Part shown: positions 1 through 56,588 of the stretch, piece by piece
Position numbering within the stretch: position 1 is the stretch's first letter
Layout: each line of letters opens with the position of its first letter
The notes under the pieces: generated by a model
Seen by the model: the letters and a program-made list of their open reading frames with translations, nothing else
Told to the model about the DNA's origin: nothing
Databases searched by the model: none
Assembly (NCBI GenBank): GCA_021156325.1
Contig: JAJNDI010000018.1
Coordinates: 1-56,588 of the forward strand
Reading direction: 5' to 3'
DNA: 56,588 nt
DNA from: Gammaproteobacteria bacterium
Lineage (GTDB): Bacteria > Pseudomonadota > Gammaproteobacteria > JAJFKG01
Program-made: the position numbers and the translations under genes

Positions 1-1750
1 CCGGGGTGACTTCCACCAATTCATCATCTTCAATAAATTCCAAAGCCTGTTCCAGCGTGAATTTAATGGGCGGGGTGAGAATAATGTTTTCATCCGATCC
101 AGACGCCCGAATGTTCGTTAGCTGTTTACCTTTAATAACATTAACCACCAAATCATTATCTCGTGAATGAATGCCAACGATCATACCTTCATAAACTTCG
201 GTTTGCGGATCGATGCATAAACGCCCGCGTTCCTGCAGATTCCACAATGAATAGGCGGTGGCTTTTCCCGGGACATTCGCAATGAGTACGCCATTTTTAC
301 GCGGTGCTACTTTGCCTGGTTTTGTCGGTGCATAATGAACAAACACATGGTGCAATAACCCCGTGCCTGAAGTTATGGTCATAAATTCTGTGTGAAAGCC
401 TATTAAACCCCGTGTCGGAATAATGAAATCCAACCGCACCCGGCCTTTGCCATCGGGCACCATATTTTTTAATTCCGCTTTGCGTTCACTTAAGCGTTCA
501 ATAATAGTGCCTTGATGACGGTCTTCAATATCCACAGTCAATTCTTCATAGGGCTCTTGCTGCACGCCGTCGACTTCTTTCATGATCACTTCGGCGCGTG
601 ATACCGCCAATTCATATCCTTCGCGCCTCATGGTTTCAATCAAGATCCCTAAGTGCAATTCCCCGCGTCCAGAAACTTGAAATTTATCGGGATCGTTATC
701 AGATTTTACTCGAAGCGCGACATTGCGGATCAATTCCCGCTGCAGGCGTTCATCCAGTTGACGGCTTGTTAAATATTTTCCTTCGCGTCCTGCAAAAGGA
801 GATTTGTTTACCATGAAAGTCATATTGACAGTCGGTTCGTCCACCGACAGTGGCGGCAGTGCCGTGACCTCTTCAGGTGAACAGAGTGTGTCTGAAATTT
901 CGATGGGTTCAATGCCTGTGATGGCGATAATATCGCCTGCGTCAGCATCTTCTACCGATAATCGCTCTAATCCGAGATAACCAAAGACTTGGCCAATTTT
1001 CCCGTTACGGGTTTTACCGGTTTTGGTGATGAGCGTGATTGAATCACCGGGTTTCACATGACCGCGCTTGATACGGCCTATTCCGATAGGGCCTAAATAA
1101 GAGGAATAATCGAGCGATGAAATCTGCATTTGAAAGGGAGCATTCAAATCGACATCGGGGGCAGGGACTTTATCGATAATCGTTTGAAAAACAGCATCCA
1201 TGTTAGTGCCAGGGTGTGCGGGATCCAGGCAGGCATACCCTAACAAGGCAGAAGTATAAATAATAGGGAAATCCAATTGTGCATCCGTAGCACCAAGATT
1301 GTCGAAGAGATCAAATACTTGATCGACCACCCAATCAGGTCTTGCGCCCGGTCTGTCAACTTTATTGACGACTAGAATGGGATGCAGTCCTTGTGCAAAG
1401 GCTTTTTGCGTAACAAAGCGGGTTTGCGGCATGGGGCCGTCCACGGCATCAACGAGCAGCAAGACGGAATCAACCATTGATAAAATCCGCTCGACTTCAC
1501 CGCCAAAATCGGCATGCCCTGGGGTGTCGACGATATTAATGCGGTAATCTTTCCAGCGAATAGCGGTGTTTTTGGAAAGGATCGTTATGCCGCGCTCGCG
1601 TTCCAGTTCATTGCTGTCCATGACCCGCTCAGTCAGGTTAGCGCGGCTGTCGAGCGTGCCGGATTGGCGCAAGAGTTTGTCAACCAGGGTGGTTTTCCCA
1701 TGATCAACGTGGGCGATAATGGCAATATTACGTAATTTTATAGTACTCAC
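1..1750 (-). CDS. typA: Translational GTPase TypA/BipA (3' end runs off the window)
   Basis: Manual minus-strand translation from GTG at 1750: (M)[30 protein letters not shown]...[10 protein letters not shown]...[18 protein letters not shown]. Absent from the ORF track because there is no stop inside the window. Confidence 0.96.
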
Positions 1751-1843
1751 AGAGATTCCTCTTTCCAAAGCGAATAAAGCAAAGCATTATAGCGTTGTTT
1801 GGGGGGGTTGTCTCATGTTTGATTTCCCTAGCTAAAGTTTTTA

Positions 1844-1860
1844 CCCCCTTTGAAAAGGGG
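1844..1860. repeat. Truncated copy of the CCCCCTTTGAAAAAGGGGG palindromic repeat (family B)
   Basis: ccccctttgaaaagggg matches the core seen at 16375, 24889, 26034, 33181 and 44049. Confidence 0.6.
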
Positions 1861-1876
1861 TTGTTGCATAAATACA

Positions 1877-1980
1877 TAGATCCCGGACAACTCCGAAGCC
1901 TCGCCTCGGAATTTCCGGGATGACGTAGTACCCGAGAAGTTCGTCATCCCAGAAACGCCGTAGGCGTTGTCCGGGATCCA
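1877..1980. repeat. REP-like inverted doublet (family A, GTCATCCC.GAAA...CCGGGATC)
   Basis: The left unit tagatcccggacaac...tttccgggatgacg and the right unit cgtcatcccagaaa...gttgtccgggatcca are inverted relatives separated by 16 nt. A third copy lies at 39841-39890. Confidence 0.85.
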
Positions 1981-2077
1981 TTCTTCTCTTATTTACAAGA
2001 ACAAACAAACACTTAAGCAATTCTATACAGTCGTTGACTATACTTAGTGGTATAGCCCCATTATTTTGAGAGCAGCG

Positions 2078-2659
2078 ATGAAAGACTTTCTCTTACAGTC
2101 CACCAGCATGGCGCAATGGCACGCTGTGTTAAATGAGGCGCAAGCTTCACGCATCATGAATTTGGCCCCCGATCTCGAAAATTATTTAGTATTTTTACTG
2201 ATGCGATTTACCTCTGAAATTGCACTGGCTGAGAAAAGGGTTGCGCTTGATTTTCTGGAGAGCGTAGAAAGTACCGGGCTTAAGCATGATGAAAAATTAC
2301 AACAGGTTGGCGATACGTGTTTATTATTGTCGGGGCTTTTTCCGGGAATAGCTGAAAGACGCTGGGTGAAAGTAAGTTACTTTGTAGACGTGGGACAATC
2401 TGCTTACGGCGTTTTAGCACAAAGAAAGCAATCTTCGGAAAGGGATTTATTTACTGAATTGTGCAATGGTTTCGTTGCCATGATGGATGTTTTGCAAGCA
2501 ACACGCAATGTTGCGCTTGAGCAATCGATCGCGCCTCAAAAAACATTAACCGATATTGAACTATGGAACGATACCCGCAGCCAAAGCGCCTATGAACGCT
2601 TGGCGGCAGGTAGAACAATGCCCTTGGCTCAAGGTTGCCTCAGTGATAAAAAGCATTAG
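2078..2659 (+). CDS. Hypothetical protein (likely conserved; GDxCLLLSGLFPG motif)
   Basis: ORF 2066..2659; ATG at 2078 preferred. Globular composition; TATACT -10-like hexamer upstream. Confidence 0.75.
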   Translation: MKDFLLQSTSMAQWHAVLNEAQASRIMNLAPDLENYLVFLLMRFTSEIALAEKRVALDFLESVESTGLKHDEKLQQVGDTCLLLSGLFPGIAERRWVKVSYFVDVGQSAYGVLAQRKQSSERDLFTELCNGFVAMMDVLQATRNVALEQSIAPQKTLTDIELWNDTRSQSAYERLAAGRTMPLAQGCLSDKKH

Positions 2660-2671
2660 AGTTATTGCTCT

Positions 2672-5600
2672 CTACGTATTGATGAAGCCCCATTCATTAT
2701 CCTCTACATCATCATCTGGTTTCCAATGTGGGGAATTGTTTGCAGCAGGAGTGAACTGTCCAAACAAAGTAGCCAAACTGTTAAGACAACCAGCGGATTG
2801 CTCATCGCCGTTTTTTTCGGTGGTTTCGTTTGCTTGGCTAGCTTCCATAGGTTTAATATGCTTTTGATAAACCTCAGCGCTACCTTTGTTCATCCATTCC
2901 CCGATTTCTTCCCATATAGCTTCGTTGCTTCCTTCAGGGGTAGGAAAACACTTTTTGATGAGCCAATTATCAAATCGGCGAATAGCGAGAAAGTTAATAG
3001 GGTATGCACTTCCCAGGGAGATCAAGCTATTCATTACCATGCTTATATCACAGGGAATAGCAGAACTTAACATATGCATCGCACTTAAAGTGGAAAGCAA
3101 ACCCAATCCAGACTCCGGCAGCATACGGAATATTTCAGCCTTGCTGAGGGGAACATAACTTAATTCTTCTGATGTACTATCGGAAAAAGAAGCACGTGCT
3201 CTTACACATAAGTAAACCATGCTATGAATTATCGCATGAGAGATGTCCCAGGCCGCTGGGCCTAGCAAAAATGCCCGGCTTACGCAGGAGGCTATTGCCG
3301 AAAACCATTCTGCTTCTGCAGGAATTGCATAAGAGAAAATATGATTATAATTGAAAGCAGGGAAGAAGAACCCGTTATAACTTAAAGCAAATACAGAGCC
3401 TACTGTAAATATTCGAGCGCAAGCAATAGCGAGGTCAATAACCGCATTATCTTGAACATCGTGATAAAGCCCTTTTACCAGGTTTTTTTTAAGATTGTCG
3501 GAGAGTTTTGCCCCTTTTTCCTCTAGTCTCTCGATTAATCCGTTTAATTTTTCCTTCTTGAATTCATGGATCCAGGCAGCTTTGTAATTGCCGAAAAAGG
3601 CGTCCAGAAAGTTGTTGAGAGTGCCGGCGGTGTAAATGGAGATCAGGAGCCCTGTAGAAAATACTTGCGATATGGTAAAAGCTGCACCAACCGCGCCCAG
3701 ACTAATACCGGTGACATAATCAATCCCCTTTTTAAGAGCCTGAGTTGAATCACGAGCCATTAGAGCGAGAACGTAAAAAGCACCTCCTGTCATCGAGGCA
3801 ATAGTGCCCGTTGTAATATAAGCTATGGCAACTTTACCCTTGGATAACTTCTGAGGATAGTTGCATAAAGTATCTTTAAAGTCAGTCATTCCGGTCGGAA
3901 TATCAAATACTGAAAAAGGGCCTTGAGGTAAGTTAGCCCATACGCTGCCGGTAATAGCAAACCCGATAAAAACCCAGTTGTTAAGGAATGTTCTGGCAGA
4001 TTCCGTTGTAAAGACAGCAAACATGGGAACGCTGGTAATACCTAAAAAGCCTGCTGCACCGTACTGAAAACCACTCCAAAAATGGTCTGCAACACAATGA
4101 CGTGAAAAGGAAGAAGCGCCGGCATTTTTTTTGGCAGGATCATCATTAACATTAACGAGTAACGGCTCTCGTTCACGATCACTAAGCTCGTCGGCGGCCA
4201 CTTCGACTAATGCTCCTTCCCCTTCTTCTACTTGCTCTGTGTCTGCTGCCTTTTTAGGTTTACTTTTATAATGAAGTATGGCATGGCCTAAAACCAGCAC
4301 ACCTGATACCACAAAGCAGGGCCAGATACAGTATGAATCCGGACCAAAACCGCTACTGTCGCTGTCATCAGGATAAAAGGGCGATGGGCTGGGTGATGGT
4401 TCAGTGTCGTTAGTATCTTCAGTAGTTGGCGTTGGTGATGGCGTTGACGAGGGTATAGGATTTAAAGACGGTGTTGGGGCCGGCACCGGTGATGGCGTTG
4501 ACGAGGGTATAGGATTTAAAGACGGTGTTGGGTAAAGACGGTGTTGGCGCTGGTGAGGGTGACGGTATGGGGGTTATGGGATTAATGGGTGTGAAAGTAA
4601 CATTTTCATTAAAGCCGAGATCGAGCGTAATAGTAGAAGAAACTATATTATATCCCTCGTTATTACACACTTCACGATGTGCTTCATAATCCTCTTCGCG
4701 TTTTTGATTAAGGGGCCCTTGTGCACAACCACCGTCATTGAACTTACCGGTTTCTGTTCTTACTCCAAAGTTAGCGGTGGTTTTTTCAGCGGCTTGACAC
4801 CAATCAAGCCCTTCAGCACTTGCTCGAAAATATTTGGCTGAAGTTGCCATTGAAACCTTTGCATTCACCGCTTCTCCATGAAAAGTGATAGTATCATTTT
4901 CAGTATCAGTCGTGGCATAAAAGAAAAGATTGTCGCTTTCAAAGTTTTCGATAGTGGAATCTTGCAGACTTATCACAACGTTAGCAGGATTGGAGTTAGT
5001 AGAATGGATCTTTAAATTTTTAATATTCACATTCTTGAGAATAATGATATCTCCATCGGTATTAAGTTCAACATTCTCGCCTTCAAGACCGCAGAGATTG
5101 ATACCTTTTGACGGAGATAAGGGCACCGAAGTTAAATCCGCATAAAGCCCCTCGGATGCATCACTATTAACTACTTGCCAGGGCGTAAAGTAAGTACAAT
5201 TAAGAACACGGGTAGCAGAAACGTTTGAGCCAGTGATGACGGTATTGACTTCCGAACTTAAGAATTGTGCATTAGACAGATCACTGCCTGCGGGGAAAAC
5301 GAAGCCTGAGAAACCAGTGCTGGTATCTGGGGTTGTACTAAATATTACTCCTGATATAACTGTTCCCGGCATAATAATGGGTCGGCCATTTATTTGCTTA
5401 TTATAAAGCGGATAACACGTAGCGGAGGCCCCTTGCTCAATGATCGTACCCTCATCACCAATAACAGTGACGGTACTATTAACACCATTTAAATCTTCAC
5501 CAAACTTGATCGGATTTGCAGGATCTTCCAATAGATCATTTTGTTGCTTGAGTGACAAGCTGCCTGTTGTGTAAGTTAAGACATTTCCATATGCTTCTTG

Positions 5601-5987
5601 GAAACCGCCGTTCATTGCCATTTGGCAAGGAGCTGATGATTGTGTCCCATATTCAATATGAGTGTAATCCTGTCTGCTCAAAGAGTTCCTCATTCTGCTG
5701 CGAAGGTTGCGTCCAGCTATATTTTCCCTACTTTCTTCTGCTGATCGTGATAGAACGCCCAGCATGGGCGCCAGCAAAGTGATAAAAAAGGTTAAACCGA
5801 AAACTACCACTATAAAAGTCAGCATAATGACAAGAGCTTGAGAAGATGAAAATGGATATGACGATTCTGCAGGAGCAGGTGAAGAAGGTTCTTGCCCAAA
5901 CAGCTGTGCTATTTCTTGATACTCAGGATCCAAGGGGAGCTCGATGCGGGGATTGCGTCGTGATCGGATGGCGTTAGACTTAGGCAT
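2672..5987 (-). pseudogene. Large multi-pass membrane protein, cassette A; split by a frameshift in its Pro/Thr repeat (ORFs 4419..5987 + 2672..4486)
   Basis: Both halves align in order with the 1411-aa paralog at 7881..12116 ([78 protein letters not shown]). Removing 16 nt at about 4532-4547 restores one ~1099-aa frame. Confidence 0.8.
4434..4547 (-). repeat. 54-bp in-gene tandem repeat (APTPSLNPIPSSTPSPVP), about 2 units plus a 16-nt remnant
   Basis: Identical 44-mers start at 4434 and 4488 (period 54). The 15-mer taaagacggtgttgg recurs at 4517 and 4533. Confidence 0.9.
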
Positions 5988-6051
5988 AATGATTCCTCTA
6001 TTTTTAATAATTAAAACGATACTTTATGATGGGACAAATGTTAACGTTTAA

Positions 6052-7482
6052 TTAAGACATAATCCTCGTATCAACAAATTGGCATTGCTCGGGATGGTTT
6101 GGTCTATTGCATCGATATAGCGTCCCAGAAGTGTTAATCCAGTTACTGCTTTTACCGGTTTTTGCACCACTATAATGGTTGGTCATATTTACAGTATGTG
6201 TTCCAAGGTCATTTATTTCGTATGTACATATTCCCGAACTTGGATTGCTTGTATCAAAGGTAGCGTAAACAAAGCTTGCATCACCTATGTATGGACTGGG
6301 TGCATTCGTTTGATACCACCCATCTGATGCACTATAGTTACCGGTGCCATCACCGGTGACGGTAGCAGGGCAGCTCATAAAACCGGGAACCACTGAGCCA
6401 TCAGCTACGGCTAAAACGGTAGACATTCTGACGGCAGGGGTTTTTGTCCACTCAATCAGGCTTTGTTGAGAACCGGTTTCACTTAAATCCGCATAAGTGG
6501 CTTGATGAGCGCCGCCGACTGTATCATCAAAAGCGACATTAAAGCGAAGTCCTGTGGTGTAATAATGCTGATGGGAAGTTAAATCGTTGGTAGCCTCTGT
6601 CAGGGCTTCAATTTCGGTAGGCATGCCTTTGATAGAAGGCGTTAACCAGCTTAATCCGGCGCTGTAGCCATGCTCGGTTTGGCGAAGCTCCGAACTTAAA
6701 GTTAACTTCAAGGTGGGGAATAAGCGTTGTTCCATTTTTGCATGACCCCCGAAGCCTTGTACATCTTGATCAGCATATTGCGTATCAAAACGAACAGTGT
6801 CGTAATCGAGACCGCCGCTTAAGCGGCTGTAAGGCCACAAGTGCGTTGCGAGATTAAGATGCGCGTTGCCGCTGTTAGCGCCAGCAATGCGGCGTTGTTC
6901 GAGATAATCCAGATTGTTGACGGAATCGTGAAGGGTTTCACTGGCGATATCTTTACTCGGAGAATGGGTATAATAACCGCCAAAGCCTAAGGATTGCAGA
7001 GTTTTGTTATTCAGCATATAAGCATAATCTGCACCCAGCGCATTTTGGCCGACCCACTGAGACACGGTATCGCTTGTAAAATCATTTCCTACAAAGTCAA
7101 AATCGAGTTTTTCATCCAGACGTTCGCCTGTCACTTTAATACGTTGATGATTGCTAACATTAACCCCATAGGTTGCATTCAAGCGAAAAATACGAGGCCC
7201 GCCGTTTAATTCCAGCGCAGCAGCATGTTGACTATCAAAAAGGTAGCTCGATACTTTAGCTTCGCCTACAAAACCTAAAACCGAATCGTGATATCCGCTT
7301 AAGCTAAACCCTTCCTGAGAGAAAATACTGTCACTATTGAGGGTGTTTAGGCTATTTTCATGTAGAAGGGTGAGAGGCGTTTTATCGGAATTTGTCTCGT
7401 TTGCAGCGGCATAAGAGAAGAAACTGATATTCATCAGAACGCAAAACATTATGCATTTGCCAATATTGCTTATCCTTGCCAT
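6052..7482 (-). CDS. Sec-exported outer-membrane beta-barrel-like protein with a C-terminal 4-Cys domain (inverse-autotransporter-like; tip resembles DUF3757), cassette A
   Basis: Signal peptide MARISNIGK...FFSYAA. Amphipathic beta-strand pattern (FRLNATYGVNV, LGFGGYY, YSAGLSW, TGLRFNVAF). Tip CP...C.Y...C...CQF. Close paralog of 12184..13512. Family calls are from memory of motifs. Confidence 0.65.
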   Translation of the reverse strand: MARISNIGKCIMFCVLMNISFFSYAAANETNSDKTPLTLLHENSLNTLNSDSIFSQEGFSLSGYHDSVLGFVGEAKVSSYLFDSQHAAALELNGGPRIFRLNATYGVNVSNHQRIKVTGERLDEKLDFDFVGNDFTSDTVSQWVGQNALGADYAYMLNNKTLQSLGFGGYYTHSPSKDIASETLHDSVNNLDYLEQRRIAGANSGNAHLNLATHLWPYSRLSGGLDYDTVRFDTQYADQDVQGFGGHAKMEQRLFPTLKLTLSSELRQTEHGYSAGLSWLTPSIKGMPTEIEALTEATNDLTSHQHYYTTGLRFNVAFDDTVGGAHQATYADLSETGSQQSLIEWTKTPAVRMSTVLAVADGSVVPGFMSCPATVTGDGTGNYSASDGWYQTNAPSPYIGDASFVYATFDTSNPSSGICTYEINDLGTHTVNMTNHYSGAKTGKSSNWINTSGTLYRCNRPNHPEQCQFVDTRIMS

Positions 7483-7554
7483 CGCATTTATTTCCTGCAT
7501 CTTTATTTAAGGTATCAATATCCATCAAAACATCCGGCCTTTTGATAGAAGACC

Positions 7555-7726
7555 AGCGAAGTCGTTTCTTCTGATCAATGAATCCTTTTGAAGAAGATGA
7601 CGGTGAAATGGGCAATAACGGCCTCGGATAAGGGGTTAATGTCCAATCGGTTACCTTATTTTATAGTGAGAATAAATGGCTATTCCAAGCCACGCTAACC
7701 GTTTGCTTCGGGTAAGAATATTAACA
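7555..7726 (-). promoter_or_regulatory. Extended -10 promoter (TGtTAATAT, 7718-7726) plus conserved GGA-rich 5' leader, cassette A
   Basis: Non-coding but clearly homologous, with indels, to 13585-13753. An identical 22-mer occurs at 7582-7603 and 13609-13630. Confidence 0.65.
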
Positions 7727-7880
7727 AAAGAGATTATAAGAGACAAGTCATCTCCTAACAAAAACAGTGAATAACATTCAACTGTAGCAGGATACCCACA
7801 ACCAAGCCGCTTATCAGCGGTTGGCTGCGGCCCTCCCCATACCTTCGCTACTGACTATCTCAGTTATACCAGGCATCAGT

Positions 7881-10800
7881 TTAATTATTAATTACTAGGC
7901 CATCTTCTACTTTTTCTGCTCTTTCTGCTGTGCTGATATACTCTTCAAAACCGGATTGGAAGAGGTTACTAAAAAAGCAGTTTCTATTATTGACCAATCC
8001 TGATACCTCCGTTTGCATTCTTGGATAAGGAGTATCTTCAATATTATTTGGATCAGCGCTTTTGGCAATTACCACACTAATAATAATTCTTTGGATATAT
8101 TCTGGTGTGAGAAATAAATCAGGATGAATTTTTTGTATATTTTTTTGTATTTGACATAAAAGTCCATACAGTTGTCCTGAAAGTGAATCTTGAATAATTT
8201 CTTCAGTGAAAAATTGTTGAATGTATTGTGGGTCTTCTAAAGAGTTCAGGGTTTTTGTGGTATAAACTTCCATGAATGCGATATCTTGCAAGCTTTCATG
8301 ATAAGCCATGCTGTTTTGAATATCAGCTTTCAGTCCTGAAGGATTTTCTCGATTTATAAAGTTACCCAGTTTTGTGATTAATAAGTCGTACATTGAAAAA
8401 AGATTCAGGGGTATTGCGCCCATAGAACCTAATAGGAGCCCAATCCATCTTGCTTTTTCCGGGGAGAGTGATATACCGGCCAAATCACTCAGGCGGGATA
8501 AGAAGTAATTCATATTCATACCGGCTCCGCTAAAACCGCCGCAAGGAAATACCGTACCGATTATCCAGAGAGCTGCCATACCGTTTAGGACATTACTTTT
8601 ATTTTTCCTAAGCCAGGATAGAAAACCTTCTGGTGAATCCGGTGAAGATCTAAGCTCTCTGCAGAATTGAATGAAATTGGAAAAAATCTGGGGAGATCTT
8701 TTGATGAGAGCGACTAATTGCTTGGTCCCATTATAGGCCGTGGGGCCAAAAATCTGAAAGAAGCGAATGTACAAACCCGTTGCGATCGCGATTTCAATTC
8801 GTGACCAATCCAGATGAGAAGAGCTTCCTCCTGTACTGGAGGGATCACAGATAGCATCGTGAGGCGGAATAATAATCTCACTGGGAGGAATAAGCGCAGA
8901 TAAAAAATAGGATATGCTGGTTGTAGCAGCGGGTATGCCTATAAGAGTGCCTATGATAACGTGCGCAGCATCCTCACTGAAGGAAGACCATTGCGTATTT
9001 TCGCTTGTTGGAACCGAGCTCTCATCTAAGGCTTGTAGCGCAGCAGTTTCAGAAGTTAACAAAACTTTTTTCAGCATTTCGCCTATCGCAGCCTTATGGG
9101 TTCCAAATACAAAGCGGTTTAGATTTCTGCACAAATTACCGGTGTATAAGGCAACATTTGAAGCAATAATAGAATCTGCAGCAGCATTAATAGGAAAATA
9201 TTTACCTAGGGGCGCAGAGAAGTTACAAAGAAAATGAGCAGAACTGAGCGCTGATCCCGTTGACATTTCTGCTGAACCCCAGACAGCCAACGTGAGGGGA
9301 GCTATATTGCTCACCCCCGCTATCCAATACAAAAAAGTTTCCAGAGCTGTTTCAGTATCAGGACGGTTATACAAGCTTAATACAATACTTTCTATAGAAG
9401 GTAAAATGATGCTCATGAAATAAGCAGTAACAATGATGTTTTGTCCAAAGCCTGCCCATAAAGCATCAGTGGTCAACTCGGGAAAATAGTCTTCTGCAAA
9501 TTCTCCGGAAAATCTTATAAATACGCTGGTACTAAGAAGATCAAGGAAAAGGACGCCGCCTACGGAGACTAGACTCAGATGAAATGGGGAAAATAAACTT
9601 TTAGCGAGACGCAGCACTTTATCACGTGTTTCTTTGCAATCAGTGTCTTGATAATTTTTTCCCGATTCTCTGGAAAAGCTGGCTAAGAGAAGCTGGAGTT
9701 TTTGTGGATTAAGATTTACAAGAGATATTACCTCTGCTTGATCTAGCAAAGCGTTTAGAGGAATGAAAGGAAAGGTGTTTGCTCCTTCTGCTTGATCTCT
9801 ACCCCTATCTTCTTCAACCTCAACTTCCTCGATGTCTTCATGTCCGTCTGACGCTACAGGAAGAAGGGGCGCTCCTTCATCTAAGGCTTCGATGCGGGAG
9901 CGTGAAGATTTTTCTTGGGAGCTTTCCACTAACTGTCGTGTTTTTTCTTGAAATTCTTTCTCAATAGCAGGTTGTTTATATCGTGTGAGAAAAAAAGCAG
10001 CTGTGTTAGTTCCAAAGTAAAGAAGCGTGCTCCAGAACAACCACCCCATAGAATAAGTTGATTGCTGATCAGTGGGAGTTGGTGTCGGAGTGGGTTTTGC
10101 AGCAGGTGTTGGCCCTGGCGTTGGTGTCGGTAATGGACTTGGTTTTGCAGCAGGTGTTGGTCCTGGCGTTGGTGTCGGTAATGGACTTGGTTTTGCAGCA
10201 GGTGTTGGTCCTGGCGTTGGTGTCGGTAATGGACTTGGTTTTGCAGCAGGTGTTGGCCCTGGCGTTGGTGTCGGTAATGGACTTGGTTTTGCAGTAGGTG
10301 TTGTTGCTGGCGTTGGCGTCGGTAACGGAGTTGGTTTCGACGTTGGTGTTGATGTTGGTTTTGGAGTCGGCGCAGGCGGTATTATCGGTGTGGGACTGGG
10401 GCTTGGTTTTTGTGTCCACGAATTAAAATAAGACGTACCATCATTGTAACCCAGATACAGAGTTATCCATTTAAGAGGATCTCCTAACCAATAACCCAAG
10501 CAGCTTGCTAAATAGCTATTATTACGCTCTTCTGTAGTATCAACCTGGCAGCCATTGCTGTTTTCATTAAACTCTTGGGCAATTTCTTGCTCATAGGTGC
10601 ACGTATCAAGATTTCCTTTTATAGTCTGAACGCCCACTATCGGTGTTGCGCTGACTAAACTGACATTAGAATATCCCCCTAATTCTCCCAAAACTTGCGC
10701 AATGCCATCTACCACTTGAATAGCATTGGTCGTAAGCTTCTCGATACTTGCCCCCACCATACGGAATACAGTGTTTTTAGCCGTTGACATCAACGATAGA

Positions 10801-12116
10801 TCTTCAAATGCGGTGTTTTCCAAATCGATGAACAAAGGTGCATCTACAGAAGAAGTGCCTAGCTCAATTTGAACATGTTTACCGTGGCTGCCGCAAAAGT
10901 TGACGCCTTTTCCTGCAAGAGAAGTTAAACTAATCAGTGCATTTGATAAGTCTGCTTTAAATTGAGGAGGGACAAGATAACTGCAGTTGGTTAATAAACC
11001 TTTCACAAAACTACCTGTCATTCCAAAGTTTGTTCGTGAGTTCAATATCCAGGAACTATCAAAAATACCCCTTAAGGGCACTCCCTGTCGATTGTCTGAG
11101 TCATCGACTTGAAAATTAAGCCCCATAAAATGGATGCCTGCAGCATTTAGCTTTCGCCCTTTTAATAAACTTTCTTTTAAATCAAAACAGGTTACAGGAG
11201 TCCCAGCTTTAACAAAGGGTTCCCCATTGAGAGTTGCGGAATAGGTATATCCATTGTCCTTAAGAAACTTTGCAAAAAGCAACTCACCTTCTGTACCGAT
11301 ATACTGAGCTGGTGTATTTAAGAAAAAGTTATCCTGTATTTGTTGAGTTAATGTGCTAGAAGTGTTGACATAAATATTCTGTTTGGGAACTTTAAGAAAA
11401 ATAGAAAGTGATGTTGTTATTTCATTAAGGCAAGCAGGTTGAGCGTCTGCAGCGCTTACCCCTGTGTTTGCTGGTATGACCGTTGCTACCGCCAATTCAA
11501 CATTTCCTTTTACAGTTTGCGGGATATCGCTTAAGGTTTTGTTGGGCTGAGAATCGAGTGTCCTGTTGACTTCAGAAGTATTAAAAGGCAACGCTTGTGA
11601 AACCAAGATCGCGGGAGAAGGGTTATTCGTATTATTGGTATGATGATAAGTTTCATTGACGGTTGATATGACAGAATGGTTAGCAGGGGTTGCTCGAGCG
11701 GCATTGCTGTCTGCGCTATTATTGCCGCCACTCGTTAAATTACGGGGCTTGCGGTTGATTCGATTAAGATTAGGAGTTGAACGGGTAGTCTCATTGACTT
11801 TAATGGCTGCATCAGCAACTTGCATCAAAGAAAACATAGTTCCCCAAAAGACAACGCTTTTCGCTGCCTGTAGTGCAGCAGCATTATAAGTCTCAACAGC
11901 TTTGGCTTTTTTCCCGCCAGCGATGCGCTGTTTGGCATTGGCCGGATGAAGAGAGTGAGGAGGGTTTGAATGCTCCAATTTTTGTTCTTTAGCGTGCGCT
12001 TTTTTGATAAGATTTTCTTGAGAACGACGTATTTCACGGGCTGATTTTGGTTGTGCTGCTCTTTTCGCATGTTTAATCTGATTTGCAATGTCTCTTTTAT
12101 TGCTATTACCGCTCAT
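7881..12116 (-). CDS. 1411-aa multi-pass membrane protein with Cys-containing ectodomain and Pro/Thr stalk; candidate host-targeted effector, cassette B
   Basis: Basic N-terminal tail, hydrophobic segment ([16 protein letters not shown]), Asn/Thr-rich region, beta-rich Cys domain, PT repeats, TM ([13 protein letters not shown]), acidic loop with EGAPLL, several further TM segments, Glu-rich C-terminus. Confidence 0.85.
10093..10332 (-). repeat. 48-bp in-gene tandem repeat ([16 protein letters not shown]) x4 plus a degenerate unit
   Basis: Units start at 10093, 10141, 10189, 10237 and (degenerate) 10285. Confidence 0.95.
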
Positions 12117-12183
12117 ATCTTTAATACCTCTTATTCTTGTATCTTAAAAATTAAAAAATTTCTTTTTCTTATCGTATATTGCG

Positions 12184-13512
12184 CTAGGGCGTAACGCGCT
12201 TATCTTGAAAATGGCATTGGTTAGCAGTAACACCATTTTCACAAGTGTAATCAACTCCCTGGGGGATCCAGTTATTACCTACTTGTTGTCCTGCATTATC
12301 ATTGTAAAGAGTCAGTTGTGTGATAGCTCCGTCTATATCGTAAAAACAATGAGCTGTCTTTGAGCTGGTGGTATATTGGCTTGAATTAAATTCAATATTA
12401 TCGCTTCCATAAAACGTATTTGCGCTGCCGTGCCATCCATCAGGAGCCGTAAAATAATTTAAACCACCAGTCGTTGATTCCAAGGTAATGGTGTTATCTG
12501 CAGGACAACTCATAAATGTGGGGATAGTTGAACCATCCGCTACAGCCAACACAGTGGACATCCTGACTGCAGGCGTGCGCGTCCAATCAATCAAGCTTTG
12601 TTGAGAACCGGTTTCACTTAAATCAGCATAAGTGGCTTGATGAGTGCCGCCAACGTTATCATCTAAAGCGACATTAAAGCGAAGACCGGTTGTGTAATAA
12701 CGCTGAGTCGAAGTTAACTCTTTGGTGAAATCGGTGACTGCTTCCAGCTCGGTTTGCATCCCTTTGATAGAAGGCGTTAACCAACTTAAGCCTGCGCTGT
12801 AACCGTGTTCGGTTTGGCGAAGATCAGAGCTTAAGGTTAATTTAAGGGTCGGAAATAAGCGTTGCTCGACAGTGGCGTGACCGCCGAAGCCTTGTACATC
12901 TTGATCAGTGTATTGCGTATCAAAACGAACGGTGTCGTAATCAACACCGCCGCTCAAGCGGCTGTAAGGCCACAGGTGGGTGGCTATATTAAGATGCGCG
13001 TTGCCGCTGTTCGCGCCGGCAATACGTTGTTGGCTCAAATAATCTAAATTGTTCACCGAATCGTGAATGGTTTCATCAGCAATATCTTTGCTAGGAGAAT
13101 GCGTGTAATAACCGCCAAACCCTAAAGACTGCAGCATTTTGTTATCGAGCATATATGCATAATCAGCGCCCAAGGCATTCTGGCCGACCCACTGAGAAAT
13201 CGTATCAGTGGTGAAGTCAAAATCAAGCTTCTCATCCAGGCGCTCACCGGTGACTTTAATACGTTGATTGTTGGTGATATTAACCCCATAGGTCGCATTC
13301 AAGCGAAAAATGCGAGGACCCCCGTTTAATTCAACCGCAGCCGCATGCTGGTTGAGATTGTTATCACTGCTGTTGCTGTCAGCAGCCTCATTTAAGCCTG
13401 AAATTATGGGTGTTGGGGAGGTATTTGTTTCTGTTGTTGCATAAATAGATGATGTAATGCCTGCAATCGTGCAGATCAATACAAATTTACCAATACGATG
13501 TAACGTTCTCAT
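12184..13512 (-). CDS. Sec-exported outer-membrane beta-barrel-like protein with a C-terminal 4-Cys domain, cassette B
   Basis: Start moved to ATG 13512 (AAGGAG SD; signal peptide MRTLHRIGK...SSIYA aligns with the paralog). Core nearly identical to 6052..7482 (ELNGGPRIFRLNATYG...TPAVRMSTVLAVADGS); tip divergent. Confidence 0.7.
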   Translation of the reverse strand: MRTLHRIGKFVLICTIAGITSSIYATTETNTSPTPIISGLNEAADSNSSDNNLNQHAAAVELNGGPRIFRLNATYGVNITNNQRIKVTGERLDEKLDFDFTTDTISQWVGQNALGADYAYMLDNKMLQSLGFGGYYTHSPSKDIADETIHDSVNNLDYLSQQRIAGANSGNAHLNIATHLWPYSRLSGGVDYDTVRFDTQYTDQDVQGFGGHATVEQRLFPTLKLTLSSDLRQTEHGYSAGLSWLTPSIKGMQTELEAVTDFTKELTSTQRYYTTGLRFNVALDDNVGGTHQATYADLSETGSQQSLIDWTRTPAVRMSTVLAVADGSTIPTFMSCPADNTITLESTTGGLNYFTAPDGWHGSANTFYGSDNIEFNSSQYTTSSKTAHCFYDIDGAITQLTLYNDNAGQQVGNNWIPQGVDYTCENGVTANQCHFQDKRVTP

Positions 13513-13584
13513 AACATTTTCTCCTTGAGAAGTCGATAACATAGCAATACAGCAAGATTCAGCACGCTCCAAGGTTATTTCCTG

Positions 13585-13753
13585 GAAGCTCGTTTCCTCT
13601 GACAATGTATCCTTTTGAAGAAGATGACGGCGTGATTGGAAATAACGCCTGTGATAGGGGGTTAATTGTCCAACCGGCTGCCTTGTAGTATTTATAGGGG
13701 AGGCCAATTTCCTTAGCCGTGGCAACCTATTGCTTCGGGAATAAATAGTATCA
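13585..13753 (-). promoter_or_regulatory. Extended -10 promoter (TGaTACTAT, 13745-13753) plus conserved GGA-rich 5' leader, cassette B
   Basis: Homologous to 7555-7726; the promoter hexamer sits at the equivalent position in both copies. Confidence 0.65.
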
Positions 13754-14143
13754 AAATTTACCCATAAATTCAATTGATGTTGAATCGAGGAGTAAATCGA
13801 TTCTTCCGAGCAAACAGTTTAATTAATCTATCTTATTGAAATTCATAGCATAAAACGTATAAAGTAGAGGGTGTATCTCTGGATTGTCTGTTTGCGCCTT
13901 CACAACAACGGGTAAGTCATAAGAAAGATATAACCGTAAAAGACTTTGTCTGGATAGGCATAAGGAGCTGCCCTGTATACGGTTTGTTATCGGCAAGATG
14001 AATTTTTCAAGGATAAGATGCGTTATAGCGGAAGGCTTCTTTAAACAGCATCTCTTATACTACAAATCAACAGGATAATGACTTACAGGCTGTACTGACT
14101 TTTTCCGGTATTGCCGTTTTATAACCCCTGTATAATGAACCTT

Positions 14144-14214
14144 GTCAAATTGCATAACTCCTTGTATTTTGTGCCAACGCGTATAAGGTTCACGCCTTAT
14201 ACGCGTCTTTTTTT
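14144..14214 (+). ncRNA. Putative ~70-nt sRNA, copy 1
   Basis: TATAAT at 14131-14136, then a C/U-rich anti-SD stretch (cataactccttg), a 12-bp stem acgcgtataagg/ccttatacgcgt and T7. Duplicated 215 bp downstream. Confidence 0.65.
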
Positions 14215-14358
14215 ATCCTCTTAAAATCTTCATAACCTGACAAAATAAATCGTTTCGGGTTGTGAACACTTGTATTACAAATCCACAGGGCAAAGACTTA
14301 CAGGTTGTGCTGACTTTCTCCGATATGACTGCCTTATAACCCCTGTATAATGAATCTT

Positions 14359-14429
14359 GTCAAATTGCATAACTCCTTGTATTTTGTGCCAACGCGTATA
14401 AGGTTCACACCTTATACGCGTCTTTTTTT
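14359..14429 (+). ncRNA. Putative ~70-nt sRNA, copy 2
   Basis: TATAAT at 14346-14351. Identical to copy 1 except one terminator-loop base, while the upstream DNA of the two copies differs at many positions. Confidence 0.65.
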
Positions 14430-14512
14430 ATTCCTCTTTTATGCCCCCCTCTCAGTACTTACCACTTATAAGGCAGACTAAGTTATACTGGCATTTTTAT
14501 TAGGGCAAGATC

Positions 14513-15652
14513 ATGGAAAAACAAGAGCGTTATCGTATCGTTCGCCGCGTCACCATCGTGAGCGTATTAACCAATACAGGTTTGGGGATTCTAAAAACCC
14601 TGTTGGGATATATTGGCCATTCTCATGCCCTTTTTGCTGACGGCTTGCACTCTTTTTCTGATTTATTAAGTGATATATTAGTGTTGTTTGCTTCCAAAGT
14701 AGGCGGGCAAGATGCTGATCACAATCACCCTTATGGGCACCAACGTATTGAAACCGCTGCTACCGTCGTGGTGGCGGTATTGGTAATGCTCACCGGTGTT
14801 TGGATCTTGATCGATGCAGCAGAAAAGTTCATCCACGGCGCTTCATTGTTGCGCCCCGATCAATATGTCTTATGGGCAGCGATCTTTTCCATTATGGCCA
14901 ATGAAGCCTTATTTCGTTACACCTTGTGGGAAGGCAATAGACTCAATTCCAATTTGCTGCGTGCCAATGCGTGGCACAGCCGCAGCGATGCCTTGTCTTC
15001 AGTCGTTGTTGTCCTAGGGGTGAGCGGCGCATTGCTAGGCGTGCTGTGGCTAGACAGTGTTGCAGCCATTATTGTCGGCGTTCTCGTGATGAAAATGGGC
15101 TGGGATTTAGGTTTTTCCAGTGTGCGCGAACTGATAGATACCGGCCTTGATAAAACCACACTTCGCGCCATTGAATCTGTCATTTGCGCCGTTCCCGGTG
15201 TCTGCGCTCTGCATTGTTTGCGTACGCGTTTAATGGGCGGTGAAGGCTATGTCGATGTGCATATTTTAGTTGAGCCTCATTTAACCGTTTCTGAAGGGCA
15301 TTACATCAGTCAACATGTCCATCATCAATTGGTTAAGACATTTGACCAGATCACTGATGTAACCGTGCATGTGGATCCCGAAGAAGATGGTAAAGCCGAA
15401 TTATCCCAGGATTTGCCGCCTCGCTGTGAATTGTTACCGCAATTGCAGCGGTGTTGGCAGGCATTGCCTGGCGCAAACACTATTGCCAACATCACCTTAC
15501 ATTATCTGGAAGGACAGGTTTGGGTTGACCTCTTTTTTAAAGACCCACTCTTGTGCGCTGGTGCTGCGGCGGGATTAAAACAACGTTATCAGGCAGTAGT
15601 TTCGGAGTTTTCCTTTGTTATCATAGCAGGCTTGTGGATTGAAAAAGACTAA
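14513..15652 (+). CDS. Cation diffusion facilitator (FieF-like) transporter
   Basis: ALFADGLHSFSD, HPYGHQRIE, AWHSRSDALSS, VTVHVDP motifs. Confidence 0.93.
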   Translation: MEKQERYRIVRRVTIVSVLTNTGLGILKTLLGYIGHSHALFADGLHSFSDLLSDILVLFASKVGGQDADHNHPYGHQRIETAATVVVAVLVMLTGVWILIDAAEKFIHGASLLRPDQYVLWAAIFSIMANEALFRYTLWEGNRLNSNLLRANAWHSRSDALSSVVVVLGVSGALLGVLWLDSVAAIIVGVLVMKMGWDLGFSSVRELIDTGLDKTTLRAIESVICAVPGVCALHCLRTRLMGGEGYVDVHILVEPHLTVSEGHYISQHVHHQLVKTFDQITDVTVHVDPEEDGKAELSQDLPPRCELLPQLQRCWQALPGANTIANITLHYLEGQVWVDLFFKDPLLCAGAAAGLKQRYQAVVSEFSFVIIAGLWIEKD

Positions 15653-15721
15653 ACCCCCGGAAATTGCTGGTTTTGTGCTATAGTATTTAAATAACGCGGC
15701 GGGATTTTAGGACACCCTATC

Positions 15722-16300
15722 ATGAAAGTAACCAATCGATTTATTTTCTTGTTGATTAGCATAATAGCGCTGATATTAAGTGCCTCAAGCCAAGCGGAAA
15801 TTTATCGCTCTGTCGATAAGAATGGCAATATGGTTTTTTCTGATAGCCCCAGTGACACGGGCCAAAAAGTAGAATTAGCCCCTACGCAAGTATATACTCC
15901 TCCGACCGTTGAGAAATCAACCACTAATATCGATGAAGCTGGCGCGGACACTGCACCCACCGATTCCAATACAACCCAAACGCAAAATAAACCCTATGAG
16001 TCTGTTAGTATGACGGGCGTTGAAGATCAATCAACGCTGCCTCACAACATTCCTATCTCGGTGACGATATCTTCTATACCGGCTTTGCAAGCGGGCGATA
16101 GCTATAATGTGTTGATCGATGGCAATAGCAATGGGCCTGCTCAAACCAATGGGGCTTTTTCTATTCCCGTTACCGGGTTTGATCGCGGCCAGCATACCCT
16201 GCAAGCAGTTGTTGTAGATAGCAATAATAATGTTTTGAAACAAAGCAATCCTGTTACTTTTTTTATTTTTCAGCGTTCTCTTCTTGTGAATCCTCAATAG
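15722..16300 (+). CDS. Exported DUF4124-type protein
   Basis: Signal peptide followed by AEIYRSVDKNGNMVFSDSP; Ig-like C-terminus (DRGQHTLQAVVVD). Confidence 0.8.
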   Translation: MKVTNRFIFLLISIIALILSASSQAEIYRSVDKNGNMVFSDSPSDTGQKVELAPTQVYTPPTVEKSTTNIDEAGADTAPTDSNTTQTQNKPYESVSMTGVEDQSTLPHNIPISVTISSIPALQAGDSYNVLIDGNSNGPAQTNGAFSIPVTGFDRGQHTLQAVVVDSNNNVLKQSNPVTFFIFQRSLLVNPQ

Positions 16301-16304
16301 GATT

Positions 16305-16426
16305 AAAATCCCCCCGATGTGCGTTTCACGCACATCGACCCCCTTTTTCAAAAGGAGTAAAATCTGGTTCTTCGCCCCCTTTGAAAAAGGGGGCAGCCAT
16401 GTGTGAAACACATGGCGGGGGATTTT
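16305..16426. repeat. Inverted doublet of family-B palindromic repeat
   Basis: aaaatcccccc-hairpin-ccccctttttcaaaagg ... ccccctttgaaaaaggggg-hairpin-gggggatttt. Confidence 0.85.
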
Positions 16427-16456
16427 ATGCAACAGTACCTTAGTCTGGAGAAAAAA

Positions 16457-17218
16457 GTGTTAACGATTGCTACCTGGAATGTCAATTCAGTGCGCGTGCG
16501 TTTGCCGCAAGTGTTAGATTTTTTGGAAAAACATCAGCCCGATTGTTTAGCGCTGCAGGAAACTAAAGTAGTCGATGCTGATTTTCCCAAAGAGATGATC
16601 ACAAAAGCGGGGTATCACGTCATTTATACAGGGCAAAAAACCTATAACGGTGTAGCTATTTTAAGTAAGGCGCCGTTAGAGGACTGCCTAACGGAGTTGC
16701 CGAATGTTGATCCTCTTGAGCGGCGCTTTATCGCAGCGACCCTTGGAACACTTCGTTTTATCAATGTCTATGTTCCCAATGGGGCAAGTGTCGATTCTCC
16801 TAAATATAGTTATAAACTCGATTGGTTTGCCAAATTGCGAGACTACCTGCAACTACAAATACAAGAATATAAGCAAATAGTGATGATGGGAGATTTTAAT
16901 GTTGCCCCTACCGATGCTGATATTGCTGAGCCTGAACGCTGGCGAGGGCAGGTGTTGGCAAGTCAGCCTGAGCGAGATGCTTTTCAAGCTTTAGCACAAA
17001 CGGGCGTGGTAGACTTGTTGGAACAGCGAAGGGACTACACGTGGTGGGATTATCGGGCAGGGGCTTTCCCTAAAAACAAGGGGTTAAGAATAGATCATAT
17101 TCTGGCGACACCCTCCCTGGCAGGACGGCTGGTAGAAGGCGGGGTCGATAAAGAGAGGCGAGGCCATACCTGCCCTTCCGATCATGCACCTCTTTGGGCG
17201 CGGCTTAATTTGAACTAA
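16457..17218 (+). CDS. xthA: Exodeoxyribonuclease III
   Basis: IATWNVNSVRVR, LQETK, VYVPNG, GDFNVAP, LRIDHIL, SDHAP. GTG start with GGAG SD (alternative ATG at 16427). Confidence 0.92.
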   Translation: MLTIATWNVNSVRVRLPQVLDFLEKHQPDCLALQETKVVDADFPKEMITKAGYHVIYTGQKTYNGVAILSKAPLEDCLTELPNVDPLERRFIAATLGTLRFINVYVPNGASVDSPKYSYKLDWFAKLRDYLQLQIQEYKQIVMMGDFNVAPTDADIAEPERWRGQVLASQPERDAFQALAQTGVVDLLEQRRDYTWWDYRAGAFPKNKGLRIDHILATPSLAGRLVEGGVDKERRGHTCPSDHAPLWARLNLN

Positions 17219-17305
17219 GGTGTTGCCTTTGGCGGAGATTTTCGCTATTATTCCCGCCCGATCTGCTAGCGTCTGCGGCGGTTCATAGAATAGAGGGTTA
17301 GGCAA

Positions 17306-17536
17306 ATGCAAGCAAATATTCATCCGGCATACAGTGAAATCAAGGTAACGTGCAGCTGTGGGAACCACTTTACGACCAGTTCAACGCTGGGTAAAGACCT
17401 CCATTTGGATGTGTGTTATAAATGCCACCCTTTTTATACAGGTAAACAACGTATTGTCGATACCAGCGGACGGGTAGAAAGGTTTGATAAACGTTACGGA
17501 CATCTCAAAGGTAAAAGCGACAAAGATAAAGCGTAA
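17306..17536 (+). CDS. rpmE: 50S ribosomal protein L31 (Zn-binding type)
   Basis: IHPAY...CSCGN...[26 protein letters not shown]. Confidence 0.97.
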
Positions 17537-17540
17537 ATCT

Positions 17541-18098
17541 TTGCCGCCTGTTACATGGGAATTTCCGGCAGATAAAATGCCTCAGATCCCTCCCCTTCTC
17601 TTCCCTTTTATCACGGAAACAGGCTCGATGACCGCCTGTTTAAAGCGTTTAAGCAAGATGTTATCAGTGTTTGTATCTTATCAAGGGATGCAAATTATCG
17701 ATGATCCTGCCGTATTAACCTATATGGAAATCCCCCTTGGCGAACCTGCTTGGGTACGGCAAGTTATTTTGTCTTGCGATGAAATTCCCGTAATGTTTGC
17801 AGAGTCTGTTATGACAGAAGCCCTTTATCAAGCTAATCGTGATTGGCTGGATGCGTTGGGTGAAAAACCCATTGGAGAACATTTATTTCAAAATCCTGTT
17901 TTAGTACGCTCGCCTATTACGATCACTCAATTAGTGCCCACTTCGCGTTATCACCGCTTGATTCCCTCCTCAGCGGGTGTCAGTCTTATCCCTTTATGGG
18001 CAAGACGTTCTCAATTGCGCGATGACAAAATTAACTTAGGCCTTTTTGAAGTATTTTTACCGGGATTTTTAGAACGTATCATCGCCAGAGATAGTTGA
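17541..18098 (+). CDS. ubiC: Chorismate pyruvate-lyase (start uncertain)
   Basis: GSMTACL, WVRQVIL...PVMFAESV, LGEKPIGEHLF, LWARRS, FEVFLP; directly upstream of ubiA. Confidence 0.88.
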   Translation: MPPVTWEFPADKMPQIPPLLFPFITETGSMTACLKRLSKMLSVFVSYQGMQIIDDPAVLTYMEIPLGEPAWVRQVILSCDEIPVMFAESVMTEALYQANRDWLDALGEKPIGEHLFQNPVLVRSPITITQLVPTSRYHRLIPSSAGVSLIPLWARRSQLRDDKINLGLFEVFLPGFLERIIARDS

Positions 18099-18099
18099 A

Positions 18100-19002
18100 A
18101 TGGACACAACGCTTTTTACACAACGATTATTGCGTTATGCCGTCTTAATGCGATGGCATAAGCCGATTGGTATTTTGTTATTACTCTGGCCAACCCTCTG
18201 GGCGCTGTGGCTAGCTAATGAGGGACCGCCTCATATCTCGTTATTATTGATTTTTTGCGCAGGCGTTATCGTGATGCGATCGGCCGGCTGCGTCATTAAT
18301 GATATTGCTGATCGGCGCATCGACCGTCATGTTGCTCGTACACAACAACGTCCCCTGGCCTGTCATGTCATCACCCTGCGTGAAGCATGGTTGTTGTTTT
18401 TAGGGCTTTTAAGTATTGGCTTTACCCTGTTGCTGCAATTAAACAGTCTCGCGATCATTTCAGGCATCATAGCCCTTGGGTTTATTATTTTTTACCCTTT
18501 TTCAAAACGATATACCCATTTTCCCCAAGTCGTGCTGGGATTGACTTTTTACGCCAGTATTCCTATCGCCTTTGCAGCAAGTCTTGGGTTTTTTACCCCT
18601 TTAACCTGGATAACATACGGTACGGCGGCCTTGTGGGCGGTGATTTATGACACGTTCTATGCCATGATTGACAGGGACGATGACCAGCATGTGGGAGTAA
18701 AATCCACGGCTATTTTTTTTGGCCGATATGACAGGCTGATTATCGGGATCTTGCAGTGTATTTTTATTGGCCTGTTATTCTATATAGGCGGCTACGCGCG
18801 GCTTGGCTTTGCTTATCAAATGAGCGTTATATTGAGTGCGGCTTGCTGTGTTTATCATCAATATCTTATTCGCCGCCACAACCCTCAAGCTTGTTTTAGC
18901 GCATTTTTGCACAATCATTGGATAGGGCTGATTATCTTTGCAGGACTTTTCCTGCATTATCTGATTTTGAATCAAGCAGTTGATGCTGTAGTCAATTTAT
19001 AA
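18100..19002 (+). CDS. ubiA: 4-hydroxybenzoate octaprenyltransferase
   Basis: RWHKPIGILLLLWP, GCVINDIADRRID, YDTFYAMIDRDDD. Confidence 0.96.
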   Translation: MDTTLFTQRLLRYAVLMRWHKPIGILLLLWPTLWALWLANEGPPHISLLLIFCAGVIVMRSAGCVINDIADRRIDRHVARTQQRPLACHVITLREAWLLFLGLLSIGFTLLLQLNSLAIISGIIALGFIIFYPFSKRYTHFPQVVLGLTFYASIPIAFAASLGFFTPLTWITYGTAALWAVIYDTFYAMIDRDDDQHVGVKSTAIFFGRYDRLIIGILQCIFIGLLFYIGGYARLGFAYQMSVILSAACCVYHQYLIRRHNPQACFSAFLHNHWIGLIIFAGLFLHYLILNQAVDAVVNL

Positions 19003-19110
19003 TATCATTTTCCTAACCAGCTTTATTACCCTCGCCATATTTCTTCTCAGGCCTTTGCCTTGGTATGTATTTTGCAGCCTTAGGCCTACGACATAGAAGG
19101 AACAAAAAAC

Positions 19111-20187
19111 GTGTTTAATTTGTTCAAAAGCCGAAGGAATGGTCTTCTCGGGGTGGATATCAGCTCAAGTTCCGTCAAAATTTTGGAACTGGAAGCCGTT
19201 GGTGATTCTTATAAGGTGAGTCATTTTGGAATGGCGCGCTTTTCGGGGGAGGCGGTTGTTGAAAAAGATATTCGGGATATTGAATCCGTAGCTCGGGCCG
19301 TGAAAGAAGCCCATGCCCAATCGGGTTCGCATGCTCATTTTGCCGCAGTTGCTGTATCGGGTTCTTCGGTGATCACCAAAATCATCCAGGTAGACGCTGA
19401 TTTATCAGATCATGAAATTGAAACCCAGATCCGCGCTGAAGCCGATCGCCATATTTCCTATCCTATCGAAGAGATGAATGTTGACTTTGAAGTGTTGGGG
19501 GTTAGTGAATCTGATCCTAAATTAGTCGATGTCTTGATTGCAGCCGCCCGCAGTGAAAACGTACAAGCGCATGTCGAAGCGCTAGTGCAGGGCGGTTTGC
19601 ATCCTAAAGTGGTGAGTGTTGAAATTTATGCCATTGAGCGGGCTTATAGTTTGATAGCCAAAGGATTACCCGAAGAAGGCAAAGGATTGACTGCAGTGGT
19701 GATGGATATTGGCGATGAAACTTCCACAATTTGTGTACTGTCTTCTGGCAGAACCATTTACATTCGTGATGAAGCTTTCGGCGGGCTTCAACTCACCAGG
19801 CAAATCATGAAACATTACAACATGAGCGAGCAAGAAGCCGAAGAAGCCAAACGTAATAATACTTTACCTGAAGATTATGAAGAGAGCCTCCTGCATCCTT
19901 TTCAGCAGGATTTGTTACAGCAAGTCAATCGGTCATTGCAGTTCTTTAGTACCTCGGAACAACACAGAAGCATCGATTTGATTCTTTTGGGGGGAGGATG
20001 CGCCAAAATCCCGGGTTTTATTGAGCAAGTTGCAGACCTGACGCATATAAAAACCATGTTAGCCAATCCAATAGAACATCTTTCGATTGCTTCAGGTATC
20101 AATAAAGAAGCTTTGATAGCCAAAGGGCCTCAATTATTAATCGCCTGCGGATTAGCCATGAGAGGTTTTGACGATGTCACACATTAA
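19111..20187 (+). CDS. pilM: Type IV pilus assembly protein PilM
   Basis: LLGVDISSSSVKILEL actin-like fold; C-terminal ACGLAMR; first gene of pilMNOPQ. Confidence 0.95.
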   Translation: MFNLFKSRRNGLLGVDISSSSVKILELEAVGDSYKVSHFGMARFSGEAVVEKDIRDIESVARAVKEAHAQSGSHAHFAAVAVSGSSVITKIIQVDADLSDHEIETQIRAEADRHISYPIEEMNVDFEVLGVSESDPKLVDVLIAAARSENVQAHVEALVQGGLHPKVVSVEIYAIERAYSLIAKGLPEEGKGLTAVVMDIGDETSTICVLSSGRTIYIRDEAFGGLQLTRQIMKHYNMSEQEAEEAKRNNTLPEDYEESLLHPFQQDLLQQVNRSLQFFSTSEQHRSIDLILLGGGCAKIPGFIEQVADLTHIKTMLANPIEHLSIASGINKEALIAKGPQLLIACGLAMRGFDDVTH

Positions 20188-20782
20188 TTTACTTCCATGG
20201 CGAGAAGAGAAACGACATCACTCTAAAAAAGAATTTATTGTGTTAATCAGTGTGGTTGCAACCATATCAGTCATTGTTATTTGCCTGGCTCATGCTGCTA
20301 TTTTTTATGTTTATACAGCCCAGAACAAGATTGATATCTATCTCAATGAACAATTAACTGAAATCAAGGCTGAAATTGCAAAAGGACAGGCGCTTGATAA
20401 AGAAAAGCAAAAATTACTGTCGTATGTTGATGAAATTAAAGCTATCAATAAACAAAGAATCGAAACAACTTTAATACTTAACCATTTAACGACAGCTGTT
20501 CCCGCGGGTGTTCATTTAACAGATTTTTCCAGAAAAGGAATAAATATAGAGATCAATGGGGTTGCTGAATCGAACACGCGAGTATCTCAATTAATGAGAA
20601 ATATACAACAAATAAAAGTCGTGAAACAAGCTGTTCTATCTAAAATAGAAAGCAGCGATAATGGCGGGAATAACGTCAGTAATTTTAATATCCAATTGGT
20701 ATTAAATGCGCACGATGAAATCATTTCAGAAGAAAACGGATCAAAAGAAAATAATGCTAAAGAAAACGAAAGGCAGCATTAA
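20174..20782 (+). CDS. pilN: Type IV pilus assembly protein PilN
   Basis: INLLPWRE, TM segment, GVAESNTRVSQLMRNI. Confidence 0.93.
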   Translation: MSHINLLPWREEKRHHSKKEFIVLISVVATISVIVICLAHAAIFYVYTAQNKIDIYLNEQLTEIKAEIAKGQALDKEKQKLLSYVDEIKAINKQRIETTLILNHLTTAVPAGVHLTDFSRKGINIEINGVAESNTRVSQLMRNIQQIKVVKQAVLSKIESSDNGGNNVSNFNIQLVLNAHDEIISEENGSKENNAKENERQH

Positions 20783-20784
20783 CT

Positions 20785-21414
20785 ATGGCAATTGAATTAG
20801 CAGAAATAGATTTTGAAAATATTGGCGTATGGCCGTCACATATCAAGAGCATCATTTGCGTTGTTGTGTTTTTGATTATGTTGAGCGCAGGTTATTGGTT
20901 TGATATACGCATACAATTAAATAAGCTCCACAAGGCAGAAAAAGAACAAGTGGTTCTGGAAGCGGAAATCGAAAAGCAGCAAGCGCAAGTTTTACCAATA
21001 AAAATACTAGAATTTCAAATAGAAGACATTAAGTCCTATTTGGGTAATGCCTTTGGGAAAATTCAAAGTTCAATGGAAATCCCCAAGATACTGGAAGATA
21101 TTTCATTGCAAGGAACGAAAAGCGGCCTTGAATTTCGATCAGTTCAACCGTTGGCTGAAGTGAAACATGATTTTTATGCTGATACCCCTATTAATATTGT
21201 CGTTGTGGGTGATTACCACCAGCTTGGAAGATTTGTTGCTGATCTGAGCGCATTGCCCCGGTATGTTGTTATTACCGATTTTTCGTTGAAAAAAGATGCG
21301 GCAGGAAACACGGCATCCTCTCAGGCTATAAAGAACGCGGATAATACCGTTAAAGATAAACTGGAGATGTCGATTCAAGCACATATTTATCGAAGCACCT
21401 CGTTGGCTAAATAG
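20785..21414 (+). CDS. pilO: Type IV pilus assembly protein PilO
   Basis: ENIGVWP, FYADTPINIVVVGDYHQLGRFVADLSALPRYV. Confidence 0.93.
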   Translation: MAIELAEIDFENIGVWPSHIKSIICVVVFLIMLSAGYWFDIRIQLNKLHKAEKEQVVLEAEIEKQQAQVLPIKILEFQIEDIKSYLGNAFGKIQSSMEIPKILEDISLQGTKSGLEFRSVQPLAEVKHDFYADTPINIVVVGDYHQLGRFVADLSALPRYVVITDFSLKKDAAGNTASSQAIKNADNTVKDKLEMSIQAHIYRSTSLAK

Positions 21415-21423
21415 GGAATATAG

Positions 21424-21981
21424 ATGCGAATGGATTTTTTAATAAAAAGTAATACGCAATTTAAAGTTGCCGGTATTATTTCGTTAGCAGTATTGTTTGT
21501 TGCCATATTGGCTTGGTGGTTTTTCAGAAAGCCTATAACAGCGTATTCGGTTGTGCAGGAATACGTCCAAGAAGTGCGTAATCGTCCTGGAAAAGCGTTG
21601 GATAGGTTAGAAAAATTTCCGGTTTATATTTCCCTGCCTTATACCAGTGATATGAAGCGCAGCCCATTCAGTGCAAAATTTCAGGACCCCAAATTGATGC
21701 AAGGTGAAGGACCTGATTTAAATCGTCCGCGAGGCGAATTAGAATCTTTCGCATTAGACGCTCTTAAAATGGTAGGAGTGATTAGACAAGATAATACTAT
21801 TTGGGCTGTGATTCTCGCGCCTAACAATACCATTTATCGAATAAAAACAGGCGATTTTATAGGAAAAAATTATGGCAAGGTTGTTTCTATTTCTTCTACC
21901 GATATAGAAATTTCTGAATCTATCTCTGATGGATATGGGTTATGGGTTAAGCGTCCCGCAGTATTAACATTAAGTGAGTAA
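21424..21981 (+). CDS. pilP: Type IV pilus assembly protein PilP
   Basis: RSPF, PDLNRPRGELESFALDALKMVG, GDFIGKNYGKV. Has a TM anchor with no obvious lipobox Cys. Confidence 0.9.
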   Translation: MRMDFLIKSNTQFKVAGIISLAVLFVAILAWWFFRKPITAYSVVQEYVQEVRNRPGKALDRLEKFPVYISLPYTSDMKRSPFSAKFQDPKLMQGEGPDLNRPRGELESFALDALKMVGVIRQDNTIWAVILAPNNTIYRIKTGDFIGKNYGKVVSISSTDIEISESISDGYGLWVKRPAVLTLSE

Positions 21982-21987
21982 AATGAC

Positions 21988-24174
21988 ATGAGCAAAATAT
22001 CTGTTCATCTGCACCAGGAAACCAATATGAGCAAATTGGCTTTTTTTGCCATTTTACTCATGAAAGGCATACTGTGTTTCTTTTTGGTTTGGACTCTTTT
22101 TTTTATAGGCTATGCAAAAGCGCAATCTTCGGTTTCCTCCGATAAGGCCGCGTCAGCGGTTATATCACCTAAAAATCAATTGGAAGGGATAAAATTTTCA
22201 ACACAGCCCAACAATACTGTCCAGATCAAAATGAGTTTTAGCCAGCCTTTAAGTGGGATCCCCAGCAGTTTTTTAACGACAAAGCCGGCACGTATTATTG
22301 TGGACATGAAGGATGTTAAAAATATCAACGGTCCCTCAAGCCATGCGGTGAATATGGGCGCGGTGGAAAAAGTGACTTCGCTGGTCGCAGACGGGCGTTT
22401 CCGTGTCATTGTCGATTTATCCGATACTGTAAAATACACCACTCGTGTTGAAGGTAATACGTTGTATATTGTCGTATCGCATGACCAATTGGCAAATCAT
22501 ACCTTTGATCAAAAGAAAAAAGAATATGGCGCAACCTCGCTTGGAAAAACCGATTTTGAAATTAACAACATTGATTTTCGCAGGCAAGATAAAACAGGGC
22601 GGCTTATCATCGATTTATCGAGCCCGGATGTGTCATCCGATGTGCTGGAAGAAGCGGGAAAATTGATTATTACCTTTCCGGAAACGAATGTGCCTGTCCG
22701 GTTACAACGACGTTTAGATGTGAGCGATTTTGGAACACCGATTTCAACTATCGATACCCGCCATAAAGGTAAGGATACCCAAATACAAGTTAATTTATCA
22801 GGGTCTTATGATCATTTGATTTATCAAATTGGCAATCAGTTGTTTTTGGATGTACAGGCATTGACACCGGCTGAAGCTGCAGATAAAAAGGCAAAAACCC
22901 CTGATTATAAAGGCAAAAAACTGTCGCTTAATTTTCAGGATATACCAGTACGTGCCGTATTGCAGTTATTGGCAGAATTTACCGGTTTAAATATTGTTGT
23001 CAGTGATTCTGTCAAAGGCAATATTACGCTGCGGTTAAATGATGTGCCCTGGGATCAGGCCCTGGCTATTGTGCTGCAAACCCAGGGTTTGGGGCAACAG
23101 CAAGTGGGAAATGTGATGTTAGTGGCGCCGTTAGCTGAATTAATGGCTCGAGAAAAGCAAGAATTGGAATCAGTTAAGCAAGTTGAAACATTAGCGCCGC
23201 TTCGCTCTGAGTTAATCCGGCTGCATTATGCCAAAGCAGAAGATATGGTAAAACTCTTACAAGAGAGCAAAGACAATTCTGTTTTATCCAGCCGCGGCAG
23301 CGTGAGTTTTGATGTGCGTACGAATAGCCTATGGGTACAAGATACTTCAGCACAATTAAAGGATATAGAGGATTTTATCAAGCGTTTGGATATACCCGTT
23401 CGGCAAGTCTTGATAGAGGCGCGTATTGTTGAAGTTTCTAAAGACTATTCAGAAGATTTGGGCGTCAAGTTAGGGGTGACCAATGAAAAACGCAATATTA
23501 CAGGTACTTTGGACGGAGCCAATCAGATGAAGCAAGGAACGGCTCCGGTTGATATTGATGTTGACGATCGATTAAATCTCAATTTACCGGCTGCCGCTAC
23601 TGACTCGTCAAGTATCGGTATTGCCTTGGCAAAGATTGGGACCGATACCTTTCTGGATCTGGAACTTTCTGCATTGGAAACCGAAGGGCGCGCCAAAATT
23701 GTTTCTTCACCCCGTGTCATTACGGCAGATAAACAGCTGGCACGGATTGAATCGGGGCAAGAAATTCCTTACCAGGAATCCTCTTCCAGCGGGGCAACCT
23801 CGGTCTCATTCAAAAAAGCGGTATTAAGCCTGGAAGTAACGCCGCAAATTACACCGGATAATCGCATCATTATGTTGTTAAAAGTCAATAAAGACAGCCC
23901 TAATTATAGTGAGACGACCGCTCTTAATAATGAACCTGCTATCAACACTAAATCTGTCGAGACCAATGTATTGGTTAAAAACGGTGAAACGGTTGTGCTG
24001 GGGGGTATTTATGAACAAAATAAATCGTTGACGATCAACAAAACTCCTTTTTTAGGAGACATTCCTCTATTAGGTTATCTCTTTAGAAGCAAATCAGAGC
24101 AAGACGATCGCAGTGAACTGCTGATCTTTATTACGCCCAAGATCATCATGCAGGAAGATGGAGGAGTAGCTTGA
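21988..24174 (+). CDS. pilQ: Type IV pilus secretin PilQ (start may be downstream)
   Basis: AMIN-like N-terminus, YKGKKLSLNFQDIPVRAVLQ, VPWDQAL, C-terminal PFLGDIPLLGYLF...ELLIFITPKI. Confidence 0.96.
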   Translation: MSKISVHLHQETNMSKLAFFAILLMKGILCFFLVWTLFFIGYAKAQSSVSSDKAASAVISPKNQLEGIKFSTQPNNTVQIKMSFSQPLSGIPSSFLTTKPARIIVDMKDVKNINGPSSHAVNMGAVEKVTSLVADGRFRVIVDLSDTVKYTTRVEGNTLYIVVSHDQLANHTFDQKKKEYGATSLGKTDFEINNIDFRRQDKTGRLIIDLSSPDVSSDVLEEAGKLIITFPETNVPVRLQRRLDVSDFGTPISTIDTRHKGKDTQIQVNLSGSYDHLIYQIGNQLFLDVQALTPAEAADKKAKTPDYKGKKLSLNFQDIPVRAVLQLLAEFTGLNIVVSDSVKGNITLRLNDVPWDQALAIVLQTQGLGQQQVGNVMLVAPLAELMAREKQELESVKQVETLAPLRSELIRLHYAKAEDMVKLLQESKDNSVLSSRGSVSFDVRTNSLWVQDTSAQLKDIEDFIKRLDIPVRQVLIEARIVEVSKDYSEDLGVKLGVTNEKRNITGTLDGANQMKQGTAPVDIDVDDRLNLNLPAAATDSSSIGIALAKIGTDTFLDLELSALETEGRAKIVSSPRVITADKQLARIESGQEIPYQESSSSGATSVSFKKAVLSLEVTPQITPDNRIIMLLKVNKDSPNYSETTALNNEPAINTKSVETNVLVKNGETVVLGGIYEQNKSLTINKTPFLGDIPLLGYLFRSKSEQDDRSELLIFITPKIIMQEDGGVA

Positions 24175-24692
24175 TGAAAAATAATCATAAACAACAACGC
24201 ATTTTTTTGTTAGGTGAACAAGGTGTGGGAAAAACTTCAGTGGGGCGCGGCTTGGCAAGAACCTTGAGATTTGATTTTTATGACGTCAATGCCATGATAG
24301 AAGAACGCTCCGGCGTGGAATTGTCCTGGATAAAAGACCGCGAAGGCGAAGAAGGTATTCATTGCCGGACGCAGAAAATATTAAATGAGTTATTAAATAA
24401 AGAAAACATTGTCATTGCTGCAGGTAATAATATCAATTCAAATGCCGTCAATAAAACGTTATCTCATGCCGGCATTGTCGTTTACTTGCAAGCTTCCGTA
24501 TCGGAACGATTAACACGCCTTGCTAATCGGCGAAAAACCGATGAGAAAGTTTGCTCCAAGACAGAACAAAGCAACTTTAACTATGAAGGTATTGCTGATA
24601 TTGTCATCAATACCGACAGTTTATCTCGCCCTGCTGTGATCAGTGAATTAGCCAAGCAGCTCATGCCGAATATCTCTTCTATGAATAGCTAA
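24171..24692 (+). CDS. aroK: Shikimate kinase, divergent or degenerate
   Basis: Walker A GEQGVGKTS, GIVVYLQAS, pilQ-aroK-aroB synteny; substrate-binding motifs are altered. Confidence 0.8.
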   Translation: MMKNNHKQQRIFLLGEQGVGKTSVGRGLARTLRFDFYDVNAMIEERSGVELSWIKDREGEEGIHCRTQKILNELLNKENIVIAAGNNINSNAVNKTLSHAGIVVYLQASVSERLTRLANRRKTDEKVCSKTEQSNFNYEGIADIVINTDSLSRPAVISELAKQLMPNISSMNS

Positions 24693-24707
24693 CTTCAGCT
24701 TAAATTG

Positions 24708-24857
24708 CTAGAGTCTGTCGTCAAATGCGCTAGGATGGAGCAGAAGTGATTGATTTTCGAGTACCAAAGCGCAGCATATGTGGTGATATGTGAGCATTGG
24801 AACGCAAAAAATCAATCAGCTATGCCCATCATAGTAGCATTTGACGACAGACTCTAG
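24708..24857. mobile_element. 150-bp MITE-like palindromic element (RPE-like)
   Basis: Perfect 21-bp terminal inverted repeat ctagagtctgtcgtcaaatgc; the internal core is shared with 49659-49779. Confidence 0.8.
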
Positions 24858-24888
24858 TATACCTATCCTTATTCCCACGTAATAAATT

Positions 24889-24942
24889 CCCCCTTTGAAA
24901 AAGGGGGAAGGCGGGCGCGTAAGCGGCCGACAGGGGGATTTT
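24889..24942 (+). repeat. Family-B palindromic repeat abutting the aroB start
   Basis: ccccctttgaaaaaggggg...cagggggatttt immediately followed by ATG. Confidence 0.8.
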
Positions 24943-26043
24943 ATGAAAACTATCTATGCCGCTCTAGGCAATAAAACTTATCCCATTCATATTGGACAAG
25001 GGTTATTACAACGATCTGATCTATTTGCAGATCTGCTTTCTTCACGGCGCATCTTGCTTGTTACCCATGAGAGAATTAGTGCCTTATACACTCAAAAAAT
25101 ACAATCACATCCAAATAGACAGAATTTGCTTACCTGTATACTGCCAGAAGGTGAAGAACATAAAACGTTAAAAACAGCAGAAATTATTTTCGATAAGTTA
25201 TTGGAGCATCATTACCATCGCGATACCGTCTTAATTGCCATGGGGGGCGGGGTTATTGGTGATATTAGCGGTTTTGCTGCAGCGTGTTATCAACGGGGTA
25301 TTGATTATCTTCAAGTGCCGACTACTTTATTAGCGCAGGTAGATGCGGCTATCGGGGGGAAAACGGCAGTTAATCACCGTCTGGGTAAAAATATGATAGG
25401 GATGTTCCATCAACCCCAAGGAGTGATCATCGATATCGACACCTTAAAAACACTTGAGCCGCGCCAATTTCGCTCAGGTTTGGCTGAAGTCATTAAATAT
25501 GGCTTGATCAGCGATGCCGCATTTTTTGAGTGGTTTGAAAAGCATCTTGATGCAATTTTGAATCATGAACCTGATGTGTTAATTCATATGATTAGCCGTT
25601 CTTGTGAGTCTAAACTCCACTGGGTAAGCCAGGATGAATATGATAAAAAAGGATATCGAGCTTTATTAAACTTTGGACATACCTTTGGCCATGCGATAGA
25701 ATGTGCGCTGGATTACGGTCATTGGCTGCATGGTGAGGCGGTAGCGGCGGGGATGGTAATGGCAGCACATTTATCAGCTGACTTGGGCTGGCTTTCCAGA
25801 TCGGCTGTGAAACGGATTGAAGCACTGCTCGCGCGAATAGGATTGCCTGTTCGCCTGCCCAAGCTGATTTTACCCGAAACCCTTTTTGCTGCGATGCAGC
25901 ATGATAAGAAATGTGTACAAGAAGGATTAACGCTGGTTTTACTGAAAGAAATTGGCCACGCTTTTTTGTATAGAGAGGTTACAAAAGAAGCTGTTCTTCA
26001 GGTGATTACACAAGCTGGCGATACACCCTTTCACCCCTTTTGA
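24943..26043 (+). CDS. aroB: 3-dehydroquinate synthase
   Basis: GGGVIGDISGFAAACYQRG, PTTLLAQVDAAIGGKTAVN, LLNFGHTFGHAIE. Confidence 0.97.
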   Translation: MKTIYAALGNKTYPIHIGQGLLQRSDLFADLLSSRRILLVTHERISALYTQKIQSHPNRQNLLTCILPEGEEHKTLKTAEIIFDKLLEHHYHRDTVLIAMGGGVIGDISGFAAACYQRGIDYLQVPTTLLAQVDAAIGGKTAVNHRLGKNMIGMFHQPQGVIIDIDTLKTLEPRQFRSGLAEVIKYGLISDAAFFEWFEKHLDAILNHEPDVLIHMISRSCESKLHWVSQDEYDKKGYRALLNFGHTFGHAIECALDYGHWLHGEAVAAGMVMAAHLSADLGWLSRSAVKRIEALLARIGLPVRLPKLILPETLFAAMQHDKKCVQEGLTLVLLKEIGHAFLYREVTKEAVLQVITQAGDTPFHPF

Positions 26044-26086
26044 AAAAGGGGATCGCTGTAGCAGAGCCGCACAAGGGATGAATTTT
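26034..26086 (+). repeat. Family-B palindromic repeat containing the aroB stop codon
   Basis: ccccttttgaaaaagggg; the TGA at 26041-26043 is inside the repeat core. Confidence 0.7.
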
Positions 26087-26100
26087 AAGAGGCATTGAAT

Positions 26101-27198
26101 ATGAATTTATATTTTTTCTTCAAACGTAACTCAGCGATTCTGGTAGTAGTATTATTGCTAATCATAGCCGGTGGTTTTTTCTTAACGCACTTTGGGTTTA
26201 AAGGTGAGAGTGAACACACTGGTCTGCAGGCGCAAAGCGGGGAAAACAGCGCCATAATAATACCAACAGAACAAATGGCAGGGATTACAACAGTTAATGC
26301 CAATGAGAGTACTCCCATTCCGCTGCCGGAAAATTCACAAGCTATTCAACCGGAACTCGCAGCAACACAAACTGCTCTCATCCATCTATCGAATGAAGCT
26401 GAAGCATCACCCCCTTCTCAAACCGCTCATGAAGCCGTTGCGCCGGGCTCGACTGCCTCGGCTGCACCTGCTGCTGCGCTCAATACACCCTTGCCTATCA
26501 ATCAAACCAATGTGGTGAGTTCTGCAACGACAGTCACAGAACCCGTTCCTGCTGCCGCACCAAAAACGGCAACATCGACAGTTGATCCTGCACAATTGGC
26601 TTCTCAACAAAGAAGCCGTGAAGCAGCAGAAGCGTTGCTTGCCGCTATTAATGAAGAAGCAGGTATTCAGGTTGATTTAAGTGATCAAGCTGATGCAAAA
26701 ACCGTGGCGGCAGTTAGCACATCTCCCCTGATAGATAAGCCGCAGCCTCTAAAACCTGCAGCAGCAAAAACCGCATCAGCGAAACAAACGTTGCCGAGAT
26801 CGGTGGTCATCGTTCATCCGCATGAGCAAGAAAAAACAGCTGCGGTTAAGTCTTTACCCTCTAAAGGACGTTATACAGTACAACTTATCGGATTACGATC
26901 AAACACTGAGGCATCACGTTTTATTCAAACACATAAACTTAATACAGCAAAAATAGTGCCGGTAAAAGCGAATAATCGCGTGGTGTATGTCGTTGTAACC
27001 GGTGATTTTAATTCCCAGGCAGCAGCCACAAAAGCAGTGAGTAATATGCCGGCATCGCTTAAAAAATTGCATCCGTGGGTAAGACCTGTCAGCAGTTTGG
27101 AAGCAGCAAGGGTAACGCCAACAGCGCTGCATTCTGAAAAAAAAGTAGCATCGAATACTAATGCTTCGCCTCTAGTAGAACAAGAAAGCTTATTTTAA
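26101..27198 (+). CDS. damX: SPOR-domain cell division protein (DamX-like)
   Basis: N-terminal TM, Ala/Pro/Thr linker, SPOR domain YTVQLIG...PWVRPV; follows aroB. Confidence 0.75.
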   Translation: MNLYFFFKRNSAILVVVLLLIIAGGFFLTHFGFKGESEHTGLQAQSGENSAIIIPTEQMAGITTVNANESTPIPLPENSQAIQPELAATQTALIHLSNEAEASPPSQTAHEAVAPGSTASAAPAAALNTPLPINQTNVVSSATTVTEPVPAAAPKTATSTVDPAQLASQQRSREAAEALLAAINEEAGIQVDLSDQADAKTVAAVSTSPLIDKPQPLKPAAAKTASAKQTLPRSVVIVHPHEQEKTAAVKSLPSKGRYTVQLIGLRSNTEASRFIQTHKLNTAKIVPVKANNRVVYVVVTGDFNSQAAATKAVSNMPASLKKLHPWVRPVSSLEAARVTPTALHSEKKVASNTNASPLVEQESLF

Positions 27199-27218
27199 AT
27201 AATACAAGGTGACATACT

Positions 27219-28286
27219 ATGCCTGTTTTACAAAATGATCGTTTTTTACGGGCATTATTGCGCCAGGAAATTGATTACACACCTGTTTGGATCATGCGCC
27301 AGGCGGGCCGATATTTACCAGAGTATCGTGCTTTGCGTAAAAAAACCCCGGATTTTTTAACCTTTTGCAAAACACCCGAATTAGCGTGTGAAGCGACATT
27401 GCAGCCTTTGCAGCGTTATCCTTTAGATGCTGCTATTGTATTTTCAGATATTCTGACTATCCCTGATGCGATGGGTCTGGGATTATATTTCACAGAAGGT
27501 GAAGGCCCCCGCTTCAAAAACCCGATCCGTTCTATAAGTGATATTGCTAAACTTCATATCCCCGATCCGATGGATGATCTGGGCTATGTATGTCAAACCA
27601 TTACCATGGTACGGCAGCATTTGCAAGGTAAAGTGCCGTTAATTGGTTTTGCCGGAAGTCCCTGGACGTTGGCAACTTATATGATAGAAGGGGGCAGCAG
27701 CAAACAATTTGAAAACATTAAAGGGATGATGTATCGCGAACCGAACAGCCTACATCAATTATTAACCTTATTAACAGAATCAGTTACGATTTATCTCAAT
27801 GCGCAAATTGCCTCAGGCGCTCAAGCAGTGATGTTATTTGATACGTGGGGGGGTGTATTAACAACCGATGATTACCGTGATTTTTCACTCAATTATATGG
27901 AACAAATCATCAATGACTTAACGTGGGAACATGAAGGAAGACGCGTGCCGGTGATTTTGTTTACCAAAGGAAGCGGCTTGTGGTTGGAGATGATCGCCGA
28001 AACCGGCTGCGATGGAATTGGTGTTGATTGGACGATTCCTTTGTCACAAGCTCGTGAACGGGTAGGTCATAAGGCTGCATTGCAAGGTAATTTGGATCCT
28101 TGCGTACTACTCGGATCAAAACAGCGTATTTATGAAGAAGTGCAATCTGTATTAAACAGTTATGGGCCGGGCTCTGGACATATATTTAATTTGGGCCATG
28201 GTATTTTACCGTCTGTACCGCCTGAGAATGTCGCTTATTTAATTGAAGTGGTCCATGAATTAAGCCAAGTGTATCATCGAGCTTAA
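27219..28286 (+). CDS. hemE: Uroporphyrinogen decarboxylase
   Basis: [31 protein letters not shown]. Confidence 0.97.
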
Positions 28287-28299
28287 GAGGACAAGTGAG

Positions 28300-29592
28300 A
28301 TGAGCCAATTTTTACGATGGATTTATTCGCTGATTTTTGCCTTATTGATGCCGTTGATATTGCTGCGATTGTGCTTGCGCTCACGCCGCAATAAGGCGTA
28401 TCGGGAGCGGTGGTTAGAACGTTTTGCCTTATCGCCCTTACATCAGAAAAAAGAAGGGATTTGGGTTCATACCGTTTCTATGGGGGAATGTATAGCAGCT
28501 ATTCCGCTTATCAAATGTCTTCAGGTACGCTATCCTGATTTGCCTATTACAGTTACTTCGATGACGATCACTGGATCTGCTTATATCCAAAAAACCTTTG
28601 GCAAGACGATATTTCATACTTATGTACCTTATGATTTTTATTGGATGCAGCGGCGTTTTTTAAAAGCACTGGCGCCACGGTGTGTGATTTTATTAGAAAC
28701 TGAGTTATGGCCTAATTTATTAAACGCCTGCCGTAAAGAAAAAGTTAAGGTGTTATTGGCTAATGGACGCTTATCACAGCAATCTTATCAGCAATATCGA
28801 TGGGTTTTACCTATCGTGAAGGAGATGTTAAAAAATATTACCTCTATTGCTGTACAAGAAGAAGCGCATAAGAACCGTTTCCATGCTTTAGGCGCTCCTT
28901 TATCGGCAATTCATGTTACGGGCTCTTTGAAATTTGACATGATGGTTTCACCAGAACAAATCGAGAAAGGAAAAATACTGCGTTCTCAATTAGGAGAAAA
29001 TCGAGCAGTTTGGATCGCAGCGAGTACCCACGAAGGAGAAGAATCGATTATATTAGCCACCCATCAGAAACTTAAAAAACAATTTCCCGATGTGGTGTTA
29101 ATCCTGGTTCCAAGACACCCGGAGCGTTTTGAAAAAGTTATTAATTATGGCAAAACGGCAGGACTTTCATTATTACAATATAGTCAATATGCACAGTGGA
29201 ATAAAGAGGCAGCCTCGTCAATTGATGTAGTAGTAGGTGATACGATGGGTGACCTCATAGTATTATATGCTGCGTCAGATTTAGCTTTTGTCGGCGGAAG
29301 CTTTATAGCACAGGGGGGGCATAATCCCCTGGAGCCGGCATTATTGGGATTACCGGTTGTTATGGGTCAATCTACCTTTAACTTTACTGAGGTCGCCGCT
29401 AAATTGATTGCAAGCGGCGGCATGACACAAGTTTCCGATCAAAATCACCTAATACACACTATTAAACAATGGCTTTTAAACCCTGAACTCATAAAACAAA
29501 AAGGTGAACAAGTCAAAGCGGTTGTTGATAACAATCGCGGCGCTGTAGAAAAGCATTTAGCTTTAATAGATAAGTGCCTTTCGGGTGCATAG
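28300..29592 (+). CDS. waaA: Kdo transferase
   Basis: IWVHTVSMGE, ETELWPN, AASTHEGEE, VPRHPERF, GGHNPLEPA. Confidence 0.96.
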   Translation: MSQFLRWIYSLIFALLMPLILLRLCLRSRRNKAYRERWLERFALSPLHQKKEGIWVHTVSMGECIAAIPLIKCLQVRYPDLPITVTSMTITGSAYIQKTFGKTIFHTYVPYDFYWMQRRFLKALAPRCVILLETELWPNLLNACRKEKVKVLLANGRLSQQSYQQYRWVLPIVKEMLKNITSIAVQEEAHKNRFHALGAPLSAIHVTGSLKFDMMVSPEQIEKGKILRSQLGENRAVWIAASTHEGEESIILATHQKLKKQFPDVVLILVPRHPERFEKVINYGKTAGLSLLQYSQYAQWNKEAASSIDVVVGDTMGDLIVLYAASDLAFVGGSFIAQGGHNPLEPALLGLPVVMGQSTFNFTEVAAKLIASGGMTQVSDQNHLIHTIKQWLLNPELIKQKGEQVKAVVDNNRGAVEKHLALIDKCLSGA

Positions 29593-29637
29593 TACACTGT
29601 AACATTAATTTTCATGAATATTCAGCGCTGCGCGCTT

Positions 29638-29768
29638 CCCTCTCCCCGCGCCTAAAGGCACGGCCCTCTCCCGCTTGCGCGGGAGAGGGGATTTAATGTC
29701 GCAAAATAGGGATTCCCCCCTCCACGTCAGTGGGAGAGGGCAAGCCGCGTCAGCGGCGCGGGAGAGGG
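29638..29768. repeat. CCCTCTCCC/GGGAGAGGG palindromic repeat doublet (family C) between convergent waaA and feoC
   Basis: Several ccctctccc and gggagaggg arms forming nested hairpins. Confidence 0.8.
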
Positions 29769-29782
29769 CGCCGCGCAGCCCC

Positions 29783-30016
29783 TTAGGTGCCCATCAACCA
29801 TTCGAAAGAGATCACCGTTTGTTTCCTGCATTGCAAGGGACAGCGTTTGCAGGCGGTTATTTCACAGCGGCATTCACGTAATTGTCCTTTACGGATAAAA
29901 TGGCTTAACATCCCTTCAATCAAAGCGCTGTCTTCTTTAAATTGCAAAGCTAATTGTTGAAGAGAAACACGTTGCTGTTTTTGCAAATAGTTTTTAAGTG
30001 TTAATAAAGATAACAT
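29783..30016 (-). CDS. feoC: FeoC-like winged-helix protein
   Basis: Follows feoB; Cys cluster CxxxxCxxCxxxC; C-terminal FEW. Confidence 0.85.
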   Translation of the reverse strand: MLSLLTLKNYLQKQQRVSLQQLALQFKEDSALIEGMLSHFIRKGQLRECRCEITACKRCPLQCRKQTVISFEWLMGT

Positions 30017-32325
30017 TAAGCTACCTCCGCCGATAATCTACTGGTGGATTCAACACGATGTTCTTTACGCAAGCCAAAATAATGTAATAAAGCGATAAAG
30101 AGACCATTAAGACTTAATAACGCTGTGATCCAAAGGGTTGCTTGAAAAGGTGCTGAGAGCCAAATACTGGCTTGATAGCATAATGTCGCCAGGGTATAAG
30201 CCGCCAGAAAACTCCAGCCGGTGGCCAATAATGCCCAAGACTTTCCAATTTCACGCGCCATCGTTGCCAATGTGGATATACAGGGAATATACAGTAATAC
30301 AAACAGTAAATACGCAAAGTCTGCAGCAGCACTTCCAAAAGCATGTACCATCGTATGCGAAGCGCTTTGTGAAAATTCATGCTCAGCTTCATTCACTGTG
30401 AAAGGATTGATTCTCTCAAAAGAAAACAAATCTCGAAAACCGGATACAGTTTCGTAAATTGCCGATTTCAATGATCCTGACAAATTTAACTCAGGAATCA
30501 CATCCATGCTGTTACCATTTTGTGTGTATAAAGTGTTTAACGTTCCTACGACAACTTCTTTGGCCAGGAAGCCTGTAATAACCCCCACTGTAGCCGGCCA
30601 ATTATCTTCAGAAATTCCCATGGGATAAAATAAGGGTGTGATTTCACGGCTAAATTGTGATAATACTGATTGCGGAGATCCTTGCGGCACAATGCGGCCG
30701 TTAAATTCGATGGCATTTAAAGTTCCGATCAAAACGCACATAGGCAGAATCACTTTTCCAGCACGAAGTACAAAGCGTTTTAATTTATGCATCGTTAGCC
30801 GCCAAAGATTACCAAAAGCAGGCTTGTGATAAATGGGTAACTCCATAAAAAAAGGTTCGCTTTCGCCGCGCAAAAGCGTTTTCTTAAACAATAGACCGGT
30901 TAAAATCGCCATTATGATCCCAATGAGATATAGCAGAAAAACAACAAGTCCCCCATGATGAGGAAAAAAAGCTTGTGCAAAGACAACAAAGATAGCAAGC
31001 CGTGCGCCGCAAGACATAAAAGGTGACATTAAAGTGGTGAGGATCCGATCTCGTTGGCTGTTTAGCGTACGTGTTGCCATAATAGAAGGTACATTACAAC
31101 CAAAACCAATAATCAAGGGTACAAAAGATTTTCCAGGTAACCCAATCCATTGCATTAACCTATCCATCACAAAGGCCGCACGCGCCATGTAGCCAGAGTC
31201 TTCCAGGAAAGCTAAAAATAAGAATAAACATCCTATTTGGGGAATGAAATTCACAATAGTGTTAATTCCAAGCCCTATTCCTTGTGAAAGAACAGCGATT
31301 AACGCAAGGGGCAATTCCCATTGTTGGCCCAGATAGGCAATGCCATCAACAAACAGCGTTTTTGAGGGAATATCAAATAGCGGTTGAAAGAGACTACCTA
31401 TATTCATGGAAAACTCGAACATTAAATACATGGTGAAAAGGAAGAAAGGGATCCCCCAAAAACGATGCATAGCTACCTTATCAATTCGTTCTGTAAGAGT
31501 GCGTTTATTATGCTGCTCTTTTTCCCAGCAGTCTTTGGCAATAGATTGAATGACCTGATATCGTGCATCCGCAATTAAAGTATCACAGTCTTCACCGGTT
31601 TTTTCATAAATATCTTTTTGTATTTGTGAAACCAGCGTATTGACGAGAGGTTCATCGTAGCACTGTTTGATCAATATATCTTGTTCGACTAAGCGAAGTG
31701 CAATACTGTAAGCGTTAATTCCATCTTTTTGACGGCAGCAAGCGATGACTTCTTTAAGAGAGTACAAGGCTGTTTGTAACGCAGCAGGCAAAGCCAATTG
31801 ATAACAAGGGGCGGCTATCTGATGATTGTGCTTAACGACTGCTTCACACAAGCGATCCAGGCCTTCTTTTTTGTTCGCAATGAGAGAGACAACAGGGCAG
31901 CCAAGCCATTGGCTCAATGCAGCAATATTGATATCAATTCCCCGCTGTTTTGCGATATCTGTCATATTTAAAGCGATGATACACGGGATCCCCATTTCCA
32001 AAAGCTGCAATGTTAAATAGAGGTTACGTTTAAGGTTCGCTGCATCGACAACATTGATATAGAGCGCTGCTTCCCGATTATCGATGAAAGTACAGACCAC
32101 CCGCTCATCGAGCGCGGTATCTTGTTGAGAAACGGTTAAGGCATAAGTACCGGGCAAATCTACCACCGTGATGGCGTGATCTTGATAAACAAAAGTTCCT
32201 TCTTTTTTCTCAACCGTTACCCCTGCCCAATTACCCACGCGCTGCTGGCTGCCGGTTAAGGCGTTAAATAAGGTGGTTTTGCCGCAATTGGGGTTGCCCA
32301 CGATAGCGATGGATAAAGACTTCAT
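30016..32325 (-). CDS. feoB: Ferrous iron transporter B
   Basis: GNPNCGKTTLFNALTG, DLPGTY, GFGCNVP, PFMSCGARL. ATG at 32325 overlaps the feoA stop. Confidence 0.97.
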   Translation of the reverse strand: MKSLSIAIVGNPNCGKTTLFNALTGSQQRVGNWAGVTVEKKEGTFVYQDHAITVVDLPGTYALTVSQQDTALDERVVCTFIDNREAALYINVVDAANLKRNLYLTLQLLEMGIPCIIALNMTDIAKQRGIDINIAALSQWLGCPVVSLIANKKEGLDRLCEAVVKHNHQIAAPCYQLALPAALQTALYSLKEVIACCRQKDGINAYSIALRLVEQDILIKQCYDEPLVNTLVSQIQKDIYEKTGEDCDTLIADARYQVIQSIAKDCWEKEQHNKRTLTERIDKVAMHRFWGIPFFLFTMYLMFEFSMNIGSLFQPLFDIPSKTLFVDGIAYLGQQWELPLALIAVLSQGIGLGINTIVNFIPQIGCLFLFLAFLEDSGYMARAAFVMDRLMQWIGLPGKSFVPLIIGFGCNVPSIMATRTLNSQRDRILTTLMSPFMSCGARLAIFVVFAQAFFPHHGGLVVFLLYLIGIIMAILTGLLFKKTLLRGESEPFFMELPIYHKPAFGNLWRLTMHKLKRFVLRAGKVILPMCVLIGTLNAIEFNGRIVPQGSPQSVLSQFSREITPLFYPMGISEDNWPATVGVITGFLAKEVVVGTLNTLYTQNGNSMDVIPELNLSGSLKSAIYETVSGFRDLFSFERINPFTVNEAEHEFSQSASHTMVHAFGSAAADFAYLLFVLLYIPCISTLATMAREIGKSWALLATGWSFLAAYTLATLCYQASIWLSAPFQATLWITALLSLNGLFIALLHYFGLRKEHRVESTSRLSAEVA

Positions 32326-32564
32326 AAAACAGGCTCGCACTTAAGGTGGATTAAATCACTTTTGCGAAGGCTTAAAGCGCACTCACCGATGTGAATTTCA
32401 AGCGTATTGCCAAAAGGCGCTTTGCGAATGACTTGGAATACCGCATTGGGTAGAAAGCCCATCGATAACAAGCGGGATTTATAATGTCGATCGATGCTCT
32501 CGTGAAATCCGCGTATGCGGTACGAAGCTCCGGGGGTCAAATGGGTTGAATTCACTCTTGTCAT
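32322..32564 (-). CDS. feoA: Ferrous iron transport protein A
   Basis: RLLSMGFLP...RKAPFG...LSLRKS. Confidence 0.93.
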   Translation of the reverse strand: MTRVNSTHLTPGASYRIRGFHESIDRHYKSRLLSMGFLPNAVFQVIRKAPFGNTLEIHIGECALSLRKSDLIHLKCEPVL

Positions 32565-32606
32565 TGCATATCATCAACTACGGTTTTAGATGCTTTTAAT
32601 TTTACT

Positions 32607-32625
32607 GTAAATGAGAATGATTTGC
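32607..32625. promoter_or_regulatory. Fur box upstream of feoABC
   Basis: gtaaatgagaatgatttgc, 13/19 match to GATAATGATAATCATTATC, about 45 nt upstream of feoA. Confidence 0.75.
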
Positions 32626-32685
32626 AATTAGGGCCCTGGCGATTTGTAAATTATTCATTTCGATAGATTTTTTCAGGAAATAATA

Positions 32686-33464
<779 letters not shown>

Positions 33465-33506
33465 ATCCTAGATAACACCCATCATTTTGGAAATCGCTTC
33501 GCACTT

Positions 33507-34586
33507 TTATAAAGGTATAAGCGGCAGTAAACTATAAGGCAAATTTTCTTGTTCGGCTTCTTTTCTGCAGGATTTACTCATGCCAGGTTTAGGTGCCTGA
33601 AATAAGGTATGCGAGGCAGTCGACAAATCACGATTTATTCCATTCAGCAATTTTTCAAAATCGTCATCGGACATAGTTTGTAATGCAGCATTTTCGTTGT
33701 AATATAACAAAGCTTCCTGAAGAGGATCAAACTTTGCCTGTGTCTGATGGAGGTGTTGTTTTGCAGGGCCAACAGGAGCGAATGTAGATTGAGGAGCCAT
33801 CTGTTGTGTTAGCTGTGGAGCGGCTGTTGGTACTGGTGCAATCTTGTTCTGTTGTTGGTTAAAAATACCAAATTGTTGCAAGGATGGCGCTTGAAATCGT
33901 GCCAGCGTTTGTTCGTGAGCAAATTTATCGATATTCTCAAGTTCTTTTTCAGGGGAGATTTCTGCTAAGGCAGGCGATAAATTCTGATTTAAAATTTCAT
34001 TATAATATTCTTCATACGCTAATCCCAATGCAAATTGGTGATCCAGATCTGCTTGGTGATCTAAATCATCCGAAAGATCATATTCGAGTGAATCAACTTC
34101 CTCATTGCTAACATCATCATCGTTTTCTGGTTCTTTTTGATCTGCTTCTGAATAATCCCACTGATTTCTGTTAGGATTTAATTCAGGTTGAAGTGCGGGA
34201 AAGTAACTTGTCTCTGAGGAGGATGGCAAATAGGCAGAGTCTAGCGAATCATATCTATTGATCATCATCTCAATCTGTTGTTCAGCAATTTTTTGTATTG
34301 ATGGGTGTAAAAAAGGAGAAGGTAAATCCGTCAGTGCTTCTATTTGAGATAAAATAACGTTTTGCAGATGTTCATAATGCGCTTTGGTCGGATTGCTTGC
34401 ATAGGCCTCATGGGCTAAACGGTATTGTTCATCAAGAGACTGGAATCGAGGCGGCAGATTTTTTATTAAATCGATTTCGTTAGTAATTAAGAATACAGAT
34501 TCATCATCATTTTCAGCAATATGGGTAGAAAGCCTTTCTTCTAAAAAGCGTTTTCTCTTTTGTAGTGCTTGAATAATATCAGCCAT
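33507..34586 (-). CDS. Acidic, Gln-rich hypothetical protein; candidate Dot/Icm-type effector
   Basis: 359-aa ORFan with helical and low-complexity segments; PmrA-type box upstream. Confidence 0.7.
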   Translation of the reverse strand: MADIIQALQKRKRFLEERLSTHIAENDDESVFLITNEIDLIKNLPPRFQSLDEQYRLAHEAYASNPTKAHYEHLQNVILSQIEALTDLPSPFLHPSIQKIAEQQIEMMINRYDSLDSAYLPSSSETSYFPALQPELNPNRNQWDYSEADQKEPENDDDVSNEEVDSLEYDLSDDLDHQADLDHQFALGLAYEEYYNEILNQNLSPALAEISPEKELENIDKFAHEQTLARFQAPSLQQFGIFNQQQNKIAPVPTAAPQLTQQMAPQSTFAPVGPAKQHLHQTQAKFDPLQEALLYYNENAALQTMSDDDFEKLLNGINRDLSTASHTLFQAPKPGMSKSCRKEAEQENLPYSLLPLIPL

Positions 34587-34623
34587 TGCCTAATCCCACA
34601 CCATTATTTTAATAGATAAAAGA

Positions 34624-34656
34624 ATTTTACCACAATTCCCTTAAGAAAACCTTAAG
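34624..34656 (-). promoter_or_regulatory. PmrA-type box plus -10
   Basis: Minus strand reads cTTAAggtT-tt-cTTAAgggA-N7-TAAAAT, the spacing of the Legionella/Coxiella PmrA element. Confidence 0.7.
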
Positions 34657-34693
34657 GGGATAGTATATTGATTTTCATAAATTTTTTAAGAGA

Positions 34694-34882
34694 TTATTTG
34701 ATTTTAGCCTGCTTGAAAAGCACTCTGGCGCGTATGACAGGGTCATACATCACTTTTTCAAGCTTTTTTTCTGCACGAGGGTTAACCTTCGTGGTACGAT
34801 AATAGCCCGTAACGCGCTTTTTCCCGTTTTTGACGATTTCAGCGGTTGAAACCATTTTTACTTTGATGCTGCCAGCTGCCAT
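34694..34882 (-). CDS. rpmG: 50S ribosomal protein L33 (with internal insertion)
   Basis: KVKMVSTA...TGYYRTT...KLEKVMYDPVIRARVLFKQAKIK; follows rpmB. Confidence 0.9.
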   Translation of the reverse strand: MAAGSIKVKMVSTAEIVKNGKKRVTGYYRTTKVNPRAEKKLEKVMYDPVIRARVLFKQAKIK

Positions 34883-34895
34883 AGTCTTCTCTCAC

Positions 34896-35132
34896 CTATA
34901 CTTTTTGCCCATCAGCACGCATTTTCGCCAAGACTTGGTCGATGCCAAGCTTATCGATAATACGCATCCCGTTGCTGCTTACTACCAATTTAATAAAGCG
35001 TTTTTCGCTTTCTACCCAAAAGCGGTGTTTATGCAAATTGGGCAGGAAACGCCGGCGCGTTTTATTGTTTGCATGTGAGACATTATGACCCGTCATCGGG
35101 CTTTTGCCAGTCACTTGACAGACTCTGGACAT
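34896..35132 (-). CDS. rpmB: 50S ribosomal protein L28
   Basis: [33 protein letters not shown]; GGAG SD before ATG 35132. Confidence 0.97.
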
Positions 35133-35297
35133 ATTCTTTTCTCCACACCATCGTGTTTTGATTGAGGGAGGCTTTATAACAAATCTCTGCAGCGGCTGCA
35201 AGCAGGCGCCTCCAAAACGACCTGTTTTTGAACTGTTTTACCCCGCTTACCCCAGAATGATAGAATTTGCCATCTCCACATTGTAAGGATAAACACC

Positions 35298-36731
35298 ATG
35301 CCCTATGCCCTGCCTGCCCGACTCGCTCATGAAATTTTTCGTGCCTATGATATCCGCGGCATTGTGGAAACGGAATTAACGGAAAATACGGTTTATGCCA
35401 TCGGTTTAGCATTCGGAAGTCTCCTTCGGGAAAAGGGTGAAACCCATATTCATATAGGCCGGGACGGAAGGCTTACCGGTTTGGGGTTGATGGAAGCCCT
35501 GGCAAGCGGTTTACAAACCACGGGTTGTGATGTGATTGATATAGGGCCTGTCCCAACGGCTGTGTTGTATTATGCCTGTGCTGAAGGGAAAACCAGCAAT
35601 GGGATAATTGTCACGGGCAGCCATAATCCATCGGAGTACAATGGATTAAAAATGTTAGTTGGCGGCAGAACGTTAGTAGAAGAACAAATTCGCTCTTTAT
35701 ATCAACGCATTCAGCAACGCGATTTTTATCATTCAACAACGACCGGATCTCGCACGCAGCAATCTTTTGATGAAGCTTATTTGGCACGTATTAATCGCGA
35801 TATACACATTAAAAGAAAATTAAAAGTTGTTATCGATTGCGGCAATGGGATCACAGGTGGTTTAGCGCCGGTTTTATTTAAACAATTGCTAGCGCCAGCG
35901 GGCGGTGACTTAAGTTGTTTATATGAGACCGTAGACGGCACTTTTCCCAATCATCATCCTGATCCCAGTATCCCTGACAATTTATCCGATTTGATCGAGG
36001 CTGTTAAACAACAAAAAGCCGATATAGGATTGGCTTTTGATGGAGACGGCGACAGGTTGGGTGTGGTGACCAACACTGGCGAAATCATCTGGCCTGACAG
36101 GCAAATGATGTTATTTTCAAAAGATGTGTTATCCCGTAACCCACAAGGAACCGTCATTTTCGATGTAAAATGTTCCAAACATTTAGCAAGCGTGATTGAA
36201 AGACACCATGGAAAACCGGTCATGTGGAAAACCGGACATTCTCTTATTAAAAATAAATTGGCAGAAACGAGTGCCGTCTTGGCTGGGGAAATGAGCGGAC
36301 ATATTTTCTTTAAAGAACGCTGGTATGGTTTTGATGACGGTATGTATTGCGGAGCACGCCTCTTGGAAATTCTAAGCCAGCACAAAGGCAGTGCCGACGC
36401 TTTATTTTCAGATATTCCGAATAGCGTCAATACTCCCGAATTAAAATTACCTATGTCCGAAGATAAAAAATTTGATTTTATGAAACGCCTTGCAGAAAAC
36501 GCTCACTTTCCAAAAGCAAGACTGATTACTATTGATGGATTGCGCGTTGAATTTGAGGAAGGGTGGGGATTGATAAGACCCTCCAATACAACACCTTATT
36601 TGGTGTTGCGTTTTGAAGCCGATAATGAAAAAGTGTTAGCGGAGATCATGCGGTGCTTTAGCGAACAATTGCTGCAAATTGATCCGGCCTTGATATTACC
36701 CGTAGAAATGCAATCCTCTATGAGGATGTGA
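35298..36731 (+). CDS. algC: Phosphomannomutase/phosphoglucomutase (AlgC type)
   Basis: [34 protein letters not shown]. Confidence 0.93.
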
Positions 36732-37371
36732 TGCCATATTGTTTTCGATAATCTTCGACAGCCGTTAAATAGAATTTAAGTTTAGGATCTTCTGCGATAT
36801 ATTCTATGATGTCTTCCAAAGTGACAATACTGAATACGCGGGTCTTGTAATTTTTTTCAAGCTGTTGAATAGCTGATTGCTTTTTATCATTACCGCATTC
36901 TTGTCTATCCAAAGCAACGATAACAGCCTCGCAGCGGGCTTGGGACGCTTGAATGTATTGCATCGATTCTCGTATCGCAGTTCCTGCTGTGATGACATCA
37001 TCAATGATAATGACATCGCCTTTTAACGGAGCGCCGATGAGGTTCCCGCCTTCCCCGTGATCTTTAGTTTCCTTGCGGTTAAAAGCATAGAGAATATCAA
37101 GTCCATAATGCGTATAGGCTGCAATGGCTGTGCTGGCTGCGAGGCAAATACCTTTATAAGCAGGTCCAAAAAGCAGATCACACTTGATCTTTTGTGAGTG
37201 AATAACAGCAGCATAAAACTCGCCTAAGTGCGCGAGCACTTTACCAGAACAAAAAGTGCCAATATTAAAAAAATAAGGCGCTGTTCGGCCTGATTTTAAG
37301 GTAAATTGTCCAAAAGATAAGGCGCCTTGCTTTAAGGCGAGCTGCAGAAAACGGCGTTGATAATCTTGCAT
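36718..37371 (-). CDS. pyrE: Orotate phosphoribosyltransferase
   Basis: [45 protein letters not shown]. Confidence 0.97.
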
Positions 37372-37429
37372 TGAGTATTCCAGATGATTACGTTATAGTG
37401 CCACTTCTTGCGATAAAGAGATTAAAGTA

Positions 37430-38212
37430 TTGCGTATTATCACCTGCAATGTCAATGGCATTCGTGCTGCAGCGCGCAAAGGTTTCTTCACGTGGCTTTC
37501 ACAGCAACATGCCGATGTGGTTTGCCTTCAGGAAATAAGAGCGAGTACCACTCATTTAAGTGAGCCGCTATTTCACCCCGAAGGATTCTTATGTTATTAC
37601 ATTGAAGCTCAAAAAAGCGGGTATTCCGGTGTTGGTATTTATACCCGCCATCAACCCAATCGTATTATTCAATCGCTTGATTGGCCGGTGATGGATACAG
37701 AGGCGCGCTATCTTCAAGTGGATTTTAAAAATTTGAGCGTGATCTCTTTGTATCTGCCTTCAGGCTCCAGCAGTGAAGCTCGTCAACAAGTCAAATTTGA
37801 AGTGCTCGATAAGCTTGGTGAATACTTACGCGGGTTACGCCGGCGGCAGCGGGAATTTATTCTTTGCGGTGATTGGAATATTGCCCACAAAAAAATAGAT
37901 ATTAAAAATTGGCGGGGCAATCAAAAAAGTTCAGGATTTTTACCCGAAGAACGAGCCTGGATGGATAATTTATTTGATAATATCGGTTTTGTAGATGCTT
38001 TTCGGGTGGTGAATCCAGAACCTCATCAATACACTTGGTGGTCACAGCGTCAAAAGGCGCGTCTAAGCAATGCGGGCTGGCGGATAGATTATCAGATAGT
38101 AACTCCAGGTCTTCGTGACAAGATCCAAAATGCCGCGATTTATAAAGAGGAGTGTTTTTCGGATCACGCCCCGGTTATCATTGATTATGATTTAACGATA
38201 GGCGCTGATTGA
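37430..38212 (+). CDS. xth: Exodeoxyribonuclease III family AP endonuclease (at the pyrE-divergent crc/xth position)
   Basis: NVNGIRAAARKG, YLPSG, GDWNIAH, GWRIDY, FSDHAP. Confidence 0.9.
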   Translation: MRIITCNVNGIRAAARKGFFTWLSQQHADVVCLQEIRASTTHLSEPLFHPEGFLCYYIEAQKSGYSGVGIYTRHQPNRIIQSLDWPVMDTEARYLQVDFKNLSVISLYLPSGSSSEARQQVKFEVLDKLGEYLRGLRRRQREFILCGDWNIAHKKIDIKNWRGNQKSSGFLPEERAWMDNLFDNIGFVDAFRVVNPEPHQYTWWSQRQKARLSNAGWRIDYQIVTPGLRDKIQNAAIYKEECFSDHAPVIIDYDLTIGAD

Positions 38213-38268
38213 CTACCTTGTAGAAAAGGCTAGAATGATAGTATCTTATTAGACAGAGGAAGACTTTG

Positions 38269-39837
38269 ATGAATATGCGAGCAGCCAAGGGATTAAACTG
38301 GCAAAATGGCCTTTTGGTTTTGCTATCCGTGGTTTTTGTACTCTATGTGGATTTCCTCCAAACGCTGCCCCTTTCTTTTTCACAGGAAATAGGCGCCCGT
38401 TTGGGTCTTACCCTCAATCAATTTGGCGAGTTGATCAATGCTTTTGATACCCCGCTGGTTTTCCTATTTTTATTTTTTGGCTTTATCGTCGATTTACTGG
38501 GCGCGAAAAAGGCGCTCTTGTTATCGGTCGCTTTATTGGTGTTAGGAAATTATGCTTTCACTGAAATGAGTATGCCCAATGCGCTGCTCAATGCCCGCTA
38601 TATTATGGGAATAGGCGCCTTATTTGTCAGCGTGAGTATATTGGTGTTAATGGCGCAGCGCTTGCCCAAAAATCTTTTTTGTGTGTTTGCTGGACTTTTT
38701 CTGGCATTATCTACTTTATCAAAATTTCTTAGCGTCAATTTGCAACGATCTCTGTTCGGCGGAAATTGGGATCATGCATCACTTTTTTTGAATATTGCAG
38801 GTGTTTCGTTATTTGTTTTATTTTGTTTTGTGCCAGGCAGTGTCGATAACCCAGACATTGCACCTCGTAAACGACTCAATATTGACGAGCTAGTCGCAAC
38901 CTTAAAAAATCGCAATTTGTGGTTTGCGGGTATTATCGCTGTTTGCGGATATTTGTTTGTTTATCTCTTTTTATCTTCTATAGGGCCTGCCTTTTTGACA
39001 GACATCGGGGGCTTTAGTGAAACAGAGTTAATGTATGTTTTCAATTCCGGTATTGTGAGTTTGGTAGCCGGATTGTTTTTAATTGGTGTCTTAGGTTACT
39101 TTCTACATCAGCATGGCCGTGTTATACAGTTTTTTTATAGTGTGGCCGCTTTAAGTTTTATCCTGGTTTGTTTGTTCAGCACTCACCGTGGATTTGATAT
39201 GATGTTATTGTGCTTGAGCGCATTTGGATCGGCAGCTTATGTACTAACCTATGCTATTGTTTACGAGAATGCGCCCAAAGCCTGTTTAGGTACAGCCTTT
39301 AGTCTTATTTTTATTGCGATTTATTTGGGCAGCTTGTTGGGCGATATCCTGGTTCAAGCTTCTCTACTGAACGTGAATCATGCAGCTCTCAATAATACCG
39401 TACCGTTATGGCACGATCTCGGTTGGGTTGTCGGCATTCTGATCCCTGCTTTTTTTATTATTGGCATTGTCTTCGCTCAATTTTTACGGGAGCCTCAGAC
39501 ATTGCGTCTCACGAATTCCACGTTTTTTGAACAGTTCAAAGGATTTTGGAAAGGGGCATCACTCGGCCGTACTTTTTGGTTAGGGGTAGTATTGGGCGGT
39601 TTGTTTGTTGGCAATGTGGTGTTGAGTATTGCTATTTTATTTAACGCTACCTTGATTGATATGGGCGGCTGGTCTGTGCTGGCTATCAGCCAATTATCGC
39701 GCTTTGTTTACTTGCTGTTTGCCTTTGTCTGCCTGCTTCGCTCGCACGCTTCGATAAAGCGATCACCGATTTGGAAAGTCTTCAATGCGGGAATCGTTGA
39801 TTTCAAGGCATTCTTGCCGAGATTTTTGCAGACTTAG
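38269..39837 (+). CDS. MFS transporter with a C-terminal membrane extension
   Basis: Motif-A-like GFIVDLLGAKK, about 12 TM segments, then an extra hydrophobic segment after FWKGASLGRTFWL. Confidence 0.8.
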   Translation: MNMRAAKGLNWQNGLLVLLSVVFVLYVDFLQTLPLSFSQEIGARLGLTLNQFGELINAFDTPLVFLFLFFGFIVDLLGAKKALLLSVALLVLGNYAFTEMSMPNALLNARYIMGIGALFVSVSILVLMAQRLPKNLFCVFAGLFLALSTLSKFLSVNLQRSLFGGNWDHASLFLNIAGVSLFVLFCFVPGSVDNPDIAPRKRLNIDELVATLKNRNLWFAGIIAVCGYLFVYLFLSSIGPAFLTDIGGFSETELMYVFNSGIVSLVAGLFLIGVLGYFLHQHGRVIQFFYSVAALSFILVCLFSTHRGFDMMLLCLSAFGSAAYVLTYAIVYENAPKACLGTAFSLIFIAIYLGSLLGDILVQASLLNVNHAALNNTVPLWHDLGWVVGILIPAFFIIGIVFAQFLREPQTLRLTNSTFFEQFKGFWKGASLGRTFWLGVVLGGLFVGNVVLSIAILFNATLIDMGGWSVLAISQLSRFVYLLFAFVCLLRSHASIKRSPIWKVFNAGIVDFKAFLPRFLQT

Positions 39838-39840
39838 TCT

Positions 39841-39890
39841 CTCATCCCGGAAATTCCTTAAGGCTTCGCCTAAGGAATTTCCGGGATCCA
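39841..39890. repeat. Family-A REP-like hairpin between convergent MFS gene and rph
   Basis: ctcatcccggaaattcctta...taaggaatttccgggatcca; same arms as 1877-1980. Confidence 0.85.
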
Positions 39891-39895
39891 CTGAT

Positions 39896-40618
39896 TTATA
39901 TAACAACACCTAAAATACGTTTTTGTTCGCTGCAAAGATACTCAATACCTTGAGAAGCCAGTGATAACATGGCGTTACACTGGTTTTGATCAAAAGCGCC
40001 TTTTTCGGCAGTACCTTGAATTTCAATAAACCCTCCGCTATCACTCATAATCACGTTCATATCCGTTTCAGCTTGCGAATCTTCCTGATAATCCAAATCC
40101 AAAACAGGCGTGTTATTGTAAATCCCCACTGAAATGGCCGCGATTAATTGCTTAAAAGGATCGGTATCAATCATTTTTGTACGCTGCATGTGACGAATGG
40201 CATCGACTAAAGCAATACAAGCGCCGGTGATAGAAGCGGTACGCGTGCCGCCGTCAGCTTGCAAAACATCGCAATCGATTTGAAGAGTGTTTTCTCCAAG
40301 GAGTGAAAGGTCAACGGCCTGACGGAGCGACCGGCCGATTAAACGCTGTATTTCCTGTGTGCGGCCGCTTTGTTTGCCTTTGGCCGCTTCCCGTTCGCTG
40401 CGCGTATGAGTTGCACGCGGTAACATGCCGTATTCCGCAGTCAGCCATCCCTGTTTCTGTCCTTTTAAAAAACGCGGAACGCCTTCTATCACTGAAGCAG
40501 TGCACAGTACCTGAGTGTCACCAAGACAAATTAATACAGAGCCTTCTGCATGTCGTGTATAGTGACGTGTGATATGTAGATCACGCAATTGATTAAATGA
40601 ACGATGACTTGGGCGCAT
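39896..40618 (-). CDS. rph: Ribonuclease PH
   Basis: [41 protein letters not shown]. Confidence 0.97.
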
Positions 40619-40728
40619 AGTTTATCCTTGTAAGTGATAAGAGAGTATAACGATTACCAGACAATAAGACTACTGATTTACTTTTCGTTATAGTTGCATT
40701 ATTTAATTTTATTGTTTACACTTAAATT

Positions 40729-40796
40729 GCTAGAAGTCAGCCTCACGTTGTGAGCATGACGACGGGAAGAGCCTCCTTCGGGAGGCTTTTCTTTTT
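40729..40796 (+). ncRNA. Putative ~68-nt sRNA with its own sigma-70 promoter and intrinsic terminator
   Basis: TTGCAT(40694)-17 nt-TACACT(40717); 5' hairpin gtca..ctcac-gtt-gtgag..tgac; terminator agcctcc-ttcg-ggaggct followed by a U-run. Confidence 0.55.
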
Positions 40797-40823
40797 GGAG
40801 ACTATAATGAGTCTTGATTGGGC

Positions 40824-41018
40824 TTAAGCTTTTGCTGTATTGGTGGAACGGGTTTTTTTAGAAAATTGGCGCAATTCTTTGCGTTCTATTCGTGTAGAAG
40901 GCGGCGCTTTGAATCCGAGTTTGACTTGACCACGGCTCACATCCAATATAACCATTTGAATTTCACCCTCATCACCAAACAGCAGCCCTTCGCCGGGGGA
41001 GCGGGTTAATGTCAACAT
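40824..41018 (-). CDS. csrA: CsrA/RsmA-family RNA-binding protein (divergent paralog)
   Basis: MLTLTRSPGEGLLFGD...GQVKLGFKAP...RIERKEL; AAGGA SD before ATG 41018. Confidence 0.85.
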   Translation of the reverse strand: MLTLTRSPGEGLLFGDEGEIQMVILDVSRGQVKLGFKAPPSTRIERKELRQFSKKTRSTNTAKA

Positions 41019-41052
41019 AACAACATCCTTATATAGACTCTTCTCACGTATA

Positions 41053-42351
41053 TTATACTGATATACGTTCAATAGCACGATACCCGATATCATGGCGATA
41101 ATAACACTGATCCCAATGAATGGTTTTCACTGTCTGATAAGCTATTGCTTGGGCTTCTTTGATATCTTTCCCCAACGCACAGACGGCTAAGACACGCCCC
41201 CCCGCAGTAATGATCTCATCCCCTTTGTAAGCTGTACCCCCATGAAAAATCTTGCAATCAGGATTAAGAGAAATCGAAGCGCCAGGGGTTAAACCCGTGA
41301 TAGGATCTCCTTTTTGGTAATCATCAGGATAACCGCCTGCAGCCATCACAACCCCCAATGCTATACGTTTATCCCATTCACAACTCATCTCCGGTAAACG
41401 ATGTTGCAGACTTGCCTGACAGAGAGAAACCAGGTCCGTTTTAAGCCGCATCATGAGCGGCTGGGTTTCTGGATCACCTAAGCGGCAATTGTATTCCAGC
41501 ACACGCGCTTTACCGGTATTATCAATCATCACGCCAGCATATAAAAAACCTTGATACCAGATCCCTTCTTGTTTTAATCCTGCCAAAGTAGGTTTAATAA
41601 TGTCTTCTATGATGTGTTGTTTTACTTTACCTGTTACCACCGGTGCAGGGGAATAAGCTCCCATACCGCCGGTGTTAGGCCCTTTATCACCGTCATCTCG
41701 TGCTTTATGATCTTGCGAAGTTTCCAGTGCAATAAAATCCAATCCATCGGCAATAACCATGAAGCTTGCTTCTTCTCCTGTTAAGAAGGCTTCTATCACA
41801 ATCCTGTTGCCTGCATTACCAAAACGGTTTTGATTGAGGATCATTTCACATGCGATGGTAGCTTCATCCAGCGTATGGGCAATCACAACGCCTTTACCTG
41901 CGGCTAATCCATCGGCTTTGATGACAATAGGAAAATCTTGTGTTTTAAGATAGTCGATGGCATCCGTTAATTGAGTAAAAGCTTGATACGCGCTCGTTGG
42001 AATGCCATGGCGCAGCATAAATGCCTTGCTAAAAGCTTTAGAGGATTCCAATTGAGCGGCTTTTTGCGTAGGGCCGAAACAAGGTAACCCTTTGGATTGA
42101 AAAGCATCGACAATACCCGCGGCTAACGGCGCTTCCGGACCGATAATGGTGAGATCTACCTGCTGAGTGCTTGCAAATTCGATTAACGCAGTTGTATTGA
42201 GCGCATCAATAGGGAGATTCCGAACTTTGGGTTCTTGCGCAGTACCTGCATTCCCTGGAGCAACAAATACGTGCGTGACGTCAGGAGATTGAGCTGCTTT
42301 CCAGGCAAGGGCATGCTCGCGACCGCCGCTGCCTACGATCAAAATGCGCAT
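41053..42351 (-). CDS. purD: Phosphoribosylamine-glycine ligase
   Basis: GSGGREHALAWK, KADGLAAGKGV, GPNTGGMGAYSP. Confidence 0.97.
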   Translation of the reverse strand: MRILIVGSGGREHALAWKAAQSPDVTHVFVAPGNAGTAQEPKVRNLPIDALNTTALIEFASTQQVDLTIIGPEAPLAAGIVDAFQSKGLPCFGPTQKAAQLESSKAFSKAFMLRHGIPTSAYQAFTQLTDAIDYLKTQDFPIVIKADGLAAGKGVVIAHTLDEATIACEMILNQNRFGNAGNRIVIEAFLTGEEASFMVIADGLDFIALETSQDHKARDDGDKGPNTGGMGAYSPAPVVTGKVKQHIIEDIIKPTLAGLKQEGIWYQGFLYAGVMIDNTGKARVLEYNCRLGDPETQPLMMRLKTDLVSLCQASLQHRLPEMSCEWDKRIALGVVMAAGGYPDDYQKGDPITGLTPGASISLNPDCKIFHGGTAYKGDEIITAGGRVLAVCALGKDIKEAQAIAYQTVKTIHWDQCYYRHDIGYRAIERISV

Positions 42352-42374
42352 TGAAATCTCCTTATGGGATGAAA

Positions 42375-43985
42375 TTAAGTATGTCTAAAGTGACGAATGT
42401 GAGTAAAGATCATTGCCATATTAGCTTCATCGGCAGCTGCAATAACTTCATCATCTCGAATAGAACCGCCTGGTTGAATAACCGCTGTAATGCCAGCGCT
42501 TGCGGCCGTATCAATTCCATCACGAAAAGGAAAAAAGGCATCGGATGCCATGACAGCGCCGCTAACGGATAACTTGGCGTCGGAGGCTTTGCGATTGGCA
42601 ATCTCAGCGCTTACTACCCGGCTCATTTGGCCGGCGCCGATCCCAACGGTTGCATTATCCCGCCCATATACAATGGCATTGGATTTTACATATTTGGCCA
42701 TTGTCCAACTAAATAGCAGATCACAGAATTCTTTGTCAGTCGGTTTGCGTCGGGTGACGACGGTATAGGTGTTGGGATCTTCTATGATGAGATCAGCAGT
42801 TTGTAAGAGTAAACCGCCCTCCACTTTTTTGTAATCAAAAACCCTTTGCGGCGAGGCTTCTGTTAGGACAGGCGGCGTTACCAAGACACGAAGGTTGCTT
42901 TTTTTCGCAAGAATCAGTTTTGCTTTTTCATTCACACCGGGCGCAATGATGACTTCGCAAAACTGATTATCCAGAATGGCAGAAACCGTGGCTTCATCAA
43001 GAGGCTTGTTAAAAGCAATAATACCGCCAAAGGCCGAGATGGGATCAGTAATAAAAGCACGCTGATAACTCTCTGAGAGCGTATTGGCAACTGCTGCTCC
43101 GCAAGGATTGGCATGTTTAACGATAACACAAGCAAAACGGTTTTGATCTAGCGCTTTCACGCACGTGTAAGCGCTGTCGGCATCTGCAATGTTGTTAAAA
43201 GATAAAGGTTTACCTTGTAATAAGATTGCTGTTGTAACGCTGGATCCTTTATGCGCGGGATCGCGATAGAAAGCGGCACTTTGATGTGGATTTTCCCCGT
43301 AACGTAAATTTTGAATTTTAAGATAAGAAGGACTGTAAATCTCAGGATAATTATATGGAATCTCACCTTCCTTTTCAAAAGCGGCCGCCGGACTAGGGGA
43401 TTTCTGTTTTTCAAGATAAGCTGCAATGGCCCTGTCATATTCCGCTGTCTTTGCAAAAGCTTGATAAGCACATGCTTCTCGCATTGACAAACTTAACCCG
43501 CCTTGGGTTTTTAATGCATCGATAATAAGAGCATAGTCATCAGGATTGACAACAACAGCGACATGCTCAAAATTCTTAGCTGCTGCTCTTATCATCGCCG
43601 GGCCGCCGATATCAATATATTCGATTGCGTTGGAGAGCGTACACTCTCGGGAAGCAGTGACCCTTTGAAAAGGATAGAGATTCACAACCACTAAATCGAT
43701 GCGCTCAATGCCGTGTTCTGCCATGACGATATCATCTTCACTGCCGCGTGCCAGAATGCCGCCATAAATTTTGGGATGCAAGGTTTTAACCCGGCCATTC
43801 ATCATTTCAGCATAGCCTGTGTAATCACTGACTTCAGTGACGTTAATACCGTTTTCAATCAATTGCTTTGCAGTGCCGCCAGTGGAAAGAATAGCAATAT
43901 TTAAAGAAATCAGGGCTCTTGCCAATTCAACGATGCCTGTTTTATCAGACACGCTCAACAAAGCGGTGTGGATGGGTTTATTCAT
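42375..43985 (-). CDS. purH: Bifunctional AICAR transformylase/IMP cyclohydrolase
   Basis: ALLSVSDKTG, GRVKTLHP, LRYGENPHQ, KHANPCG, ASDAFFPF. Confidence 0.97.
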   Translation of the reverse strand: MNKPIHTALLSVSDKTGIVELARALISLNIAILSTGGTAKQLIENGINVTEVSDYTGYAEMMNGRVKTLHPKIYGGILARGSEDDIVMAEHGIERIDLVVVNLYPFQRVTASRECTLSNAIEYIDIGGPAMIRAAAKNFEHVAVVVNPDDYALIIDALKTQGGLSLSMREACAYQAFAKTAEYDRAIAAYLEKQKSPSPAAAFEKEGEIPYNYPEIYSPSYLKIQNLRYGENPHQSAAFYRDPAHKGSSVTTAILLQGKPLSFNNIADADSAYTCVKALDQNRFACVIVKHANPCGAAVANTLSESYQRAFITDPISAFGGIIAFNKPLDEATVSAILDNQFCEVIIAPGVNEKAKLILAKKSNLRVLVTPPVLTEASPQRVFDYKKVEGGLLLQTADLIIEDPNTYTVVTRRKPTDKEFCDLLFSWTMAKYVKSNAIVYGRDNATVGIGAGQMSRVVSAEIANRKASDAKLSVSGAVMASDAFFPFRDGIDTAASAGITAVIQPGGSIRDDEVIAAADEANMAMIFTHIRHFRHT

Positions 43986-44048
43986 GCCGGCTATTTTATA
44001 CATTCTATTGAATTAAACAACAAAGAAATAGATTTGCGGGTATTTTTG

Positions 44049-44101
44049 CCCTCTTTGAAAGAGAGGGCAGCCTTGTGCGAAGCACAAGGCTGTGGATTTT
44101 A
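44049..44101 (+). repeat. Family-B palindromic repeat overlapping the stop codon of the Fis-like gene
   Basis: ccctctttgaaagagaggg-cagccttgtgcgaagcacaaggctg-tggatttt. Confidence 0.75.
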
Positions 44102-44695
44102 ACGACGTTCAATACCGTAGATTTTGATTTTTTTACGCAAAGTTCCGCGGCTTAACCCCATCATTTTGGCAGCACGGGTTTGATTATCGCGAATATCTTC
44201 CATAACCGCTGTTAACAACGGTTCTTCAATTTCAGCCAAAACCATATTATACATTTTGGTAATAGTTTGGCCGCGCATATTAGTCAGATAACGACGGACA
44301 TTTTGCAAAACGCAAATGCGCATAGGCGCTAACGTACGTTCCAAATCATTGGCCGGCTCACCCGCTTCGGGACTGGACCGTTTATCGATAGCATAGGTTT
44401 TTAATTTTTTACGCAAAGTTCCGCGGCTTAAGGTTAACATGCGGGCAGCTTTGGTCTGATTGCCGCGGCATTCTTCAATCACGGCTAACAAGAGCGGCTG
44501 TTCCATAGCAGCCAGTACAACCTCATAAACACGGCCGTCGATTTCATCACGGAAGCGCTGCAATACAGCCCGTGAACAATCTAGCACATATTGCTTGAGA
44601 GGCTGGTCTGTATGTTGTTCCACATGCCCTGCGGGGAGTACTTTGGGTGAGTTATTCATCGTATTTGACATATTCATCAGCTCTTTCTCTCTCAT
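44099..44695 (-). CDS. fis: Fis-like nucleoid protein containing two tandem Fis units
   Basis: Two copies of Y..VLA..E.PLL.AV....R.NQT.AA.M..LSRGTLRKK.K.Y; canonical fis-purH-purD position. Confidence 0.85.
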   Translation of the reverse strand: MREKELMNMSNTMNNSPKVLPAGHVEQHTDQPLKQYVLDCSRAVLQRFRDEIDGRVYEVVLAAMEQPLLLAVIEECRGNQTKAARMLTLSRGTLRKKLKTYAIDKRSSPEAGEPANDLERTLAPMRICVLQNVRRYLTNMRGQTITKMYNMVLAEIEEPLLTAVMEDIRDNQTRAAKMMGLSRGTLRKKIKIYGIERR

Positions 44696-44958
44696 CCATG
44701 GTTAAGTGGTATTTAAAAACGGTGCGGTTGATATTTCGCCTGGCGAAATTCGACAACCCCTAATCCCTTCTTTCTGAAAAGAAGCCATATTATAAGCAGT
44801 ACCGGCTTAATATACAAGACTCCGCATCATTTTTTTTGAGAAAAAAAGAAGCAATTTGAAAGTGAAAATATCCCTCCCTCGCTTTTCCTAGCTTCTTGTT
44901 TTTAAGAGAAATTTTGTAAGTATTCTGCCAAATAGCCTGTGGGCGGATATTTTTTCTC

Positions 44959-46299
44959 CTACAAACTCAATTTCTTTTCAAGGTAATGGATGTTCACCCC
45001 TCCCTCCATGAAATGACTATCTCGCATCAGCTTTTGATGTAAGGGGATATTGGTTTTGATCCCTTCAATGAGCAGTTCATCCAGGGCTTGGCGCATACGG
45101 GCTATGGCAGTTTGGCGGTCATTGCCATAGGCGATGAGTTTGCCAATCAGGGAATCATAATGAGGGGGTACGGTGTAGCTGCTGTAGATATGAGAATCCA
45201 TACGAATACCCGGACCGCCGGGGGGGTGGTAGAGTTCGATCTTCCCGGGGCTTGGAGTAAAGTTAAAGGGATCTTCAGCATTGATACGGCATTCCACTGC
45301 ATGACCGCGCAGTTTGATCTCTTCCTGTTTAAGGGTGAAGGGCTCACCGGCTGCGATCTTGATCTGTTCTTTCACAATGTCGATGCCGGTAATCATTTCA
45401 GTAACCGGATGTTCAACCTGCACGCGGGTATTCATTTCAATAAAATAAAAACGTCCGTTTTCATATAAAAACTCAAAAGTGCCGGCACCGCGGTATTGCA
45501 TTTCACAGCACGCCTGCACACATTGCATACCGATGGTTTGGCGCTGTTCTTCACTTAAACCGGGCGCAGGGGCTTCTTCCAACACTTTTTGATGACGGCG
45601 CTGCAAAGAACAATCCCGTTCACCCAAATGCACTGCTTTACCTTTGCCGTCACCCAAGACCTGGATCTCAATGTGACGAGGGTTTTCCAGGAATTTTTCC
45701 ATGTAAACCATGTCATTGTTAAAACCGGCTTTGGCTTCCTGGCGTGTCATGGCAATAGCATTAATCAGCGCTGCTTCACTGTGTACAACACGCATGCCGC
45801 GCCCGCCCCCGCCGCCGGCGGCTTTGATAATCACGGGATAACCAATTTCTTTAGCGATTTTTAAATTGGTTTGGGGCTCATCGCCTAAAGGGCCGTCGGA
45901 ACCAGGTACACAAGGCACACCAGCTGCTTTCATGGCGCGAATCGCAGAGACTTTATCCCCCATCAAACGAATGGTTTCGGGTCGTGGGCCAATAAAGACA
46001 AAACCGCTTTTTTCGACTTGCTCAGCAAAATCGGCATTTTCAGCGAGAAAACCGTAACCAGGATGGATGGCTTCAGCATCAGTGACTTCAGCAGCGCTGA
46101 TAACTCTCGGAATATTGAGGTAACTATCAATGACTTTATCAGGTCCAATGCAAACAGATTCATCCGCTAAGCGAACGCCCATTAAATTACGATCTGTCAG
46201 TGAATGGACTGCAACCGTTTTAATGCCTAATTCCCGGCAAGCACGCAGAATACGCAATGCAATTTCACCGCGGTTGGCAATGACAATTTTATCAAACAT
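44959..46299 (-). CDS. accC: Acetyl-CoA carboxylase biotin carboxylase
   Basis: [47 protein letters not shown]. Confidence 0.97.
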
Positions 46300-46316
46300 A
46301 AGATCTTATTCTCCGC

Positions 46317-46775
46317 CTAGTCTTCATCGATAATGAATAACGGCTGATTAAATTCAACCGGCTGACCATTTTCAACCAGCCGTGCTTTGATGACGCCGGC
46401 TTTATCGGCTTCGATCTGGTTAAACATCTTCATGGCTTCAATGATGCATAAGATATCGCCGGTACTCACACGCTGACCTATTTCTACGAAAGAGGAGGCA
46501 CCAGGGGAGGGAGAAGTATACATTGTTCCTACCATGGGTGATTTGACTTCATGTCCACTGATTACCGCTTTTGAAACCAGAGTTTCTTCTTTCATTACAG
46601 GATTTGCCACGGGTTGTGGTGCCATCATAGGAGCAGTGATAAAAGTAGGGGCTGCAGGAGCGTTGGCTGCATAACGGCTAATTCGAACTGATTCTTCGCC
46701 TTCGCGAATTTCAATTTCGGCAACGCCAGTTTCATCAAGCAAATTGATGAGCGCTTTTACTTTACGTATATCCAT
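46317..46775 (-). CDS. accB: Biotin carboxyl carrier protein
   Basis: [18 protein letters not shown]. Confidence 0.97.
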
Positions 46776-46856
46776 AACTGTCCCCCTGATTTAACAAGTT
46801 GTTATACTCTTCGCGATTTAAATTTAGGCTTTGTTGGCGGCAGCAGCGAACAAAAG

Positions 46857-47372
46857 TCACGCATGATTATACGCTCCTTTTGCTTGCGAGCTTGCCGCCT
46901 CGCCTAAATTCAAATCGCTTTGAGTATATTGTTTGTGATTAAGATGATTGATGAGAGTGTTCAGAGCATAGTAATAACTCTCTGCTCCAAGACCGGTGAT
47001 AACGCCCATCGCAATATCAGAAAAATAAGAGTGCTGGCGAAAAGGCTCACGGGCAAAAATATTGCTAAGGTGTACTTCCACAAAAGGAATAGACACGGCT
47101 AACAAGGCATCTCGAAGCGCAATACTGGTGTGAGTAAAAGCGGCTGGATTAAAAATAATAGCATCGACCTTGTGCTCATAAGCCTGGTGGATAAGTTCAA
47201 TCAATTCAGATTCACTATTGCGTTGATAGGTGCTAAGAGCAGCTCCCCGTTCATTGGCCTTGTTTTTCAAGGTTTCATCGATTTCTAAGAGCGTGCTTTG
47301 TCCATAGTGACCGGGTTCCCGAATGCCCAACAAATTGAGGTTTGGTCCATGTAGTGTCCAGATCGTATACAT
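46857..47372 (-). CDS. aroQ: Type II 3-dehydroquinate dehydratase
   Basis: [33 protein letters not shown]. Confidence 0.96.
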
Positions 47373-47503
47373 AGGAAATCCCGTATTTCGAATTGAGGAG
47401 GATTTTGCCCCAAATTTTTATTCTTGTCTACTTCGCAGCATTTTAGCGGGAGATCGCCGCAAATTCATAAAAATGGTTCAAAAAACGCTCATTTCTCTCC
47501 TCC

Positions 47504-47530
47504 CTTGAAATTTCAGTTCTTCGCCACTAT
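47504..47530 (+). promoter_or_regulatory. Sigma-32-like promoter of groESL
   Basis: CTTGAAA followed by a cgccactat -10-like element at heat-shock spacing. Confidence 0.55.
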
Positions 47531-47580
47531 GTCTGGAAATAGAGACGAATTGGGTTTTATAACTCAGTTTGGGGAAAACC

Positions 47581-47634
47581 TTGACGCAGTGCTAAAAGAG
47601 GGTATGATTGGCACTCGGCAAGCAAGAGTGCTAA
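47581..47634 (+). promoter_or_regulatory. Sigma-70 promoter plus CIRCE (HrcA operator)
   Basis: TTGACG-16-TATGAT, then TTGGCACTC-N9-GAGTGCTAA at 47608-47634. Confidence 0.9.
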
Positions 47635-47688
47635 TCCTTTTTGATTAGCGTTTGTTGGAAGTTTTTAGAGTAATTAGGAGAAAGATGC

Positions 47689-47922
47689 ATGAGCGAGAAT
47701 ATACAACCGTTAAACGATCGGGCAAAAGAAAAACCCTCACGCGGTAAAGTTATCGCGGTAGGGCCAGGCCGGTTCCATGCAGAAAGCGGCAAACGTTTAC
47801 CCGTTGAAGTCAAAAAAGGCCAATTGGTTTTATTTGGTAAATATGCAGGTACCGAAGTCAAAGTTGGCGATGAAGAATGGGTTGTCTTGCGTGAAGATGA
47901 TCTTATCGGCGTAGTGGAATAA
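47689..47922 (+). CDS. groES: Co-chaperonin GroES with a ~21-aa in-frame deletion
   Basis: IQPLNDR|AKEKPSRGKVIAVGPG...KYAGTEVK; the segment equivalent to E. coli residues ~10-30 is absent. Confidence 0.9.
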   Translation: MSENIQPLNDRAKEKPSRGKVIAVGPGRFHAESGKRLPVEVKKGQLVLFGKYAGTEVKVGDEEWVVLREDDLIGVVE

Positions 47923-47972
47923 CGACACTGTTCGTTAAACCTTAAGGTTTAAACAAATTAATGGTTAAATGA

Positions 47973-49526
<1,554 letters not shown>

Positions 49527-49558
49527 TACCCTCCTTCTGTTCAGAAGCCTTTCATTGC

Positions 49559-49592
49559 AAAAAAGGGCTTGGTGTAAACCAAGCCCTTTTTT
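49559..49592 (+). terminator. Intrinsic terminator of groESL
   Basis: agggcttggt-gtaa-accaagccct stem with flanking A- and T-runs. Confidence 0.85.
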
Positions 49593-49658
49593 ATCATCAT
49601 GTCTGATAAGATGCAGGATAAGGGAGTGCTGAAGTATCTTTTTGTTAAGTTATTATGA

Positions 49659-49779
49659 TTAGGGGCTGTTGACAATTCGCTAGGGCGAGGTGGAATTCAT
49701 TGATTTTTGAGTACCGAAGCGCAGCATATATAGGCATATGTGAGCATCGGCACACAGTAGAATTGTCAACAGACCCTAA
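49659..49779. mobile_element. 121-bp MITE-like palindromic element
   Basis: 19/20 terminal inverted repeat ttagggGctgttgacaattc; core gagtacc.aagcgcagcatat...atatgtgagcat shared with 24708-24857. Confidence 0.75.
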
Positions 49780-49825
49780 GGTAATATGGATCCCATAAGG
49801 AAGATATTATAACAAGGATGCAATC

Positions 49826-50374
49826 ATGGACCGCTTACAACAAAGCCCTCAAAATCGATTAATATTATTCATTAAACGAAGTGTTCATTTTATCGTTATG
49901 CTCAAAAGCCGTATCAATCTTAAGGCTAAACCGCTTGTTTCATCCCAAGACATCCCTGATTTTAAAGCTATTCGTGAAGTGGTAGGGGAGCATGTTGATC
50001 TCGAGATACAGCATCTCAAAGTATATCTCTTGGGCAAGCCTTTATTTCTGCGAGGCAAACTGATTCCGCGGGATTATTTCTTACATCGGCCCTTAGTGGT
50101 AAGTGATTTGCGCTTGTTGCCACAACCCATTTTTTTTACATTAACCGCTGCTATTGAGCATTGCCGTTTTAGACGAGATCCCGTGGGAATTTATTGCTTA
50201 TATGTGCCCGAAATGGCGATTCTGGGAGATAACAGCGGATTACGTATAGTGCTTCATCAAATTCAGCAAGAAGCCATAGAACGAGTTTATCCGGCTATTC
50301 AATATAGTAAAACGTTTTTGCAAAATCCGTTGTTTAATCAAAAATTGCAGGCAAAAACACAGCTTACAGAATAG
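49826..50374 (+). CDS. Hypothetical protein
   Basis: 182-aa ORF with an AAGGA SD filling the gap before the convergent pilT; no recognisable motif. Confidence 0.6.
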   Translation: MDRLQQSPQNRLILFIKRSVHFIVMLKSRINLKAKPLVSSQDIPDFKAIREVVGEHVDLEIQHLKVYLLGKPLFLRGKLIPRDYFLHRPLVVSDLRLLPQPIFFTLTAAIEHCRFRRDPVGIYCLYVPEMAILGDNSGLRIVLHQIQQEAIERVYPAIQYSKTFLQNPLFNQKLQAKTQLTE

Positions 50375-50375
50375 C

Positions 50376-51413
50376 TTATTTTATTAGATCTTTGTTATTA
50401 GCCACATCCAGTGCTAATTGTCGGGTGATTTTATTGTCAGTGATCATTTTCGATAAACACTGTTCCAAAGTTTGCATGCCCACAGCTTGGCCTGTCTGAA
50501 TAGTAGAATACATTTGAGGAACTTTATCTTCACGGATCAAATTACGGATTGCGGGTGTAGAAAGCATAATTTCATGTGCGGCAATACGTCCCCCGCTTGT
50601 TTTCTTTAATAAAATTTGTGAAATAACAGCTTGCAAAGATTCTGAGAGCATGGTTCTAACCATGGTTTTTTCTTCACCTGGGAATACATCAATGACCCGA
50701 TTGATGGTTTTGGCAGCTGAGGTGGTATGCAAAGTACCAAATACCAAGTGCCCTGTTTCAGCCGCTGTCAAAGCGAGCCGAATAGTTTCAAGATCGCGTA
50801 ATTCTCCTACCAAAACAACATCGGGATCTTCACGTAATGCTGAGCGCAGCGCATTAGAGAAACTATGAGTATCACGGTGTACTTCTCGTTGGTTAATTAA
50901 ACATTTGTTGCTAATATGAACAAATTCAATGGGATCTTCAATAGTAATGATATGAGAATATTCTTCATTATTAATGGCATGTAACATAGACGCCAGTGTG
51001 GTACTTTTGCCGCATCCCGTAGGCCCTGTTACCAAAATCAAACCGCGGGGAAATTTGACAATGTTTTTCAAAATTTTGGGGGCATTTAAGTCATCCAGGC
51101 TTAAAATAGTTTGCGGGATCAGCCGAAATGCGCCAGAAATACCCCGATTTTGCGTATAGACATTCACCCGAAATCGGGCGAGTGTAGAAATTTCAAATGA
51201 AAAGTCGATTTCCAAATGTTCTTCATATTCCCGGCGCTGCTTATCGCTCATCACGGAATAAAGCAGATCATGGGCTGTTTGTTGATCGAGATCGGGCGTA
51301 TCAATGCGGCGTAAATCCCCGTCAACGCGAATGAGAGGAGGCAAGCCAGTTGAAATATGTAAATCAGAGGCTTTATTTTCAACTGCGAAGGCCAGTAAGT
51401 CTTTAATGTCCAT
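50376..51413 (-). CDS. pilT: Type IV pilus retraction ATPase
   Basis: ASDLHIS, GPTGCGKSTTLA, TIEDPIEF, LREDPDV, GTLHT, AIRNLIRE. Confidence 0.97.
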   Translation of the reverse strand: MDIKDLLAFAVENKASDLHISTGLPPLIRVDGDLRRIDTPDLDQQTAHDLLYSVMSDKQRREYEEHLEIDFSFEISTLARFRVNVYTQNRGISGAFRLIPQTILSLDDLNAPKILKNIVKFPRGLILVTGPTGCGKSTTLASMLHAINNEEYSHIITIEDPIEFVHISNKCLINQREVHRDTHSFSNALRSALREDPDVVLVGELRDLETIRLALTAAETGHLVFGTLHTTSAAKTINRVIDVFPGEEKTMVRTMLSESLQAVISQILLKKTSGGRIAAHEIMLSTPAIRNLIREDKVPQMYSTIQTGQAVGMQTLEQCLSKMITDNKITRQLALDVANNKDLIK

Positions 51414-51517
51414 ATCTATCGATCCTTCATTCTTTCTATTCTATAGAGTATCTCTTTATATCATAGAACACTTATGGTACGATGTGACATCTTTTTGATC
51501 AAAAATAGACCTGTCTC

Positions 51518-52351
51518 ATGTCGAAAAAAATCACCATTGCTTTTATCGGTGCCGGTAATATGGCTGCTAATCTTATTGGGGGATTGATACGAAACGGGTA
51601 TCCTGCGCATTCTATATGGGCAACCCGGCGTAATGAAGACAAATTAGAGGAACTTGCCGTCCGTTTTGGTATCCATACAACCAGCGATAATCGCGCTGCG
51701 AGCGAGGCAGCTGACATCATTATATTAGCAGTGAAGCCGCAGCAACTCCAGACAGTGTGTCACTCTTTAAGGGATCAGGTGCAAAGCAAGAAACCCTTAG
51801 TGATTAGTATCGCAGCGGGTATTGAACAAGAAACGATAGCCAAGTGGCTGGGTGCGGATTCGGTGGCAATTATACGTTTAATGCCTAATACCCCCTCCCT
51901 GGTGGGTTGCGGGGCCAGTATTTTATTTGCTAATAGAGTTACCACTTCTGAGCAGCGCGATAGCGCTCAATCCATAGCCTCTGCCGTGGGCAAAGCAGTT
52001 TGGCTTGAAGAAGAAACACAGATGGCGGCTGCAACCGCTTTATCCGGATCGGGGCCTGCCTATTTTTATTTATTTATGGAATACCTGATGAAAGCCGCTG
52101 TTACGATGGGATTAGCCGCTGAGACCGCGGAATTACTCACCTTACAGACAGCCTTGGGCGCTGCCAAAATGGCCATAGAGAGTGGTTTATCGGTGGCCGA
52201 ATTACGCGCTCAGGTTGCTTCACCTCAAGGTACAACGGCAGAAGCCATTAATGTCTTTAATCGAAAACAACTCGATGTGATTATTCAAGAAGCAGTAGAA
52301 AGCGCAAAATCCAGATCAATTGCTATTGCAGAGGAATTTCGTAAAAAATAA
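51518..52351 (+). CDS. proC: Pyrroline-5-carboxylate reductase
   Basis: FIGAGNMA, LAVKPQ, RLMPNTP, SGSGPAY. Confidence 0.96.
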   Translation: MSKKITIAFIGAGNMAANLIGGLIRNGYPAHSIWATRRNEDKLEELAVRFGIHTTSDNRAASEAADIIILAVKPQQLQTVCHSLRDQVQSKKPLVISIAAGIEQETIAKWLGADSVAIIRLMPNTPSLVGCGASILFANRVTTSEQRDSAQSIASAVGKAVWLEEETQMAAATALSGSGPAYFYLFMEYLMKAAVTMGLAAETAELLTLQTALGAAKMAIESGLSVAELRAQVASPQGTTAEAINVFNRKQLDVIIQEAVESAKSRSIAIAEEFRKK

Positions 52352-52381
52352 ACTCAAGATACTAAGCGTGTAGGAGGTATC

Positions 52382-52975
52382 GTGATAAACGCATTCTATA
52401 ATATGTTGTCTTTTTTAGTGCAAGCCATCTTTGATTTTTATACCATTTTGTTGTTGATAAGAATTCTATTGGAAATGGCAGGGGTTAATTACCAGAATGT
52501 AGGGGTAAAATTCTTATTGCGCATTACCGATCCGATTTTAAAACCTTTATCTAAGATAATTCCAAAATTCAAAGGTATTAACCTTGCGGGAATCTTGGTT
52601 TTATTTGTTATTGGCATGTTAAAACTTTTCATTCTAATCATGATCCGCTTAGACTTACGCCCTAATCCGCTCGGATTGTTGTTATGGACTTTGGGAGAAT
52701 TATTAAATCTTTTAATTAACCTTTATTTTTATGCGATCTTGATTCGAGTAGTTCTTCATTGGGTGTTACCGCAAACACAAAATCCTGCTGCTGAAATTAT
52801 CAATCGATTAACCAACCCTGTTTTAAAACCTTTTCAGCGGGTGATTCCCCCCATTGCCAATGTCGATATTTCACCCTTAGTGGCGATGGTTTGTTTACAG
52901 GGAGCCGCCATTTTATTTGTGCAGTTTATCACGGCCTATGGCAACGTATTATCGCTAGGGAATGGAGCATTGTGA
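52382..52975 (+). CDS. yggT: YggT-family membrane protein
   Basis: Two YggT repeats (ITDPILKPL..IIP; LTNPVLKPFQRVIP..DISP); follows proC. Confidence 0.9.
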   Translation: MINAFYNMLSFLVQAIFDFYTILLLIRILLEMAGVNYQNVGVKFLLRITDPILKPLSKIIPKFKGINLAGILVLFVIGMLKLFILIMIRLDLRPNPLGLLLWTLGELLNLLINLYFYAILIRVVLHWVLPQTQNPAAEIINRLTNPVLKPFQRVIPPIANVDISPLVAMVCLQGAAILFVQFITAYGNVLSLGNGAL

Positions 52976-54474
52976 AAAAGAGTGAAAGCTTGCGTTTGGA
53001 AGGAATAACTTTCGCAAGAGCGGGTCAATTTGAAGAAGCATCTGTTTGTTTTCAAAAAGCGATAGAGCAGACTCCGGAAAACTACGCACTCTATAACGAT
53101 TTAGGGTTAAGCCTGGCCCGGCAGGGGCAATTTCAAGAAGCTGAAAAACAGTATTTAATGGCCATCGAAAAATATAAGGAGTATGTTGAAGCTTTAAACA
53201 ATCTGGCTAGTTTGTATTACAAACAAGAGCGCTTTGAAGAAGCTCTGTTTTTTTACCAAAAAGCGGTTTCCTATAATCCAGACTACTTGGCGGCCTATTA
53301 CAATATGGCTTTAATCTATATGAAATTAGAACAATTTGATGAAGCTATCATACAATTTAAAAAGGTTATCTCTTTATCGCCGAAACATGGACATGCCCAT
53401 TTTCATTTGGCTAACTTGCTGGTTCAAAAAAATCATCTGGAAGAGGCCGAAAACCATTATCATGAAGCCATTTTGCAGCAGCCGGCTCTGGTGAACGCCT
53501 ACACCAATTTGGCAGTAATTTATTTAAAGCAGAATCATATTGAAGATGCCAGAAAATACTATGAACAAGCGTTAACCTTGGATCCTGCTTTGCCAGAAGT
53601 CCATTTTAATATGGGCGTTATTCTGGCTGATCAAGGAAAGTTAAATGAAGCTATTATATTTTACAAGAAAACTATTGAATTAGATCCCTGCCATGCACAA
53701 GCTTTTCAGAATTTAGGCGCTTGTTATTACAAGCAAGATAATATGGCGTTAGCCATTGAATATTATGAAAAGGCTGTGAGTCTTTCGCCGGCAGATGCAA
53801 CCTTATCTTATCTTTTAAAAGCCTTAAAACAAGACAAAACACAGGAAACAGCGCCATTTAATTATGTCAGGCAGCTCTTTGATCGATATGCTGATGAATA
53901 CGATGATCATTTGCAAACGTTACTTATTTACCAAGTGCCCGTATTGTTAAAAACCGTTATTGAGGAGAAGAAGAGGCCTAAACTATGTGCCTGGGATGTC
54001 TTGGATCTGGGCTGCGGCACAGGGCTTATGGGTAAGATAATGAAACCTTATGCTCATTATTTATTGGGGGTAGATCTCTCAAAAAAGATGTTATTAAAAG
54101 CTGAAAGTAAAGCTATTTATGATGATTTAATTTGTGCTGATATTAAAACGTTTATCACGCAATGCAATCTCCGCTTTGATATGGTAGTGGCAGCTGACGT
54201 TTTAGGATATATTGGAAAATTAGAGGAATTGTTTCAAGCTGTTCATTGTTGCTTGAAAGAAAAGGGCTCGTTCGCTTTTAGTATTGAACTTGTTCAAAAT
54301 GAAGCAGATGCATTTTGTTTGCAGCCAACGGGTCGTTTTAAGCATGGCCAACAATACATTGAAAAACTTGCTAATCAATGTTCTTTTTCTATAAAACATC
54401 AAAAACTGGAAACGATTCGACTACAACAAGGATTGCCGGTGGAAGGCATGATTTTTTTGCTAAGTAAAAAGTGA
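52972..54474 (+). CDS. TPR-repeat protein fused to a SAM-dependent methyltransferase
   Basis: About 8-9 TPRs, then YVRQLFDRYA and VLDLGCGTGL. The GTG start overlaps the yggT stop. Confidence 0.88.
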   Translation: MKKSESLRLEGITFARAGQFEEASVCFQKAIEQTPENYALYNDLGLSLARQGQFQEAEKQYLMAIEKYKEYVEALNNLASLYYKQERFEEALFFYQKAVSYNPDYLAAYYNMALIYMKLEQFDEAIIQFKKVISLSPKHGHAHFHLANLLVQKNHLEEAENHYHEAILQQPALVNAYTNLAVIYLKQNHIEDARKYYEQALTLDPALPEVHFNMGVILADQGKLNEAIIFYKKTIELDPCHAQAFQNLGACYYKQDNMALAIEYYEKAVSLSPADATLSYLLKALKQDKTQETAPFNYVRQLFDRYADEYDDHLQTLLIYQVPVLLKTVIEEKKRPKLCAWDVLDLGCGTGLMGKIMKPYAHYLLGVDLSKKMLLKAESKAIYDDLICADIKTFITQCNLRFDMVVAADVLGYIGKLEELFQAVHCCLKEKGSFAFSIELVQNEADAFCLQPTGRFKHGQQYIEKLANQCSFSIKHQKLETIRLQQGLPVEGMIFLLSKK

Positions 54475-54503
54475 AAGTCACAAATTAAAATAAAGGTTAA
54501 TCT

Positions 54504-55592
54504 ATGAAAGATAAAATTGGTTATTTTCTACAACATGCCCAGGCAACTCCTGTTATGAGTGCTTTACATGCTATTACCCGTGGAGCATTGATTGCCGATA
54601 GGCGGAGCGCTGTTAAAGATTATAAACAAGTTTATCCTGAAAGCAAGATTCATCGTATATGGCCTTTTTTTTCTTCCTTTTCCAGCGCTTATCAATTGTT
54701 AAGTGATCTTCAAGTCTTGGTTCATTCAAAATTTGAATTGGGTATTACCAGGAGATTTCCCGAGCTTAAAAGGGTTATGGTCTTTCATGGTACTTATCGG
54801 ATTTTAGGCGAACAATTGCTGGAAGACTTGAATAAGTTTAAATTGCTGTTGTTAAATAGCCCGCGGCAGGAAAAAGCTTTGAATAGAATAGGGTCGCGGC
54901 TTCAGTGTGACTATCAAATCATAGGATATTTACCCTTTGATCATTTTCCTAAACCTACTCCAGAGGTAAAGCGTGCAATTAAGCTAAAATACCATTTAGC
55001 AGAAGATAAACCTACTGTTGTTTTTGCGCCTGCACGCCGGGCGGTGGGATCTTGGCTTGCCTATGCCTTAGCCATTGCAAAAGAAACACCAACCAACATG
55101 AATTTGATCTTAAGACCTCATCCTAATCAAATTTACAGTGCAACCTCATCTGAAAAAGCACTCTATCGTCAAATTTTGGAGTATGCCAAGACACGCTCAC
55201 ATCTTGTCCTGGATCTGGGTTTGGCAAAATTTCCAGAATTATTGTGTATTGCGGATGTATTGATTTCCGATGCCACTTCACCCGCAGAGGAATCACTTTA
55301 TTACGATATTCCACAATTATTGGCTGATATTAATAATAAAGCTGCTACAGAAGCAGCTTGTCGTGATGTCAGAATGCATCCAGATGATATCGACGATATT
55401 TTAAAACTTTATCATTGCGGACCAAATTACACAAAAGAAAAATATCGAAGCTGGGCAGAGGCGATCGACGAAGCGCTGTCAACAGCCGATCGCTATCAGC
55501 AAGCGCGGCAAGATTATTTTTTCAATGCTTTTGGTAACCGCCGTGAGGGGATTGCCTTGGCAGGCGCAAAGGCTATTGACCAATTGCTTTAA
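54504..55592 (+). CDS. CDP-glycerol glycerophosphotransferase-like (TagF/TagB family) protein
   Basis: MVFHG, TVVFAP, ILRPHP, ADVLISDATS motifs. Confidence 0.65.
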   Translation: MKDKIGYFLQHAQATPVMSALHAITRGALIADRRSAVKDYKQVYPESKIHRIWPFFSSFSSAYQLLSDLQVLVHSKFELGITRRFPELKRVMVFHGTYRILGEQLLEDLNKFKLLLLNSPRQEKALNRIGSRLQCDYQIIGYLPFDHFPKPTPEVKRAIKLKYHLAEDKPTVVFAPARRAVGSWLAYALAIAKETPTNMNLILRPHPNQIYSATSSEKALYRQILEYAKTRSHLVLDLGLAKFPELLCIADVLISDATSPAEESLYYDIPQLLADINNKAATEAACRDVRMHPDDIDDILKLYHCGPNYTKEKYRSWAEAIDEALSTADRYQQARQDYFFNAFGNRREGIALAGAKAIDQLL

Positions 55593-55666
55593 TCTTCATT
55601 GCCTTTTGCCGTTTCATCTCACTTAAAATAAGGCTTGCAGCATGATTTATTTCTTTTGAAGAATAT

Positions 55667-55891
55667 TTAAAATCCGATGTCCTTTAGCAATTCACATGCA
55701 TTGACTTTAAGCCCCTTTGCAATCCTGACAAGAGTAGTGATACTCATATTCTGTTCGCCTTCTTCAAGCGGTCCACAAAATGATCTCGCCATATCCATGC
55801 CTAAAGCAAGCGCATCCTGTGAGATTCCCGCGGCTTTTCTCAATGCACGTATTTTTTTGCCAACAATGATGGGTACTGCCTGATCTTCCAT
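55667..55891 (-). CDS. XRE-family HTH regulator
   Basis: VGKKIRALRKAAGISQDALA...EEGEQNMSITTLVRIAKGL. Confidence 0.85.
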   Translation of the reverse strand: MEDQAVPIIVGKKIRALRKAAGISQDALALGMDMARSFCGPLEEGEQNMSITTLVRIAKGLKVNACELLKDIGF

Positions 55892-56143
55892 ACCTTTTTA
55901 GCTTAAGATGAAAATTTCACCAAAGCTGCACCCAAGCAGGGGCGTTTTATTCTTTTCTTTAAAAAAAATCTCCTTTGTTGACAAGTGCATAGAGCCTGTT
56001 ACAATTAAAAACACCTTAGAAGGTGCCGCTCTAGAAGGGGCGTTTCTGAAGCGTAAAGGGGTAAGTCCATGCTTTGGAATAAGAGTGATTAGCCAGAAAA
56101 TCAGCATCTATTGAGGTTGCTGTGCGATAAGGAGATAGTGCAA

Positions 56144-56588
56144 ATGGGTTTAGCCATCCCAATGGCGGAAAGAGCTGCCTTGGCAACACTGACAAAAGAA
56201 CGATCTCTACCTGATTATCCATCCTCTGATCTTCATAAAAACAGTGTCAATAACACCTCAACATCATTGCCTCTAAGCGTGGCAGATGCAAAAAATTATA
56301 TTTATAACCAGATCGATTTCTCAAAAATAATTGCCAAAATGGTTGATCACCTGGGCTGGCAAGCTTGGGAAGCTGACAAGATGTGTCAAATGTATAAGAA
56401 TTTCTTATTCCTGATATTTTTACATCGGTATCAGGGCAATACCGATATGCTCTCCCCTTCTGAAGATATTGATGAGTTCTGGCATTTGCATATTCTGGAT
56501 ACGCAGCAATATGCCAAAGACTGCGACCGGCTTTTTGGAAAACGCCTGGAACATTATCCTTATCTTGGAATTGACGGCAAAACCAATA
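56144..56588 (+). CDS. Glycine-rich-domain (GRDP/DUF1399-like) protein, runs off the window
   Basis: Manual translation after a TAAGGAG SD: ...YKNFLFL...PSEDIDEFWHLHILDTQQYAKDCDRLFGKRLEHYPY; no stop before the window end. Confidence 0.75.
   Translation, partial: MGLAIPMAERAALATLTKERSLPDYPSSDLHKNSVNNTSTSLPLSVADAKNYIYNQIDFSKIIAKMVDHLGWQAWEADKMCQMYKNFLFLIFLHRYQGNTDMLSPSEDIDEFWHLHILDTQQYAKDCDRLFGKRLEHYPYLGIDGKTN

Follow-up and report, generated by a model that had tools for sequence, protein, structure and literature searches.

Two large paralogous proteins, A and B, encoded within the 56,588-nucleotide stretch of gammaproteobacterial DNA considered here ("the window"), each carry the eukaryotic-type acidic dileucine sequence ExxPLL in the tail that follows a Pro/Thr-rich stalk and a hydrophobic helix, and the occurrence of ExxPL[LM] in the tails of A, B and a third family member (C4, in the same genome) is not explained by chance. 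As to what these proteins are, the reading tentatively preferred places them in the bacterial envelope, their stalked domain being periplasmic or surface-exposed and their motif cytoplasmic; a probability of roughly 0.45 might be attached to this.

Proteins A and B and their upstream partners

The features on which the argument depends are as follows.

12184–13773, minus strand: gene of the outer-membrane-like partner O2, which immediately precedes B at a distance of 67 nt
7881–12116, minus strand: protein B, an intact ORF of 1411 aa
11802–11858, minus strand: first hydrophobic segment of B (residues 87–105, KD 1.32), with VADA|AIK next
10425–11801, minus strand: ectodomain of B (residues 106–564; 13 sequons, 7 Cys)
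10050–10424, minus strand: Pro/Thr stalk of B (residues 565–689), coded partly by a 48-bp tandem repeat of 5.1 copies (10093–10337)
9978–10040, minus strand: post-stalk hydrophobic helix of B (residues 693–713, KD 1.07, aromatic-rich)
9861–9878, minus strand: EGAPLL, residues 747–752 of ORF 7881–12116(−), 34 residues past the TM end
7884–9719, minus strand: B-type C-domain (residues ~800–1411; in B, about 6 moderately hydrophobic helices)
6052–7500, minus strand: gene of the outer-membrane-like partner O1, which immediately precedes A at a distance of 64 nt
4419–5987, minus strand: N-terminal piece of A, a 522-aa ORF (N-tail, TM, 7-Cys ectodomain, stalk start), out of frame beyond the duplication
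4517–4547, no strand: perfect 16-bp tandem duplication (1.9 copies) in the part of gene A that codes for the stalk, where the frame is broken
2672–4486, minus strand: C-terminal piece of A, a 604-aa ORF (stalk remainder, TM, acidic loop, C-domain, acidic C-terminus)
4157–4174, minus strand: EREPLL, residues 105–110 of ORF 2672–4486(−), 32 residues past the end of the post-stalk TM helix

The original prediction made from this DNA spoke of two giant proteins. B bears this out, running from a basic N-tail and a weak hydrophobic segment through a Cys/Asn-rich ectodomain, Pro/Thr stalk, TM helix, acidic loop and C-domain to an acidic C-terminus, but A is present as two ORFs in different frames, 4419–5987(−) and 2672–4486(−). 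In one Logan contig (run X1), 16 bases are missing at 4517, from which it follows that an unbroken form of gene A exists in public data; Logan contigs of runs X2–X4 span only parts of 4150–4850, and there is no RNA run among the sequencing runs listed as containing this sequence. Runs X2–X9 contain no more than small shares of it and were left aside as an indication of habitat. The first TM helix of A is strongly hydrophobic (residues 51–69 of the N-terminal piece, KD 2.88) and its post-stalk helix occupies residues 53–71 of the C-terminal piece (KD 2.08), while the first segment of B may either serve as a signal anchor or be cleaved off as a signal, the small-x-small site having been judged by eye. 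The loop between the TM helices comprises residues 106–692 in B and about 480 residues in A (overall about 480–590).

A and B are remote paralogs over their full length, as indicated by three colinear matches (including one by hhalign at E 3e-5). Their ectodomains (the N-part in the case of A) are homologous, with 24% identity, and have seven Cys of similar spacing in common, so that the conserved cysteines originally remarked upon are indeed there. The B-type C-domain, whose conserved motifs include SFSRxxGKxY, EMS, CDxSSTG and GFSxAGMNM, is common to P0004 (the only ortholog of B), to P0003 (a paralog on contig C16 of the same genome) and, remotely, to A, and in all four proteins it contains about 5–6 further moderately hydrophobic helices. 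P0003 has a loop of only ~45 residues between its two TM helices, while P0002, which is near-identical to B, has a stalk shorter by two 16-aa units. What the family as a whole has in common is a module made up of a variable N-terminal domain, a Pro/Thr/Ser stalk encoded by unstable repeats, one TM helix flanked C-terminally by K/R-rich sequence and an acidic, variable tail; A and B are best read as members of a lineage-restricted, fast-evolving, multi-copy group of modular membrane proteins.

The partner proteins O1 and O2 are 61% identical, and neither the 64-nt nor the 67-nt gap separating their genes from those of A and B contains a terminator-like site. O2 is built from an N-terminal Sec-type hydrophobic region (such a region is found in 12 of 13 partner proteins), a beta-rich core that is conserved, and a C-terminal part of ~120 residues that bears Cys and varies; the core has 16 beta-amphipathic (beta-dyad) segments as against 7.7 ± 2.9 in shuffled sequences (P 0.01). 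A partner gene directly precedes a giant of the stalk-TM type at nine loci in three genomes, namely five in the genome under study (G000: two on C3, and one each on C4, C33 and C53), three in a sister species (G001), and P0052/P0004 in a third MAG, where adjacency was judged from neighbouring locus tags. There are also five outer-membrane-like copies that have no stalk-TM neighbour, and three stalk-TM giants with no such gene upstream.

Matches to the partner module were obtained in 20 of 300 genomes of the class, where it lies N-terminally in open frames of 791–5011 aa; Fn3 or He_PIG repeats were present in two of the eight such frames that were scanned and in none of the other six. In heading giant Fn3/Ig-repeat proteins in other genomes, and in having an N-terminal Sec signal, a beta-rich module and then a C-terminal domain, the partner may resemble inverse autotransporters such as intimin, invasin and YeeJ, but no IAT_beta (PF11924) match was found in G000, although the E. 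coli control matched, and the barrel is putative. Assignment of the partner as an inverse autotransporter (T5e) was accordingly rejected, there being no IAT_beta or other Pfam match and an hhalign probability against E. coli YeeJ of 0.2%. EirA, matched at E 0.004 by just two of the 13 partners, was dropped as well.

Searches of Pfam and NCBIfam yielded nothing over cut-off for A, B, the partners or nine relatives; below threshold there were matches to UPF0728 (E 0.034) and, on the TM region of C27_767, to ECSCR (E 5e-4). PDB profile searches gave no match for the partner alignment (A1) or for residues 680–1411 of B (A2), and for the ectodomain alignment (A3) only EF-hand-like matches at E of at least 0.03. 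In the parts available of the literature on Legionellales eukaryotic-like transmembrane and sorting-motif proteins and on Legionella inverse autotransporters, no description of the A/B family was found. To judge from the sequences searched, the family is a small, multi-copy, unannotated one that is confined to one genus-level, Dot/Icm-bearing lineage of the Legionella type; DotB (TIGR02524) and IcmL (PF11393) score above their cut-offs in G000, G001 and G002.

The motif and its setting

The reverse complements of 4157–4174 and 9861–9878 do encode EREPLL and EGAPLL, as had been claimed, and in both paralogs the motif lies after the post-stalk TM helix, behind the Pro/Thr stalk. Both are strict matches to the acidic dileucine consensus [DE]xxxL[LI] in its restricted form ExxPLL. 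In a third family tail, that of C4, which is unrelated in sequence to the tails of A and B, EKTPLM occurs at +32; this falls outside the strict consensus, and the pattern was widened to [LM] only after this third case had been seen. With that widening, E..PL[LM] is present within the first 60 residues in three of the ten family tails, where 20000 shuffles gave 0.008 tails, and over whole tails in 3 of 11, against about 0.01 expected, which places the motif beyond chance. Over the whole genome there is no enrichment (20 occurrences, shuffled 14.8 ± 4.2), and the occurrences in A, B and C4 are the only ones to sit 33–35 residues behind a hydrophobic segment. A search of the first 150 tail residues for patterns with four fixed positions gave none common to more than three tails, just as in shuffled sequences. 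Y..LPP occurs in two family tails.

Evidence as to which side of the membrane the motif occupies comes from the positive-inside rule: at least three K/R are present in the 15 residues following the TM helix in 10 of 11 tails, compared with 0–2 before it. This would place ExxPLL on the cytoplasmic side, opposite the Cys-bearing domain, and to that extent agrees with the original prediction that motif and ectodomain lie on opposite sides. Conservation in further homologs, the lack of which the original prediction had named as counting against it, fails: P0004 and P0003 both have ISLP at the aligned spot, and the motif is absent from all four tails of the sister species. Sequence queries found no homolog of the C-part of A or of the C4 tail in G001 or G002.

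The numbers of N-x-S/T sequons are right (13 in the ectodomain of B; 5 in that of A plus 1 in its stalk), and the quoted sequences RNLRSRMR and RINRKPR were confirmed, as were the two acidic C-termini, but sequons and RxxR alike fit composition. The 13 sequons in B compare with 7.9 ± 2.4 expected (P 0.028, uncorrected), nine of them lying within an N/S/T-rich linker (108–192), while the 5 in A compare with 6.9 (P 0.85), and an excess is nominal in two of six family ectodomains but not in the other four. The RxxR clusters exist, but their number is at chance in A (P 0.30) and only nominally raised in B (P 0.033). As to the acidic C-termini, 9 of 11 tails have at least five acidic residues among their last 30, against 26% of 1299 ORFs; the family tails are in fact acidic throughout. 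One paralog, C53_1130, ends in CVMM, a CaaX-like box with further Cys at −6 and −9, and such C-termini number 7 among the 1299 ORFs of the genome, where about 1.9 would be expected among the 29 ORFs having Cys at −4. Neither C53_1130 nor C27_767 has an N-terminal export signal.

Envelope or host?

If A and B are envelope proteins, they would be inserted into the inner membrane by the SRP/Sec route in an N-in/C-in orientation, the 7-Cys domain then being oxidised in the periplasm. The stalk, of about 60–125 residues (roughly 20–40 nm if extended), would raise this domain in the direction of the outer membrane, or across it, and the outer-membrane protein encoded alongside would receive or display it there, while the tail would remain in the bacterial cytoplasm. 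ExxPL[LM], which three tails carry at a distance of 32–34 residues from the membrane, would then truly function as a short linear motif that docks some common cytoplasmic-face factor, and its identity with the eukaryotic ExxPLL would be either coincidence or secondary use.

Several observations argue for this reading. The giants form a cassette with a Sec-exported outer-membrane-like gene upstream, the first TM helix of A is strongly hydrophobic, the flanks obey the positive-inside rule, and DsbB is present alongside the seven conserved Cys. Loops of about 480–590 residues are far above what is typical of membrane effectors of the Legionella T4BSS, about 80% of whose periplasmic loops have fewer than 30 residues according to the available text of PMC11602083 and PMC12981334. 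The further C-domain helices point the same way, as does the fact that the motif, though non-random, gives way to ISLP in P0004 and P0003. Against it must be set the lack of any relative in Pfam, NCBIfam or the PDB, the dissimilarity of the partner to IAT_beta and YeeJ, and the partner copies without giants and giants without partners, together with the CVMM end of C53_1130 and the genome-wide excess of CaaX-like ends; the two paralogs without export signals tell against the Sec-export model in particular. It also counts against it that long acidic low-complexity tails are unusual in bacterial cytoplasmic domains, and that we know of no bacterial reader of ExxPLL.

A possible, if unlikely, alternative is that the tails face a host. 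The family would then reside in a host (vacuolar) membrane, reached via Dot/Icm or another route, with ExxPL[LM] read by adaptors of the AP-1/AP-3 type, the CaaX box of one paralog prenylated and the stalked domain in the vacuole lumen, which amounts to the central idea of the original prediction minus its ER, glycosylation and furin steps. The restricted ExxPLL consensus belongs to cargo of AP-1/AP-3, such as tyrosinase (EKQPLL/ERQPLL), OCA2 (LL1) and TYRP1 (PMC3418312, in the part available), and A and B share with such cargo Glu at −4, Pro at −1 and LL, as well as the location of the motif in an acidic, probably disordered tail that comes after a stalked ectodomain and a single TM helix and is predicted to face the cytosol. 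They differ from it in being bacterial, in having the motif 32–34 residues from the membrane, and in not keeping it in P0004 or in the four sister-species tails; moreover, a match to ExxPLL is no guarantee of adaptor binding, as residues −2 and −3 matter for activity and EKGPLL is inactive (same source and part). The equal spacing in three tails, among which that of C4 has no sequence relation to the others, speaks for a host reader.

In support of the Dot/Icm setting originally proposed there are DotB and IcmL in all three genomes and the acidic C-termini of 9 of 11 tails, to which may be added the short loop of P0003, like those of typical membrane effectors, and the absence of Sec signals from C27_767 and C53_1130. 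Like the transmembrane effectors SidF and LegC3, A and B are predicted to be N-in/C-in with the C-terminus on the cytoplasmic side, but their Cys-bearing loops clash with the short-loop requirement, only that of P0003 being comparable. Larger inserts are a barrier to export, the translocation of SidF having fallen by 80% when it carried an insert of 8.6 kDa (PMC11602083, available text). The first TM helix of A should, in addition, drive inner-membrane insertion, and the upstream partner appears to be a Sec-exported envelope protein. There are precedents for host-type signals, in that Legionella AnkB is farnesylated by the host at a CaaX box (PMC2916131, in the part available) and dileucines of Coxiella CvpA bind AP2 (as cited in the accessible part of PMC9182567). 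A and B are similar to these two effectors in belonging to a Dot/Icm lineage and in their host-type short linear motifs, acidic C-termini and, in one paralog, CaaX-like end, but they have no sequence relation to them and are set apart by very large loops that bear Cys, by the Pro/Thr stalk and by some 8 hydrophobic helices.

It is improbable that the motif is simply a relic or neutral coincidence, with an ancestral PLL stretch in A and B, a third case due to luck, and no reader. It is true that A and B are remote paralogs, so that their two motifs are not independent, that the aligned family core at this spot is limited to x-L-P or x-L-V (PLLV, PLLP, ISLP, ISLP), that E..PL[LM] is not enriched genome-wide, and that the [LM] widening was post hoc. 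However, E(−4), P(−1), LL and the distance from the TM helix have all been retained between A and B even though the 30–60 residues around the motifs cannot be aligned, and the unrelated C4 tail has EKTPLM at +32, where, by our own estimate from shuffling, [DE]..PL[LIM] would be expected in only about 0.003 tails per tail.

In the tir-eae arrangement, the gene of an outer-membrane protein adjoins that of a two-TM protein with both ends on the same side, and the pairing of partner and giant here would be alike. One might on this basis envisage a receptor-ligand system of the Tir-intimin kind in a Dot/Icm lineage, though we consider it a long shot: the giants would sit N-in/C-in in the host vacuole membrane, their luminal Cys-rich domain, on its length-variable stalk, being caught by the outer-membrane protein encoded next to them through the surface domain of the latter, while cytosolic tails with interchangeable host signals (ExxPLL for AP, CaaX for prenylation) would steer the vacuole, and each of the rapidly diverging, multi-copy cassettes would constitute a matched lock-and-key pair. 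The original prediction in its full form, i.e. host injection, ER import, N-glycosylation, furin processing and dileucine sorting, is very improbable indeed, since although the topology is compatible, B does have its 13 sequons, and post-translational Sec61 import has been discussed for effectors with long luminal parts (PMC12981334, available text), A and three of the four other ectodomains show no enrichment of sequons, RxxR is at chance in A, the same objections apply to T4BSS export of large-loop proteins, and searches of two protein libraries turned up no eukaryotic homolog.

Were the tails to face a host, the family would represent a new class of bacterial proteins reproducing in full the architecture of a eukaryotic type I receptor, with its ectodomain and mucin-like stalk, its TM helix and its adaptor signal, and would call into question the current idea that periplasmic loops must be tiny in T4BSS membrane effectors. 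If instead the proteins stay in the bacterium, as preferred here, they would provide an example of how easily eukaryotic linear motifs can be over-read in bacterial sequence, and would form part of an undescribed envelope cassette, in which an unannotated outer-membrane module, itself found in 20 of 300 gammaproteobacterial genomes, is coupled with inner-membrane proteins of repeat-dependent, variable length.

Gene models and membrane topology

The original prediction treated A and B as two giant membrane proteins each bearing an ExxPLL dileucine motif. The letters of both motifs are indeed present, on the minus strand of the window, but protein A is not a single ORF in the window, its N- and C-terminal parts lying in different frames.

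Features of proteins A and B
2672-4486, minus strand: protein A, C-terminal part, ORF of 604 aa
4157-4174, minus strand: EREPLL, residues 105-110 of the 604-aa ORF 2672-4486 (reverse complement)
4419-5987, minus strand: protein A, N-terminal part, ORF of 522 aa
7881-12116, minus strand: protein B, intact ORF of 1411 aa
9861-9878, minus strand: EGAPLL, residues 747-752 of protein B
B, residues 1-85: basic N-tail
B, residues 87-105: weak hydrophobic segment (hydropathy score, KD, 1.32), then a small-x-small site
B, residues 106-564: Asn/Ser/Thr-rich linker and 7-Cys domain
B, residues 565-689: Pro/Thr stalk, part of it encoded by a 48-bp repeat (x5.1)
B, residues 693-713: aromatic-rich helix
B, between helix 693-713 and the C-domain: acidic loop with the motif
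B, C-domain: ~600 residues, about six moderately hydrophobic helices
B, C-terminus, after the C-domain: acidic end

Gene A changes frame at a perfect 16-bp tandem duplication (4517-4547) within the stalk-coding repeats, and contigs end in exactly the repeat where the gene is split. A Logan contig of the public sequencing run X1 (2179 nt, depth 9.6), covering 4456-4850, has 16 bases fewer at 4517, so that public data do contain gene A in unbroken form. The split could reflect either a variant or an error of assembly, and the two pieces were analysed separately.

The order of parts in A is that of B, with a far stronger first TM helix (KD 2.88). Topology was assessed from hydropathy and charge counts: in 10 of 11 tails the 15-residue stretch that follows the post-stalk TM helix holds at least three K/R, as against 0-2 in front of the helix. 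By the positive-inside rule the motif would therefore lie on the cytoplasmic or cytosolic side and the Cys-bearing domain on the other, in agreement with the opposite-sided arrangement originally proposed. Sequence patterns suggest that the C-domains are membrane domains.

Kinship, relatives and fate of the motif

The proposed paralogy of A and B is borne out. Their ectodomains share common descent, being 24% identical across 386 residues (E 3e-7), with all seven Cys aligned. The C-domains are seemingly unrelated by BLASTP (best E 0.05); nevertheless, given three colinear matches (SFSR at A 125 and B 814; LN..G.YKAA at A 290 and B 997; and, by hhalign, A 397-450 against a B-type profile, probability 73%, E 3e-5), A and B are remote full-length paralogs.

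The family is otherwise almost unknown to the databases. Among 5.8 billion proteins the C-part of A matches only itself, while among 1.84 billion cluster representatives the C-part of B finds B itself, P0003 (a paralog on contig C16 of the same genome, without ectodomain or stalk, whose loop is ~45 residues long) and P0004, which comes from another MAG and is annotated as hypothetical. With the whole of B as query, P0002 and P0004 are the sole relatives, a further 44 matches being Pro/Thr linkers that cover no more than 13% of it; P0002, on another contig, is B with two 16-aa stalk units fewer and one substitution, so stalk length is variable. Of 41 related genomes searched, only the window's own (G000) and its sister species (G001) have family matches. 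The stalk-TM-tail members of G000 are A, B, C4:14781-17627, C27:724-3024, C53:1395-4784 and C4:3-2723; G001 has four, and throughout these members N-domains and tails are highly divergent.

Several members deserve separate mention. C4:3-2723 (L004), at the start of contig C4, opens inside the stalk and bears an EKTPLM tail; C58:38064-40484 (L022), an ORF of 807 aa in which integrin-alpha-like FG-GAP-type repeats were recognised by eye, leaves its contig inside a Pro/Thr/Lys stalk, and the two are probably one gene divided by assembly. C53:1395-4784 (L021), of 1130 aa, has no hydrophobic stretch at its N-terminus, and its last residues, ...CGGCVMM, form a CaaX-like box accompanied by further Cys; six other ORFs of G000 have CaaX-like ends (CVLS, after CCC; CILQ; CFVM; CTVC; CVLM; CTFM). 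A second tail element (YGTLPP, YDVLPP and YGSALPP in C27_767, C53_1130 and C4_949) is reminiscent of a YxxPhi signal with prolines after it, Y..LPP having two exact matches.

Conservation of the dileucine motif in further homologs, a condition set by the original prediction, fails wherever it is checkable. P0004 (identity to B 66% in the N-part and 28% in the C-domain) has DDNNISLPDVASD aligned to B's 13-residue motif stretch, and P0003 has NISLPE; the motif was not found in the four G001 tails or in C4_949, C27_767 and C53_1130. For the C-part of A and the C4 tail, the queries used found no homolog in G001 or in the related genome G002.

E..PL[LM] occurs in the first 60 residues of 3 of 10 family tails, against a mean of 0.008 tails in 20000 shuffles, a statistic to be read in the light of the common ancestry of A and B and of the widening of the last position to [LM] after the third case had been seen. 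It lies at +32 after the TM in A, +34 in B and +32 (EKTPLM) in the unrelated tail on C4; extending the search to entire tails, in 11 members, adds no further match. There is no enrichment over the 1289 ORFs of the genome (20 vs 14.8+-4.2), and only these three sit 33-35 residues behind a hydrophobic 19-mer. The motif exceeds chance; that it is a functionless relic seems improbable.

Envelope or host

The window is gammaproteobacterial chromosomal housekeeping DNA (typA, pilMNOPQ, aroKB, hemE, waaA, feoB, groEL) from a 1.5-Mb, 90% complete genome, its GC of 0.41-0.44 at 2-14 kb matching the remainder of the window. DsbB is present; DotB and IcmL exceed curated cut-offs in G000, G001 and G002. 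Separately, two exodeoxyribonuclease III (xth) paralogs (16403-17218 and 37430-38212, plus strand) share this one 56-kb window of so small a genome. A Fis-like ORF (44099-44695, minus strand; 198 aa, about twice the 98-position model, which matches in two stretches) may be tandem-fused or N-terminally extended, and the GroEL ORF (47982-49526, plus strand; 514 aa), also matched in two stretches (best: protein 108-491 to model 140-524), suggests a segment missing or replaced near residue 105.

We tentatively favour, at a probability of about 0.45, A and B being bacterial-envelope proteins, because of the Sec-exported partner gene upstream of each, the marked strength of A's first TM helix, the conserved cysteines, which require an oxidising compartment, the further hydrophobic helices of the C-domains, and loops of ~480-590 residues. 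According to published work (PMC11602083; review PMC12981334), Legionella T4BSS membrane effectors, in contrast, have periplasmic loops mostly below 30 residues and require a cytoplasmic C-terminal signal, and inserting an 8.6-kDa domain in a loop lowered translocation by 80%.

It is rather unlikely, if worth weighing, that the tails of A, B and their relatives face a host. The motif is identical to the restricted consensus, ExxPLL, that tyrosinase and OCA2 follow, in which AP-3 is sensitive to Glu at -4 and AP-1 to Pro at -1 (PMC3418312), yet by the same account EKGPLL fits ExxPLL and is inactive. Also in favour are its reappearance in an unrelated tail with the spacing from the membrane kept, the CVMM end of C53_1130 with its upstream Cys, a genome-wide excess of CaaX-like ends (7 vs ~1.9 expected of 29 ORFs with Cys at -4), the lack of a Sec signal in C27_767 and C53_1130, and precedents in CvpA dileucines and SteD (PMC9182567) and AnkB farnesylation (PMC2916131).

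The full ER/glycosylation/furin model is very improbable: B's 13 ectodomain sequons (7.9+-2.4 in shuffled sequence; P 0.028, uncorrected), 9 of them inside the low-complexity linker, and its RxxR clusters are nominally in excess, whereas A has 5 sequons against 6.9 and RxxR at chance level, 4 of 6 ectodomains are not enriched (2 nominally are), and sequon numbers are a product of composition. The acidic C-termini predicted are real in that 9 of 11 tails carry five or more acidic residues among their final 30 (against 26% of ORFs), but the tails are acidic throughout.

The partner gene

Directly upstream of each window giant lies a partner ORF (482 or 529 aa, 61% identical to each other), at a gap of 64-67 nt with no terminator-like site. 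The same arrangement is seen again at C4, C33 and C53, at three places in G001, and in a third MAG (adjacent locus tags); five more G001 copies have no stalk-TM neighbour. On C4 the tail gene is separated from the following partner-giant cassette by a 3354-aa open frame (C4:2772-12833).

All 13 database members of the partner family are unnamed and none has Pfam domains; 12 of the 13 have an N-terminal hydrophobic region, and beta-amphipathic segments in the conserved core are twofold those of shuffles (16 vs 7.7+-2.9). These patterns point to a putative membrane barrel, which may contact the giant. A profile of the module finds matches in 20 of 300 genomes sampled from the class; there it stands at the N-terminus of open frames 791-5011 aa long, 2 of 8 such ORFs having Fn3 or He_PIG Ig-like repeats. 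This is the layout of inverse autotransporters, an identity that was rejected, the module matching neither IAT_beta nor E. coli YeeJ. The module, found at loci L026-L035 in ten other gammaproteobacterial genomes and without a Pfam model, has the look of an outer-membrane anchor family that databases do not yet annotate.
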